From the NCBI GenBank assembly GCA_020184695.1, contig JAANOX010000052.1, positions 186,001 through 250,000 on the forward strand: 64,000 nucleotides of DNA, in the 5' to 3' direction. Of the stretch, positions 1 to 64,000 are shown in pieces. A program made the position numbers and the translations under genes. The notes below the pieces were generated by a model, which did no database searches, was not told where the DNA came from, and was given only the letters and a program-made list of their open reading frames with translations. Within the stretch, counting starts at the first letter, position 1, and each line of letters opens with the position of its first letter. The DNA comes from Histomonas meleagridis 2922-C6/04-290x. Lineage: Eukaryota > Protista > Parabasalia.

Positions 1-307
1 AGACACAAATAATAGAAACTTAGAATTACTTCATTCAACGATTTCTAATTGTACACGCCAATTACTATTTACCAAAGAAATAGTTGAAACGAAGGACGAA
101 CTTAACCAAGATTTTTCAGAAGTTCTTCGAGAACTTTCATTCGAAGATCAACTTTCAAATGATTTTTTAGTTCCTGTTCCAACACTTGAATCAGAAATTA
201 ATCAATCTTTTTCAACGTCAAAACAAACACAAGAAATAAACACTCAACAAGAAGAAATTAAACAAGAAAAAAGTCTTGATGAATGGCTTGATAATCTTCT
301 TGGATAA
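1..307 (+). CDS. 3' part of a small acidic protein, possibly Aven-like (runs off window start)
   Basis: Open frame from base 2 to TAA at 305-307 (...NQDFSEVLREL...SLDEWLDNLLG*). An inverted second copy lies at 19494-19941. Confidence 0.6.
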   Translation, partial: DTNNRNLELLHSTISNCTRQLLFTKEIVETKDELNQDFSEVLRELSFEDQLSNDFLVPVPTLESEINQSFSTSKQTQEINTQQEEIKQEKSLDEWLDNLLG

Positions 308-431
308 AATATTTGTTGTTAATCATATTTTTATATTTAATTATTCATGAATAAAATATTTCTTCAGAATTTTTTATTATTATTATTATTAAATAATAAT
401 ATGCACATATAAATTTAAATCGTTATTCAAT

Positions 432-2170
432 TTATTTATATGAATTTCCAGTATCACTATCAATTCCTTCTTGTTCAAGAAGTATTTTAACTATTTCTGT
501 ATGTCCATTTTCAGATGCTCTAATAAGTGCTGTCTGAAATAATTTAAATTATTTTTAAATATTATTTTGAAATATCAAATTATTAAAATAAATATTAAAT
601 AAAACAAATAGATATCTTTAGCATTAATATCAATTCCTTCTTGTTCAAGAAGTATTTTAACTATTTCTGTATGACCTTTTAAAGATGCGTACATAAGTGC
701 TGTTCTAAATAATTTTAATAATTTCCAAATATTATATTGAAATATAAAATTATTAAAATAAATATTATCTTTAGCATTAATATCAATTCCTTCTTGTTCA
801 AGAAGTATTTTAACTATTTCTGTATGACCATTCCAAGATGCTTTAATAAGTGCTGTTTCAAATAATTTAAATTATTTCCAAATATTATATTGAAATATAA
901 AATTATTAAAATAAATATTATCTTTAGCATTAATATCAATTCCTTCTTGTTCAAGAAGTATTTTAACTATTTCTGTATGACCATTTAAAGATGCAAACAT
1001 AAGTGCTGTTCTGAATAATTTAAATAATTTCCAAATATTATATTGAAATATAAAATTATTAAAATAAATATTATCTTTAGCATTAATATCAATCCCTTCT
1101 TGTTCAAGAAGTAATATAACTATTTCTGTATAATCATACCAAGATGCTACAATAAGTGGTGTTCTAAATAATTTAAATTATTTCCAAATATTATTTTGAA
1201 ATATCAAATTATTAAAATAAATATCATCAATAACATTAATATCAATTCCTTTTTGTTCAAGAAGTAATTTAACGATATCTGTATAACCTTTTAAAGATGC
1301 TACAATAAGTGCTGTTTCAAATAATTTAAATTATTTCTAAATATTATTTTGAAATGCCAAATTATTAAAATAAATTTTATCTATAACACTAATATCAATT
1401 CCTTTTTGTTCAAGAAGTATTTTAACTATTTCTGTATAACCTTTTTCAGATGCCCATATAAGTGCTGTTCTAAATAATTTAAATTATTTCCATATATTAT
1501 TTTGAAATTCTATATTATTAAAATAAATATAAAATTAAACGAATAAATTTTATCTATAACATTAATATCAATTCCTTCTTGTTCAAGAAGTATTTTAACT
1601 ATTTCTGTATGACCATTCCAAGATGCTTCAATAAGTGCTGTTTCAAATAATTTAAATTATTTCCAAATATTATTTTGAAATATCAAATTATTAAAATAAA
1701 TATTATCTTTAGCATTAACATCAATTCCTTTTTGTTCAAGAAGTATTTTAACTATTTCTGTATAACCTTTTTGTGATGCGTACATAAGTGCTGTTCTAAA
1801 TAATTTTAATAATTTCCAAATATTATTTTGAAATTCTATATTATCAAAATAAATATCATCAATAACATTAATATCAATTCCTTCTTGTTCAAGAAGTATT
1901 TTAACTATTTCTGTATAACCTTTTTGTGATGCGTACATAAGTGCTGTTCTAAATAATTTTAATAATTTCCAAATATTATATTGAAATATAAAATTATTAA
2001 AATAAATATTATCTTTAGCATTAATATCAATTCCTTCTTGTTCAAGAAGTAATTTAACTATTTCTGTATAACCATTTTGTGATGCCAACATAAGTGCTGT
2101 ATTAAATATTTTAAATTATTTCCAAATATTATTTTGAAATATCAAATTATTTAAATTTATTTTATCTTTA
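432..2170 (-). repeat. Tandem array of 11 units (about 153-173 bp each) = ankyrin coding segment plus AT-rich intervening sequence
   Basis: TAL/TPL codons (minus strand) recur near 2097, 1944, 1791, 1638, 1465, 1312, 1159, 1006, 853, 700 and 530. Confidence 0.95.
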
Positions 2171-3320
2171 GCATTAATATTAATATTAATTCCTTCTTTT
2201 TCTATAATGGTTTTGATAAGTTCAACATTTCCAGATTCCATTGAAAATACTAAAATATTTTTTGGGATTTGGTTGAATTTAAGAAAATATTCGGTAAGAA
2301 ATAAATTTCCTGTTAATACAGCTTCATTAATAATATTGTCATTAATTTTCATGTCATTTTCTTGTAAATATGATAAAAGTTCATAATTATGATATACAAT
2401 ACATTTTTTCCCTAATTCTTCTAAATTCTTAATTTCTTTTAATTTATTCTCATAAAAATATTTAAAGATATCATTTCGATGAAACATAATTGCTGTTTCA
2501 TATGCATATTCAAATGATGAATGATTTTGTTCACATAAATGAATGATTTCTTCATTTCCACCTACAATCGCATATTTACCTGTATTATTTACGTTTGCAT
2601 TATTCATAAGTAAATATTTAAAACATTTAATAGATCCAAAGAATGCTGCATAATCAATTAATGAAACATTCTTTTGATTAATAAATGAACATCTTTCATA
2701 AAGTGATGGTTTAATTGTTTGATTATAATCAAAATTTGTTTGTGATGATATTTCTTGAAGTTTTTTTCCATTTCATCTTTTCGAATGATTTTCGCAATTT
2801 CATTCGGATTATGTCCTTCTTTAACATATTTCTTATGAAGTTTCCAATCATTTTTTGAAAGTTCTTCATAATTTACAATAAAATCATGTTCCCTTAAACA
2901 TGTTAATTGATATTTAGACATATAATGTGCAAAATAAGCACTATGACTATATTTGACAATGTTTGGTTCAAGAAAATTATGTTCAATCATAGCTTCAAGA
3001 AGATAAGATGATTCATTTGAATTTTTATTATTAAGAAATCGCCCAAATATATCAAATATATTAGATTTGATTTTATTACTCTCTTCAAATGTTCTTATTT
3101 CTTTTATAATATTCAAAAATAATTCAACATTAATATTTTTAATTACAAAGGAATAATATGTCATTTGAATAATCATTAAATCATAAGATAAAGGATGAAT
3201 TTTATCAAATTTCCTGATTATGAAACTTAAAGATTGAGAGAAATTTTCTTCATTCAAAATAAAAATTGCTTGGTTTATTAATAGAAGTGTTTCCCAGTCG
3301 CAATGTTCCTTTGATTTCAT
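432..3320 (-). CDS. DUF3447-type ankyrin-repeat gene 1: helical N-terminus plus 11 interrupted ankyrin repeats
   Basis: ORFs 2658-3320, 2116-2607 and 1657-2091 join into one gene (motif LIDYAAFFGSIKCFKYLL; one homopolymer frameshift near 2765). The repeats TALxxASxxGHTEIVKxLLEQEGIDINAKD end in IDSDTGNSYK* with the stop at 432-434. Confidence 0.85.
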
Positions 3321-3425
3321 GTGGAAAAATGAACCAGTTCAATTCTTCACAAGGGCAAGTAAACGGCATCCATTCAAAAAATAAACAATCAAAAAGTTTT
3401 ACTTCATTGTTTGATGAGAACATGG

Positions 3426-4293
3426 GTCAAAAAAAATGGCCTTGAAAATCTATTTATAAATTTAAAATAATACTTTATAATATGATATTTATCAATCAAA
3501 AATTCATATCTAAGGATTTTCCGCATAACGTTTTGAGGTATTTATATTTGAAAAATTGTTGAAAACACCTTACTTTGTTGCCTTTTGAGGTAAATTTCAT
3601 CGTCAAAATCTGAACCCGTTATTTCATTTATGAGTAATTTTTCGCCTCCGTGTACAAGAGGATTCCAAAACAGGAATTCACCAGTCTGTAATTCAATTGA
3701 GGCCAATCTAAAAGCAAAGATTTCGACTCTGCAAAGAAAAAATGAGCAATTGAAAAAAGTTATAAAGATGAACTTCAGCAAAAATCAACTTCAAATAACA
3801 AAAGTAGACAATAATAATGTAATTAAATCGTCGGAAAATTATCCTATTATGAACCAACATGTTTTGTCATTGTCTTCGAAAAGATATGACAAATCAATTA
3901 GAAGCGACTACATATTAATGTCAATGATCGGCAAATCAATGTGGGATTTGTCGAAAAAATGAGATTTCCAAGTTACAAAACAGTTAGAAGATGGATAGAA
4001 GAAGAATTTTCTCGTATAGGTTTATCTATGAATCTATTTAATGGTTCTTTATATAGTATTCAAAAGTTATCCGAATATTTTATTAACAATGATTTTAAGA
4101 ATGTCAAAATCGTTCTAGCAGTAGATGCTGCTGGGATAAAACCAAATGTAGTGATTCATAAAAATGGAAAAATTGATGGTTTACTAGATGAAGTGGAAAT
4201 TGAGCCAGATGAAATAACAGAATAAAAAAAATCACTTGAAGCCTTCAATGCTTTCATTGAAGCAAACAAAACCGATATTATTCATTATTATTA
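3426..4293 (+). mobile_element. Truncated, frameshifted P-element-superfamily-like DDE transposase remnant
   Basis: ORFs 3630-3962 and 3941-4225 give a coiled coil, then ..MRFPSYKTVRRW.. (like the P-type LPSxxTLxRW motif) and IVLAVDAAG (first catalytic Asp). The coding frame stops abruptly at about 4293. Confidence 0.55.
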
Positions 4294-4350
4294 TTCAGTT
4301 TGGTCATTATGGCATAATTTAAAATTCACAATTTTTTTTACATATTTAAA
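4284..4350 (+). repeat. Fragment of a dispersed ~240-bp element found upstream of ankyrin genes
   Basis: TTCAGTTTGGTCATTATGGCATAATTTAAAATTCACAATTTTTTT matches 10089-10140 directly and 16801-16862 in reverse. Confidence 0.9.
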
Positions 4351-5168
4351 AATATATAAAAAGCTGTCAGCCAAATAAACGGTCGTTTCAGATCAGAAAA
4401 TCAATTTTTTCTCATTCCCCACTGAACTAAATTTAAAGAAATATAAATAAGTATACACATCCTATTCAATAAAATTCTCTTAATCAAATTTTGTTATCTT
4501 ATTTTTTTATGAGCAATCTCCAAAATTTCAAAATGCTTATTTGGGCTTTAGAATTATATACAGAAGTTCAAACCCAATAAATATATTTAATTAATAATAA
4601 TCGATATTAATTTATATAATTTTTTATAGTTTTAATTTTGTTTTTAATTTGTACATAATTTTCAATATCTATAGACAAGAGCAAAAATTCAAAGATCTGT
4701 CTTTGCAATTTTTTATAATTAATTTGTTATATAAACAAGATATACACTAACGGTTTTTGATCGTCATGCATTGAAAAAGTGAAGTTTTACTTGAGTACTC
4801 AATAATACTTCTTAAAAAAGATTCAATACTTTATACCGAAATTGAATAATTTCTAATATTTTCTGTTCATAACAGACTGAAAATAATAAGGTGTACTCAA
4901 TAGATTTCCATTAAACTTTAAGAGTAAATAATGCTATGAATAGTAAAGAATTTTTTGTTGTCATGTATTTTTCATCATTTTTTTCACAAAAATTATCATC
5001 AAATTATATGAAAATCATACAATGAAATATGATATAAAATATTCTATTTATCAAATTTTGATTCATATAATAATAATAATATTGATCAAATTTCATGTGT
5101 TAATGATAATGTATGAAGACAAACTGAATTTAGGAAATTTTTATTTCAATATTTAAATATTACCTCTT

Positions 5169-8073
5169 TTATCCTTGTGAATCTTTTAATTTTATTATGT
5201 CGTCACATTTATGATGTTGAATTTTGTCTGCAAATAATCGAATAATTTCTGCATTTTTCTTTTCTGATGATATCATAAGCGCTGTTTTATATGTTTATAA
5301 GTAATTCCAAATGTTTATATGAAATTTCATATTTATTAAAAATATTTTAAATAAAACAAAAAAATATTTTTAGCATTAATATCAATATTCTCTTGTTCAA
5401 GAAGTAATTTAACTATTTCTGTATAACCTTCATCAGATGCTCTAATAAGTGCTGTTTGAAATAATTTAAATAATTTCCAAATATTATTTTCAAATATAAA
5501 ATTATTAATATAAATTTTAAATCAAACAAATAAATATCTTTAGCATTAATATCAATTCCTTTTTGTTCAAGAAGTAATTTAACTATTTCTGTATGACCAC
5601 ATAAAAATGCTAAAATAAGTGCCGTAAAAAATAATTTAAATAAATTCCAAATATTATTTTGAAATATAAAATTATTAAAATAAATATCAAATAAAACAAA
5701 TAAATATTTTTAGCATTAATATCAATATTCTCTTGTTCGAGAAGTAATTTAACTATTTCTGTATGAACATCTCTAGATGCTCTAATAAGTGCTGTTTGAA
5801 ATAATTTAAATAATTTTCAAATATTTTTTAAGAAATATAAAATTATTAAAATAATTATTAAATAAAACAAATAAATATCTTTAGCATTAATATCAATATT
5901 CTCTTGTTCGAGAAGTAATTTAACTATTTCTGTATGAACATCTCTAGATGCTCTAATAAGTGCTGTTTGAAATAATTTAAATAATTTTCAAATATTTTTT
6001 AAGAAATATAAAATTATTAAAATAAATATCAAATAAAACAAATAAATATTTTTAGCATTAATATCAATATTCTCTTGTTCGAGAAGTAATTTAACTATTT
6101 CTGTATGAACATCTCTAGATGCTCTAATAAGTGCTGTTTGAAATAATTTAAATAATTTTTCAAATATTTTTTTAAGAAATATAAAAATTATTAAAATAAA
6201 TATCAAATAAAACAAATAAATATTTTTAGCATTAATATCAATATTCTCTTGTTCGAGAAGTAATTTAACTATTTCTGTATGAACATCTCTAGATGCTCTA
6301 ATAAGTGCTGTTTGAAATAATTTAAATAATTTTCAAATATTTTTTAAGAAATATAAAATTATTAAAATAATTATTAAATAAAACAAATAAATATCTTTAG
6401 CATTAATATCAATTCCTTTTTGTTTAAGAAGTAATTTAACTATTTCTGTATGACCATCTCTAGATGCTTTAATAAGTGCTGTTTCAAATAATTTAAATAA
6501 TTTCCAAATATTATTTTGAAATATCAAATTATTAATATAAATTTCATTTTTAGCATTAATATCAATTCCTTCTTTTTCAAGAAGTAATTTAACTATTTCT
6601 ATATGGCCTTTTTTAGATGCTAACATAATTGCTGTATCATATAATTTAATTAATTTCCAAATATTATTTTGAAATATCAAATTATTAATATAAATTTCAT
6701 TTTTAGCATTAATATCAATTCCTTCTTTTTCAAGAAGTAATTTAACTATTTCTGTATAACCATTTTTTGAAGCATTTGTTAGTGCTAAAAATATTTAAAA
6801 AAAAATTTAAAAATTTTTATGAAACAATGAAATATTTTAATAAAAATCCAATAAAATAAACAAATAATCTTGCTAAAATCAATGTATCTATTGTTAATTA
6901 AATAGTTATAAAGTTCCACATTTCCAGAAAAACCCGAAATTTTCAAAAAATCAATAGGAATATGATTACTTTCGAGAAAATATTGAGTAATATATAAATT
7001 CCCTGTTATGATTGAAGCAATGAGAGTATTTTCATTTATTTTCATTCCTTCTTTAAGTAAAAATGATAAAAGTTCATAATTATCATGTAAAACACATTTT
7101 GCTCCTAATTCTTCTAAATTCTTAATTTCTTTTAACTTATTATCATAAAAATATTTAAAGATATCATTTCGATGAAACTCTATTGCTGCTTCATATGCAT
7201 CTTTAAATGTTGTGATTTTGTTCACATAAATGAATTATTTCTTCATTTCCACCTGCAACTGCATATTTACCTGTTTTATCTAATTTTGCTCCATTCATAA
7301 GTAAATATTTAAAACATTTAATTGAAGAAAAAAATGCTGCATAATCAATTAATGTAACATTTTTATGATTAATAAATGAATATCTTTCATAAAGTGATTT
7401 TGCAATTGTTTGATTAAAATCAAAATTTGTTTCTGATGATATTTCTTGAAGTTTTTCTATTTCATCATTCCGAATTATTTTCGCAATTTCATTCTGATTT
7501 ATTCCTTCTTTAACATATTTCTGATGAAGTTCCCAATTATTCGCTTTAAGTTTTTCAAGGTTTTTGGAGAAATATTCAGAAAATTGATAACGATGGTTTA
7601 AAACGAAATGTGCTTTAAAATGTGAAAAAAATAAATTTTTCATATTTTTAGTAATCGATGAGTTAATTAAACCTTTTTCTATCAACTTTCCGATAAGATA
7701 ATTAGTTTCTTGTGAGTTATTTTTCTGATTTTTTTGATAAAAATTGTCAATTATTGAAACTTGATTTTTATTTACATCTCGTTCAATTAAATTCAAAATA
7801 AATGAAACGGCAGATGATCAAGTTGAATGAATACGTTCGTGAATTATCATAAAATTCGCATAATGAAGAAACAGATGTATCAAGATTGTTTGTATTTATG
7901 TTATAAATTATTTCTGTAAGTGCAATTAAGTCTGGAAAGGAATTTATCTTTGATGAACTCATTCCAATACTATTAAATAACACTTGAAAAAATTTTAATG
8001 GACATGTGATATGAATTTTTATATAAGATTGTAATAAATAAAAACATAGAATGAACTTCATGATGAAATCCAT
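5169..8073 (-). CDS. DUF3447-type ankyrin-repeat gene 2 with 10 interrupted repeats; two frameshifts in the 5' part (errors or pseudogene)
   Basis: ORFs 7783-8073, 7203-7796 and 6785-7225, then the repeats. The terminal capping repeat KTALMISSEKKNAEIIRLFADKIQHHKCDDIIKLKDSQG* ends at 5169. Confidence 0.8.
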
Positions 8074-8342
8074 TCACATATTTAATTTTATTTGGAATAC
8101 TTAAATTTGAATTAGGTTAATAGGTAATATATGCCCGAATGTGCATTCACATATCGAAAATAACTTATATACGACAATTACATGAATATGCCATCAATAT
8201 ATTTGAATTTTTTTGAGTTTATTAATTTTTTCGATAGGTTTGAGAAGAATTTAATGTCAAGATTTTATATAATTAAATAAAATAAATGATATTTCATCAT
8301 TGCCCAAATAATTTCTGAATTTTCAATTTATTAATAGATCAA

Positions 8343-8441
8343 GATATTATTCTTAGTTTTTTATTAATCATAGATGCAACTATGTATTTATATATTATAT
8401 ATCCATAATATCAAGATCGTATGATAATCGCCATATACGAT
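8343..8441 (+). repeat. ~100-bp direct repeat, copy 1
   Basis: GATATTATTCT...ATTAATCATAGATGC.ACTATGTAT...ATCAAGATCGTA.GAT.ATCGC.ATATACGAT also occurs at 9304-9400. Confidence 0.85.
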
Positions 8442-9303
8442 TATAATCCGATTTTAAGTTATTGATATCATTCTACATGTTCAAGCGTTTCGAAGTCAAA
8501 TTTGAATGAGTGGACGTATAAAAATCACTCAATCAGCTCGTATCGTTCTCAAAACCGTGGTATTGAATCATATTCGGAAAAATAGAGAAATTAACAACAT
8601 TACATAGAATGTCAAATAAATCGAAAAATGTAATATATTTGAAATTTGAAAGCACATAAGTAATATGAGATAAAAGGAATCGATAAATGCATCTCAAGTC
8701 AGTATTTTGAAGATAATGTGCAAATTACATTTGTATAGATATTCATTTAATAAAATTGAACATTTTGCTAAAATACAAAAATTTAAAAAAAAAAAATCAT
8801 CAAATGAATTCAATGATCAATAATCGTTTTTTCAGAAAAAAATGTATCGTTTGTACTAAGATATTTCAAGAATGTGTACTTACACAGAAACTATTCTATT
8901 GATCATAAATTATTAATCAAATTAGATAAGTACATCATTAAGGTATTACGGAAACTATCACATCATTTATTTCTCCAATAAATTCATAAATAAAATAATT
9001 TCAAAAAAATTAAGATTTCATATAATCATTTGGAATTTATAACAAATCACGATTCTATGATAAAATATCAATATTTTTATTTTTCAACAAACCAAGAATC
9101 ATTTAATTTGGCTGTTGACAAATTACAATGATGTTTATAAATATCTTTTCGAGGAAAGGGTAAAATTTCGATAATATTTACCATCATTCAAATTCGCTTC
9201 TATCGTCACTTATCGTTGCTTTTATCGTTCGATGTAAACCATGTAAAAGTCGATTTTTATCACTTTTTGGAATGAAAGAATAAATTTATCTCGTGCTAAT
9301 CAT

Positions 9304-9400
9304 GATATTATTCTCAGATTTATATTAATCATAGATGCGACTATGTATACATATTATATATTTATGATATCAAGATCGTAGGATGATCGCTATATACGAT
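9304..9400 (+). repeat. ~100-bp direct repeat, copy 2
   Basis: Aligns with 8343-8441 with scattered substitutions. Confidence 0.85.
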
Positions 9401-9904
9401 GGGTGAAAATCGCAAGTCGAGTTTAATATATAGTATTAATTTATAGGATAATTCGAGAACTATGTACAAAGAAGAAAAAGAATAACTTTTTGAATTCATT
9501 TTGCGGTTACAAATCCATCAAGATTCGTTCCCCCACGATTGAACTATACTCACAAAAAAGAATCACAAAATTAAACAGAAAATAAAAATGTTTTTACCAT
9601 TTTTCCAACAATACTTTTATATACTGGTTTAGTTGTGGTTAATTGTACGTCCAGTCTTTGCTTAGATGACCGTTTGTGTATTGTATCTTACACAAATTTA
9701 AATGAAAAGTGACTAGATTCAAAGGAAATTTTAAAAAAATTATCCCATCCTCATAAAAATTTGTCTACTGTTATCATATGTTAAAATCTGAAATGTATTA
9801 AATACATCACAAATAATTTTAAAATTAAAAATAAATCTATAAGAGGGAAAGTTGGTTGCTAGTGTCTTTATTATACTCATGTTTTATATAAAACGATGTC
9901 AACC

Positions 9905-10140
9905 ATTCAAAAATTAAACAATCAAAAAGCCTTTTTTATTGTTTGATGAGTGATAAATTCGAAAAAAATGTCAACCTCACATAGAAGACTTCTATGATAG
10001 AGTTATAAAAATAAAAAAAATCAAGAAACTCATCAAATAAAATGCGTTATGAATCTTCTATGCGTAGAATGACCGTTAATTTACGTTGTTCAGTTTGGTC
10101 ATTATGGCATAATTCAAAATTCACAATTTTTTTGACATAT
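9905..10140 (-). repeat. ~240-bp dispersed element, inverted relative to 16810-17050
   Basis: The reverse complement aligns over its length with 16810-17050. Confidence 0.9.
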
Positions 10141-10165
10141 TATATTTAGCCGGTATCATTTTTCC

Positions 10166-11410
10166 ATGCGAATTTCGGTCCAATGGGCTCGTGGTTGTCA
10201 GCACATTAATAACATCAATCTATCAGATAAAGTTACTACTTTAATCCAAGGGATTGCTACCCAACTTAGACTTAATCCAAAAAACATCACATTATATTAT
10301 GATCAACAATGCAAAAAGCGTATTCCTCAAGAAGGGAATGTCATGAATGCAAGATTACAAGATAAGCAAATTATTTTTCTTGATTACAAAGGAGCTCTTC
10401 CAGAAAGGCCAGTTGCTAAAATGACAACAGAAATTGATGCCTCTAAAAAGTATTTAGCTGAAGGTGAGGAGCCAACAAACGAAATGAAACGAATTGCTAA
10501 AGACTTTGGATCACGAGCTGTTAGTGTCAGTTTTATTGAACATAAAAATAATCTTAAGCCAAATATTGATTTCCAAGAAGAATCCAGCTGCTATGCTTTC
10601 AGAGTTTCTAGCGAGTGCATCAAAAGGTTCCAAACTATTGCGCTTCAAGAAAATTTCTCAACCCATAGAGTTATATTTTTATTTGGAAGAATTAATGAAA
10701 TTACTGGAAAGGTTACAGCACATTGCTCTTGTGAGCCGCCACAAGTTAACAAGCCCGACAGATTTGAAGTTGATGCCACATTTGATATTGATTCAGTTTG
10801 CCAAATTGCCAGCTACTTTGGAATGAAATGTGTTGGCATGGCCATATCCCACAAGCCAGACGCGAAGTTTCCTATGCTTGAATACATGATTAAGCAGGCA
10901 GCACTTTATCAAAATAAATTTGGCGAATATTTCACTACTCTCATTGTCACACCCATTGGTCAGAATGACATTTCTGTTGAAGCCTTTCAAGTTAGTGATG
11001 CTGCTATGAAGCTTGACAAAGGTGATTATTTTGCAAATTCTGATAATCAGCATGTCGTTGTTTTTAAGGAGGAATTAACTGTTTGTGGATTCAAACGTAA
11101 GGAAGCTGACGTCAACCTTTTGCTATGTGCTGTCAGAGTCCGTCAAACACATTCTAAATTCCCATCACATGAATTCCCATCACCACAACAAGAGCCAACT
11201 ATTCTCGACCTTAAGCGTTATTTTGTTGATCATGAGTATTGTCCGAACTGGTATGCGTTATTTGACTTCAATTTACTTGTCTTCCTTAAATTGAATGACA
11301 TTTTAACATTGAAGAATATTCAGATAGTGGTAAATCATATTTTGGCAAAGACCGAAATACCAAATGCTATAATGGACGTCATTAATAATGTGATTTCCGT
11401 TGTCGACTGA
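10166..11410 (+). CDS. NPL4: NPL4-like protein (Cdc48/p97 cofactor)
   Basis: N-terminal ubiquitin-like region, MPN-like core motifs FLFGR..EPPQ and EAFQVS, and C-terminal FDFNLLVFL. Confidence 0.85.
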   Translation: MRISVQWARGCQHINNINLSDKVTTLIQGIATQLRLNPKNITLYYDQQCKKRIPQEGNVMNARLQDKQIIFLDYKGALPERPVAKMTTEIDASKKYLAEGEEPTNEMKRIAKDFGSRAVSVSFIEHKNNLKPNIDFQEESSCYAFRVSSECIKRFQTIALQENFSTHRVIFLFGRINEITGKVTAHCSCEPPQVNKPDRFEVDATFDIDSVCQIASYFGMKCVGMAISHKPDAKFPMLEYMIKQAALYQNKFGEYFTTLIVTPIGQNDISVEAFQVSDAAMKLDKGDYFANSDNQHVVVFKEELTVCGFKRKEADVNLLLCAVRVRQTHSKFPSHEFPSPQQEPTILDLKRYFVDHEYCPNWYALFDFNLLVFLKLNDILTLKNIQIVVNHILAKTEIPNAIMDVINNVISVVD

Positions 11411-11579
11411 TGAATAAATCCTAAAAATGTTTTTTCGGTGTAATGAAATTTGAAAGGTTTACATAAATAAACACCGTTAATTGAAATTCAAAAAGTTTTT
11501 TAACACATCGAAAATTGAAAATATTTTAATCGAAAACCTCTTAAAACCGTCGAATCAAGAACAACTTTTTATTCACACA

Positions 11580-12140
11580 ATGACTTTTATTCAGGGAAAA
11601 GTTACTTTGGTTGGTGACGCAGGGGTTGGCAAGACAAGCTTAATCCATAGGTATTTAAATGACTCGAATATGATAACTCCAACTCTAGGTGTTATGACAT
11701 ATAAAGCAACAGTAAAAGTTGAAGGAAAAGAAATTCCTCTGGAAATATGGGATACTGCCGGTCAAGAAAACTACCGTTGTCTTATCCCAATGTATGTTCG
11801 TGGATCTCAAGTAGTCATTATTCTTTTTGATCTTTCAAATGCAGAAAGTTTTAAAAGTGTTGATGGATGGCTTGAATACGTAAATAGCAATGGTACAGTC
11901 GATGACATATTTCTAGTTGGAAACAAATGTGACATCGAAAGGAAAGTTACAGGAATTGAAGCTCTAACATATGCAGAAACGCATAACCTCAAATACATTG
12001 AGGCATCTGCTAGCACAGGACAAAATGTTGATATGATATTTTCAGAAGTAGCAAATGATGTCGGGAATTTACGAGTTTTAAAGACAACACCAATTCCAAA
12101 TCCCCTTACTCAGAACACAGAACGTTCGTCATGCTGTTAA
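11580..12140 (+). CDS. Rab-family small GTPase (lineage-specific)
   Basis: GDAGVGKTS, WDTAGQE, NKCD, EASA and a C-terminal CC. The ATG at 11580 follows an Inr-like TCAC. Confidence 0.92.
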   Translation: MTFIQGKVTLVGDAGVGKTSLIHRYLNDSNMITPTLGVMTYKATVKVEGKEIPLEIWDTAGQENYRCLIPMYVRGSQVVIILFDLSNAESFKSVDGWLEYVNSNGTVDDIFLVGNKCDIERKVTGIEALTYAETHNLKYIEASASTGQNVDMIFSEVANDVGNLRVLKTTPIPNPLTQNTERSSCC

Positions 12141-12611
12141 ATATTTTTGTTACTGTAAAGCAAAAAACATTGTTTATTATCCTTAATCACATTTTCAATG
12201 TATATCTTTTTGTTGAATTACTCTTTAGTTAATTTAATTTATTTATTAGATTAATAAATGTATTTATAGATTATTGGCAATAAATGAGTATATATTGAAG
12301 TAAAAAAACAAACCCGAAAATTAAAATGTTTTTATCGTGAAAGAAATCATCATGCAGGTATAGTCTAAATTTTAAAAGGTGTTATATCATTAAAACAATA
12401 CTTTTGGACTGTTTCCATTTGGAACTTTTCTGTGTAAATTGAATAGTTTATTAATGTAATCCGCCTCAATGATAAATGGAATTAAGGAAGTGAATGCAAA
12501 TTATTATGTTAGTAAGGATCTTAAAAATTCCATGAGCATCATCTAAACAGTCAAATTATATAAAAAACAAATCCATTTATATATAAATTTTATTATAACA
12601 TAATAAATATT

Positions 12612-15600
12612 TCAACCAAAAACATTTTGTATTTCATCTTCTGTCAAATACTGCATTAAGAATGCAATTGCGTCATCTTCGAACAAACAAATATCATTTA
12701 TTGAAGCTGAAGGCGAAATGCCGTAAAAGATCAAAAACTTTTTTAATTCCTTACATTTATTTAGCATATCAATTCTTTCTCTTACTGAATTACATCTCAA
12801 GAACTGCAAAATTTCGTTTATATAATTATCCCAAATCAAATCTTTTTTATATTTTTTTATTATATTTTTCTGATTTTTCAATACAAATTTTCCGATTTTT
12901 ATATTTTCATTAAACTTTAACATTAATCTCAAATTTTTCACATTCATTTTCACATAATTTTCATTATTATTTCTTTTTTTCACCCAAATAATTGGTCTAA
13001 TTCCTTCATTTTTATATGGAAAAGGGCTCAAATTTATAACGAAATATTTGGAATCATTAACTTCAACAGAATTTATATCAATTAAAGGAGGTAAAACGTG
13101 CGGAGTATTGACAAAGAATTCATTTTCATCATTTAAGATGATTCTCAAAGGCAATTTAACACATTTATTATCCGAAACATTTCTAATCTCAATTACTCTT
13201 GGAATCACAGTTAATACAATTAAATGTCTCAAAGATTGAAGATAAAAAGAGTTATCATTAAAAGATCGTGTAATTCTAGGGTATAATGCAATGATTAAAC
13301 AAGCGATATTAAAGTTATTATCATTATTAATAGTATATTTACCTTTCCCTAAATTCAAAATACCGATAGACATACCTAATAATGTATGAAACCCATAAAT
13401 ACATTGAGTTAAATTCGTAGATATTTGACGGCGTCGAATGTAACGGATTAAACGTAATAACTCTAAATGACATGTTCCTGCGATTATTAATGAACATGAA
13501 ATTACACATAATGATAAACATTTTTCGCGATGAATGATCGAACATGACGAAAAATCAAATGGCGATTTTTCTAATAGACTTAAACATTTGATTATTATTA
13601 ATATCCGTTCGTAAGCTTTAATGTTCATTGTACCTGCGAATTTAATACCTATAGCTAATGAGAATCCAGTAATCATAGATGTTAATGCCTCTACATTTAA
13701 ATCATTTGGTATATTAAAATTTAATATATTTAATGAATCAGAATCTATTAATAATGAACTCATGGTACGTAATAATATTATATCAGTGTTCATATTATTA
13801 ATATATTGTGAATCATTTGGTAATTTTAATATGTTTTGAATATATTCATTATTAGTATTTAAATAACTTAATGTTAATAATAATATTATCGATGGTATAA
13901 ATGAATAAAAGTCTATACTTCCAAATGATACTGTTTTATCATTAGAAAAATTAAAGGATTTGTTCTCAAATAATATTCCGCATATTTTTTCTCGGTTCTC
14001 TTTAAGGACATTCGAATTATCTCCTTCGCCTAAACTGACTAAACCTATAGCTATTCCAATCGATAATGTTAATAATGGACTTTCAAATGTTAAATTGGAT
14101 TCAAGCATTCGTATTAATCCTTCCGTAATATTTCGTTGACAAGTTGATTGATATAAAAATCCAATTCCGATAACTGATGATGATTTAATGATTTGATTAA
14201 ATTGATTTTCTTCAGTTAGAAATCGATTTTGTAATTCTGGTACATATAATGTTAATATATTTGATATCGACATATCTTTAGTACTACGATATGTTATACC
14301 TAAACTGATTAATATCGATGATAAATTTAATGGTTTTAAATCATTAATAGTGATTAATTGATAATAATCTGTTTTATATAATTGCTTTAATAAGCCTGTT
14401 AATCCAAACCCAAATATTAATCCTGATATAAATGATTTGTTATCTTCTTTGGTGATGGAATTAATAATCCATGATCGATCAACATTCTTTATAAATATCG
14501 AATATGAAACACCATTATGGAATTCGGGCCATTGTATCATTTCTGGTGAAAAATATTCTTCATTCGGTGTAAGTTTAATCCCATCATTAGTAAACCCGTA
14601 TTTATTCAGTTGGAAATAATCAATGGATTGTGAATCAAATGGTTGAAATGTTTTATAGTTAAAAAATCCTCGTCCAATAGATAACGACCATTGTTTCTCA
14701 AGTAAACTTTTAAGACGATCCATTAGCATTGCTTGATATTCAATATCATCAATATTATTCGGGCGCTCAACTTCGACTGTTAATGATATATTCGATTGTA
14801 ATAATCTTTCAACCTCCAAAAAGCGTAAGTCAGACATTTCATAGTTATTATTATTATCGTTTTCATTCTCAAGACTTGGATTGATTAGATATTCATGAAG
14901 CCTTGCAATATCATCACGACCTATAAGTTTATAAGCTTCAATTGGCCATGTTAAAGGTGGCGATTCAGACACAGTTTCAAAAGCAATTTTTAAAACATTT
15001 GAAATCCCTGGCTGTAAACTATTCAATTCAAAAAGTGTAAGTTTTGAATGCCCTACCAATTCAATTATATTCTGAAAATTGACAATTTTATGAAAATTTG
15101 AGAAAATTTGTGATAACTTTGATGTGTATTTAAATAATTGACTAAAGTCAATCATCGCAGCGCCTGTTAAACATTTACTAATCCAATACATTAAATCAGG
15201 GACATTATTAACAAAAGTACCAATTTCATAATCACTATTTAAATTAAAATTTTCAAGTTCTCTTTCCGAATTTAATATATAATAAAGGATAAATTGTGGT
15301 AAATTTACATGTGATGAAAGTTGTATTAATATTTTTGAAAGAAAATATATTTCACAACGTGTATTCTTTTGTACTCGATATTCTTCATATAAAAGATGTA
15401 AAATATTAATAAATTTCGTAATATTTTCTTCATTTTCATTTTCAATTAATATGTCTATAAAATGTGTCGAAAATGTTTCAATTGTCGAAAGTGAATCTGA
15501 ATTAGAAAGTGATAACAAAATTGTTGAATAGGAATTCGGATCAAGTGCTAAATGCATTACTTTAAGAATTGATATAATTAATGATTCAAAAGATATATCA

Positions 15601-16739
15601 AAATAAAAAGTTATTGGCTCTGAATCATTAAAAAAAATTATAAATTGTCTTCCAAATTTTTGAATATTGTCAACATTTGAAAATGGCAAATGAATAATTG
15701 GCTTCTCTTCTTCATAAAGAACTAAGGTACAGTCAGTATGTACAACAAAAAACATTAAATCTTGATAGCGACAGATTTTTTCAACATTTTCAATGGTGAA
15801 TAGAACGTTTTCCGATTCAAAATAACTGATGTCGAAAACCGTTAATTTGTGATCGTTAAGCAAAAGAAGAATTTTTTTACCATTTGATGAGATGTCAAGA
15901 AAAAAAGATTCATGGGTTGTGCTTTCAAACTCATAAACAAGTTCCATATGTAAGTCAGGTGGAATACCTTCAAGTGTGGATTTGATTTCTTTTCGTGCAG
16001 TTGGTGAATCTATTATATTTTTAGGAAGAGGTGGTGAAAATATGGATGGTGAACGAATAAAATATGGTGATGAAAAGAGAAGTTCTCTGCTTTGATTAGG
16101 TTCTGTTAATTTCCAGATAGTGATCGATTGTTCAGAAGATGCAAGAAGATATCCTCTCTCATCAGAAACTTGCAGTGGAACAAAGCTAAAATCTGTGATG
16201 TATGATAAATTTTTTTCGTCGTCATCAAACATATCATTAAAAGAAGATTTTTTGCTAGGAGAAGTAATAGTTGTGTATTTGGGAACAGAAACTGATACAT
16301 CCGGAGGTTTAAAGGCAACAGGACGAATTTCTTCTAAAGGATGAAATAATGTAAATAAAATTGGAAAATCCAAATACTGTGACATAGATGATTCAGGTGA
16401 CCTAAGTAATAGAAGTGATTTGTGGAGTGGAAATATTTTTGCAATTTGAAATGGAAGAGGAATTAAAAATTGTTCTCCTGAAATATTAAATAAAATTAAG
16501 CCGCTCTTGTGAAGCACGGCCAAGAATTGGTCATTACCAATCACACATAAGGTTGCATCGATTACTTCGTTTGAAACTGTTAAATGATGAAGAAGACAGC
16601 GATGCTTTGACCATATCAATTGATTATTGAACCATAATAACTCAAAACCATCACTGTTAACTTTGTAATGATGTTTGTGTGTTGGGTCTGGTAATTTATT
16701 GATTCCAAATGGGGAATAAGCCCCAACATTTCGAATCAT
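12612..16739 (-). CDS. APC1: Anaphase-promoting complex subunit 1
   Basis: 1375 aa with WPEFHNGV, PC-repeat region and FYLQSLRHLIVL, all APC1 hallmarks. Confidence 0.9.
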   Translation of the reverse strand: MIRNVGAYSPFGINKLPDPTHKHHYKVNSDGFELLWFNNQLIWSKHRCLLHHLTVSNEVIDATLCVIGNDQFLAVLHKSGLILFNISGEQFLIPLPFQIAKIFPLHKSLLLLRSPESSMSQYLDFPILFTLFHPLEEIRPVAFKPPDVSVSVPKYTTITSPSKKSSFNDMFDDDEKNLSYITDFSFVPLQVSDERGYLLASSEQSITIWKLTEPNQSRELLFSSPYFIRSPSIFSPPLPKNIIDSPTARKEIKSTLEGIPPDLHMELVYEFESTTHESFFLDISSNGKKILLLLNDHKLTVFDISYFESENVLFTIENVEKICRYQDLMFFVVHTDCTLVLYEEEKPIIHLPFSNVDNIQKFGRQFIIFFNDSEPITFYFDISFESLIISILKVMHLALDPNSYSTILLSLSNSDSLSTIETFSTHFIDILIENENEENITKFINILHLLYEEYRVQKNTRCEIYFLSKILIQLSSHVNLPQFILYYILNSERELENFNLNSDYEIGTFVNNVPDLMYWISKCLTGAAMIDFSQLFKYTSKLSQIFSNFHKIVNFQNIIELVGHSKLTLFELNSLQPGISNVLKIAFETVSESPPLTWPIEAYKLIGRDDIARLHEYLINPSLENENDNNNNYEMSDLRFLEVERLLQSNISLTVEVERPNNIDDIEYQAMLMDRLKSLLEKQWSLSIGRGFFNYKTFQPFDSQSIDYFQLNKYGFTNDGIKLTPNEEYFSPEMIQWPEFHNGVSYSIFIKNVDRSWIINSITKEDNKSFISGLIFGFGLTGLLKQLYKTDYYQLITINDLKPLNLSSILISLGITYRSTKDMSISNILTLYVPELQNRFLTEENQFNQIIKSSSVIGIGFLYQSTCQRNITEGLIRMLESNLTFESPLLTLSIGIAIGLVSLGEGDNSNVLKENREKICGILFENKSFNFSNDKTVSFGSIDFYSFIPSIILLLTLSYLNTNNEYIQNILKLPNDSQYINNMNTDIILLRTMSSLLIDSDSLNILNFNIPNDLNVEALTSMITGFSLAIGIKFAGTMNIKAYERILIIIKCLSLLEKSPFDFSSCSIIHREKCLSLCVISCSLIIAGTCHLELLRLIRYIRRRQISTNLTQCIYGFHTLLGMSIGILNLGKGKYTINNDNNFNIACLIIALYPRITRSFNDNSFYLQSLRHLIVLTVIPRVIEIRNVSDNKCVKLPLRIILNDENEFFVNTPHVLPPLIDINSVEVNDSKYFVINLSPFPYKNEGIRPIIWVKKRNNNENYVKMNVKNLRLMLKFNENIKIGKFVLKNQKNIIKKYKKDLIWDNYINEILQFLRCNSVRERIDMLNKCKELKKFLIFYGISPSASINDICLFEDDAIAFLMQYLTEDEIQNVFG

Positions 16740-16800
16740 TACCAGTTAAGGATCGAATTTTTAAACGGTCGCTGGTTTCGAAACATTGTTTTTAATGAAA

Positions 16801-17050
16801 TATTTTTAAATATGTCAAAAAAAATTGTGAATTTTAAATTATGCCATAATGACCAAACTGAACAACGTAAATTAACGGTCATTCTATGAACAAAAGATTC
16901 ACAATTATTTGATGGGTTTCTTGATTTTTTATTTTTAGAACTCTATCATAGAGGCCTTCTATGGGAGGTTGACATTTTTTTCCAATTTATTACTCATGTT
17001 TCATCAAACAATGAAGTAAAACTTTTTGATTGTTTATTTTTTGAATGGAT
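16801..17050 (+). repeat. ~240-bp dispersed element upstream of ankyrin gene 3
   Basis: Homologous to 9905-10140 (inverted) and to the split copy at 3330-3425 plus 4284-4350. Confidence 0.9.
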
Positions 17051-19804
17051 GCCGTTTACTTGCCCTTGTGAAGAATTGAACTGGTTCATTTTTCCACATG
17101 AAATCAAAGGAACATTGCGACTGGGAAACACTTCTATTAATAAACCAAGCAATTTTTATTTTGAATGAAGAAAATTTCTCTCAATCTTTAAGTTTCATAA
17201 TCAGGAAATTTGATAAAATTCATCCTTTATCTTATGATTTAATCATTATTCAAATGACATATTATTCCTTTGTAATTAAAAATAATAATGTTGAATTATT
17301 TTTGAATATTATAAAAGAAATAAGAACATTTGAAGAGAGTAATAAAATCAAATCTAATATATTTGATATATTTGGGCGATTTCTTAATAATAAAAATTCA
17401 AATGAATCATCTTATCTTCTTGAAGCTATGATTGAACATAACTTTTCTTGAGACCAAACATTGTCAAATATAGTCATAGTGCTTATTTTGCACATTATAT
17501 GTCTAAATATCAATTAACATGTTTAAGGGAACATGATTTTATTGTAAATTATGAAGAACTTTCAAAAAATGATTGGAAACTTCATAAGAAATATGTTAAA
17601 GAAGGACATAATCCGAATGAAATTGCGAAAATCATTCGAAAAGATGAAATGGAAAAACTTCAAGAAATATCATCACAAACAAATTTTGATTATAATCAAA
17701 CAATTAAACCATCACTTTATGAAAGCTGTGATTTTATTAATAATAAAACAGTATCATTAATTGATTATGCAGCATTCTTTGGATCTATTAAATGTTTTAA
17801 ATATTTACTTATGAATAATGCAAACGTAAATAATACAGGTAAATATGCGATTGTAGGTGGAAATGAAGAAATCATTCATTTATGTGAACAAAATCATTCA
17901 TCATTTGAATATGCATATGAAACAGCAATTATGTTTCATCGAAATGATATCTTTAAATATTTTTATGAGAATAAATTAAAAGAAATTAAGAATTTAGAAG
18001 AATTAGGGAAAAAATGTATTGTATATCATAATTATGAACTTTTTATCATATTTACAAGAAAATGACATGAAAATTAATGACAATATTATTAATGAAGCTG
18101 TATTAACAGGAAATTTATTTCTTACCGAATATTTTCTTAAATTCAACCAAATCCCAAAAAATATTTTAGTATTTTCAATGGAATCTGGAAATGTTGAACT
18201 TATCAAAACCATTATAGAAAAAGAAGGAATTAATATTAATATTAATGCTAAAGATAAAATAAATTTAAATAATTTGATATTTCAAAATAATATTTGGAAA
18301 TAATTTAAAATATTTAATACAGCACTTATGTTGGCATCTAAAAATGGTTATACAGAAATAGTTAAATTACTTCTTGAACAAGAAGGAATTGATATTAATG
18401 CTAAAGATAAAATAAATTTAAATAATTTGAAATTTCAAAATAATATATGGAAATAATTTAAAATATTTTACACAGCACTTACTTGGGCATCTAAAAATGG
18501 TTATACAGAAATAGTTAAAATACTTCTTGAACAAGAAGGAATTGATATTAATGCTAAAAATATTTATTTGTTTTATTTTGGATTTATTTTAATAATTTAT
18601 TATTTCAAAATAATATTTGAAAATTATTTAAATTATTTTACACAGCACTTATTAGAGCATCTTTAAAAGGTCATACAGAAATAGTTAAAATACTTCTTGA
18701 ACAAGAAGGAATTGATATTAATGCTAAAAATATTTATTCGTTTTATTTTGGATTTATTTTAATAATTTAATATTTCAAAATAATATTTGGAAATTATTTA
18801 AATTATTTTATGCAGCACTTATGAGTGCATCTGAAAAAGGTTATACAGAAATAGTTAAAATACTTCTTGAACAAGAAGGAATTGATATTAATGCTAAAGA
18901 TAATATTTATTTTAATAATTTGGCATTTTAAAATAATATTTGGAAATTATTTAAATTATTTAGAACAGCACTTATTGATGCATCTTCATATGGTCATTCA
19001 GAAATAGTTAAATTACTTCTTGAACAAGAAGGAATTGATATTAATGCTAAAGATAATATTTATTTTAATAATTTGGCATTTTAAAATAATATTTGGAAAT
19101 TATTTAAATTATTTAGAACAGCACTTATTGATGCATCTTCATATGGTCATTCAGAAATAGTTAAATTACTTCTTGAACAAGAAGGAATTGATATTAATGC
19201 TAAAGATAAAATAAATTTAAATAATTTGAAATTTCAAAATAATATATGGAAATAATTTAAAATATTTTACACAGCACTTACTTGGGCATCTAAAAATGGT
19301 TATACAGAAATAGTTAAAATACTTCTTGAACAAGAAGGAATTGATAGTGATACTGGAAATTCATATAAATAAATTGAATAACGATCTAAATTTATATGTG
19401 CATATTATTATTATTTAATAATAATAAAAAATTCTGAAGAAATATTTTATTCATGAATAATTAAATATAAAAATATGATTAACAACAAATATTTTATCCA
19501 AGAAGATTATCAAGCCATTCATCAAGACTTTTTCTTGTTTTATTTCTTCTTGTTGAGTGTTTATTTCTTGTGTTTGTTTTTGACGTTGAAAAAAAGATTG
19601 ATTAATTTCTGATTCAAGTGTTGGAACAGGAACTAAAAAAACCATTTGAAAGTTGATCTTCGAGATGAAAGTTCTCGAAGAACTTCTGAAAAATCTTGGT
19701 TAAGTTCGTCCATCGTTTCAACTATTTCTTTGGTAAATAGTAATTGGCGTGTACAATTAGAAATCGTTGAATGAAGTAATTCTAAGTTTCTATTATTTGT
19801 GTCT
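16995..19804 (+). repeat. Inverted segmental duplication of 1-3425
   Basis: Near-identical in the promoter, N-terminal coding region, last repeat and 3' neighbour gene. The internal repeat arrays differ. Confidence 0.93.
17098..19372 (+). CDS. DUF3447-type ankyrin-repeat gene 3 with 7 interrupted repeats (paralog of gene 1)
   Basis: ORFs 17098-17451, 17448-18065 and 18019-18303. TAL/AAL codons at 18319, 18472, 18642, 18812, 18966, 19118 and 19271. Ends IDSDTGNSYK* at 19370-19372. Confidence 0.85.
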
Positions 19805-19941
19805 TGTTCAAAACGCCAAGCATTTGTTTCAGGTTGAAAACTTCGTTGATTTTGTTGATTTCTCCTTTGTGAGTATCCGTGATGATTTGCTTGATTACTT
19901 TTCTTTTTAAATCCTTTTTTATTATGATCAATATTTCCCAT
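19494..19941 (-). CDS. Second copy of the Aven-like small protein (frameshifted here)
   Basis: The N-terminus is in ORF 19633-19941. The remainder matches 1-307 with small indels. Confidence 0.55.
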
Positions 19942-19996
19942 TGTTTGTTTGTTGGGGTGCCCTGATCACAACGTTTAATAAATAATTTCAAAAATT

Positions 19997-21289
19997 ATGA
20001 AACGACCAAAATATGAAACACTTGGAAATCATCTTAATTGGTTATTAAAAGCTAATATGTTACAAGAATCAGTTCGCGAAATTGAAGAATATTTTAACGA
20101 CCCAGATGTTTTTGAGTGGGATTTTCATTTTCAAGAAGTTGTTGATATTTCATTAAAAATCTCTATTAAAAGTCTTAAAGTATTTCCGAAATTATTCAGT
20201 AAAATGATTCAATTATCGACAAGTCAAGAAAAAGATCTTGTTCCAAAACTTTTTCTAGAACATGTTCAAAATTGTCGAATGCGTATTTCAGATGATCAAA
20301 TTGTTCTTGGTGAAAGTAAGAAGCTCATTAAAATTTCAATTCCTTATAAATATTATGAAGAACATTTTTTAACGCCATCAATTAATTATCTTATTTGTAC
20401 TGTTGAAAGTATATTAACTATACTTCAAGAATATAAAGAATATATTGTATTTTATTATCAACTTTTAAATTTAAGTTATGATATTGCGTTAGAATATTCA
20501 TCATCTAAATTCCTTGAAGTACTTAATTCAAAACTTGAAAAATCGCTTGAAATATTTGATATTAATATTCAAACAGAATTATTAATGATTGATACACTTT
20601 TTAAAAGTTATTCCACTAATAAAGAATTTTTATATTTTGAAGAATCAAAAAAATATTTGGGTGAATTAAGCGTATTTTTATCGACATTCACATCGCCACT
20701 TGAAAAACATGAAGAATTTCTAATTGAGAAAATATATCTTCAAGAACTTCTTTCAGAACTTTATGAACTTTGTAAAACGCTGAACGAACTTTACTCTTTT
20801 TATGATACGTCACCAATTACGTCGTCCATTCCGAAACAATATTTACAAGAACTTTCGCTTATTTCAATTCTTTCATCACCAATTATCAATGACAATAACA
20901 AAGATAAAGACAAAGAACGAAAAGAAATTATATTTAAACTTTTATTAAATGTTCGTCATAATTCATTACGTCGACTTGCGATATCAATGGAAAAACACAA
21001 TGACATGCAAGAAATTTGCGAAACGTTTCAAATATTTTCTAACGAATTCGAAATCAAGAAAGTTACGCCAAAGTTATATCAAGAACTTCAACATAATGCA
21101 GCACAACGAGCATTGCAATCAATAATTCATAATGACACTAAAATTAATATGAAAATCGATGAAATTTTAGGAATTATTCAATGGATTAATGAAAATGAAT
21201 TAAATTCTCTTTTAATTGAAGGAAACGAAAATAATTTATATAAATGTAAAATTGATATGATACATAACACAATAAATGTTTTGGAATAA
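19997..21289 (+). CDS. Hypothetical helical protein, 430 aa
   Basis: Long ORF with normal codon usage and no recognised motif. Confidence 0.7.
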   Translation: MKRPKYETLGNHLNWLLKANMLQESVREIEEYFNDPDVFEWDFHFQEVVDISLKISIKSLKVFPKLFSKMIQLSTSQEKDLVPKLFLEHVQNCRMRISDDQIVLGESKKLIKISIPYKYYEEHFLTPSINYLICTVESILTILQEYKEYIVFYYQLLNLSYDIALEYSSSKFLEVLNSKLEKSLEIFDINIQTELLMIDTLFKSYSTNKEFLYFEESKKYLGELSVFLSTFTSPLEKHEEFLIEKIYLQELLSELYELCKTLNELYSFYDTSPITSSIPKQYLQELSLISILSSPIINDNNKDKDKERKEIIFKLLLNVRHNSLRRLAISMEKHNDMQEICETFQIFSNEFEIKKVTPKLYQELQHNAAQRALQSIIHNDTKINMKIDEILGIIQWINENELNSLLIEGNENNLYKCKIDMIHNTINVLE

Positions 21290-21723
21290 AAAATATATTT
21301 TTATTTTTAATTTTTTATTTTCATAAATAAAAAAAAATCAAAACAAAACAAAACAATTTTTTTTGTAATTTAATTTTTCATATTTTAACTATGTTTGTTA
21401 TGTCAAATTTTAATTCAAGTTCATTTGCTACTTTTATGATTTGAAACAGCACTCTCAATTGCAACCAATAAGAAATATACTGAAGTAATTAATTTAATTA
21501 CATTTAGCTCCTTATTAATAAAAAATGCTAAGCTACAATTTATCAAAATTTAGATGATGTATAATTTTTGCACTAAAAAATACATTTTTTAAATATTAGA
21601 AACAAATAAACAAAAAATTTTATTAGATCTAACAAATCTATACATCCTAAATTATATGCAGAATTATTTACACTTTGTAGTGTATGACAGTTATGTATTT
21701 GATACGAAGCATGTTATTGTTAT

Positions 21724-22236
21724 TTAAAATTGCAAAAGGATAATATTCAAGATAAAGAAAAGAAGAGGAAGTATAAAGAATATCAATAAATGTACATTTC
21801 GATTTGGTCTGTTGTTTGGAGGATTTGGTTGGTTTGGCATTCTCATTTGATTTAGATTGTTCATGAAATTTATATTGCCGTTTCCAAAATTTCCGCCAAA
21901 AGCAAACCCAAAACCAAATGGTAGAAACCCAAACTGAAATTGACCGAAATTCCCACCATTTCCAAAGCGTGGTTGCTCTTTGGGAGGAATTCTTTGAGCT
22001 TTTGGTGGAGGAGGTGCATTTTCTGTTGATTCATTTGTTTGACCGTATATAGGAACAAGCTTCTCTTTGTCTAAGTCCTTGTGGCATACGGGACATTTTG
22101 AATAATTTTCTAAATGTTTGCAAATGCAAGGCCAACAAAAAATATGCCCACACTCTGAAACAACAGGTGTATGTAAAGGTTTTTCACATATTGTACAAAT
22201 CCAGTTTTTATGTTCTGGTTGTTCAGTTTCGCTCAT
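21724..22236 (-). CDS. C3HC4 RING E3 ligase with C-terminal membrane anchor (RNF5/RNF185/RMA1-like)
   Basis: CTIC..CGHIFCWPC..CPVC..KLVPIYG and a hydrophobic tail. Likely start MSETEQ at 22236. Confidence 0.85.
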   Translation of the reverse strand: MSETEQPEHKNWICTICEKPLHTPVVSECGHIFCWPCICKHLENYSKCPVCHKDLDKEKLVPIYGQTNESTENAPPPPKAQRIPPKEQPRFGNGGNFGQFQFGFLPFGFGFAFGGNFGNGNINFMNNLNQMRMPNQPNPPNNRPNRNVHLLIFFILPLLFFILNIILLQF

Positions 22237-22989
22237 TTTGTATTTGGCCAAAAAAACTTTTGAAATTATTATAAACTTCTCAATAAGATAAACGTTTAAA
22301 ATATGTAAAGAAGAAAGAAAAAAGGAAGAATTGATAATTTCCATATTTTTCTTGGCTATATTGAAGTTAATAACTGAAAGCAAGTTTGTTATTCAATTTA
22401 ATGCCTTTTGTAAAAATTGTTGCTACAAAACATAATTTTTTGTATTCATTGATAAAAATTTTCTTCTGTTAAAAATTCTTTTATATATTTATTACAGCTT
22501 TATTTTTCGACTACAACTAGAAATTTTATTATTTTTTGAAAAGGAAATATGTTGCAACTGAACGCCAAAGAAAAAATTGTTAGTTTTTTCTAAACAAACC
22601 TAAGTCAAATTTAGGGGTACCCGATGTACAAAAAGTGATATGATAAATTTTATCATTTTTGAAAAGAAAATATTATCATTTTGTGTTAATAAAATGCTAA
22701 TTTCCCAATCAACCTTTCATAATTCAAACCGCTCCACATTGTATCTTTATATTTAGAGTAAAATGTATCAATATCAAAAAATAATTAATTTTTAGAAGTG
22801 AAATTCTTTTCAATGATATCAATCCTAAGTCCTTGTAATAAATATATCTATATTAACATTATGATAAAAATTTGATAGCCTTTAAAAATATTATTGAATC
22901 TATTTTTTTAAAAAAAATTAAGATTCAACATTTTCATTCCGAAAAAAATACTAGCTAGTTCCAAATTTTGGTAGTTCCAAAATCAAATT

Positions 22990-24038
22990 TTAAGGTTTTT
23001 AATTTGAGTACTTCTTATGCAAGAACTCAAATCTAATTCACTACATTTGATTTCCAAATTCAAGGAACAAGTTTTAATATTGAAGCAGACATTGACTTAA
23101 CAGCAATGGGTGCATTAGGCTTTCAAATAGAACCTAATAATTATATTGATGATAAGAAATTTTCATATGAAGTCCCAATATATACACTTCCTTCTATTTC
23201 ATTTTTCGGGGTTAGTTTTTATCTTGGAGTTTATGGATTTATTGAAGTATCATTTACTGATATTCAGTAACTTATTGAATCATTGAAATATGATTATCGA
23301 ATCAAATATTCACAAAAATATCATCTTAAATATTCATCTAAAGAATGGAGTTTCATTCACAAAGACAGATCAATCACTTGATACTGTTAAAAATGATCAA
23401 AAGCAAAATGCTATTTCGAAAGAAGAAGTTAATTAAATGAATTTAAAGTTAACACCTACAATTGATGTCGGTATTAATGCAGTCGTTCAAGTTGGAGCAC
23501 AATTTATATCATCAGAAGCAACACTTAATGTAAGTTTATATGCAAGATATCAAGTTCCATTTGATTTTAGCTTAAATACTGAGTTATGTACATTCCCATA
23601 ATTATATGGCTTATATACACAAGATCTTTCTATTAACTTTAAAATTTATGGTCATTTAAGTTTTATAGGTTTAATTGATTGGGAAAAGAATATTTTCCTA
23701 CTATTGGTGGAGCAGTAAATCTCACTATTAAAGCTGAAAATGATGGAACAAATAATCTGAAAATTTATTCTTATATTACATACTCTGATATAACACAAGA
23801 AATAATTCCATTCAGTGTTAACAAATGGTATGCAAGTATCGATTCTTATTTCGAAGGTAATTCAAATGGTGGCGGTGGTGCATTCATAGCAATTGTTGTT
23901 GTTATCATCATCGTGGTCATAGTAGCAGTTATAATTGGAGTAGTCGTTTATGTGAAGAAGAGGAAATCTAAGAAAGAGTCATCTTCATCTGAAAAACAAA
24001 TGGGAAGAAACATGAAATCAAAAAACAATTCATTTTGA
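22990..24038 (+). pseudogene. Disrupted type-I membrane/surface protein gene
   Basis: Beta-rich coding fragments with several stops and frameshifts lead into ORF 23679-24038, which has a TM helix and a basic cytoplasmic tail. Confidence 0.5.
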
Positions 24039-24380
24039 AAATTTTAAAAAATAGATAACAAATAATAAAATTACTGACGATAGACTCGAATGAATGGGAA
24101 ACAATCGTACTCATATTCAAAAGTTAAAGAGTTTGGGAAATATTTATACAACCATTTTCACCAAGAAGAAAGAAAATACTTGATGAATAAATTGTATGTA
24201 TCATTATGTAATAAATTTAATGTAAATATACAATAACATAATTATCAATACAGCTTCTATACATGAAATCAAAAGGTATTTTCCAAATTTTCAATTTCAA
24301 TTGATACTTTTCAAAAGTTTGAAATTAACTTCTTCTTTTCAAATGTTTATTCAGCAGATAATTGAGCCTATTCGAGACTT

Positions 24381-27300
24381 ATGTTCGATGACTTAACCAT
24401 GAAGTCTGTTAATCTAGAGACTTTATTGGGCACATTACCTTCAAATCAAGACGAAAAAGGCTCTTCCATTTTTTCTTCGTTTCTACAGTTTTTTCATGAT
24501 GTCGTTACTTTTTCCAAGATTTCAAACACAACAGATTTTTTCTTATGGTGCCTAGCTTTCACTGTTTTAGATATCATAATTTTTTTGCAACTTGTTCCAT
24601 TTGATCTTGAAAGTCTTTCATCAGGAGAATTTTTACAAAATCCTTCTTCATTTGATTATATTTTTTCAGAGTTATTCATACGCCAAATTGTATTTGTTTT
24701 AATCTTAACAATATTTATTATAGTTATTGTTCAATGGGCTATAATAATATTTTATGATCCAAATCTTCATCTTTCAAGTTTCAAAGCCACGTTTGCCCGT
24801 TTCCTTTATATCCATTGTCCTTTGTTATTATCACCACTTGCTGGTCTTTTTTTTGATGCCTTATTACTATCAGCATATGGACATTTAAGTTATGATCCTA
24901 CATCAGTACATTACTCCATAGCTTTATCATCAGCCTTTTTATTACTTTGTGTAACATGTTATACCTTTTTTAATGTATCTCGAGGAAATCTTTTAATTGG
25001 GAATTCAATCTTTTCATATTATGTTCAACCATTTGACATCACCGACTTATTATTTTTCTTTGTAGTTTCTGGCTTATTTTCATTTCGAGCTACTAATATT
25101 TCCTTAGTTCATACAATATCATCGATTCTATCGGTTTGTTGGGGTGCCCGATACTTTCTATTAAGGCAAAACCTCCCATTCACATCACTTTTCGCCAATA
25201 TTTTATATGTTAAGCTTTATGTTGATTCTATATCATTAGGTATATTAACAATTATTTCAGTCTATGTTAATGTCCAAAAATATGTATTAACTGATTTTTT
25301 TATTACATTATATTTTTTAGATAGTGTAATTTCATTTGGAGTAATTTATTTACATTATAAGACAACTAAAAGTATATTCGAACCTACTGATGGATATTCA
25401 TTTAATCCCTCCAAAATTAATAAAACAAGTCAAGCAATCAATGCATTACGTAATGGAATTACATTTCAATTTATAGAAGCAACGAATAAAGACTTTTTAA
25501 TATGGATATTAACACAATTTTGTAAAGAAGAAATTATCCCTGATATAGTTCGAATATGTTTAATGTATAATTATCCACTTTCTATAATGCCATGGACTAA
25601 GTTTTCTTTATCACCACATTATTTAGTTTCATTAAAATTTCTTTCATATCAATATGATCAATATAAAAAGTTCCAAAGTAAAACAAAAACGCCACAAATC
25701 GAAAACACATTAAATAAACTTCGAACAGAACGAAACACATTTATAAATTTAGAGAAATCTCGACATAAAATTATAAAAATCGGAAATAAAATGCAAAAAT
25801 TACTTAAGCAATATCAAGATGCTATTATCGAATATCCACAATCATCAGATATAATTGATGAATGGAATGATTTCCATATCAATGTATTAAATGAAGATCC
25901 GAAGACATCGAATCAAATACCAATTATTAATTCATTTAATCAATTAACTACAAATATTTCACAAGAAAAAGTTAAAAAGAACAAAATATCTGATTCGGAA
26001 TTATATATTAATAATTATATTACTAATGTAACATTTCCTTTTATATGTTGGATCCGAATAATTATAATATTTTTTTTGGTATATGTAATCGTACAAAATG
26101 TAAATTATAAATCACAAATACGATTTTTTTCTAAAATCTTTACAAATATTGGAAAGTTATTTTATTTAGGAGCTTCATTAAGTAGTTGTTTCTTACGTAA
26201 CATTGATTCATTCATAAATTTACCGCCCGCTATAAACATTACAAGTGTTTTAGGTATATCTATGAGAGAATCAATTGATTTTCGATCTTCTTTCTCATTA
26301 ACATCTGGGGAAATGACAGATCCATTAAGTTTATTAAACTTATTAACGGAAGAACCAAAAATATATAATTCGGAGAATTGTAATAAGTTATCTATATCAT
26401 TAACATCTATAATGGAATCTAATATGCTTGATACACTTGAAGACTTTCGATGTTATGCATCACAAATGGAATATTATTTAGGGTTCATATCGAATCATAC
26501 AAACCAAAGAACACAAAAAGTATTATCCGATTTTAATATTGATTTTTCAAATGAAATTATTTTTATTTGTATTTTCATTAGTTTAATTACAATAATATTT
26601 GGTATATTATTATATCGATTAAAAAATCGTCAAAAGAAACTTCATAAAGTAATCAAAAAAATTTATCCAAATGAATATGAAATTGGTGAACCAGGAATAT
26701 ATTTTTCGATTCTTTTATCGATATTTATGTGGATATTAATTATTAGTTTACCGATATTATTATTTGTAGTATTAATAATGCAAATTAATAATAACTCGAA
26801 TTTAATGATCGAAAGTTTAATACAAATGGATATAATATCAGATATAGCGCGTTATTCTATGACTGGAATGGCGTTTAGTGAGTTATCTGTTATTGATTCT
26901 GTTAACCAAAAGATATATGAAAATATTTCTGCGATTTATGGAAACTTAATAATTAATTCCACTTCTTTAATGACAATTAAATATGGAGATTCGAATTTTA
27001 AGGACGTAAATCCATTAAATATTTGGGTTTCGCCTGGCGATGATAGTTTCTCAATAATATTACTCGATTTCGGACATTTGTTGTTGTTAGGAAACTTTAA
27101 TGAGAATTTATATCGGTTTTTGATGTTGAGGTTTTTGACGATTTTTAATATTTCGAAACTCGCAAATAATACATTGGAAGATATGATGGCAAATTCATTG
27201 TTACAATTACAAGATAAAGCTTCGACATTTTGGATGGTTTCGATGGTTTTCGTGATCGTTTCGATATTGTTGTGGAGCTTAATGGAATTAATGAGATATT

Positions 27301-28139
27301 TCCAAGAATTATGGTTTTCGGGTATTAAATATTTGATGAAAAAAGAAATTTTAAAATCACAAAAAAACAAAAAAAATTTAATTCAATTATTACAATACGG
27401 TTACATTGAATTAATTGAAAATTTGCCGTTTCCCGTATTAATTATTGACTCGAATTCGTTAATTATTAACATAAATGAAAAAGCTGCAAAATTCTTTGAA
27501 ATGTCATCCGAACAATTAATCGGTCAAAATTTGAACGAGTTTACAGACTTATTGAATGATAATGGAAACGATAGGAAATTGGTTTTCAATTCCATTGAAT
27601 TCGAAAACGGTCTCTTTTCATTTGTGAAAATTGATGATTTAACAGAACAAAATAATTTGTTGTTGTATAAAAACCAATTAATATCAAAACTAAAAATAGA
27701 TTTATTAAATTTGCCATTTAATAAATATATTTTATATCTCTGCGTAAAGTTTTCAATTAGCGATAAACCGATGGAAAATTTCATCGATGTAATTTCATTT
27801 ATAGAAAATTTAGAAACAAAATATGAAAGTGTTATTAGAATCTCTATTGGAAGCACATTCTACAGAGCAATTTGTTTCGAGACAGAAAGTGATGCAATTG
27901 TTCGATTCGGATTTGAAATGCTTCATGAGCTACAAAATTTGGTTTGTGTTGTCGTGACGAAAGGTAATGCAACAGTTGGAACTGTGTTAGAAAATGAATT
28001 AATTCCTTTTGTTGCGGGTAAAGTTGTTGAAAGATGCGACGAATGTATCGCAAATGGAGAATTCGGTAAATGTTACTTGGATGAGTCAATTCAGGATAAG
28101 CTCCAAATTGATGATCCAAATATTGTTGTTATTAAGTAA
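24381..28139 (+). CDS. Multi-pass membrane protein with PAS domain and degenerate class III nucleotide cyclase domain (trichomonad TMAC-like)
   Basis: Several TM clusters, a PAS-like IENLPFPVLIIDSNSLIININEKAAKFF segment, and a C-terminal cyclase-like fold. Confidence 0.75.
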   Translation: MFDDLTMKSVNLETLLGTLPSNQDEKGSSIFSSFLQFFHDVVTFSKISNTTDFFLWCLAFTVLDIIIFLQLVPFDLESLSSGEFLQNPSSFDYIFSELFIRQIVFVLILTIFIIVIVQWAIIIFYDPNLHLSSFKATFARFLYIHCPLLLSPLAGLFFDALLLSAYGHLSYDPTSVHYSIALSSAFLLLCVTCYTFFNVSRGNLLIGNSIFSYYVQPFDITDLLFFFVVSGLFSFRATNISLVHTISSILSVCWGARYFLLRQNLPFTSLFANILYVKLYVDSISLGILTIISVYVNVQKYVLTDFFITLYFLDSVISFGVIYLHYKTTKSIFEPTDGYSFNPSKINKTSQAINALRNGITFQFIEATNKDFLIWILTQFCKEEIIPDIVRICLMYNYPLSIMPWTKFSLSPHYLVSLKFLSYQYDQYKKFQSKTKTPQIENTLNKLRTERNTFINLEKSRHKIIKIGNKMQKLLKQYQDAIIEYPQSSDIIDEWNDFHINVLNEDPKTSNQIPIINSFNQLTTNISQEKVKKNKISDSELYINNYITNVTFPFICWIRIIIIFFLVYVIVQNVNYKSQIRFFSKIFTNIGKLFYLGASLSSCFLRNIDSFINLPPAINITSVLGISMRESIDFRSSFSLTSGEMTDPLSLLNLLTEEPKIYNSENCNKLSISLTSIMESNMLDTLEDFRCYASQMEYYLGFISNHTNQRTQKVLSDFNIDFSNEIIFICIFISLITIIFGILLYRLKNRQKKLHKVIKKIYPNEYEIGEPGIYFSILLSIFMWILIISLPILLFVVLIMQINNNSNLMIESLIQMDIISDIARYSMTGMAFSELSVIDSVNQKIYENISAIYGNLIINSTSLMTIKYGDSNFKDVNPLNIWVSPGDDSFSIILLDFGHLLLLGNFNENLYRFLMLRFLTIFNISKLANNTLEDMMANSLLQLQDKASTFWMVSMVFVIVSILLWSLMELMRYFQELWFSGIKYLMKKEILKSQKNKKNLIQLLQYGYIELIENLPFPVLIIDSNSLIININEKAAKFFEMSSEQLIGQNLNEFTDLLNDNGNDRKLVFNSIEFENGLFSFVKIDDLTEQNNLLLYKNQLISKLKIDLLNLPFNKYILYLCVKFSISDKPMENFIDVISFIENLETKYESVIRISIGSTFYRAICFETESDAIVRFGFEMLHELQNLVCVVVTKGNATVGTVLENELIPFVAGKVVERCDECIANGEFGKCYLDESIQDKLQIDDPNIVVIK

Positions 28140-28755
28140 ATGTTTGTTTTATAGTTATTAATTGTTATTTTTCAATATAAAATATTGTTTTTCAATTAAC
28201 AATTAATGTACTGTTTCCGAGTTTTATATATATTCTGATTTCTCTGAGATATCGGCTGGTAATTAAGGCTACATCATTATTTCTAAGATGACCCGCACCA
28301 GAAAAATATAATAATTTGTTTGCATTGATTTTGAGAAAGGGGAGTCAACACAATTTTTTCGATTAAAGCATATACGTTGGTTAAATTGTTTTGCGATTTA
28401 TACACTGCTTTATACGCACAAAATAAAAATATTTTCATTTTATTCATTTACAGTTTTTTCTGTTGCTATTTGGCTTTCAATTATACCAAAAGTGACTATA
28501 AGTACCAATTAAGTTGTAATGGCACATACTTTGATGTTTTCCTTTCCACTTTATTTTTTATTGCTGGTTATTAGAATAAATTTTTACAGTTTGGGTATAC
28601 CAATGTTTCAAATTTAAATGCTTTGATGTTTTGAGTCAGAGAACGTTAAACGATAAATTACAAGACTTTCTGTGCGGTTTTTATTGTCGGAAACGCGTGG
28701 TTACATTGAAAATTTTGTAATAAATTTCAAAAGGACGATAACCGCTCTCCAAAAA

Positions 28756-31700
28756 ATGGTGGGAATTGCCTTTTATATCTTATTCGCATCATTTTCTTCC
28801 CAAACATTCATTAAAGAAAATTCCACTCTCATTTTGAGTGGAAGTGAATACATGTCAGGAGAATATAAGAATTACAAAGACCTGACCAAATCTCTTATTA
28901 TTTCTGATGAAGTCACCGAAATTCAAAGTGGAGCTTTCAAGAGATGGCTTTTACTTACTGATGTCAATATTGGAAATTCGGTTACTACAATCAAAGCAAA
29001 TGCTTTTGAAGATTGTTTTAGTTTAGAATCTGTTGTTATTGGTGACAAGGTTGCAACTATTGAGAGCCTTGCGTTTTCCAAATGCGTATCTCTTCAAAGC
29101 TTCCAAGTTTCTAATAATAATCCAACTTACTCTTCTCAAAATGGAGTTATTTATGATAAAAGCATTACAACACTTTACTACTATCCATTAGGCTTGAAGG
29201 GATCATTCGAAATTTCAAATACAGTTACAACAATTTCTAATTATTCATTTTATGGTTGCTCATATCTCGAGTCCATTACATTCGGAACTGCTGTTGAAAC
29301 AATTGGTAGCCATTCATTTGAGAAATGCTATAGATTAACATCTGTTTCTATTCCAGATACTGTTACTTCAATTGGTGAATATGCATTTTCAAATTGTTCA
29401 CAAATTGCAACGTTTACAATTGGCTCAAAAGTTACGACGATAGGCGACTTTGCTCTCCAATTTTGTTATGCCCTCACAACCATTACAATTCCCGATTCAG
29501 TAACAACACTTGGAGTCAATATATTATGTGGATGCTCAAGTTTGACAACTATTGTTGTATCCACAGGAAATACAGCTTTCGCTAATAATAATGGCGATGG
29601 AGTTCTATATAACAAAGACATCACAACTTTAGTTTCATTTCCAAATGGATTTTCCGGATCATTTGATATACCAACGACAGTTACAACAATTTCTAGTTAT
29701 GCATTTCATAATTGTCAGAAATTAATATCAATTAATTTTGGAGCGAATGTTGAAACCATTGGTAATTATGCATTTTTCAATTGCGTTGGCTTCACAAGTT
29801 TAGTTGTCACTGCGAAATCCATTGAAACATTTGCATTTTGTTATTGCACAGGTATAACAAGTCTTGAATTAACTACTGAAACACTTGGAACACAAGCTTT
29901 TGGACAATGTTCGAAATTACAAACACTACAAATTCATGATGGATTAACAGAACTTTCAGAATTTGCATTTAGTCAATGCTCAAGTCTTACCCAAGTTACA
30001 TTACCTAATACACTTACGAAAATTGGTTATTCAGCATTCCATTATTGTACACAATTACCGTCAATTGTAATTCCAAACTCAGTTTCAACAATTGATCGAA
30101 GTGTATTTTATGATTGTACTAACTTAGAATCTGTTACAATTGGTGAAGCTGTAACAACAATTGGTGATTATTCATTTTTCTTATGTATTAATTTAAAGAG
30201 TGTTGCAATTCCTAATTCAGTTACATCTATTGGTTCTTCTACATTTTCATATTGTAATAATTTACAAACTGTTACAATTGGAGATAATCTAGAAACAATT
30301 GGTTCTGGATCATTTGTAAATTGTGGAAACTTAACAAGTATTGAAGTATCTACAAACAATAACTACTTCACATCTATTAATGGAATTTTATACGATAAAA
30401 ACTTAGCAAAAATTATTTGTTATCCTGCTACAAAATCTGGTGAATATACAATTGAAAATGCAGTTACAACAATTGAATCAAATGCATTTTATTTATGTAC
30501 TAAGTTAACATCAATAACTATTGGTGGGTTAGTTGAAACTATTGGTGATTATGCATTTTATCAATGTTCAAGTTTAACAAGTATTACTATTCCAAATTCA
30601 GTTACTTCAATTGGTATGTGTTCATTTGGATATTGTTCAAATTTAAATCCAATTACATTAGGTAATAATCTTCAAACAATTTCAAATGATGTATTCATGG
30701 AATGTCAATCATTAACATCTATAACAATACCAAATACAGTTAAAACACTTGGAGATTCTTCATTTTATCATTGTTCTTCTTTAGAAACAATTCAATTATC
30801 AAATATTTTGGAAGGTATTAATGATTATTTGTTCTTTGGATGTATAAAATTATCAACAATTACAATTCCAGATACAGTTAAAACTATTGGAATTTGTTCA
30901 TTTAAGAATTGTAATGGGTTAACTTCAATTACATTTGGTAATGCAATCGAAATTATTGATGAATCAGCATTTGAACAATGTATCAAATTAACAAATGTAA
31001 ATATCGGTGGAACTGTTTCAACTATTGGAAATTATGCATTTTATTGTTGTCATGAAATTACAACCATTACTATTTCTACATCAGTTACATCTCTTGGTAA
31101 ATTTGCATTTTATCAATGTACAAAATTGGAAAGTGTTACAATTGAAGCAAATATTCCTGAAATTGGTGAATCTACATTCCATAATTGTACATCATTAAAA
31201 GAAATGACAATACCAAATTCAGTTCAATCAATTGGTATTTCAGCATTTGAATATTGTACTAATTTATCAACAGTAACAATTGGAACTACTGTTAATTTAA
31301 TCGGTGAATCAGCATTTTCTTATTGTTATTCATTATCTCAAATTATAATTCCAAGTTCCGTTAAAACAATTGATGATGAATCATTTAGAAATTGTTCTAA
31401 TTTACAAACTATTACATTTAATGAAGGACTTGAAACAATTGGAGCTTATGCATTTATTAATTGTATTAAAGTATCACAAATTACATTACCAAGTTCATTA
31501 ATTACAATTAAAAATGATGCTTTCCATGAAAGTTCTAATTTAGTATCAATTTCTATTGGCCAAAATGTTCAAACAATTGGTTCATCAGCATTTTCATGTT
31601 GTGGAAACTTAGCAGAAATATCAATACCAAACTCAGTTACTTCATTAGGTGATTCAGTATTTTATAATTGTATTAATATACAAAAGGCTGAAATCGGTCA

Positions 31701-34700
31701 AAATGTTAAATCTATTGGTAATTATTTGTTTTATTCATGTTCGAAATTAGTTAATATAATATTCCATGGTTCGATTGAATCAATTGGTAAATCATCATTT
31801 GAATCTTGTACTCTATTAACTAATGCTGACTTTGGTGAAGCTGTTACCGTTATTGGAGATTATGCATTTTATGAATGTATGGCTTTAATATCATCAATTA
31901 AATTACCAAATATTATATCATTAGGTAAATATGCATTTTATAGATGTACTGCTTTAACTTCCGTTGAATTAGGTAATGGTTTAACAATTATTGATTCAAA
32001 TGCATTTGCAAGATGTTTAGGATTAACAAGTATTGTTGTTCCTAATAGTGTTAAAACTATTGGTGATCATGCATTTCATCTTTGTTCTTATTTAGCATCA
32101 ATTACTATGGGTGAAAATGTTGAATCTATTGGAAGTTCTGCATTTTTCCATAATATTAGATTAAGTCAAATTCATTTTCCAAACAAACTTAATTTTATTG
32201 GTTATGATGCATTTTTCTTGTGCGCTATTTTGACAAATATTACTATTCCAAATTCTGTTACATTTATTGATAAAGATGCATTCCGTCAATGTAAAATGAT
32301 CAAAACTATTGTAATGGGTTCGAATGTTAGAATTATTAGAGATGGAGCATTTTCATCATGTTCTTCATTATCAAGTATTGTGTTACCAGATACACTTCAA
32401 ACATTAGGAAGTTTAGTGTTTAGTTATTGTCAAAATCTTGAAACGATTAAATTAGGTACATCATTGACAACTATTGGTGAGAAAGCATTTTATGAATGTT
32501 CTAAATTAACGAGTATTGAACTTCCTAATTTAGTTACAAGCATTAATTCATATTCATTTTTATAAATGTTTATCATTAAGTAATATTAATATATTAGGTA
32601 ATATTGTAAATATTGGAGAATATTCATTTTTATCATTGTGAAAAAAATTGACGAGTATTACATTACCATCAAGTGTTGGAATCATTAGTGAAACGCAAGT
32701 CTTTTCAGGATGTTATTCATTACGAAATATTAATATTGATAATAATAATAATAATTATAGTAATTATAATAATGATGGAGTTCTTTATGACAAAGGAATT
32801 ACGAAAATCCTTTATTATCCTATTGGTAATGAACGAAGTACATATACACTTCCAAATACTATTGAAATTATTAATAGTTTTTCATTTTCATCATCATGTA
32901 CATTAAATACTATTAATATTAATTCAGAATCTCAACTTCAACGAATTAATGAATATTCATTTTATAATATTTCAACATTAACAAGTCTTTCACTTCCTAA
33001 TTCAGTTACTATATTGGTATTTCATCATTTAATATGTGTCCACGTCTTTCAACATTAACACTTGGCAATCAAATCACGACAATTGAAAAGAGTGCATTTT
33101 CATCATGCAGCTCAATTGTTTCTATTTCACTTCCTAACTCTGTTACAACCATTGGCGATACTGCATTCCAATTCTGTTCATCATTAGAAACCATTACATT
33201 AAGTTCAAACCTTCGAATTCTTGGCACAGAAGTATTCACAAGTTGCAGAAAATTACGAAGTATTTCTATTCCACAACAAATTACAGGCATTCCAGATCGT
33301 CTTCTTCGTAACTGCAATGATTTAGAACGTGTTACTCTTGGAACTAATATTGTATCAATTGGAACAGGTTCATTCTATCAATGTAATAATTTGCAATATA
33401 TTACAATACCAACTACTGTCCAAACAATTGGTAGTGAAGCATTTTACAAGTGCTATAAACTTGAAGAACTTACATTAAATAACGTTCGTAGCATTGGTTC
33501 CTCAGCATTTTATGAATGTTTTAATTTGACACGATTATCAATGGCGGGAACACTTACAAGTATTCCAAAACAAGCATTTTATGAATGTTATAACATTAAT
33601 GGAATTACATTACCAGACACTGTACAAACTATTGATGATGAAGCATTTTATTTCTGCCGAAGTTTAACAACTATTAAAATGAATTCAGTCACATCAATAG
33701 GCAAAGATGCTTTCAGTATGTGCACAAAAGTCACAACTATTGAGTTAGGAAACAGTGTTACAACTATCAAAGATGAAGCATTTTCATCATGTTCACAAGT
33801 CAGTAACATTGTACTTCCAAATACACTTCAAACATTAGGAAGTTTAGTGTTTAGTTATTGTCAAAATCTTGAAACGATTAAATTAGGTACATCATTAACA
33901 ACTATTGGTGAGAAAGCATTTTATGAATGTTCTAAATTAACGAGTATTGAACTTCCTAATTTAGTTACAAGCATTAATTCATATTCATTTTATAAATGTT
34001 TATCATTAAGTAATATTAATATATTAGGTAATATTGTAAATATTGGAGAATATTCATTTTATCATTGTGAAAAAAATTGACGAGTATTACATTACCATCA
34101 AGTGTTGGAATCATTAGTGAAACGTAAGTGTTTTCAGGATGTTATTGATTACTATATATTGATATTGATAATAATAATAATAATTATAGTAATTATAATA
34201 ATGATGGAGTTCTTTATGACAAAGGAATTACGAAAATCCTTTATTATCCTATTGGTAATGAACGAAGTACATATACACTTCCAAATACTATTGAAATTAT
34301 TAATAGTTTTTCATTTTCATCATCATGTACATTAAATACTATTAATATTAATTCAGAATCTCAACTTCAACGAATTAATGAATATTCATTTTATAATATT
34401 TCAACATTAACAAGTCTTTCACTTCCTAATTCAGTTACATATATTGGTATTTCATCATTTAATATGTGTCCACGTCTTTCAACATTAACACTTGGCAATC
34501 AAATCACGACAATTGAAAAGAGTGCATTTTCATCATGCAGCTCAATTGTTTCTATTTCACTTCCTAACTCTGTTACAACCATTGGCAACTGCGCATTCCA
34601 ATTCTGTTCATCATTAGAAAATATTACATTAAGTTCAAATCTTCGAAGTCTTGGCACAGAAGTATTTTCGCAATGTATTAAACTACGAACAATTTCCATT

Positions 34701-35300
34701 CCAAACCAAATCACAAGCATTCCGGATTATCTCTTCTACAAATGTAGCAGTTTGGAATCCATTGACATTAATGAAAATGTTCTTTCACTTGGAATGAGTG
34801 TATTTTATGAATGTTCATCACTTACAAATGTTACAATTCCAAACAAGGTAACATCTATTGGTGGTTCGGCCTTTTATAAATGCGTAAATCTTTCCACCGT
34901 AACTATTGGCGAAAATGTTACATCGATTTCGTCACGCGCATTTTATAACTGCACATCGCTCAAATGTATCTATTACAACGGTATCAGTGAGCCCACGACA
35001 ATTGCAACTGATGCATTCTATGGCATCCACTCATCTGTTGTGATGACACCCGAGTCATATAACGGCAATAGCTTCGCTCAACTAAATGTATCAAAGGGTG
35101 TAACAATTAACGAATGCATCGAGAGCAGCAGCAGCAGCAAGTCAAAGAATTACGGAGTACTTATCGGAGTGCCAATCGCTGTCGCTGTGGTCATCATCGG
35201 AATTGTTGTGGGAGTGGTCATCTATTTGAAGAGAAAGAAGAACGTGGAAATGACATCGGTCGATATGAACGAACCTGCAATTATAAAGGCGCTGATTTAA
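28756..35300 (+). CDS. BspA-like (TpLRR/LRR_5) surface protein, broken into several ORFs
   Basis: Signal peptide from the ATG at 28756, many IPxSVTxIGxxAFxxCxxL repeats, and a C-terminal TM helix plus short tail. Frameshifts near 32560, 32635, 33008 and 34075; stops at about 34127 and 34147. Confidence 0.85.
32386..34663 (+). repeat. Internal direct duplication (about 32386-33233 and 33817-34663) within BspA
   Basis: Near-identical nucleotide blocks encoding TLQTLGSLVFSYCQNLETIKLG...TLSSNLR. Confidence 0.9.
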
Positions 35301-35321
35301 GAGAAAATAGTAAAAAATTCG

Positions 35322-36420
35322 TCAAATTAAATCATTTGCAATGTTTTGTAAATTGAAACTTTTGAAATGTTTAAAAAAACGAAATGTACATAAAAATGAA
35401 TTTCTTATTCTGATGTGGTCATTAATTAATGAGTAATGTTGTAAAACAGAAAATTGGTTAGGAAGTGAAATAGAAACAATTGAGCTGCATGATGAAAATG
35501 CACTCTTTTCAATTGTCGTGATTTGATTGCCAAGTGTTAATGTTGAAAGACGTGGACACATATTAAATGATGAAATACCAATATATGTAACTGAATTAGG
35601 AAGTGAAAGACTTGTTAATGTTGAAATATTATAAAATGAATATTCATTAATTCGTTGAAGTTGAGATTCTGAATTAATATTAATAGTATTTAATGTACAT
35701 GATGATGAAAATGAAAAACTATTAATAATTTCAATAGTATTTGGAAGTGTATATGTACTTCGTTCATTACCAATAGGATAATAAAGGATTTTCGTAATTC
35801 CTTTGTCATAAAGAACTCCATCATTATTATAATTACTATAATTATTATTATTATTATCAATATTAATATTTCGTAATGAATAACATCCTGAAAAGACTTG
35901 CGTTTCACTAATGATTCCAACACTTGATGGTAATGTAATACTCGTCAATTTTTCACAATGATAAAATGAATATTCTCCAATATTTACAATATTACCTAAT
36001 ATATTAATATTACTTAATGATAAACATTTATAAAATGAATATGAATTAATGCTTGTAACTAAATTAGGAAGTTCAATACTCGTTAATTTAGAACATTCAT
36101 AAAATGCTTTCTCACCAATAGTTGTTAATGATGTACCTAATTTAATCGTTTCAAGATTTTGACAATAACTAAACACTGAATTTCCTAATGTTTGAAGTGT
36201 ATTTGGAATAATAATTTTTTGTAATTCACAAAATGTTGCTGATTTGATCCATATTAATTTAAAGTTAAAAATTAAAAAAAAAAACAAAAATGTTTCGCTT
36301 TAATTTTTGTTAATTTATTCATAATTAACAAATGCTTCTCTAAATTCTGTTGTTATTAATATGTTCACAAGTAGAAGACAATTTGCAAACTGTAAAAGTG
36401 ACAAAATAAAGTCTTTTTCG
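35322..36420 (-). pseudogene. Inverted partial BspA copy with no signal peptide or TM helix
   Basis: 35458-36207 is a near-identical reverse complement of the duplicated BspA module. The flanks are degenerate LRR-like sequence. Confidence 0.8.
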
Positions 36421-36476
36421 CAATTAACGTTGATTAAACGGCCTTGAGACGGTTTCGATTGTGGCGACATTTTTGA

Positions 36477-37052
36477 ATGAGCTTGTTCCATAAAGTTGTG
36501 TTTGTTGGTGATTCTGGAGCAGGTAAAACATCAATCATCAATAAATTTACTCAGATATCAGGAACTCCAGTTCCAACAATTACTGCAACATCGGTTCAAT
36601 GTATTGTTCATTTGCCAGAACAAGATGTAACACTAAATGTTTGGGATACTGCTGGCCAAGATGACTACAAATGCCTTATTCCTATTTATGCTAAAGGAGC
36701 AATGGTTGCAGTCATTGTTTTTGATAAAACTTCAGAAGAATCCTTCAATAGTCTTAGAAATTGGGTAAACTTCATAAGAGAATCAGTTGGCCAGCTTGGA
36801 ATTATTGTTGTAGGTAACAAAGAAGATTTGCCTGCTGTAATTTCATTCAACCAAGGAATTGGTTTTGCTGATCAAAACGATGCCCAATTTATCGAAACAT
36901 CTGCTGAAACAGGAACCAACGTTGATTTGTTATTTTCTACAATTGCAAATCTTGTTTTAGAACAAGAAAAATTATCAGATAAAAAAGAGGATAATGGTGT
37001 TGATTTAAAAGCACCCCAAAATGAAGATAAAAAGAAAGGCTGCTGCAAGTGA
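36477..37052 (+). CDS. Rab-family small GTPase
   Basis: GDSGAGKTS, WDTAGQD, NKED, ETSA and a C-terminal GCCK. Confidence 0.92.
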   Translation: MSLFHKVVFVGDSGAGKTSIINKFTQISGTPVPTITATSVQCIVHLPEQDVTLNVWDTAGQDDYKCLIPIYAKGAMVAVIVFDKTSEESFNSLRNWVNFIRESVGQLGIIVVGNKEDLPAVISFNQGIGFADQNDAQFIETSAETGTNVDLLFSTIANLVLEQEKLSDKKEDNGVDLKAPQNEDKKKGCCK

Positions 37053-37705
37053 ATACTGAGTTTATGTATTAAAAGCATGCTTAAACATTTCTGATTTCAT
37101 TTGTTTCAAACGATATATTTTTGAATCATGTTTCTGTGGTTTATGAACGTTTGACAGTTTCGGAACGTTATTTCGATACATCTTTGGAAGATTCAAATTA
37201 CAAATAGCTTCCTGCGATTAAATTAACCTCATTGACTTGTCCTCAGTTACGCTTGGTGTTTTGTATTTTTGATATTTAATTGAACATCAAAATTCCTACT
37301 TTCTTCAAAAAAACATCTTTAACGATAGAATCAAATGAATGAGTCATCATCGGATTTATATTCAAAAACTGATGTGTTTGGGAAACCTTTCTGAAACCAC
37401 TTTATATTCGGAAACGAAGGAAAGGAGCAAAAACCTTTTACAATATCATATTCATTAATCAATTTTTATTAATGTAATATGAGTTAGTATTGATCCCTCT
37501 GTTGAAAAATGATCATATTGTTGTTGAATTTTATGGTAATTCTTATGAAGTATTCCATCTGTAGAAATGGTAATTGAATACAAAAAGCAGTTATTGGAAC
37601 TTCTTATCGTTGCCATAATTCTGAGAATTTTTTCGTGCTTAAGAACATTTGAATGAAAATAAGATGTGAACAAATTTGAATGAAAAAGCAAATGTCAGTT
37701 TTCGT

Positions 37706-40700
37706 ATGAGCTTTTTCTCGAATTTGTTCAAAAAAGAAGAGGCCCAACAACCTCCGCCTAATCACGATAATCAAGCAAAACCAGAGGAAAATGGTTCTCA
37801 AATTCAAGAACTTCAAAAGCAAGTTGACTATTATAAACAAAGGTCACTTACAGATGAAGAACTAAACGAATTCGAAATGCTGCGTACGCAGAAAAAGTTA
37901 TTTAGTGCCGAGATAGATCAACTTAACGAAGCTTTAGACAAGAAGCAAAGTGAAATAGATTCCTTAAACAAGCAAAATGAGGAAATAACAAATAGTGTTC
38001 GAACAGAAATTGAAGCTGTACAAAACCAAGTTGAAACAATAATGAAAACAAAGCAATCCGAAATCGAAAATCTTCAAAAGCAAATCAAAGATTTACAGAG
38101 TTCTAAACCATCAGAAGGAGGACAAAGTGTTCCATCTGAAACAAATAGTGCTGAAATAGAATCATTACAAAACAAAATCAAAGAATTGCAACATGATAAA
38201 GAAACTGAAATACAAAAACTTCAAACACAACTTTCTGAATCAGAGACAACGAAACGCACTGAAATTGATAGTCTTCAAAAGAAAATTGAAGAAATTACAA
38301 ATGACAAGCAAACTGAGATTGATTCATTACAGAAACAAATTGAAGAAATAACAAATAATAAACAAAATGAAATTAATTCATTACAAAAGAAAATTGAAGA
38401 ATTAGCAAATAATGAAAAAACTGAAATTAATGAGTTCCAAACGAAAATCGAAGAAATAGCAAAGGAAAAACAAAATGAAATCAATGAATTACAAAAGAGA
38501 ATCGAAGAATTAACAAAAGAAAAGCAAACAGAAAATGAAAAACTGCAAAAGAAAATCGAAGAACTAATGAACACTCAAGCAAATGAATCAGGAGCACTTC
38601 AAAGTCAATTAACTGAATTACATAAGCAAATCGAAGAATTAACAAATAGTAAACAAATGGAAACAGAAAAACTAAATAAACAAATTGAAGAAATTACAAA
38701 CAATAAACAAAATGAAATTAATGAATTAAATAAACAAATTGAAGAAATTACAAATAACAAACAAAATGAAATTAATGAATTACAAAAGAAAATCGAAGAA
38801 ATACAAAATAATAAACAAAATGAAATTGATACATTACAAAAACGTATTGAAGAATTAACTAATAATCAATCATCAGAAGCAAATGCATTACAAAGTAAAA
38901 TTGATGAATTACAAAATCAAATTAATGAAATAACAAATAATAAACAATCGGAAATCGATTCATTACATAAACAAATTGAAGAATTACAAAACAATAAACA
39001 AAATGAAGTTAATTCATTACAAAATCAAATTAATGACTTAACAAACAGTAGACAAAATGAAATTAATGAATTAAAGAAACAAATCGAAGAAACGACAAAT
39101 AACAAACAATCAGAGATTGATTCATTACATAAACAAATTGAAGAATTAGGAAATACAAAACAAAATGAAATCAATGAATTAAATAAACAAATTGAAGAAT
39201 TAACAAATAATAAACAAAAAGAAATTAATGAATTAAAGAAACAAATTGAAGAATTAACAAATAATAAACAAAATGAAATTAATGAATTACATAATCAAAT
39301 TGAAGAATTACAAAATAATAAACAAATGGAAACAGAGAAATTAAATAAACAAATTGAAGAAATTACAAATAACAAACAAAATGAAATTAATTCATTACAA
39401 AGAAAAATCGAAGAAATTACAAATAATAAACAAAACGAAATTAATTCATTACAAGGTCAACTTGAAGAACTTTCAAATAGAAAACGAATTGAAATTGATG
39501 AATTACAAAAACGTATTGAAGATCTTGCAGATGGTAAACAATCTGAAGCAGGCGCATTACAACTTCAAATTGTTGAATTACATAAACAAATCGATGAGAT
39601 AACAAGTAATAAACAAAATGAAATTAGACAACTTAATAAACATATCGAAGAATTAAATGATGAAAAGAATACAATGGAAGAAAATCATCGAAAACAAATC
39701 GATGATATTAATAAATCGAAATCAAATGAAATCGAAGAACTTACAAATGCAAAGCAAATAGAAATTAATAACTTAAAGAAACAAAACGAAGAATTAAATA
39801 CAGCTAAAGAAACATCAGAAAATGAATACAAGAAACAGATTGAAGAATTAAATAACTCTAAAACAGCTTCAGAAAATGAATATAAGAAACAAATCGAAGA
39901 ATTAAATACTTCTAAAACAAATGCAATTGAAGAACTTACAAATGCAAAGCAAACGGAAATTGATCAACTTAAACAACAAATTGAAGAATTAGGTAGTAAT
40001 AAACAATCAGAAATCGATAACTTAAAGAAACAGAACGAAGAATTAAACGCATCTAAAGTAACAGCAGAAGAAGAATTAAAGAAACAGATGGAAGAATTAG
40101 GCAACAACAAACAAAATGAAATTGATAACTTAAAGAAACAGAACGAAGAATTAAACGCAGCTAAAGAAGCATCAGAAAATGAATATAAGAAACAAATTGA
40201 AGAGTTAAATGCAGCCAAAGTTTCGGCGATTGAAGAACTAACAAACACCAAACAAAATGAAATTGAACAACTCAAACAACAAATCGAACAAATCAATTCA
40301 GCCAAAGCGGCATCAGAAAGTGAACTACATAAACAAATTGAAGAACTCTCTAATGCAAAAGCATCAGAAAGTGATGTTGTAAATCTCAAACAAAATGAAA
40401 TTAATTCTCTTAAGCAACAGATCGAAGAAATCAACAATTCTAAAACAGCATTAGAAAGCGAATTACATAAACAGATCGAAGAACTCAATAATTCTAAAGC
40501 AGCAGCAGAAGAAGAATTAAAGAAACAAATCGAAGAATTAAAGAACTCTAAAACTGCTTCAGAAGAAGAATTAAAGAAACAAATTGAAGAATTAAGTGCA
40601 TCTAAAGCAGCAGCAGAAGAAGAGCATAAGAAACAGATCGAAGAATTAAAGAACTCTAAAACTGCTTCAGAAGAAGAATTAAAGAAACAAATGGAAGAAT

Positions 40701-41803
40701 TAGGTAACAACAAACAAAACGAAATCGATAACTTAAAGAAACAGAACGAAGAATTAAACAACTCTAAAACAGAATCAGAAAATGAATATAAGAAACAAAT
40801 CGAAGAGATAAATACAGCCAAAGTTTTAGCAATTACTGAACTAACAAACACCAAACAAAATGAAATTGAACAACTTAAACAACAAATCGAACAAATCAAT
40901 TCAGCCAAAGCGGCATCAGAAAGCGAATTACATAAACAAATTGAAGAACTCTCTAATGCAAAAGCATCAGAAAGTGATGTTGTAAATCTCAAACAAAATG
41001 AAATTAATTCTCTTAAGCAACAGATCGAAGAAATCAACAATTCTAAAACAGCATTAGAAAGCGAATTACATAAACAGATCGAAGAACTCAATAATTCTAA
41101 AGCAGCAGCAGAAGAAGAATTAAAGAAACAAATCGAAGAACTGAACGCATCTAAAGCAGCAGCAGTTGAAGAAGTAACAAACGCAAAGCAAAATGAGATC
41201 GATCAACTCAAGCAGCAGATCGAGCAAATCAACGCATCCAAAGTGGCATCGGAAAGTGAATTACATAAACAAATCGAAGAACTGAACGCATCCAAAGCAG
41301 CAGTTGAAGAGGCGACAAACGCGAAGCAAACTGAGATCGATCAACTCAAGAAGCAAATCGACGAGTTGAACACATCCAAATCGACAGCCGAATCGGAACT
41401 TGCGAACACCTCCACACTTAAGAAGGAGCTCGAATCGAAAGAAGCGGAAACAACAGAGCTACAGCGCCAAATCGAAGAGTTATTCCTGCTGAAGGAGCGC
41501 GAAACTGCAGAACTCCGCAAAGAGATCGAAACATTAAATAACAATAAGAGTAATGTAAACGAAGAAGAAATTAATAAAATTAAAGACGAACGTAACGAAG
41601 CACAAACAAAAGTTGCGCAACTCGAAGATGAAATTAAAGACCTTCGCGAAGTGGCGAAGAAGTACACAACAATTAAAGACGAAAAAGATGAAATGTTCAC
41701 ACATCTGAAGGCTGAAATAGAAGAGTTGACACGACAAAACGAACAGTTGAAAAATACCGTGTTGGAAGCAAAGGCAAAAATTCGTGAAAAAGGATTAAAA
41801 TAA
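37706..41803 (+). CDS. Long repetitive coiled-coil protein (18-aa NNKQNEINELxKQIEEL-type repeats)
   Basis: E/K/Q/N-rich. The ATG at 37706 follows an Inr-like TCAGTT. Contains an internal ~600-nt tandem duplication. Confidence 0.88.
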   Translation: MSFFSNLFKKEEAQQPPPNHDNQAKPEENGSQIQELQKQVDYYKQRSLTDEELNEFEMLRTQKKLFSAEIDQLNEALDKKQSEIDSLNKQNEEITNSVRTEIEAVQNQVETIMKTKQSEIENLQKQIKDLQSSKPSEGGQSVPSETNSAEIESLQNKIKELQHDKETEIQKLQTQLSESETTKRTEIDSLQKKIEEITNDKQTEIDSLQKQIEEITNNKQNEINSLQKKIEELANNEKTEINEFQTKIEEIAKEKQNEINELQKRIEELTKEKQTENEKLQKKIEELMNTQANESGALQSQLTELHKQIEELTNSKQMETEKLNKQIEEITNNKQNEINELNKQIEEITNNKQNEINELQKKIEEIQNNKQNEIDTLQKRIEELTNNQSSEANALQSKIDELQNQINEITNNKQSEIDSLHKQIEELQNNKQNEVNSLQNQINDLTNSRQNEINELKKQIEETTNNKQSEIDSLHKQIEELGNTKQNEINELNKQIEELTNNKQKEINELKKQIEELTNNKQNEINELHNQIEELQNNKQMETEKLNKQIEEITNNKQNEINSLQRKIEEITNNKQNEINSLQGQLEELSNRKRIEIDELQKRIEDLADGKQSEAGALQLQIVELHKQIDEITSNKQNEIRQLNKHIEELNDEKNTMEENHRKQIDDINKSKSNEIEELTNAKQIEINNLKKQNEELNTAKETSENEYKKQIEELNNSKTASENEYKKQIEELNTSKTNAIEELTNAKQTEIDQLKQQIEELGSNKQSEIDNLKKQNEELNASKVTAEEELKKQMEELGNNKQNEIDNLKKQNEELNAAKEASENEYKKQIEELNAAKVSAIEELTNTKQNEIEQLKQQIEQINSAKAASESELHKQIEELSNAKASESDVVNLKQNEINSLKQQIEEINNSKTALESELHKQIEELNNSKAAAEEELKKQIEELKNSKTASEEELKKQIEELSASKAAAEEEHKKQIEELKNSKTASEEELKKQMEELGNNKQNEIDNLKKQNEELNNSKTESENEYKKQIEEINTAKVLAITELTNTKQNEIEQLKQQIEQINSAKAASESELHKQIEELSNAKASESDVVNLKQNEINSLKQQIEEINNSKTALESELHKQIEELNNSKAAAEEELKKQIEELNASKAAAVEEVTNAKQNEIDQLKQQIEQINASKVASESELHKQIEELNASKAAVEEATNAKQTEIDQLKKQIDELNTSKSTAESELANTSTLKKELESKEAETTELQRQIEELFLLKERETAELRKEIETLNNNKSNVNEEEINKIKDERNEAQTKVAQLEDEIKDLREVAKKYTTIKDEKDEMFTHLKAEIEELTRQNEQLKNTVLEAKAKIREKGLK

Positions 41804-42121
41804 AGAAATATTCGAATACTTTTTGATATTTGGCTGATACTGTGCAAATAATTTGTAAATTTCCCAATTGGAATATTATAAACGGTCAAATGTTGGTAAC
41901 GGTCGTTGTTTCTGTTTTGGAATTATAATTATAGATAATTTTTAGTGGAAACTTTATAGTATATTTATCAAAATTTGTAAAATAATAGTAAGTAATGTTT
42001 GTATTTTTCTTGTTCTAAAGAGACGTGGAAATCTTATAATAATTATTCATATTATTATTAAATTATTAAATCAACAACCAAAAAATTATATTGAAAAATA
42101 AATTTCATGACAAAAGTATCT

Positions 42122-42583
<462 letters not shown>

Positions 42584-43000
42584 ATGGCTCGTACAAAACA
42601 AACAGCTCGTAAATCTACTGGTGGTAAGACTCCACGTAAATCACTCGGTGCTAAGGCAGCTCGTAAATCAACACCAGTTGTTGATTCACAAGGTGCAAAG
42701 AAGCAACATCGTTTCAGACCAGGTACAGTTGCTCTTCGTGAAATTCGTAAATACCAAAAGAGCACAGATCTTTTAATCCGTAAGCTTCCATTCCAACGTC
42801 TCGTTCGTGAAATCGCATCAGGATTCCGTGGTGATCTTCGTTTCCAATCATCAGCAATTGCAGCTCTTCAAGAAGCTTCTGAAGCTTATCTTGTTGGTCT
42901 TTTCGAAGATACAAACCTTTGTGCAATTCATGCAAATCGTGTTACTATTATGGAACGTGATGTTCAACTTGCACAAAGAATTCGTGGCGAACGCAATTAA
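42584..43000 (+). CDS. H3: Histone H3
   Basis: [15 protein letters not shown]...[19 protein letters not shown]. Confidence 0.98.
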
Positions 43001-43113
43001 ATTTATAAAACTTTATTTCTCGACTAATTTTATTTTTTATTCCATGTTTTAAAATTAAATAAAAACATAAAAACATGGTTTACTGACAAAAATATATTAT
43101 ATAAGGAACAATT

Positions 43114-43629
43114 TCATTGGATCAATTCATGACCAATAAATAAGTTTTTACCATTTTTTAATATTTTGAACTCAATAAAATGTATGCCTTTCAATCCGCT
43201 TAGTGTAATGATAAGGGCCATTCTGTGGATAGTTCCGTTTTCTAAGGATTTGGTTTGATGAAAAAGAATTTGAATAATTTGTGGATTTGTCTTAAACATC
43301 ATGGAAACAAAGGAAGACACAACTGATTTAATTTTAGATGAAGCGCCATTTATATTTTTCCATTGATTTTTTATTGGAATATTTTGCAATCCATTTATTG
43401 ATAAAAGTTCAAAACCTTTTTGTTCATTCTGTCCAAGTCTTACTTGAATGTTTACTTGTAAAATTGATATATTAATATCTATATCAGAATATCCAAAATT
43501 TAATGAAAATATTTCTATATTTTCTTTTATCCCTGCATAACTCAAAATCTTTGGAATATTGTTTTGTACAAATTTTATTACTTGTGTATCGATTGCACTA
43601 TATGAATGAAACACAAGAATAAAAATCAT
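43114..43629 (-). CDS. Hypothetical protein with a likely signal peptide
   Basis: 171-aa ORF with a hydrophobic N-terminus. Confidence 0.6.
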   Translation of the reverse strand: MIFILVFHSYSAIDTQVIKFVQNNIPKILSYAGIKENIEIFSLNFGYSDIDINISILQVNIQVRLGQNEQKGFELLSINGLQNIPIKNQWKNINGASSKIKSVVSSFVSMMFKTNPQIIQILFHQTKSLENGTIHRMALIITLSGLKGIHFIEFKILKNGKNLFIGHELIQ

Positions 43630-43731
43630 TTGTTTTTGTTAACGGTCCAGACGCGATATAAACGGTCTCCTAAACGCAAAACAGAAATTAAATTTACATT
43701 TATTGTTAAATGTTTTCCTCCGAAAATAAAA

Positions 43732-44310
43732 TTATTGTTTGTTTTCCGGTGGTAATGCGAATTCTGGATTCATTGGAGCATACATTCCTTGCTGTTGACT
43801 CTGAGTCTGAGGATATCCCTGAAGCTGAGGTATAGAATTCATTTGTCCCATACCTTGCATTTGTTGCATTCCTGGATAAGCCATTTGATTTCCCTGAATT
43901 ACATTCATTGGCATCATTCCCATTGGAATAATGCCAATTTGAAGATTCTGATCATAACCTGGATATAAATTATTATTATTCTTTGTCAACAATTCATTTA
44001 AAGCCCTCTTCCTGCGTGCTTTTCTATATACATAGTTTGGATGTTCTCTTTTGAACTCTTCTTGAAGAGATGCAGCTTTTTGTTTGTATTGTAATTTAAC
44101 ATCACTTGGGACTTCTTTCCACATTTTGCCCAAAATTCTGCTGACCTCTGTATTTGAAAGTGATGGATTTTTCTGTCTAACTTCCGTTCTCATTGTTTGC
44201 GAATAAAGAATAAATGCATTTGGAGGTCTGCGCGAATTGTCATTTTCCTCATTTACTGGCTGCTGAGGTTGCCAAGCAGTATAATCTGGATGCCCTAATG
44301 TGTTATACAT
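43732..44310 (-). CDS. HMG-box protein (SOX/MATA-type) with Q/M/P-rich tail
   Basis: RRPPNAFILYS...EVSRILGKMWK...HPNYVYRK. Confidence 0.92.
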   Translation of the reverse strand: MYNTLGHPDYTAWQPQQPVNEENDNSRRPPNAFILYSQTMRTEVRQKNPSLSNTEVSRILGKMWKEVPSDVKLQYKQKAASLQEEFKREHPNYVYRKARRKRALNELLTKNNNNLYPGYDQNLQIGIIPMGMMPMNVIQGNQMAYPGMQQMQGMGQMNSIPQLQGYPQTQSQQQGMYAPMNPEFALPPENKQ

Positions 44311-44335
44311 TTTAAAATTGAATAATGAAAAATGC

Positions 44336-44357
44336 CGCCATTTAAATGGCGCGGAAA
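44336..44357. promoter_or_regulatory. 16-bp palindrome with an overlapping E2F-like site upstream of the HMG-box gene
   Basis: CGCCATTTAAATGGCG at 44336-44351, overlapping TGGCGCGGAAA. Confidence 0.5.
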
Positions 44358-44548
44358 TTCAATATGTCTAAACGAACCCATAAATTTTCAATTGCAATTT
44401 GGTATAAGAGTATAAAGGTTAAATTTCATCGCACAGAAATCATTTCGAGCAAAATCCAATATTAAAAAGAATTTCTTGGGAAAGTTTAAAAATTGGGTTC
44501 AAAAATGATTTACTGTTTTTAAAAATTGATTGTTTAATGATTAATCAT

Positions 44549-45007
44549 TCATCCACCACGAAGACGAAGAACAAGATGGAGTGTTGAATCCTTTTGGATG
44601 GAATAATCTTGAAGTGTGTTGCCATCTTCGAGTTGCTTACCAGCGAAAATTAAACGTTGTTGATCTGGTGGGATACCCTCCTTATCTTGGATCTTGGACT
44701 TAACATCTTCAATACGGTCAGTTGGTTCAACTTCAAGTGTAATGTGCTTACCTGTAAGGGTCTTGACGAAGATTTGCATACCACCACGAAGACGAAGAAC
44801 TAAGTGAAGGGTAGAATCCTTTTGGATGGAATAATCTTGAAGTGTGTTGCCATCTTCAAGTTGCTTACCAGCGAAAATTAAACGTTGTTGATCTGGTGGG
44901 ATACCCTCCTTATCTTGGATCTTGGACTTAACATCTTCAATACGGTCAGTTGGTTCAACTTCAAGTGTAATGTGCTTGCCAGTGAGTGTCTTGACGAAGA
45001 TTTGCAT
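44549..45007 (-). CDS. UB: Polyubiquitin (two units)
   Basis: Two copies of [27 protein letters not shown]...LRLRGG (trichomonad type). ATG at 45007. Confidence 0.98.
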
Positions 45008-45292
45008 TCTCAAAAATGATGTGAATAAATTTTGGCATATTTGGTTGGGCAAATTTTGCTTTAAAAAGATGTCACTTTTAAATATAAACTATTAGAATCA
45101 TGTGATTTCAACGATAGAGAGGAATGAATGGTTTATACTCAAAAGCAGGAGCTGTGTGGTTATAAGATAACTATAATTAACCAATATCATCCTCAAAACA
45201 TTTAAGATTCGAACTTAAAACTAAAAGTCATAAAACTACTCAAAAAGTTTAATTTTGCTTGGGTACTTTGAGAGTTTAAGAAAAGATAAAAA

Positions 45293-45558
45293 TTATTTAT
45301 TACTAATCAATTCAACAATTTTTGTAAGATCTATTTGTGTTACATTCCATAATTGCATACATAAGTGCAGTTTAAAAAATTAAAAACAATTTTCAAATAT
45401 TATTTTGAAATAAATATTTCTCTTAATTATTAAGACAAATATTAAATAAAACAAATAAATATCTTTAGAATTCTAAGAAGTACCTTAATTACCCCCGGAT
45501 TATTTTCATCAATGCTTTCATAAGTACTGTTTTGAATGTTTAAAATAGTTTCCAAAAT
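45293..45558 (-). pseudogene. Orphan relic of two ankyrin repeats with the same loop insert
   Basis: Minus strand reads KTVLMKA... then AAAGATATTTATTTGTTTTATTTAATATTTG...TTTCAAAATAATATTTGAAA...ACTGCACTTATGTATGCA. Confidence 0.7.
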
Positions 45559-45588
45559 CCAAAAAAATTATGGGAAATCAGACTTTAT

Positions 45589-46197
45589 TTACTGATTTTG
45601 CTTTGGTGCACGGCGGAAACCCCTACGACCACGACGGAAGCGGCGGGTGGATCTCCTTGGTACTACGTCATAATCACGACGAGCATATCTTACGAATGAT
45701 TCACCTCCCTTAATTTGAATCTTTTTGTTCTCCTTTACAGCATTTGCTTGGTCTTCAGATGTTGCAAACTTGACAAAGGCAAAGCCACGAGAAGATTCAG
45801 TGTTGAAGCGAATGATCTTAGCATTCGTTGCGTTGTACTTCTTGAATGCTTCCAATAAATCGCTTTCTGCTGTGCCTTCTGGTATTCCGCTAACGAAGGC
45901 GGCATCCCTCTTGCGTTCTGGACGAGCTCTAGCTTGACGGATATAGAGGTTACGACCTTGGAATTCGATAGCCTTTTGATTAGCACGTGCATCTTCAGAA
46001 GCTTTGAGAGCTGCTTTCATTCCTTCTTCAGTTTCGAATTGGATAAAACCAGATCCTGTGGAAACGCTTTGGCCACGATATTTTTCGGTAAGGATGTATG
46101 CATATTTGACCTTGCCATATGTCTCAAAGAACTTGGCAAGAGCTTGGGATGATGACCTGAAGTTTATGTTCCTAACGTAGATGGTCTTTGGGTCCAT
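45589..46197 (-). CDS. RNA-binding protein with two RRMs and an Arg-rich tail
   Basis: RNP2 IYVRNI, RNP1 GSGFIQF and RGFAFVKF. Likely start MDPKT at 46197. Confidence 0.88.
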   Translation of the reverse strand: MDPKTIYVRNINFRSSSQALAKFFETYGKVKYAYILTEKYRGQSVSTGSGFIQFETEEGMKAALKASEDARANQKAIEFQGRNLYIRQARARPERKRDAAFVSGIPEGTAESDLLEAFKKYNATNAKIIRFNTESSRGFAFVKFATSEDQANAVKENKKIQIKGGESFVRYARRDYDVVPRRSTRRFRRGRRGFRRAPKQNQ

Positions 46198-46597
46198 TGG
46201 AAGTATGAAAACCTGATGGCCGGCCACAACCGTTTATTGCTGTTTTGGCCAAACTGACCTGTCAATCTCATCTAGAAAAGTGCCAATAGCTTAGATTGTT
46301 GTCAAAATTTTATTATGAAAAGTATCGTTTTTAATTGAAAAACTTTCATCGTTTCAATACAATTCCTTATCGTTTCTTTCAGCCTTCCATTGTTTTGTCA
46401 AATCGGATCAATATAATACCTTTGAACACCCAAAAACAACATACTAAATGCCAGCAAAAAAGATAATAAAAAATGACAAATAGTGATATCTGCAAATCAA
46501 ATTATTCAATTATTCGATGTTTTCAATCGCTTCTACACATTGTCTGAATGATTTCCTAGTACATAAAAAGAAGTAAAGTAAAATATATACCAAAATT

Positions 46598-46990
46598 TTA
46601 ATTCTTAGCAAGTTGTTCCTTAACAAGTTGAGCACGTTTTGCAGCAAGCTTTGCATGCTTGAAACGCTAGAAATCATTCATCTGAGATTTAGCGGCGGCT
46701 GCCTTAAGATTTTTGCCCCACTTTGTTTCTTCAAATTTTGCAACAGCATCTGCTTCTTTGACAGCAGCAGCAACTACTTCTTTCTTAGCAGCACGCTCAA
46801 TCTTTACTACTATATCTGTGAGTTTAAGACGTTTGATTGGGATCATTTGACGAGGTTCTTGTGCTCCGATTACATCAATCATGACGCGTTTATCATCAAC
46901 GATGTCAACAATCACAGCAAGTTTATCTGCTAATGGACCATAAGAAATGAGTACAACACGTCCAAATTCGACGAATTGTGTGTAGGGCAT
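46598..46990 (-). CDS. RPL14: 60S ribosomal protein L14 (eL14) with an in-frame TAG at 46667-46669
   Basis: FVEFGRVVLISYGPLADKLAVIVDIVD...; the frame continues past the TAG as RFKHAKLAAKRAQLVKEQLAKN* to 46598. Confidence 0.9.
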
Positions 46991-47129
46991 TCTGGAGAAC
47001 GACCACAAACAGTCACTTTTCGGTTATGGGGGAACTCATTATAAACGGTCGTATCGTTTGAAAGCTTTTGCAAAACTCATGCACTTTCAACATTTATTAT
47101 TACTCAAAGGTTTCCAACAAACTTATTCT

Positions 47130-48250
47130 CTTTGAAATCAACTGCAAATGGGTCTTCATCAATATTAGAGAAATTTATAGACAAGTTATTCATTGAAATA
47201 CTATCTCTATTGAAATTATCATCTTTTGTGCTTTCTTCACGATTAATTTGTTTCTTATGTAGAAAACGAATAATTAGGACAGTATACGTATTACTTTGTT
47301 TAAAGGAATTTGATTTTGTATAAGTATTGGATTTAGTAAATGTATTCGACTTTGTATGTTACTTCGTGTGAACGAATTTGAATTGTTGAATGTGTGTGTT
47401 GGCCAACGATATTGATTACATTCATCAAGTAATATGTCTTTGAGTACACCAAGTGACCCAAATTCTGTTCCTTGAAATAAATCTGATGTCATACATATTG
47501 AGCAGAAATATTATAAAAAGAATTTGAATTTATATTTGGTGCTTTATAACGTAAAATATATACATGTGAGATTAATACAATCTCGAAATGCATAACTTTT
47601 AATTGAGCTCACTTTTTCGCCAATGATAACTATGTTTAATTTGGAACATCCATAAAAAGAATAACTTCCAATTGTTTTAACCAAATTTGGAATTGATATA
47701 TTTACCAATGATGAACAATAAGAAAATGCATAATTTCCAATTGTTGTAACAAAATTTGGAATTTCAAATGATTTGTTTGTTCTTCCTTCTGGGTAGCAAA
47801 GATTTGTGGTTAGATCTTTGTTATAAAGAATTCCATTATTTCCACTACAATAATTAATATTTTCATTAGAAACATTTATATACAGGAGTTTTAAGCAATT
47901 TGCAAAAACCTCATCACCAATTAATTTCACTGATTTTGGAATGAAAATATTGGAAATTAATGTACGATAATAAAATGCATAATTTCCAATTGTTTCTACA
48001 TTTTCACCAATATTAATCGAATTTAAAAGAGAGCAAAAATAAAATGCATAATTTCCAATTGTTTCTACATTTTTTCTAAGATTAATCCAATTCAAAAGAG
48101 ACCAGTAATGAAATGCATAATCTCCAATTGAAATAATAGAATTCCCAATGTCAACAGTCATTAATAAGGTCCATTGATAAAAATCTTCAATTCCAATTTC
48201 ATTAATTTCACATGTTATTAGAACATGTAATGTATAACTTTTATATGTGT
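47130..48250 (-). pseudogene. Fragmented BspA-like LRR gene
   Basis: ORF 47544-48161 has TpLRR repeats. ORF 47274-47492 resembles a BspA stalk. Stops and frameshifts lie between them. Confidence 0.7.
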
Positions 48251-49175
48251 CTCTTTCGTTATACTCCGAAAGTGTTGTTATATTAAGGGTATGAGTTGAG
48301 AAATCAATTGCTTCTTTTGAGTGTATAAAAAATAAAATAAAATAGGAAGAATGCTTGGATATAATTTTTTTTTTGAAAATTTAAATTTGTTGCAAAATTT
48401 CTTATCTTAATGAATTTTATAAAAAGCAATATAATTGTTGTAATGATAGTATTAAAATTCACTGAGGTGATATTTAAAATGAAGTTATATGTAAATTTAA
48501 ATACATGGCAATATGTTTTATTTATCATTTTTGACTTTTAGATAATCACAACTAACAATGAAGCAAATAAATGATAAAAAAATTATAATAATCCAAAGTA
48601 CCTATCCCAGAATTATCCCTCTTTTTTGAATTAAAATCATTGAAAAAGTCTTCTAATCGAAATTATCGAAAACAAAAGCACTCAACGATAATTTTTATTA
48701 ATACATACAAAACCCACCTTTTCAATATTGAGAGGATTCGATCGTAAATTCTCGCGAATTCGATTTTTAGGGCACTCAAAAAAATGAAATGAATGTTTAT
48801 TATTATAGGAAATTACAAATTTAAATACTTTTAATGATTTCTCAGAAAACTATCTTATGTTTAAAAAAGATTTTTGTGAAACATATTATTCATGAATAGA
48901 GAAATGGATTTCGAATTAAATTTTTAATTGCAGATTTTGCGATAAAAATTTATATTGAATAAGTTTTTGATTTAGGGATTCATAACAAAAAACACATAAT
49001 AAAACAAATTATTGTTGAAAAATGGATTTATTTGACTATAGCTATAGGATGGCTTTGTTAAACGTTTATTTTTCGAAGAAAATAACGTATTTATCAAACA
49101 CACGATTTAACCTGATTCAATTTATTTGTATATATTTTTTCGGTTTTGAACGGTTTGAATAGTTGCCAGAACGAA

Positions 49176-50084
49176 ATGAGCATTTTTGCCAGTCGTAAAG
49201 ACATATTATGCTCCGACATTCAAACCGTATATGACAACTTACTTCGCGGCGCTTCTGGGCGTACGACCTACGCAAAAACATGGTCTGGAATCGGCAGTAC
49301 ATCTTGTGCAATGCTCATTACTCAAATTCCAAGTTTAAAATCACAATTTGAAAAAATGAGGAATATGTTCAATGAAATTGCAGAAATTCATACCAAATTA
49401 GCACAAGAAGAAGAAAGAAGTGCTGAAGATTGTCGCGATATCATTGAACGATTTGCTGTACTTTATCGTATTGGTGAAGAATATCAAGAACGTAAAGAGC
49501 AATATATTCGTGCAACTAAAAACCTAGAAGAAGCTCATAAAAAAATTGAAGTTGAGTCAAATAAGCCAAACTATGAAAAAAATCGAGCCAAACTTGAGCA
49601 ACGTCTCGAGGAAGCCAAGAAAGAAAAAACAGATGCGTTGCGCCGCATAAAACGCAAAGTTCATCAATTATATACATCCAAAGAACTTTACAACAAATTC
49701 AAAGTTAGAAGAATGCGCGAATGCTGGACTCGCTACAATGAAGCTTTGAAGGTTGCTGCCCAAAGTGAAATCCGCAAACTTACTGAACTCCGAGATCTTC
49801 TCCAATCACTTAATTCTAAAAACCCTGAGGCTGCAACTGCTATTGAAGCAACAATAGAGAGCGCAATGGAAAATGTTCAGCCTCCGAAACCAGTCGAAAT
49901 ACCTCATGAAGAAGAAATTGAAGAAACAAAAGAAATATATGAACCAAACGAAATTGAAGAAACAAAGGAAGCTGATGAGCCATCAGCGGTAGAAGAAGAG
50001 GAGCAAAAGATGGAAGAAGCTCCACAAGAAATTAATGAAAATATTGATGCAAATGCACCTCCGCTTTTTGATGATTTTGAATAA
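49176..50084 (+). CDS. Helical coiled-coil protein, possibly BAR-like, with an acidic tail
   Basis: Long amphipathic helices and an E-rich C-terminus. The ATG at 49176 follows two CGGTTT motifs. Confidence 0.7.
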   Translation: MSIFASRKDILCSDIQTVYDNLLRGASGRTTYAKTWSGIGSTSCAMLITQIPSLKSQFEKMRNMFNEIAEIHTKLAQEEERSAEDCRDIIERFAVLYRIGEEYQERKEQYIRATKNLEEAHKKIEVESNKPNYEKNRAKLEQRLEEAKKEKTDALRRIKRKVHQLYTSKELYNKFKVRRMRECWTRYNEALKVAAQSEIRKLTELRDLLQSLNSKNPEAATAIEATIESAMENVQPPKPVEIPHEEEIEETKEIYEPNEIEETKEADEPSAVEEEEQKMEEAPQEINENIDANAPPLFDDFE

Positions 50085-50427
50085 ACAACTAAGTGAAATA
50101 ACATTTAGAGCTTATAGCAAAAGTGAATTTACATCTTTTGTTTCCAAAAACAATAAAATTCCTATCTGCAATTGATTTAGAAACATTCTTCTTTTTAGTT
50201 TATTTTTGTTTCTTAAGAGTTCTTTCCCATATCTTTTTATTTTTTTTTTTTGTTCATTTTCTTTCTAATCAATTGATTTTCAAATGTCCAATATTTCCTT
50301 TATAAAAAGGATCAATTTTACCACAAAAATACAAACCGCTACGATAGACATGAATTTGAATTCAATTTTTCAGTTTCAAGCAAAATTTGAATCAGCACTT
50401 TTTAGTGGAAATATTGATTTAAAACCT

Positions 50428-51000
50428 TTACTCTGAGAAGTCGTCGCCCTTTCCTTGCTTCTTTGCTGCATCCTTTGCCCTCATTCTCCTCTTACGACCA
50501 GCCTTTTCGGTTGTCATAACAGAATTATCTGCATAACGGATGTTACGTTCTGATTCTTTCCAAACAAGGAATTGTGGTTGGTTAACAAGTTGGTTCTCAA
50601 CAGCGATGTGACGATGGTTGATGAGTGTACGAGCATGATGGATGGATTTGGCTAAGGCTGCTTTATGAACTTGTGTTTGGAGACGGCGATCGAGAAGATC
50701 ATTTGGTGTAAGTGAAAGTACATAATCGAGTTTCTGCTTTGTTTCATCAAGGACACCAAGACGGGTGAGACGACGAAGGAGTGCGGCACCTTCAAAGATA
50801 CGCTTTGTATCATTTTCTGGAAGCATAAGAAGATTACGGGCAGCTTTACGGATCTTAGCAAGTGTGTAATTAACCCTCCAAAGTTCACGCTTGTTCTTAA
50901 GACCGTATTCACCGACAACCTTAAGTTCACGGTGAATACGTTCTTTTTCGTATGGACGCATTGGTTTCTTGAAAGTACGGCCGAAGTTATGACTTGTCAT
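50428..51000 (-). CDS. RPS9: 40S ribosomal protein S9 (uS4)
   Basis: [31 protein letters not shown]...LDYVL...DRRLQTQV. Confidence 0.97.
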
Positions 51001-51315
51001 TCAGCAAAAGGAAGGCCAAACGGTTATCCCCTTAATATTTGAAAGCAGTTTGTTTGAACACACATTGGTGAATTTTTTGTGGATCTTGGGTGCCCCAACG
51101 ATTGAAAGCAACAGAATTGTAAAAGGAGTTAGATTTCGATATATGGAATTTATAAAAACCTGATAATTCTTAGGAGCAATAAAAATTTGTTAGTAAAAGT
51201 AATGTGATGCATAACATGTGCGTAAAATTCAAGATGTGAAAAATTGATTAAAATATTTTAGGGTGCCCCAAACCGTCAATAAAAACGGTTTCAGTTTGGC
51301 CGTTCCTTTTTGCTC
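51001..51315. promoter_or_regulatory. Bidirectional RPS9/RPL13A promoter with M3-like (AACCGTTT/AACGGTTT) and M5-like (CCTTT) elements
   Basis: The minus strand reads AACCGTTTGGCCTTCCTTTTGCTGA-ATG. The plus strand reads AAACGGTTT...GGCCGTTCCTTTTTGCTC-ATG. Both match core promoter motifs described in T. vaginalis. Confidence 0.7.
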
Positions 51316-51912
51316 ATGTCAATAGTCATTGATGGTAAAGGTCATGTTTCAGGTCGTTTAGCAGGTGTCATTGCCAAGCAATTACTCAACGGAAGGAAGA
51401 TTGTTGTTGTTAGGGCTGAAAGCATTGTTACAACTGGTGATCATCGTTTTAATTATCACAAGTATCGTCGTTTCTTAAGAAAGACAACCAACTCAAACCC
51501 ACGTCATGGTCCATTCCATGAACGTGCACCAGCTGAAATCTTCTCTCGTACAGTTCGTGGAATGGTCAATTATAAGACAGCCCGCGGTGCTGCAGCTTTT
51601 GCTAGACTCAAGGTCTACGAAGGTATCCCAGAGAAGTATGAAGGCGTCAAGAAACTTGTTGTTCCAACTGCTCTTCGTGTTGTCGCCATCCGCACTGATC
51701 GTCCAGTTACAACTCTCGGAAAGATTTCTACAACATTCGGATGGAAGTATGGCCACGTTGTCAAAGCACTTGAAGAAAAGAGAATCGCCAAAGCTGCCGA
51801 ATTACATGAAGCAAAGAAGGCTGAAAAGGAAAAGAAGCAACGTGCAATTGCTGCTGCAAACAAACAACTCGGTGAAGCAGCTGTTAAATTCCTTGAAACA
51901 TACGTCGAGTAA
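51316..51912 (+). CDS. RPL13A: 60S ribosomal protein L13a (uL13)
   Basis: IVIDGKGHVSGRLAGVIAKQLLNG...NPRHGPFHERAP. ATG at 51316. Confidence 0.96.
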   Translation: MSIVIDGKGHVSGRLAGVIAKQLLNGRKIVVVRAESIVTTGDHRFNYHKYRRFLRKTTNSNPRHGPFHERAPAEIFSRTVRGMVNYKTARGAAAFARLKVYEGIPEKYEGVKKLVVPTALRVVAIRTDRPVTTLGKISTTFGWKYGHVVKALEEKRIAKAAELHEAKKAEKEKKQRAIAAANKQLGEAAVKFLETYVE

Positions 51913-52175
51913 ATCTTAAATTTGAACTTCTTTGTTTTTTATTTCGAAAGCTAGATTCAACAAAATAGAAATCAAGTATTGTAACATTCAAATTCCATTA
52001 TATTATCAAACGCAATTCTGATAATCAAAAATGTTGAAATTTTATAATAATTACGTCACTTTATGTAGATATGGATGTGTTAGATTGTAAACGTAGTTTT
52101 TTCTTATTAAAAAAAAAACAATAAAAAAGATCTTAACGTTCGTCAGATGATAACAAAAATTTTGATTTCCAACAA

Positions 52176-53714
52176 ATGGATCTCATATCCTTTTCTTCCC
52201 TTTGCTTAAGTCCAGATGAAGAAAAGGATAAGGTTATGGGATGCAATGTGACATTTCCAACAGTTGACAACGCAAATGATAATCAACTAATTATCCTTGA
52301 TAACAATACAAAAATTTCGATATGCAAAGAATGTTATTCAATAAAGACATCCAAAAATGAAGCTTGTCCTGTTTGTTCACCAGAAAAATATTTCCATAAC
52401 ATGATTTTTCAACCTAAATATAATATTTTCTATAATCCAAGTAATTTGTGTTCAAAAAATGCAACCATTGCTCTTGTTTTTGACCTCGGAGCTGAACGAA
52501 AATCAGTTGATCAAATTATTAATGTTTTTGTTACTCAAAAAATTCCATTAAATAATTGTCGATTTTCGTTAGCATTTATCACAAGTGTTCCTATTTTTGT
52601 GACCAATTCTAGTAATATATTAAACATATCATTTGGTGATGCCACCGATCTTCTTTTTTGTTCCAATGAAGAATTACCAAAAATATTAGACGAAGTAAAT
52701 TCCATAATCAAATCAATTCATGTCAAATACAACAGAGATTCTAATGCAATATCTGATTTCTTTACAAAAATTCAAAAAACTGAGGTTGATAATGTCATTA
52801 TATTTTATTCCAAAATCTTAAAAGTTCCTGAAAGAATTTCTAAAATTCAAGTACATGCAATTGAAGTAACGGAAGGTATATGTAATGATCCATTATCTCT
52901 TTTTAATCGTATTTCATCGCATAATGTTTTTTCCAAAACATCAACGAACATAATTGAATACATTACACATATCGTCAAACCGTCTGTTTTTGGTTCTTTT
53001 TGTGAATTCACATTAACTACATCACAAGGTTTAAAGCCTAAATGGGCTTTTATATCAGGTACCATATATAGTGGTGAGTTGCAACATGTTGTAATTCCCA
53101 ATTCTGATTTTTTTATCACATTTAAATTTTGTGGGCATAAAAAACCACGAAATTATGCCTTACAATTTGTGTATAATTTTTCTAATGGATGCTTTTTTAT
53201 ACAGAATCGAATGTGGATCAAAGCGCAAACTGTACAACTTTGGATATCATCGATATCATTTTATGATTATGTTTCATTAATGATTCGCCAATTTATATTT
53301 AAATCATATTCGAAAAAACTAAAAATTTCAACGTTTAAGAAAAAGTTATTTGAGTTTGATCTTAAATCAGATTTTTATGGTTTAAGTGGCGTTCGAATTG
53401 TTATAAAAATTTTTTCTTTTTTCTGTGGCTGTGATCAATCTTTAATTCCACAAAATGTCCGAAATGAAATTATCTTTTTGTGTTTAACTATGGGAATGAA
53501 TTACATGAAGGAATTAATCGACGCATTGATGAACTTGGTGAACATTGGGGAATTTATCGAAATTCCTCCATTCTTCATTTCGTATGACATCGGATTAATG
53601 AAATGTTCGAAAAGAAATAGCTGCGTGATATCGCCTGTTTTTTTTATGTTAGAAAAAGAACATTTCATGTTGTTAAAAGAGGAACTTAATAAATGTATTA
53701 GTGATACAGAATAA
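52176..53714 (+). CDS. Divergent Sec23/Sec24-like protein (tentative)
   Basis: CxxC..CxxC zinc finger followed by a vWA-like ALVFD strand and a beta-sandwich-like region. Confidence 0.45.
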   Translation: MDLISFSSLCLSPDEEKDKVMGCNVTFPTVDNANDNQLIILDNNTKISICKECYSIKTSKNEACPVCSPEKYFHNMIFQPKYNIFYNPSNLCSKNATIALVFDLGAERKSVDQIINVFVTQKIPLNNCRFSLAFITSVPIFVTNSSNILNISFGDATDLLFCSNEELPKILDEVNSIIKSIHVKYNRDSNAISDFFTKIQKTEVDNVIIFYSKILKVPERISKIQVHAIEVTEGICNDPLSLFNRISSHNVFSKTSTNIIEYITHIVKPSVFGSFCEFTLTTSQGLKPKWAFISGTIYSGELQHVVIPNSDFFITFKFCGHKKPRNYALQFVYNFSNGCFFIQNRMWIKAQTVQLWISSISFYDYVSLMIRQFIFKSYSKKLKISTFKKKLFEFDLKSDFYGLSGVRIVIKIFSFFCGCDQSLIPQNVRNEIIFLCLTMGMNYMKELIDALMNLVNIGEFIEIPPFFISYDIGLMKCSKRNSCVISPVFFMLEKEHFMLLKEELNKCISDTE

Positions 53715-54142
53715 GAAAAATAATATATATAAATTTGTTATGTTACTAAAATTTGTTTAAATGTTTATTTTATTTTTTAAGAATTCATAATTGTTATAAT
53801 GTTCGAGTGAAATTTTGGTATAAATTTATATGTTTAATTAAATAATTACTTATATAGCGTTTTCTTAAATATATTTTTAATTTTTCGCAACCAAAATTAA
53901 AAATGTAGTGAAATTATGTTTCATTTATTTTGTATTCTGTAAATTTACAGAGTGTTGACCTGATTTCATTATTAAAATTAAGAACAATCATTTATAAATC
54001 ATGTATTTAATTAATTGTGTAAAAATTGGTAAATAATTATTTTCATTTTAATTATATTATTTATAGAATTAACATATTTTTATATTATAAAATATTCCGA
54101 GCATCAAGATACATATGGTATTTTGTCTTTTTATTTAAATAA

Positions 54143-54691
54143 TCATTTCCATTTTTTGTTGATTTGTTCACCAATCCAATCTAATCCTTCGTAAAGTCCA
54201 TCACCTGTTGTAGCACATGTTCCTTGCACTTGCCATGGACGATTTGTAATGGTGTTGAGCTTTAATCTATTACCTAATTCACTTGGTTTTACTGCGTTTG
54301 GAAGATCTTGCTTGTTAGCATAGACAAGTAAAATAGCATCACGTAATTCATCTTCTTCGAGAAGCCTATGAAGAACATCACGCGCTTCATCAATTCTTCC
54401 AATATCATTAGAATCGACAACAAAAATAAGTCCTTGTGTGTTGTGGAAATAATGACGCCATAGTGGACGAATTCTATCTTGACCTCCAACATCCCAAACA
54501 TTCATGTTAAGTCCTTTATATTCAAATGTTTCGACATTAAATCCAATTGTTGGAATTGTTGTTACATGTTCACCAAGTTTTAATTTATATAAAACTGTTG
54601 TTTTTCCTGCTGCATCAAGTCCTAACATAAGAATTCTTGTTTCTTTGTTCTTGAACCAATTGTTATATATATTGCTAAAGAGTAAACCCAT
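54143..54691 (-). CDS. ARF: ADP-ribosylation factor (ARF1-like)
   Basis: Gly2, [25 protein letters not shown] and NKQD. Confidence 0.95.
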
Positions 54692-55308
54692 TTTAAAAAT
54701 GATATGATTGATTGATTTGATTTCATCATGTAATAAATTTCCATCTGACCAAATCTAAATTTCACTCAAACAAAATTTTGAAAATTAAATACTCCGACGA
54801 TTAATTTTGTCTGAAAAAGTATCAAGTTCAAAATAAATTTTTCAAAATAAATTTCAAAATTTATGAATTATTTCTCCAATTTTAACAGCGCTTATGCATC
54901 AGCAACATAGAAAGTGTTAATTGCTACTTAAGCTGCGCTAAATAAAGTTTTTATTTTGAATGGTTTCGGAAAGTAATGAAAGAAAATGGTATTATCATCA
55001 TAATAAGTTTTTGGGTAAAATAAAAAAATGGGCAGAAAAATGAAATTAAAAAATAAAAGATAACATCAAAAAGGTTTGGTTACTTCCAAAAATTGATTTG
55101 AATCAAATATTTAAACCTTAATTGGCTTTTAAGTAATGAATCGGTGTTGTTAATATACAATCTATTTCAATTAATGTTACATTTTTCAAGATGAGATTAG
55201 TTAAAATGATTATATTATTCATTTTTGGACTTTCATTAAGAAAAAAACAATCATTTAAATGTTGGCTTTGGGGTGCATTGATGTATCGGCATGGAGAACG
55301 TTATTTAT

Positions 55309-55334
55309 GGCGGTTTTGTCCGGCCTTTTGCAGA
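55309..55334 (+). promoter_or_regulatory. M3/M5-like core promoter of RPL27A
   Basis: GGCGGTTT at 55309-55316, then CCTTT at 55324-55328, then the ATG at 55335. Confidence 0.65.
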
Positions 55335-55784
55335 ATGCCAACTCGCTTCAAGAAGTCTAGGAAACTTCGTGGTCAAGAATCTATGGGTTACGGACGTGTT
55401 GGAAAGCACAGGAAGTCACCAGGAGGTTGCGGTAACGCAGGTGGTCAACATCATCAAAGAACATGGTTTGATCGTTACCATCCAGGATACTTTGGTAAAG
55501 TTGGTATGCGTCGCCTCCATGTATTTAAGTGCCGTGAATGGGAACCAATCATCAACATTGATAAACTTTGGACATTAGTTCCAGAAGAAGTTCGCAATCA
55601 AGCAGCTTCTAAACAAGCAGGTGATGCAGTTCCAGTCATTGATTGTGTTGCCAATGGTTATTTCAAAGTTGTTGGCCGTGGCGAACTCCCACAAATTCCA
55701 TTAATCGTTCGTGCCAAAGATTTCTCACAATCAGCCGAAAGAAAGATCAAAGCTGCCGGTGGTGCATGTGAGAAAGTAAAATAA
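55335..55784 (+). CDS. RPL27A: 60S ribosomal protein L27a (uL15)
   Basis: [48 protein letters not shown]. Confidence 0.97.
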
Positions 55785-55986
55785 ACATTGCAATTTTTTA
55801 GCTAATTGATTTTTCACAATTTAAACTTTCAATGTATCAATTTTATAATACAAAAAATTTAAATAAATAAAGAGCAATAACAACAAACAAATGATTTATC
55901 GTTAAAAATGAATTAAACAATAAAACGTTTACATTCGATTTCGTCAAATTAATTGTCATTTTATTATGATATTTTCAAAAAGCAAA

Positions 55987-57456
55987 TTACACCAATTTGA
56001 ATATTCTTTTGTTCAACTTTTCAATTTGTTTCTCTATATATTGATTAATTTCATTTTGTATATCTCCGTATATGTCGATACTATTAAACACCCCTCTCAC
56101 AGTTCTGTTACATTTTGCTTCTATTTGTCCTATTGAAGACGCCAATTCGTCAGTATATCCATCGTTTATATCTTCAATGATATCATTTTCGCCTTTTTTT
56201 ATTACATCGTTCACTTTATTTTTCAAGAAATTTAATTGTTTCTCTTTAATTTTCTTATGAAGGCCTTCGAACACAGTGTACTTCTTTGGGATTTCTTCAT
56301 GTATGTACCGTTTGTACTTCTTAAAGATATCCATTTGTTGGATATGTGGTAATTTCTTTTCGATTTCATATATTAATTCTTGTGAAACATTATTTAGATC
56401 AATAAATAACGCGCTAACAATTTGTTCGTTTCGAAGTTGATCTTCATATTCTTTCATCAATGAATTAATAGCTTCAAATTTCTTTCGAATAATGTCTTCT
56501 ATTATCGGAGTCATATTTCTTTCTTCGGATTTTTGTATTTCATTGTTTAAAATTTGGTTGGCAATGATGTCTAAATTTTTGCTTTCGATTTTGCGGACAA
56601 GTTGTTCAAAGATATTACAATATCCTTCGGCATCAAACGTTATGTTCTTTCGTATTGTTTCGATATGTTCAAATAGTTTTCCTGAAAAGATATTAAAGCC
56701 ATGTTCAAATTCTTTGGCAATATCTTCGTTTTTATTATTAATGTCATATTGGGGAAGCGGAATAACTTTATTGTGCTGGAAGTTTTTACCGAATTTGTCA
56801 AAGAAATAATTTGTAACATAATTTTGAATTTGGTCAAAATTGCCTTCACTTGGTTTGTATTTGGATACATCTCGGACAAGAGTTATGAGGCGATTTTTAT
56901 CAAAGATTTTCGTGCCTTGAGTAATGGAATCAACAATATTAATAATTTTTTTATACGTATTGACTTCATGCGATGATATGTTGGGTGTAGTCATAGCAAT
57001 AACTAAATGGGAAATGGCTGCATATGGTGCAATAAGTTGACCTAAAAGATAAGAACTGGCTTCAGGATTTGAATTACCCATTTCAAAACCATTGCAACCT
57101 TCTGTATCAATAAAGAAAATTTGCGTTTCGTCATTCTTTTCTGTTTTTCCCATTTTAAACTTAAGTCTTAAATTTTGATATGAATATGGCCCATATATAA
57201 AAGCACCAGTTGTCTCTTCATTGGACCCATCACCTATAGCAATTGTGTTATCTCCTGTAAGCTTTTGTATTGTTGTGGATTTACCAATTTGATATGATCC
57301 GAAAATTGTTACGAAAATAATAGGCTTTCCTTGTGCCCTCATAACTGTAGATCGAAAAATTTCTGGGTATAGTATAAATTTTGTCCTTGCTTTATCTCTC
57401 TGAGTGCAATGCATCCAAGAATTATTTCCAAATAAATTTCGTTGGCATTTTTTCAA
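55987..57456 (-). CDS. Guanylate-binding protein/atlastin-like large GTPase
   Basis: G1 GSYQIGKS, G2 TTG, G3 DTEG and G4 VRD, followed by a helical domain. The start codon is uncertain. Confidence 0.8.
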   Translation of the reverse strand: MKKCQRNLFGNNSWMHCTQRDKARTKFILYPEIFRSTVMRAQGKPIIFVTIFGSYQIGKSTTIQKLTGDNTIAIGDGSNEETTGAFIYGPYSYQNLRLKFKMGKTEKNDETQIFFIDTEGCNGFEMGNSNPEASSYLLGQLIAPYAAISHLVIAMTTPNISSHEVNTYKKIINIVDSITQGTKIFDKNRLITLVRDVSKYKPSEGNFDQIQNYVTNYFFDKFGKNFQHNKVIPLPQYDINNKNEDIAKEFEHGFNIFSGKLFEHIETIRKNITFDAEGYCNIFEQLVRKIESKNLDIIANQILNNEIQKSEERNMTPIIEDIIRKKFEAINSLMKEYEDQLRNEQIVSALFIDLNNVSQELIYEIEKKLPHIQQMDIFKKYKRYIHEEIPKKYTVFEGLHKKIKEKQLNFLKNKVNDVIKKGENDIIEDINDGYTDELASSIGQIEAKCNRTVRGVFNSIDIYGDIQNEINQYIEKQIEKLNKRIFKLV

Positions 57457-57613
57457 ATATTTTGGGGCACCCTAATAATGAGCCACCATCAAACAACTTT
57501 ATCTAAAAAAAAATAATTTTTATGCTTAAACAAGCAAAAACAAATCCATCCAATGCCTTGCTAAAAATATCATATTGATTTTTAATCAAAAAGAAAAAAA
57601 AAGATAAAAATTG

Positions 57614-57622
57614 AAAAAAAAA
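57614..57622 (-). terminator. Oligo-T tract, putative Pol III terminator of the RNase MRP gene
   Basis: A T-run on the minus strand about 12 nt after the MRP P1 3' strand. Confidence 0.55.
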
Positions 57623-57633
57623 GTTTACAAATG

Positions 57634-57862
57634 ATCCTTGGCAAACGACGTGAGCCCCATTGAGTTAGACCTCGAAAGGCCCAATTCGATATCTCTATAA
57701 ACAGACAAACTCATTGGCGAAATATCCCTAAAGATCATCTAAAGCCAATGGTCGCAATCATAGCCTACACTCTCTGCTATTGTCTGGGGACTTTCCCGAG
57801 GGATGTAGAAGAAACAAGTTCTTCAGTGTGTAACCCTCATCGAATTCGCGCTCGCCAAGAAT
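57634..57862 (-). ncRNA. RMRP: RNase MRP RNA
   Basis: Minus strand has P1 (ATTCTTGGCGAGCG pairing with CGTTTGCCAAGGAT), TACACACTGA, CR-I GGGAAAGTCCCC, a P8 GCA-GAGAG-TGT GARAR loop, and CR-V ACTCAATGGGGCTCAC. Confidence 0.92.
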
Positions 57863-57969
57863 GGCCGACCTGGCAACGATAGGCCAAATTTGTGATAAAA
57901 CGCGCTATCGTCAAAGCAGTTACGGTTTCTTTTCTTTGCCATAAAGTTCACTTTTGAAAACCGTTTAAA

Positions 57970-59067
57970 ATGGATCTTGAAGCTTTCCAAAACCAGCAAA
58001 TAACAAATGAAGAAATATCATCATTATTAGCCCCACTTAAAACCAATTTATCCGAAGAAAGCTTGAATAGTTTTTTCAATGATATTGTTGCTTCAAATAT
58101 CAATTCGAATACAATAACGAAAATCATCAATGTTTTAATGCAAGACCTCTTTTCTCATGACATAAATTATTTGAGGATTATATTTGAATTTGCTAAAGCA
58201 AACAATTTTATTAATGCAAACATTTTCGAACTCTATATCAAAGCTCTTGAAAACAATGAATTATATCATGAGGCAGTAAAGGTTTTGATTGATCAGCAAC
58301 CACCGGAAAGTGGTGAAGATGCCGACATGTTATCATATTATCTTCATATTGGCGAGGATTACTACCTTGAAAACGACTATGATCAAGCCTTTTCATATCT
58401 TACTAAAATGCAGAAGCATGTTTTCCGACGTACCACTCCTCTTGCAATATTAAATAGATTTGATGATCTTCGTGGAAAGCTTCAAGCAAATCGTAACAAT
58501 TTCCTCGAAGCTGCACGTGCTTTTACCACCATTTGGGAGAATCCATCTGTTCCTGAACAAAAATTATCATCACTTCGAAAAGCGATAATTTGTGCTGTAC
58601 TTTCCAAGATCTCTAAAAGTCGCTCATCACTTCTCTACCGTTACATAGATGATGAAGACGTTCATAAGCTTGATGTATATTTCATACTTGATTTAATTGT
58701 CAAACGTAAATTCATTGATAGAGAAAATCGCGAACGATTTAAATCCATTGCTGTTAAAGAATTTGGTAGCAATGGCATCAATGCAATTGATTCGTCTTCA
58801 GTACAACATAATATTTCTGTTGCAGAAAAACTTTTTTCGTCAATTAAAATTGACAGACTTAGTCAATTAATCGGTGATTCACCAGCGAATGTGGAACTTC
58901 AACTCCGCAAAATGGTCGCGGACAAAGCATTGAATGCAAAAATTAACCAGCCAAATAAAATGGTGCTGTTTGGGTTGGGCGATGAGTCTGACAAAGATGA
59001 AAGCATTCGAAACTTTTGCACTTCTGTGGATGAGTTAGTGCCAGTGCTAAAGCCGTTGTTGAATTAA
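57970..59067 (+). CDS. CSN4: PCI-domain protein, COP9 signalosome subunit 4-like
   Basis: FLEAARAF, AIICAVLS, RSSLL and a C-terminal PCI winged helix (HNISVAEKLFSSIKIDRLSQL). Confidence 0.8.
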   Translation: MDLEAFQNQQITNEEISSLLAPLKTNLSEESLNSFFNDIVASNINSNTITKIINVLMQDLFSHDINYLRIIFEFAKANNFINANIFELYIKALENNELYHEAVKVLIDQQPPESGEDADMLSYYLHIGEDYYLENDYDQAFSYLTKMQKHVFRRTTPLAILNRFDDLRGKLQANRNNFLEAARAFTTIWENPSVPEQKLSSLRKAIICAVLSKISKSRSSLLYRYIDDEDVHKLDVYFILDLIVKRKFIDRENRERFKSIAVKEFGSNGINAIDSSSVQHNISVAEKLFSSIKIDRLSQLIGDSPANVELQLRKMVADKALNAKINQPNKMVLFGLGDESDKDESIRNFCTSVDELVPVLKPLLN

Positions 59068-59289
59068 TAAGTAAAAAAAAGATGTTGTAAACGTTGTGTT
59101 ACGTTTCATATCAAAATATATTGAAATTTAATTGTGATGCTGATGCTTTATATGGAAATTAATAATGTTTTAAAAACAAATTCTTTCGCTTTTTTAATTT
59201 AGATCGATTGATAAATTTGTGCTACTTTATCTTCCATCTGCAACCTATAAGTGAGTGATGATAAATGAAAAATATTCCGCAACAGGCTG

Positions 59290-60983
59290 TAATATTAAGT
59301 CAATAATAGTAATTATGTGTTTTTTTTCGTTTTTATCATCACCAACTTGATATACAACATTGAAAAGATTGTTGATTGATCCTTTTGCTGGTATTGTTCC
59401 ATCAACATTCATACCATACCTTTCAGAACTTTCATCAAAGGTTTATACTATTTCAATCTTACTTTCAACATATACATTAACATATTTTATTGCACAGTAA
59501 TAGTATCCTTGGATTTTGATTGATGAGGATTCTTTAATTAAAACATATTACTTATAATTCAAAAAATCATTATTTTCCATACAATATTATATGATACAAA
59601 GATTTGGTTTCTACTACATAAGATGTATTTATTAAAGATATATATTTAACAAATCAATAAAAAAAATTTCTATACTCAAAAATAAAATAGAATTTTTGCA
59701 ACATGATTATATAATTATACTATATAATCGTACATATTATTTTAATGAAAATATATTTAGCATTTTAAATATAAATTTCTGGGTATAATTTAAAAATATA
59801 ATATTTCTTCCCTTTTTAATACAAAACCACTATCATATATTAGAATATTTGCATCTAAAAAGGTCATATATGTTGTTGTGTTACAGAAGCTTCACTTAAA
59901 TATTCCGCTACATTTGTACCAAATTCCATAAAAAATAATTACAATAAGGAATTGCTAGATCTCTACCATCTTTCCTTAAAACAACAAGTTTTCCATGTTC
60001 ATTTTCATGGATATATTGTAAAAGTTTAAAAAGATTTTGTATTATTTCTTTTCTTGTTTGTGGATGATAACATACAAATAATACTGTACATGTTGCACCA
60101 TCAATAAATCTAATTTTGCATCTTCTAAATCATAATCTTCTCTAGTATACTTAAGTATTTGTCCGTCACAAGTAGCATAAGTATCAATTTTTTGTCCTGA
60201 ATTTGTTAAATTATTAACACAACAATATCATCAGGATAAGCATAAGGCCAATTAGCATTCCAAGCCATCCAATCTTTTTCATGATATTCTGGATTACCTG
60301 CGATTTGATAAGAATCATATACAGATGTTAATATGCTTGTCTTATTATAAACATAATCAAGATTCAATCTTATCTAAAATCCATAATATGATCAAATCCT
60401 AAACTGATAATTAATAGCTCTCGGTAAATAAAATCAAATTCTTTAATTTGTCATTCGGTACACAACTTTTAAATTTCCAAAAGGATTTTCAAAAAAGAAT
60501 TCATTTTTTCATTAGTATTTATAAGAAATATTTTTTCTGAGATAAAAAATGAAATTAAATTCTCTTTGTACTTCAAAATAGTTTCTTTGTATAAACATGA
60601 TAATAAACAAATTAATGACGGGCCTGAATCAAATTCATTAATCTTTTCTGCAAATATTGGTATAAATTCATCGACATATTTCAATACATTTAAAGTAAAT
60701 TTTTTGAAATTCTTGATAAGCTGCAGTACGATTCCTATGAATCATGAAATCGAATATTTGCTGCGCCAACGAGTTTATTTATGTTTGGATTATATTATAC
60801 TTTCTCTGTAAATGGTACACATGTACCTTTTCCTTGTGTAGTCTCTCGATAGCGCTTTGCCATTGTTACATGATTAACTTGTAAGAAAAAAATCCTTAAA
60901 TTTCGTGCATGAATTTTCATTCCTTTTCGCATGCCTGAACATAGAATAGAAATATGGCCAGTGTCATCATTTGATAAAAACAC
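59290..60983 (-). pseudogene. Degenerate coding remnants of an unrecognised gene
   Basis: Protein-like fragments (YHEKDWMAWNANWPYAYPDD; RYGMNVDGTIPAKGSINNLF) are broken by stops and frameshifts. Confidence 0.35.
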
Positions 60984-61303
60984 ATGACTAATTCAATCGA
61001 ATTGAACACATGATCAGATCAGATAATAAAAAATAAATTTTATTTTTCATTTGCAAAATAAATTAATAATTTTATTTCAGCATTTTTGTTGAGTTATGAT
61101 ATTTTCGAGATATTTTAATTCTCGAATAGCTATGCTTGAATATTTTCAATGCATATCTGGTCGGATTCAAAAAAATTTGAACCCATCAAAACACGTTATT
61201 CACGAACATTTATATTGTATACAAAACGATAAAAATTTACTCAAAACATTTGTATAACCTCTTAATTTGCTCCAAGGTAACCATAAAACTACAAAAAATT
61301 TAC

Positions 61304-64000
61304 ATGGAATTTGGCGAGACTCAAAAAAGGAATATATCAAATCAAATTTTAATATATGAATTATATGACAAAAATTATCCATATACAGTTTTTTTGATAA
61401 CATGTCGATTAGTGTATTCATCTTTTGTTTCTCAAATGAAAGATTTTAAAATTTATTTTAATTTTTTAAGATTCTTGGAGAAAATATATGAGGAAATATG
61501 TAATTATAAAATGATGGATATTTTCTCAAGATATCTTTTTTCTCTAACTTCTCAAGAATCACATTACCTTTTAGATGAAATGTTTGATCAAGGAATGATT
61601 GATGAAACAGAATTAACCAAAAAAAGTTGTTTATATTTCGCACAACATATGAAAAAAAATGAAATCAACTCATTAACTATTGATCGGGCCAGTAAAGATG
61701 ATATTAAATCTAATCAGTTTAATGAATCTTTTTTAAAAAATTATGAAGAACTTTCAAAAAACAATTGGGCACTTCATAAGCAATTAATCAAAGAAGGAGT
61801 TAATCCGAATGAAATTGCGAAAATAATTCGAAATGATGAAATAGAAAAACTTCAAGAAATATCATCACAAACTGATTTTAATTATAATCAAAAAATTGAA
61901 CCATCACTTTATGAAAGATGTTCATTTATTAATCAAGAAAATACGACATTAATTGATTATGCAGCATTTTTCGGATCAGTTAAATGTTTTAAATATTTAC
62001 TTATGAATGGCGCAAAATTAGAAAACACAGGTAAATATGCAATTGCTAGTGGAAATATAGAAATCATTCATTTATGTGAACAACATCATTCATCATTTTA
62101 TGATTCATATGAAGCAGCTATTGAATTTCATCGATATGATATCTTTAAATATCTTTACGAAAATAAAATTGTTAAAACTATGCATTTAAATTTTTTATAT
62201 AAAAAATGTATTGTAAATAATTCATATGAAATTTTTTCATATTTGCTTGATAAAGAAGGATTGAAATTAGAAGCTTTCATATATGAATTGTCATCAACTG
62301 GAAATTTATATCTAATAAAATGTTTTTTTGAAGAATATCAATTACCAAATGATATATTTGTTTCTTGTGCAAGCTCAGGAAATATTGAACTTGTTAAATA
62401 TTTTCTTTATAAAAAAATTGATGTTAATGTAAGTAATGTCTCTTTGAAAAATTGGGAAATTGTTTATATTTCATTATGTTTCATATAAGTATTTGGTGAA
62501 TATTTAAGTTTTTTGACACAGCTTTGTTTCTAGCATCTGAAAATAAACATTTAGAAATCATTAAATTACTTGTTGAACAAAAAGGAATTGATATTAATGC
62601 AAAAAATATTTATTCGTTTTATTTAATAAATATTATAATATTTCAAAGTTTCAAAACAATATTTGGAAATGACTTAAATTATTTGATACAGCACTTATAT
62701 ATGAATCTGAAAATGGTCATGAAGAAATAGTCAAATTGCTTCTTGAACAAAAAGGAATTAAAATTAATGCTAAAAATAAAATTTATTTTAATAATTTGAT
62801 ATTTTAAAATAATACATGGAAATTACTTAAATTATTCGATACAGCACTCACAAAAGCATCTAGTTATGGTAAAATAGAAATAGTTAAATTACTTCTTGAA
62901 CAAAAAGGAATTAAAATTAATGCTAAAAATAAAATTTATTTTAATAATTTGATATTTTAAAATAATACATGGAAATTACTTAAATTATTCGATACAGCAC
63001 TCACAAAAGCATCTAGTTATGGTAAAATAGAAATAGTTAAATTACTTCTTGAACAAAAAGGAATTAAAATTAATGTTAAAAATAAAATTTATTTTAATAA
63101 TTTGATATTATAAAATAATATTTGGAAATTATTTAAAATATTTGATACAGCACTTATGAAAGTATCTTCAAAAGGTCATACAGAAATAGTTAAACTACTA
63201 CTTGAACGAAAAGAAATTGATATTAATGCTCAAGATATTTATTTGTTTTATTTAATATTTGTTTTAATAATTTAGAATTTCAAAATAATGTTTGGTAATT
63301 ATTTAAATTATTTTATACAGCACTTATGAAAGCATCTAGAAATGGTTCTATAGAAATAGTTAAATTACTTCTTGAACAAAAAGGAATTGATATTAATGTT
63401 ATAGATAATATTTATTTTAATAATTTAGAATTTCAAAATAATGTTTGGTAATTATTTAAATTATTTGAAACAGCACTTGTTTGGGCATCTGAAAATAATC
63501 ATGAAGAAATAGTTAAATTGCTTCTTGAACAAAAAAAGGAATTAAAATTAATGCTAAAAATATTTATTTGTTTTATTTGATGTTTATTTTAATAATTTTA
63601 TATTTCAAAATAATATTTGGAAATTATTTAATACAACACTTATTTGGGCATCTAAAAATGGTCATACAGAAATAGTTAAATTACTTCTTGAACAAAAAGG
63701 AATTAAAATTAATGCTAAAAATAAATTTTATTTTTAATAATTTAGAATTTCAAAATAATGTTTGGTAATTATTTAAATTATTTGAAACAGCACTTGTTTG
63801 GGCATCTGAAAATAATCATGAAGAAATAGTTAAATTAAAAAAAAAAAAAAAAGGAATTGATATTAATGCTAAAGATATTTATTTGTTTTTATTTTGGATT
63901 TATTTTAATAATTTTATATTTCAAAATAATATTTGGAAATGATTAAAAATATTTAATACAGCACTTATTAATGCATCTTTAAATGGTCATACAGAAATAG
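61304..64000 (+). CDS. DUF3447-type ankyrin-repeat gene 4 with at least 10 interrupted repeats (runs off window end)
   Basis: ORF to 62488 with LIDYAAFFGSVKCFKYLL. TAL/TTL codons near 62518, 62688, 62841, 62994, 63147, 63317, 63470, 63632, 63789 and 63958. Confidence 0.87.

Follow-up and report, generated by a model that had tools for sequence, protein, structure and literature searches.

The window, by which we mean the whole 64-kb stretch of Histomonas meleagridis DNA that was analysed, contains four arrays of ankyrin repeats (A1 to A4), in each of which a 30-codon ankyrin scaffold (TAL...NAKD/N) is followed by an almost pure A/T stretch, with tandem periods of 153 and 170-171 nt in all four. 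The gene that carries array A3 has an N-terminal part in which an open reading frame (17448-18065) matches Pfam DUF3447 (E = 4e-10) and Ank_2. The features are listed below, the loops being written as their codons, with the amino acid in parentheses, and the coordinates of the 17-nt pieces that lie among them.

17098 to 18255, forward strand: N-terminal part of gene A3 (DUF3447/ankyrin), ending at the first NAKD (start at 17098 approximate; three-frame reading)
18235 to 19372, forward strand: array A3, 7 loops and 23 pieces
18256 to 18318, forward strand: A3 loop 1, AAA (K), 18259-18275, GAT (D), 18279-18295, GGA (G), 18299-18315, AAT (N)
18409 to 18471, forward strand: A3 loop 2, AAA (K), 18412-18428, GAA (E), 18432-18448, GGA (G), 18452-18468, TAC (Y)
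18562 to 18641, forward strand: A3 loop 3, with four pieces, 18562-18578, TGG (W), 18582-18598, ATT (I), 18602-18618, GAA (E), 18622-18638, TAC (Y)
18732 to 18811, forward strand: A3 loop 4, with four pieces, 18732-18748, TGG (W), 18752-18768, AAT (N), 18772-18788, GGA (G), 18792-18808, TAT (Y)
18902 to 18964, forward strand: A3 loop 5, AAT (N), 18905-18921, GGC (G), 18925-18941, GGA (G), 18945-18961, AGA (R)
19055 to 19117, forward strand: A3 loop 6, AAT (N), 19058-19074, GGC (G), 19078-19094, GGA (G), 19098-19114, AGA (R); an identical copy of loop 5
19208 to 19270, forward strand: A3 loop 7, AAA (K), 19211-19227, GAA (E), 19231-19247, GGA (G), 19251-19267, TAC (Y)
19271 to 19372, forward strand: C-terminal capping repeat of A3, identified by translation, with its stop (TAA at 19370-19372)
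440 to 2163, reverse strand: array A1, the twin of A3, 11 loops and 35 pieces of 17 nt; decodes fully in frame
5286 to 6830, reverse strand: array A2, 10 loops, five of which parse cleanly
45330 to 45580, reverse strand: solitary decayed ankyrin unit, intergenic, with stops in the scaffold and drifted piece lengths
62400 to 64000, forward strand: array A4, 10 loops; runs off the window

An earlier note on this DNA, drawn up from the sequence alone, had held that every ankyrin repeat is interrupted at the same site and that the xxGx loop is there replaced by one insert. The interruption itself stands for all four arrays, in about 38 units, of which 37 were located (including the 89-nt first loop of A4, counted by hand, and the 83-nt first loop of A2) and 36 parsed; against these, not one uninterrupted ankyrin loop was found in the window. 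The replacement had to be given up, because the four loop codons are present as 3-nt slots between shorter pieces: in all four arrays, each A/T-rich stretch consists of three or four exact 17-nt pieces alternating with the four ankyrin loop codons.

The lengths of the stretches follow a simple arithmetic, 63 nt being 3x17+12, 80 nt 4x17+12 and 83 nt 4x17+15. Among the 35 anchored loops, 63 nt occurred 20 times, 80 nt eight times, 81 nt four times and 83, 84, 64 and 71 nt once each, and the insert lengths that had been reported earlier (63, 80, 81 and 83 nt) were all recovered. A length of n x 17 plus whole codons (63, 80, 83 or 89 nt) was seen in 30 of the 36 parsed loops; the six with other lengths (81, 84, 64 or 71 nt) deviate by 1-2 nt, at homopolymer runs, and could reflect either errors of the assembly, which is Nanopore-based (PMC8529796), or real breaks. 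A single 17-nt piece, exactly present or absent, distinguishes the 80-nt from the 63-nt class, the flanks being otherwise identical. Moreover, GC and variability inside the stretches are concentrated in four 3-nt slots lying 20 nt apart, and for four equally spaced slots, slot GC peaked with a 17-nt spacer in the 63-nt class, while in the 80-nt class this spacer shared the top value. Read as codons, the slots yield loops of the xxGx type, the third slot encoding Gly in 24 of the 29 loops parsed, and the pieces interrupt the ankyrin beta-hairpin loop in phase 0, between its single codons, as D^x^x^G^x or D x^x^G^x.

Every cleanly parsed piece is 17 nt long (96 pieces in the window, and also the four in the first loop of A4). 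The 96 represent 35 distinct sequences covered by four conserved classes; 95 start with A and 92 end with T, their G+C is about 3.5% and their consensus is ATTT...ATTT. Skipping 17-nt pieces alone produces one full ankyrin open reading frame in A3 (23 skips) and one in A1 (35 skips), in which the decoded loops read KDGN, KEGY, NGGR and similar. When codon/skip paths were searched under a high penalty for skips, 17 did not stand out, skips of 11, 14 and 20 also giving open paths at lower scores, and the case for 17 therefore depends on how the lengths add up, on the slot profile and on what the loops decode to. The anatomy of 17-nt pieces and single codons is, in our judgement, highly likely to be correct.

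Between the stretches, the scaffolds behave as coding sequence, a conclusion that is supported and that agrees with the coding selection proposed before. As had been claimed for the flanking 30 codons, they stay open (a stop in 0 of 37 scaffolds), and the predicted capping repeat with its stop is in place, A1 ending in the same cap and flank as A3. The further claim, that only conservative changes occur, did not survive: scaffold pN/pS is 1.3-1.4, with amino-acid variation confined to about five surface positions and an invariant framework. Single scaffold pieces match Pfam Ank (PF00023; E = 6e-10 to 3e-7) over model positions 4-33, which implies that exactly the loop residues are missing from them. 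Smaller observations of the earlier note were also reproduced, namely the in-frame TAA at 18301-18303 and the lack of GT in the 63-nt class. Its apparent ACAG 3' site is indeed lost at 1163 (ACACCA), 5626 (ACGGCA) and 63633 (ACAACA), but ACAG represents the Thr-Ala codons of the next scaffold.

The arrays are not equally intact. Compared with its near-identical twin A1, A3 contains three additional letters upstream of the array (C at 17442, G at 17452 and T within the T-run at 18040-18044), each of which breaks the frame, and A1 likewise has single-letter frame breaks upstream; a further single-letter difference concerns 2766-2767. A2 includes four nearly identical units with an 18-19 nt third piece (81- or 84-nt loops) and a Gly-to-Val scaffold change, its off-length loops lying at 6392-5796, and the parse gave no convincing loop for its first stretch (83 nt, with a T9 run). 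In A4, the 89-nt first loop equals 4x17 plus seven codons, and GT starts two of its pieces; the distal units are damaged, their loops measuring 71, 64 and 81 nt and one scaffold containing a poly-A run. The solitary unit at 45330-45580 provides an internal contrast, showing what genuine decay looks like.

Relatives of these genes occur in gut metagenomes, as N-terminal proteins that are 50-70% identical and all end at AKD plus an insert. All six loops parsed in them are 80 nt long with a 17-3-17-3-17-3-17-3 layout (24 pieces), and decode as DLGN, SDGR, NDGC, NNGK, NSGK and DDEK; the choice of parse by GC is ambiguous in the relatives, and it is the regular 17-3 alternation alone that consistently gives loops of the xxGx type (DDEK among those decoded). 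The length of 17 nt is kept although the piece sequences have diverged, and diverged copies share only a 5' purine followed by T-rich sequence, their 3' ends being TTT, ATT, AAA, GTT, TAA and CAC. A metagenome scan with the scaffold-end string returned solely unrelated organisms with ordinary uninterrupted loops.

The fate of the pieces was assessed by comparing three RNA runs (X5, X6 and X7) with a DNA run (X1) of the same organism, from different studies. The RNA evidence consists of assembled contigs that were aligned, at 90% likeness, to members of a gene family of very large size and is mostly family-level, so that the joints derive mostly from paralogues; for joints that fit the A3 locus exactly, the letters between the two sides are not known. 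Fourteen of the 15 best-supported joints in X5-X7 connect the end of one scaffold with the start of another across 5-12 intervening letters, versus no contigs in X1, and scaffold-to-scaffold junctions with exactly four in-frame loop codons were found in all three RNA runs. RNA loose ends at loop edges lead into codon-only loops in 16 of 16 cases (e.g., GAT AAT GAT GGA AAA ACA GCA CTT), whereas those from DNA retain inserts, and no insert-free junction was present among the joints and loose ends listed for X1.

Several of these observations can be placed on A3. At loop 1, RNA contigs with 0 mismatches (X5 record 14 and X7 record 30) fit up to 18258 only, at the predicted edge 18258|18259, whereas a DNA contig (X1 record 5) continues past it to 18267. 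RNA joints and loose ends at loop 2 begin at 18408/18411 and lead into four-codon loops, and the joint 18559->18642 across loop 3 was seen in RNA only. The slot at 18579-18581 in loop 3 is the exact site at which paralogue contigs differ (TGG>AAT), and the slot at 18749-18751 in loop 4 is also variable between paralogues. At loop 5, the joint 18904->18962, a skip of 57 (17+3+17+3+17), was found in X5, X6 and X7 and was absent from X1, and at loop 6 RNA loose ends at 19057 read on as xxG-x-ACAGCACTT.

Depth agrees with the joints. The ratio of the loop bin 18252-18322 to the scaffold bin 18323-18393 was 0.011, 0.024 and 0.011 in RNA versus 0.26 in DNA, and the ratio of 18579-81 to 18690 was 0.017, 0.114 and 0.023 versus 2.7, such that insert-bearing sequence is about 10- to 200-fold rarer relative to scaffold in RNA than in DNA. 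Among sampled words of 18562-18811, 0.43-0.52 are nevertheless present in the RNA runs (0.76-0.91 in the DNA runs), and there are some insert-bearing RNA contigs, which indicates that unspliced RNA or contaminating DNA is present; given these many insert words, word presence or absence cannot quantify splicing. A search of protein collections with the N-terminal open reading frame returned only genomic metagenome homologues ending at the first insert, and no locus-exact spliced sequence. An artefact of template switching by reverse transcriptase was also considered and rejected. Such artefacts have direct repeats of several nt at both edges of the missing segment, and the microhomology of the pieces is 0 nt in 38 of 96 and 1 nt in 41 of 96. 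We conclude that the pieces are, very probably, removed at the RNA level. The earlier proposal that the inserts are removed or skipped therefore holds as to removal, with the RNA data favouring the transcript over DNA deletion or ribosomal bypass, but the unit is the 17-nt piece and not an insert of 63-83 nt.

To explain these results, we propose that each stretch would be a string of three or four autonomous 17-nt micro-introns, in phase 0 between single ankyrin loop codons. As the RNA data show, the pieces are transcribed and then excised from the RNA with joining of the single-codon exons, and the resulting mRNA encodes an ordinary D-x-x-G-x-T-A-L loop. The cut sites may be set mainly by a length ruler, aided by the 5' purine-U start and by A/U richness, and GT-AG and branch-site motifs would not be what places the cuts. 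We speculate that this is the spliceosome acting on introns as short as it can handle, and that distance rather than AG determines the 3' cut. Taken as a whole, length-defined micro-introns removed from RNA, with a leaning to the spliceosome, are the best explanation and one that we consider reasonably probable, but that the spliceosome itself performs the removal is advanced tentatively, at slightly less than an even chance. Ultra-short introns elsewhere provide a precedent for it (PMC10245619); against it are the lack of GT-AG and of an ACTAAC-type branch motif, the lack of a fixed A in diverged copies and the 3-nt exons. A dedicated and as yet undescribed RNA-excision system in the Histomonas lineage, which would remove exactly 17 nt without splice-site dinucleotides as either a specialised spliceosome mode or a separate endonuclease-ligase machine, is possible, with perhaps a one in three likelihood. 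As the retained codons are the ligand-contacting beta-hairpin positions, the layout might allow regulated or combinatorial inclusion of binding-surface codons.

The alternative that survives best is that the 17-nt pieces leave the RNA non-spliceosomally, with an endonuclease, whose placement would be dictated by the footprint of a protein or by small guide RNAs that pair with the few conserved piece classes, cutting both ends and an RtcB-type ligase joining the exons. It would fit the absence of GT-AG and of a branch motif, the exact length, as a footprint or duplex would give, and the 3-nt exons, which are awkward for a spliceosome; further, as four classes cover the 96 pieces, a handful of guides would be enough. 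However, when six loops with flanks were folded, no significant bulge-helix-bulge or stem-loop was found (no better than shuffles, z -0.9 to +1.4, though a weak A-U structure may exist), and IRE1-type loops need G residues that the piece sequences lack. Many guides would be required for diverged copies, such as those of the relatives and of A2's last loop, and we know of no endonuclease-ligase excision system of this kind for nuclear mRNAs. We regard this alternative as rather unlikely.

That the arrays are concertedly evolving pseudogenes, with the insert-free RNA contigs coming from other, uninterrupted ankyrin genes, is highly improbable. The frame breaks upstream of A3 and A1, the off-length loops and damaged scaffolds of A2 and A4, an overall scaffold pN/pS above 1 and the mostly paralogue-derived joints could be read in its favour. 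Yet insert-free joints and loose ends dominate the RNA runs and are absent from those listed for the DNA run, about 38 interrupted loops stand against 0 uninterrupted ones in the 64-kb window, and removal of 17-nt pieces restores complete open reading frames. Variation limited to the surface around an invariant framework, the conservation of the 17-nt length in relatives and the stop-free scaffolds of the arrays, which look unlike the truly decayed unit, also speak against it. A single non-canonical intron of about 51-68 nt per stretch, with the loop shorter or supplied from within (a "9-nt micro-exon" variant), would be simpler, with one excision per repeat, and the aligner does report single long skips, but exactly four in-frame codons lie between scaffolds in RNA contigs, GC and variation occupy four separate slots and not one block, and the exact RNA fit extends past the end of the scaffold (18255) and through the first slot codon, to 18258, which leaves it scarcely credible. 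Equally remote is retention of the pieces in mRNA with programmed ribosomal bypass, for which the phase-0 position of all pieces between whole codons would be natural, or their deletion from DNA in expressing cells, given the insert-free junctions and insert depletion in RNA, take-off and landing codons that do not match (e.g., AAA/GAT, GAT/GGA) and the lack of insert-free junctions among the listed X1 joints and loose ends.

If length-defined micro-introns are confirmed, an intervening sequence would be defined by its length and not by boundary motifs, and the arrays would have the densest intron-exon alternation known to us, with 3-nt exons every 20 nt. This raises the questions of how cut sites are specified with almost no sequence information and of how small a substrate a splicing machine can handle. 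Gene finders and splice-aware aligners that filter for GT-AG are blind to such pieces, and a large ankyrin family in Histomonas meleagridis and in related gut parabasalids known from metagenomes has thus probably been entered in annotations as gene fragments or pseudogenes; according to the genome paper, in which ankyrins go unmentioned, no more than 5-6% of genes have one intron (PMC8529796). Because the length is fixed and single pieces are exactly present or absent between repeats, the system is directly testable with minigenes. We found no paper describing such 17-nt micro-introns, and an Rfam scan of the window identified RNase MRP only, with no snRNA or other clue to the machinery.

The pieces can be compared with several known systems. 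Elimination from DNA, as in ciliates, was rejected: in that case the insert-free form is present in somatic DNA, and here the DNA runs contain the inserts and X1 does not have the insert-free joints of the RNA. Translational bypass is known from phage T4 gene 60 and from the mitochondrial "byps" of Magnusiomyces, whose inserts remain in the mRNA and depend on take-off and landing codons that match. Like the Histomonas pieces these are short, frame-breaking, A/T-rich inserts in coding sequence that are absent from the protein; here, however, RNA contigs lack the inserts and the codons on either side are unlike. Fritillaria and Oikopleura have non-canonical introns that the major spliceosome processes, and euglenids have non-conventional ones; all of these are likewise nuclear, abundant and without GT-AG borders. 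They are variable in length, and we know of none with a single fixed length or with single codons as separators; the ends of euglenid introns are brought together by base-pairing, whereas the Histomonas loops have no significant fold. U12-type or AT-AC introns have a 5' ATATCC and a TCCTTAAC branch site, neither of which occurs in the pieces (starts ATTT or AATT).

Canonical parabasalid introns, as in Trichomonas vaginalis (types A and B), are GT/AG introns with a 5' GYAYGY/GTWYWD and a 12-nt 3' motif fused to the branch site, RCTAACACAYAG; they are at least 23 nt long, usually one per gene, and type B introns are 23-25 nt and T-rich (PMC12316389). The lineage is the same, and type B introns resemble the pieces in being short and T-rich, but the pieces lack GT-AG and the 5' and branch motifs and are shorter than 23 nt, and RCTAACACAYAG had no match in the window even with one mismatch; that they are not canonical parabasalid introns, as the earlier note maintained, is thus borne out. 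The ultra-short introns of mikrocytids (16-17 nt), heterotrich ciliates such as Stentor (15-16 nt) and chlorarachniophyte nucleomorphs (18-21 nt) are spliceosomal, highly conserved in sequence and located between ordinary exons (PMC10245619). The pieces are like them in size, very narrow length range, A/T richness and removal from RNA, and in being numerous in an otherwise compact or intron-poor setting, but they have neither GT-AG nor a conserved motif in diverged copies, no conserved splice-site sequence for snRNA recognition was found in them, and they form strings with 3-nt exons, so far in ankyrin loops only. Exons of 3 nt are known from Drosophila homothorax (PMC7392893), and micro-exons from plants (PMC8831610), and there too single codons are correctly joined into mRNA; those micro-exons are isolated, with long canonical introns and dedicated splicing regulators, whereas in Histomonas three or four follow in a row, 17 nt apart.

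In the interrupted ankyrin genes, each loop is a string of micro-introns of exactly 17 nt that alternate with single-codon exons; the micro-introns are removed at the RNA level, probably by a process that measures length. Four arrays, with periods of 153 and 170–171 nt, were located in the window by Tandem Repeats Finder:

440-2163, minus strand: tandem array A1
5286-6830, minus strand: tandem array A2
18235-19372, plus strand: tandem array A3, the array under study
62400 to window end, plus strand: tandem array A4

Each unit comprises a 30-codon ankyrin part, the scaffold (T-A-L ... E-I-V-K-x-L-L-E-Q-x-G-I-D-I-N-A-K-D/N), after which comes the loop, a stretch made up almost entirely of A and T. 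Among the automatically anchored loops (given as 35), this stretch measured 63 nt in 20, 80 nt in eight, 81 nt in four, 83 nt in one, and 84, 64 and 71 nt in one each; A2 opens with a loop of 83 nt and A4 with one of 89 nt, the latter counted by hand from the sequence. Altogether 37 loops were located, close to the 38 units counted in the earlier note, and its observations of an in-frame TAA at 18301-18303, no GT in the 63-nt class and three lost ACAG 3′ sites were borne out. No uninterrupted ankyrin loop was found in the window on either strand. A1 and A3 are near-identical gene copies in inverted orientation (440-3460, minus strand, and 16990-19500, plus strand), with only 18 differences over ~1.3 kb of the N-terminal part and first repeat and the same C-terminal cap and 3′ flank; A1 has 11 repeats and A3 has seven, and the loop codons differ between the twins.

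The same note had the xxGx loop replaced by one insert, a reading that must be given up: the four loop codons are kept, in 3-nt slots between 17-nt pieces. The loop lengths resolve as 63 = 3x17+12, 80 = 4x17+12, 83 = 4x17+15 and 89 = 4x17+21, and what sets the 80-nt class apart from the 63-nt class is a single additional 17-nt piece, which sits precisely between the D/N codon and the one after it, the flanks being identical. In a model-free column profile of the distinct stretches, G+C and variability were concentrated in four 3-nt slots, 20 nt apart, the mean GC of the 63-nt class being 0.35 in the slots versus 0.024 elsewhere; among all equally spaced four-slot placements, slot GC peaked at a 17-nt spacer for the 63-nt class, and for the 80-nt class this spacer tied for first. 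When translated, the slots yield KDGN, KEGY, WNGY, NGGR, NYGR, DDGR, EDGE and others, and 24 of the 29 parsed loops have Gly in slot three, which is the D-x-x-G-x-T-A-L hairpin of ankyrin repeats. Single scaffold pieces match Pfam Ank at model positions 4-33, and the start at position 4 means that the scaffold lacks precisely the loop residues. A path search permitting only stop-free codons and 17-nt skips needed 23 skips to open A3 between 18094 and its stop at 19370, and 35 to open A1 between 2772 and its own stop (spurious skips beyond the stop excluded).

The same layout was apparent in gut metagenomes. The N-terminal ORF has 13 homologues at 50-70% identity, all in gut-metagenome assemblies, and all five that were inspected end at AKD and then read through the insert. 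The relatives' contigs have a repeat period of 170 nt, and every parsed 80-nt loop in them runs 17-3-17-3-17-3-17-3, giving DLGN, SDGR, NDGC, NNGK, NSGK and DDEK. Their pieces often start with GTTT and end variably (TTT, ATT, AAA, GTT, TAA, CAC); for two with an apparent T start, a one-base slide gives an A start and leaves the protein unchanged. Conservation therefore covers the 17-nt length, phase 0, a high A/T content and a 5′ purine with T after it, and because the relatives come from other samples and were assembled from short reads, an artefact of the present assembly does not account for the layout. One metagenome contig with the same kind of interrupted ankyrin genes (L003) also carries an IS1595-family DDE transposase (Pfam PF12762; 3399-4373, minus strand). 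Two JGI metagenome contigs of 25% G+C (L006 and L009), from unrelated A/T-rich organisms, also contain the 24-nt string GGAATTGATATTAATGCTAAAGAT, but an ordinary ENG-x loop without an insert comes straight after it.

Ninety-six pieces were parsed in the window, 35 of them distinct, and they fall into four position classes:

Piece position class: ATTTATTTGTTTTATTT
Piece position class: ATTTATTTTAATAATTT
Piece position class: ATTTCAAAATAATATTT
Piece position class: AATTATTTAAATTATTT

The G+C content of the pieces is ~3.5%, with A at position 1 in 95 of the 96 and at position 14 in 93, and T at positions 15, 16 and 17 in 94, 86 and 92, respectively. GT-AG was absent from all 96, and the parabasalid 3′ motif RCTAACACAYAG had no match within the 64-kb window. 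Within a class the pieces diverge by 0.07-0.13 per site, similar to the synonymous divergence of the scaffold (0.10-0.12), so constraint on their sequence does not obviously exceed that on silent sites, though their length is kept. Folding of six loops with their flanks was no better than that of shuffled sequence (z −0.9 to +1.4), which argues against bulge-helix-bulge or stem-loop recognition. Reverse-transcriptase template switching was rejected because edge microhomology is just 0-1 nt in 79 of the 96 pieces. Four nearly identical A2 units (6392-5796, minus strand) share a third piece of 18-19 nt (ATTTCTTAAAAAATATTT) and a scaffold Val where Gly is conserved, reflecting either a single event spread through duplication of the unit or systematic error in homopolymers.

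Each piece would be removed on its own, with edges set mainly by length; one piece is the unit of gain and loss in evolution, and the edges lie at single codons. The excising machine could be the spliceosome, the 3′ cut at such a length being set by geometry and not by AG. To our knowledge, this is the only general machine for excising internal segments of nuclear mRNA, which, together with precedents for introns this short, the purine-T 5′ end and the frequent GT in relatives, makes us lean, tentatively, towards the spliceosome as the agent of removal. In other organisms, spliceosomal introns with a fixed length of 15-21 nt are known (PMC10245619). The main rival, which we regard as less likely, is an endonuclease–ligase route whose position would be given by guide RNAs or the footprint of a protein.

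It is unlikely that these are pseudogene arrays. There was no stop codon in any scaffold of the arrays in the window. A scaffold dN/dS of about 1 had been put forward as one of several signs of such arrays; overall scaffold pN/pS is 1.3-1.4, yet amino-acid variation is confined to positions 4, 5, 8, 9, 11 and 12, the repeat surface, while T-A-L, A-S, G, E-I-V-K, L-L-E-Q and I-D-I-N are nearly invariant, a pattern expected not from drift but from diversifying selection acting on a framework that stays fixed. Real decay, by contrast, is seen in a solitary ankyrin unit at 45330-45580 (minus strand), which has scaffold stops and remnants of 17-nt pieces with drifted lengths, including ~9 extra nt in one piece. 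This unit lies between a small basic ORF and a probable polyubiquitin gene (44553-45007, minus strand; a tandem repeat of two copies, 95% alike, whose 228-nt period is the size of ubiquitin units). There is also damage within the arrays. Distal units of A4 are affected, one having a ~16-A run (63836-63852, plus strand) in place of part of the scaffold (LLEQKG), with the next loops off-length, and this run near the window end could be assembly trouble or real damage. A1 and A3 each have their own frame-breaking single-letter differences: two extra A in A1 at 2766-2767 and, relative to A1, an extra C at 17442, G at 17452 and T at 18040 in A3. The H. meleagridis genome was determined for two strains with Nanopore and Illumina sequencing (PMC8529796), and some single-letter or off-length cases may be homopolymer errors of the Nanopore-based assembly; the extra letters at 17442 and 17452 are not in homopolymer runs. 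The sole RNA contig over that region lacks letters at 17446 and 17452, at or beside the two extra letters, and may derive from A1; A3 may be a recently disabled twin. The 17-nt piece phenomenon is independent of A3 being intact.

As to the setting, G+C per kb across the 64-kb window is 18-39%, mostly ~25%, and there are long uninterrupted ORFs in the standard code, among them those for a BspA-type LRR protein and DUF3447-plus-ankyrin proteins, which we take to be a parabasalid signature. Also present are an RNase MRP RNA gene (57638-57859, minus strand; Rfam RF00030, 94 bits, E = 6.6e-25, full model length) and a 1375-aa ORF (37676-41803, plus strand) made up of 54-nt (18-residue) repeats in which K, Q, I and E abound, which looks like a long coiled-coil protein and lies in a region of very strong A-over-T skew (0.35-0.50). 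A sequencing-run search placed the stretch in four DNA runs of 2021 (two samples, one study) and in RNA runs of 2023 with the same organism label, and parts of it in chicken-gut and bird metagenomes.

The DNA contains the pieces but RNA mostly lacks them, and the single codons that stay behind restore an ordinary ankyrin loop. Three RNA runs (X5, X6 and X7) and one DNA run (X1), from different studies, were compared over 17400-19500 as assembled contigs at 90% likeness. Relative to scaffold, insert-bearing sequence was depleted ~10- to 200-fold in RNA compared with DNA.

Depth ratios in the RNA and DNA runs
Loop bin 18252-18322 / scaffold bin 18323-18393: X5 RNA 0.011; X6 RNA 0.024; X7 RNA 0.011; X1 DNA 0.26
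Position 18579-81 / position 18690: X5 RNA 0.017; X6 RNA 0.114; X7 RNA 0.023; X1 DNA 2.7

Fourteen of the 15 best-supported joints (contigs skipping part of the locus) lead from a scaffold end or first loop codon (18406-18411, 18559-18562, 18731-18732, 18904, 19057) to a scaffold start or last loop codon (18316-18319, 18640-18642, 18962-18965, 19153-19154, 19271), and these 14 were all in RNA runs and in no contig of X1. The joint letters, where given, make up four in-frame codons with the retained ones (CAA GGT GAT TTT; GAA TGG GGA AAA; AAT + TGT GGA AGA). Likewise, contig edges not fitting the genome at loop edges read as codon-only loops in 16 of 16 RNA cases (e.g. GAT AAT GAT GGA AAA ACA GCA CTT) and as insert sequence in six of six DNA cases. 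Two zero-mismatch RNA contigs (X5 record 14 and X7 record 30, the latter with five non-fitting letters beyond) fit the genome to 18258, the end of the first loop codon AAA, which sets one 5′ edge at 18258/18259, as the model predicts, and rules out a cut where the scaffold ends, at 18255; DNA contig X1 record 5 continues through part of the piece, as far as 18267. A joint present in RNA alone, 18904->18962, leaves out 57 nt (17+3+17+3+17), in agreement with the outer edges of loop 5, and differences of paralogue contigs coincide with slots (e.g. TGG>AAT at 18579-81 and 18749-51). The family is huge and most joints are from paralogues; in those fitting the A3 locus exactly the intervening letters are "not known", and no locus-exact spliced sequence was found, a search of protein collections giving genomic homologues only. 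Insert-bearing contigs occur in the RNA runs too, and sampled words of 18562-18811 were present there at 0.43-0.52 versus 0.76-0.91 in DNA, which indicates unspliced RNA or genomic DNA as well. Set beside the codons retained in RNA, a single long intron per loop is unlikely; so are ribosomal bypass of inserts left in the message, beside the RNA joints, and DNA deletion, beside the insert-bearing DNA contigs. Something non-canonical does remove the inserts, as the earlier note proposed, and at the RNA level, but the unit is the 17-nt piece between single codons.

In literature on 17-nt introns, non-canonical parabasalid introns, ankyrins of Histomonas or Dientamoeba, and 3-nt or single-codon exons, with thin coverage of subscription journals, we found no published description of this layout. 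H. meleagridis introns were described as scarce, with a maximum of one per gene, and ankyrins were never mentioned (PMC8529796). Current pipelines discard junctions without the motifs of T. vaginalis and T. stableri, whose introns are GT/AG with extended motifs and 23-196 nt long (PMC12316389). Whereas the introns of those two species are GT/AG and at least 23 nt in length, the pieces in the window are 17 nt and without GT-AG.
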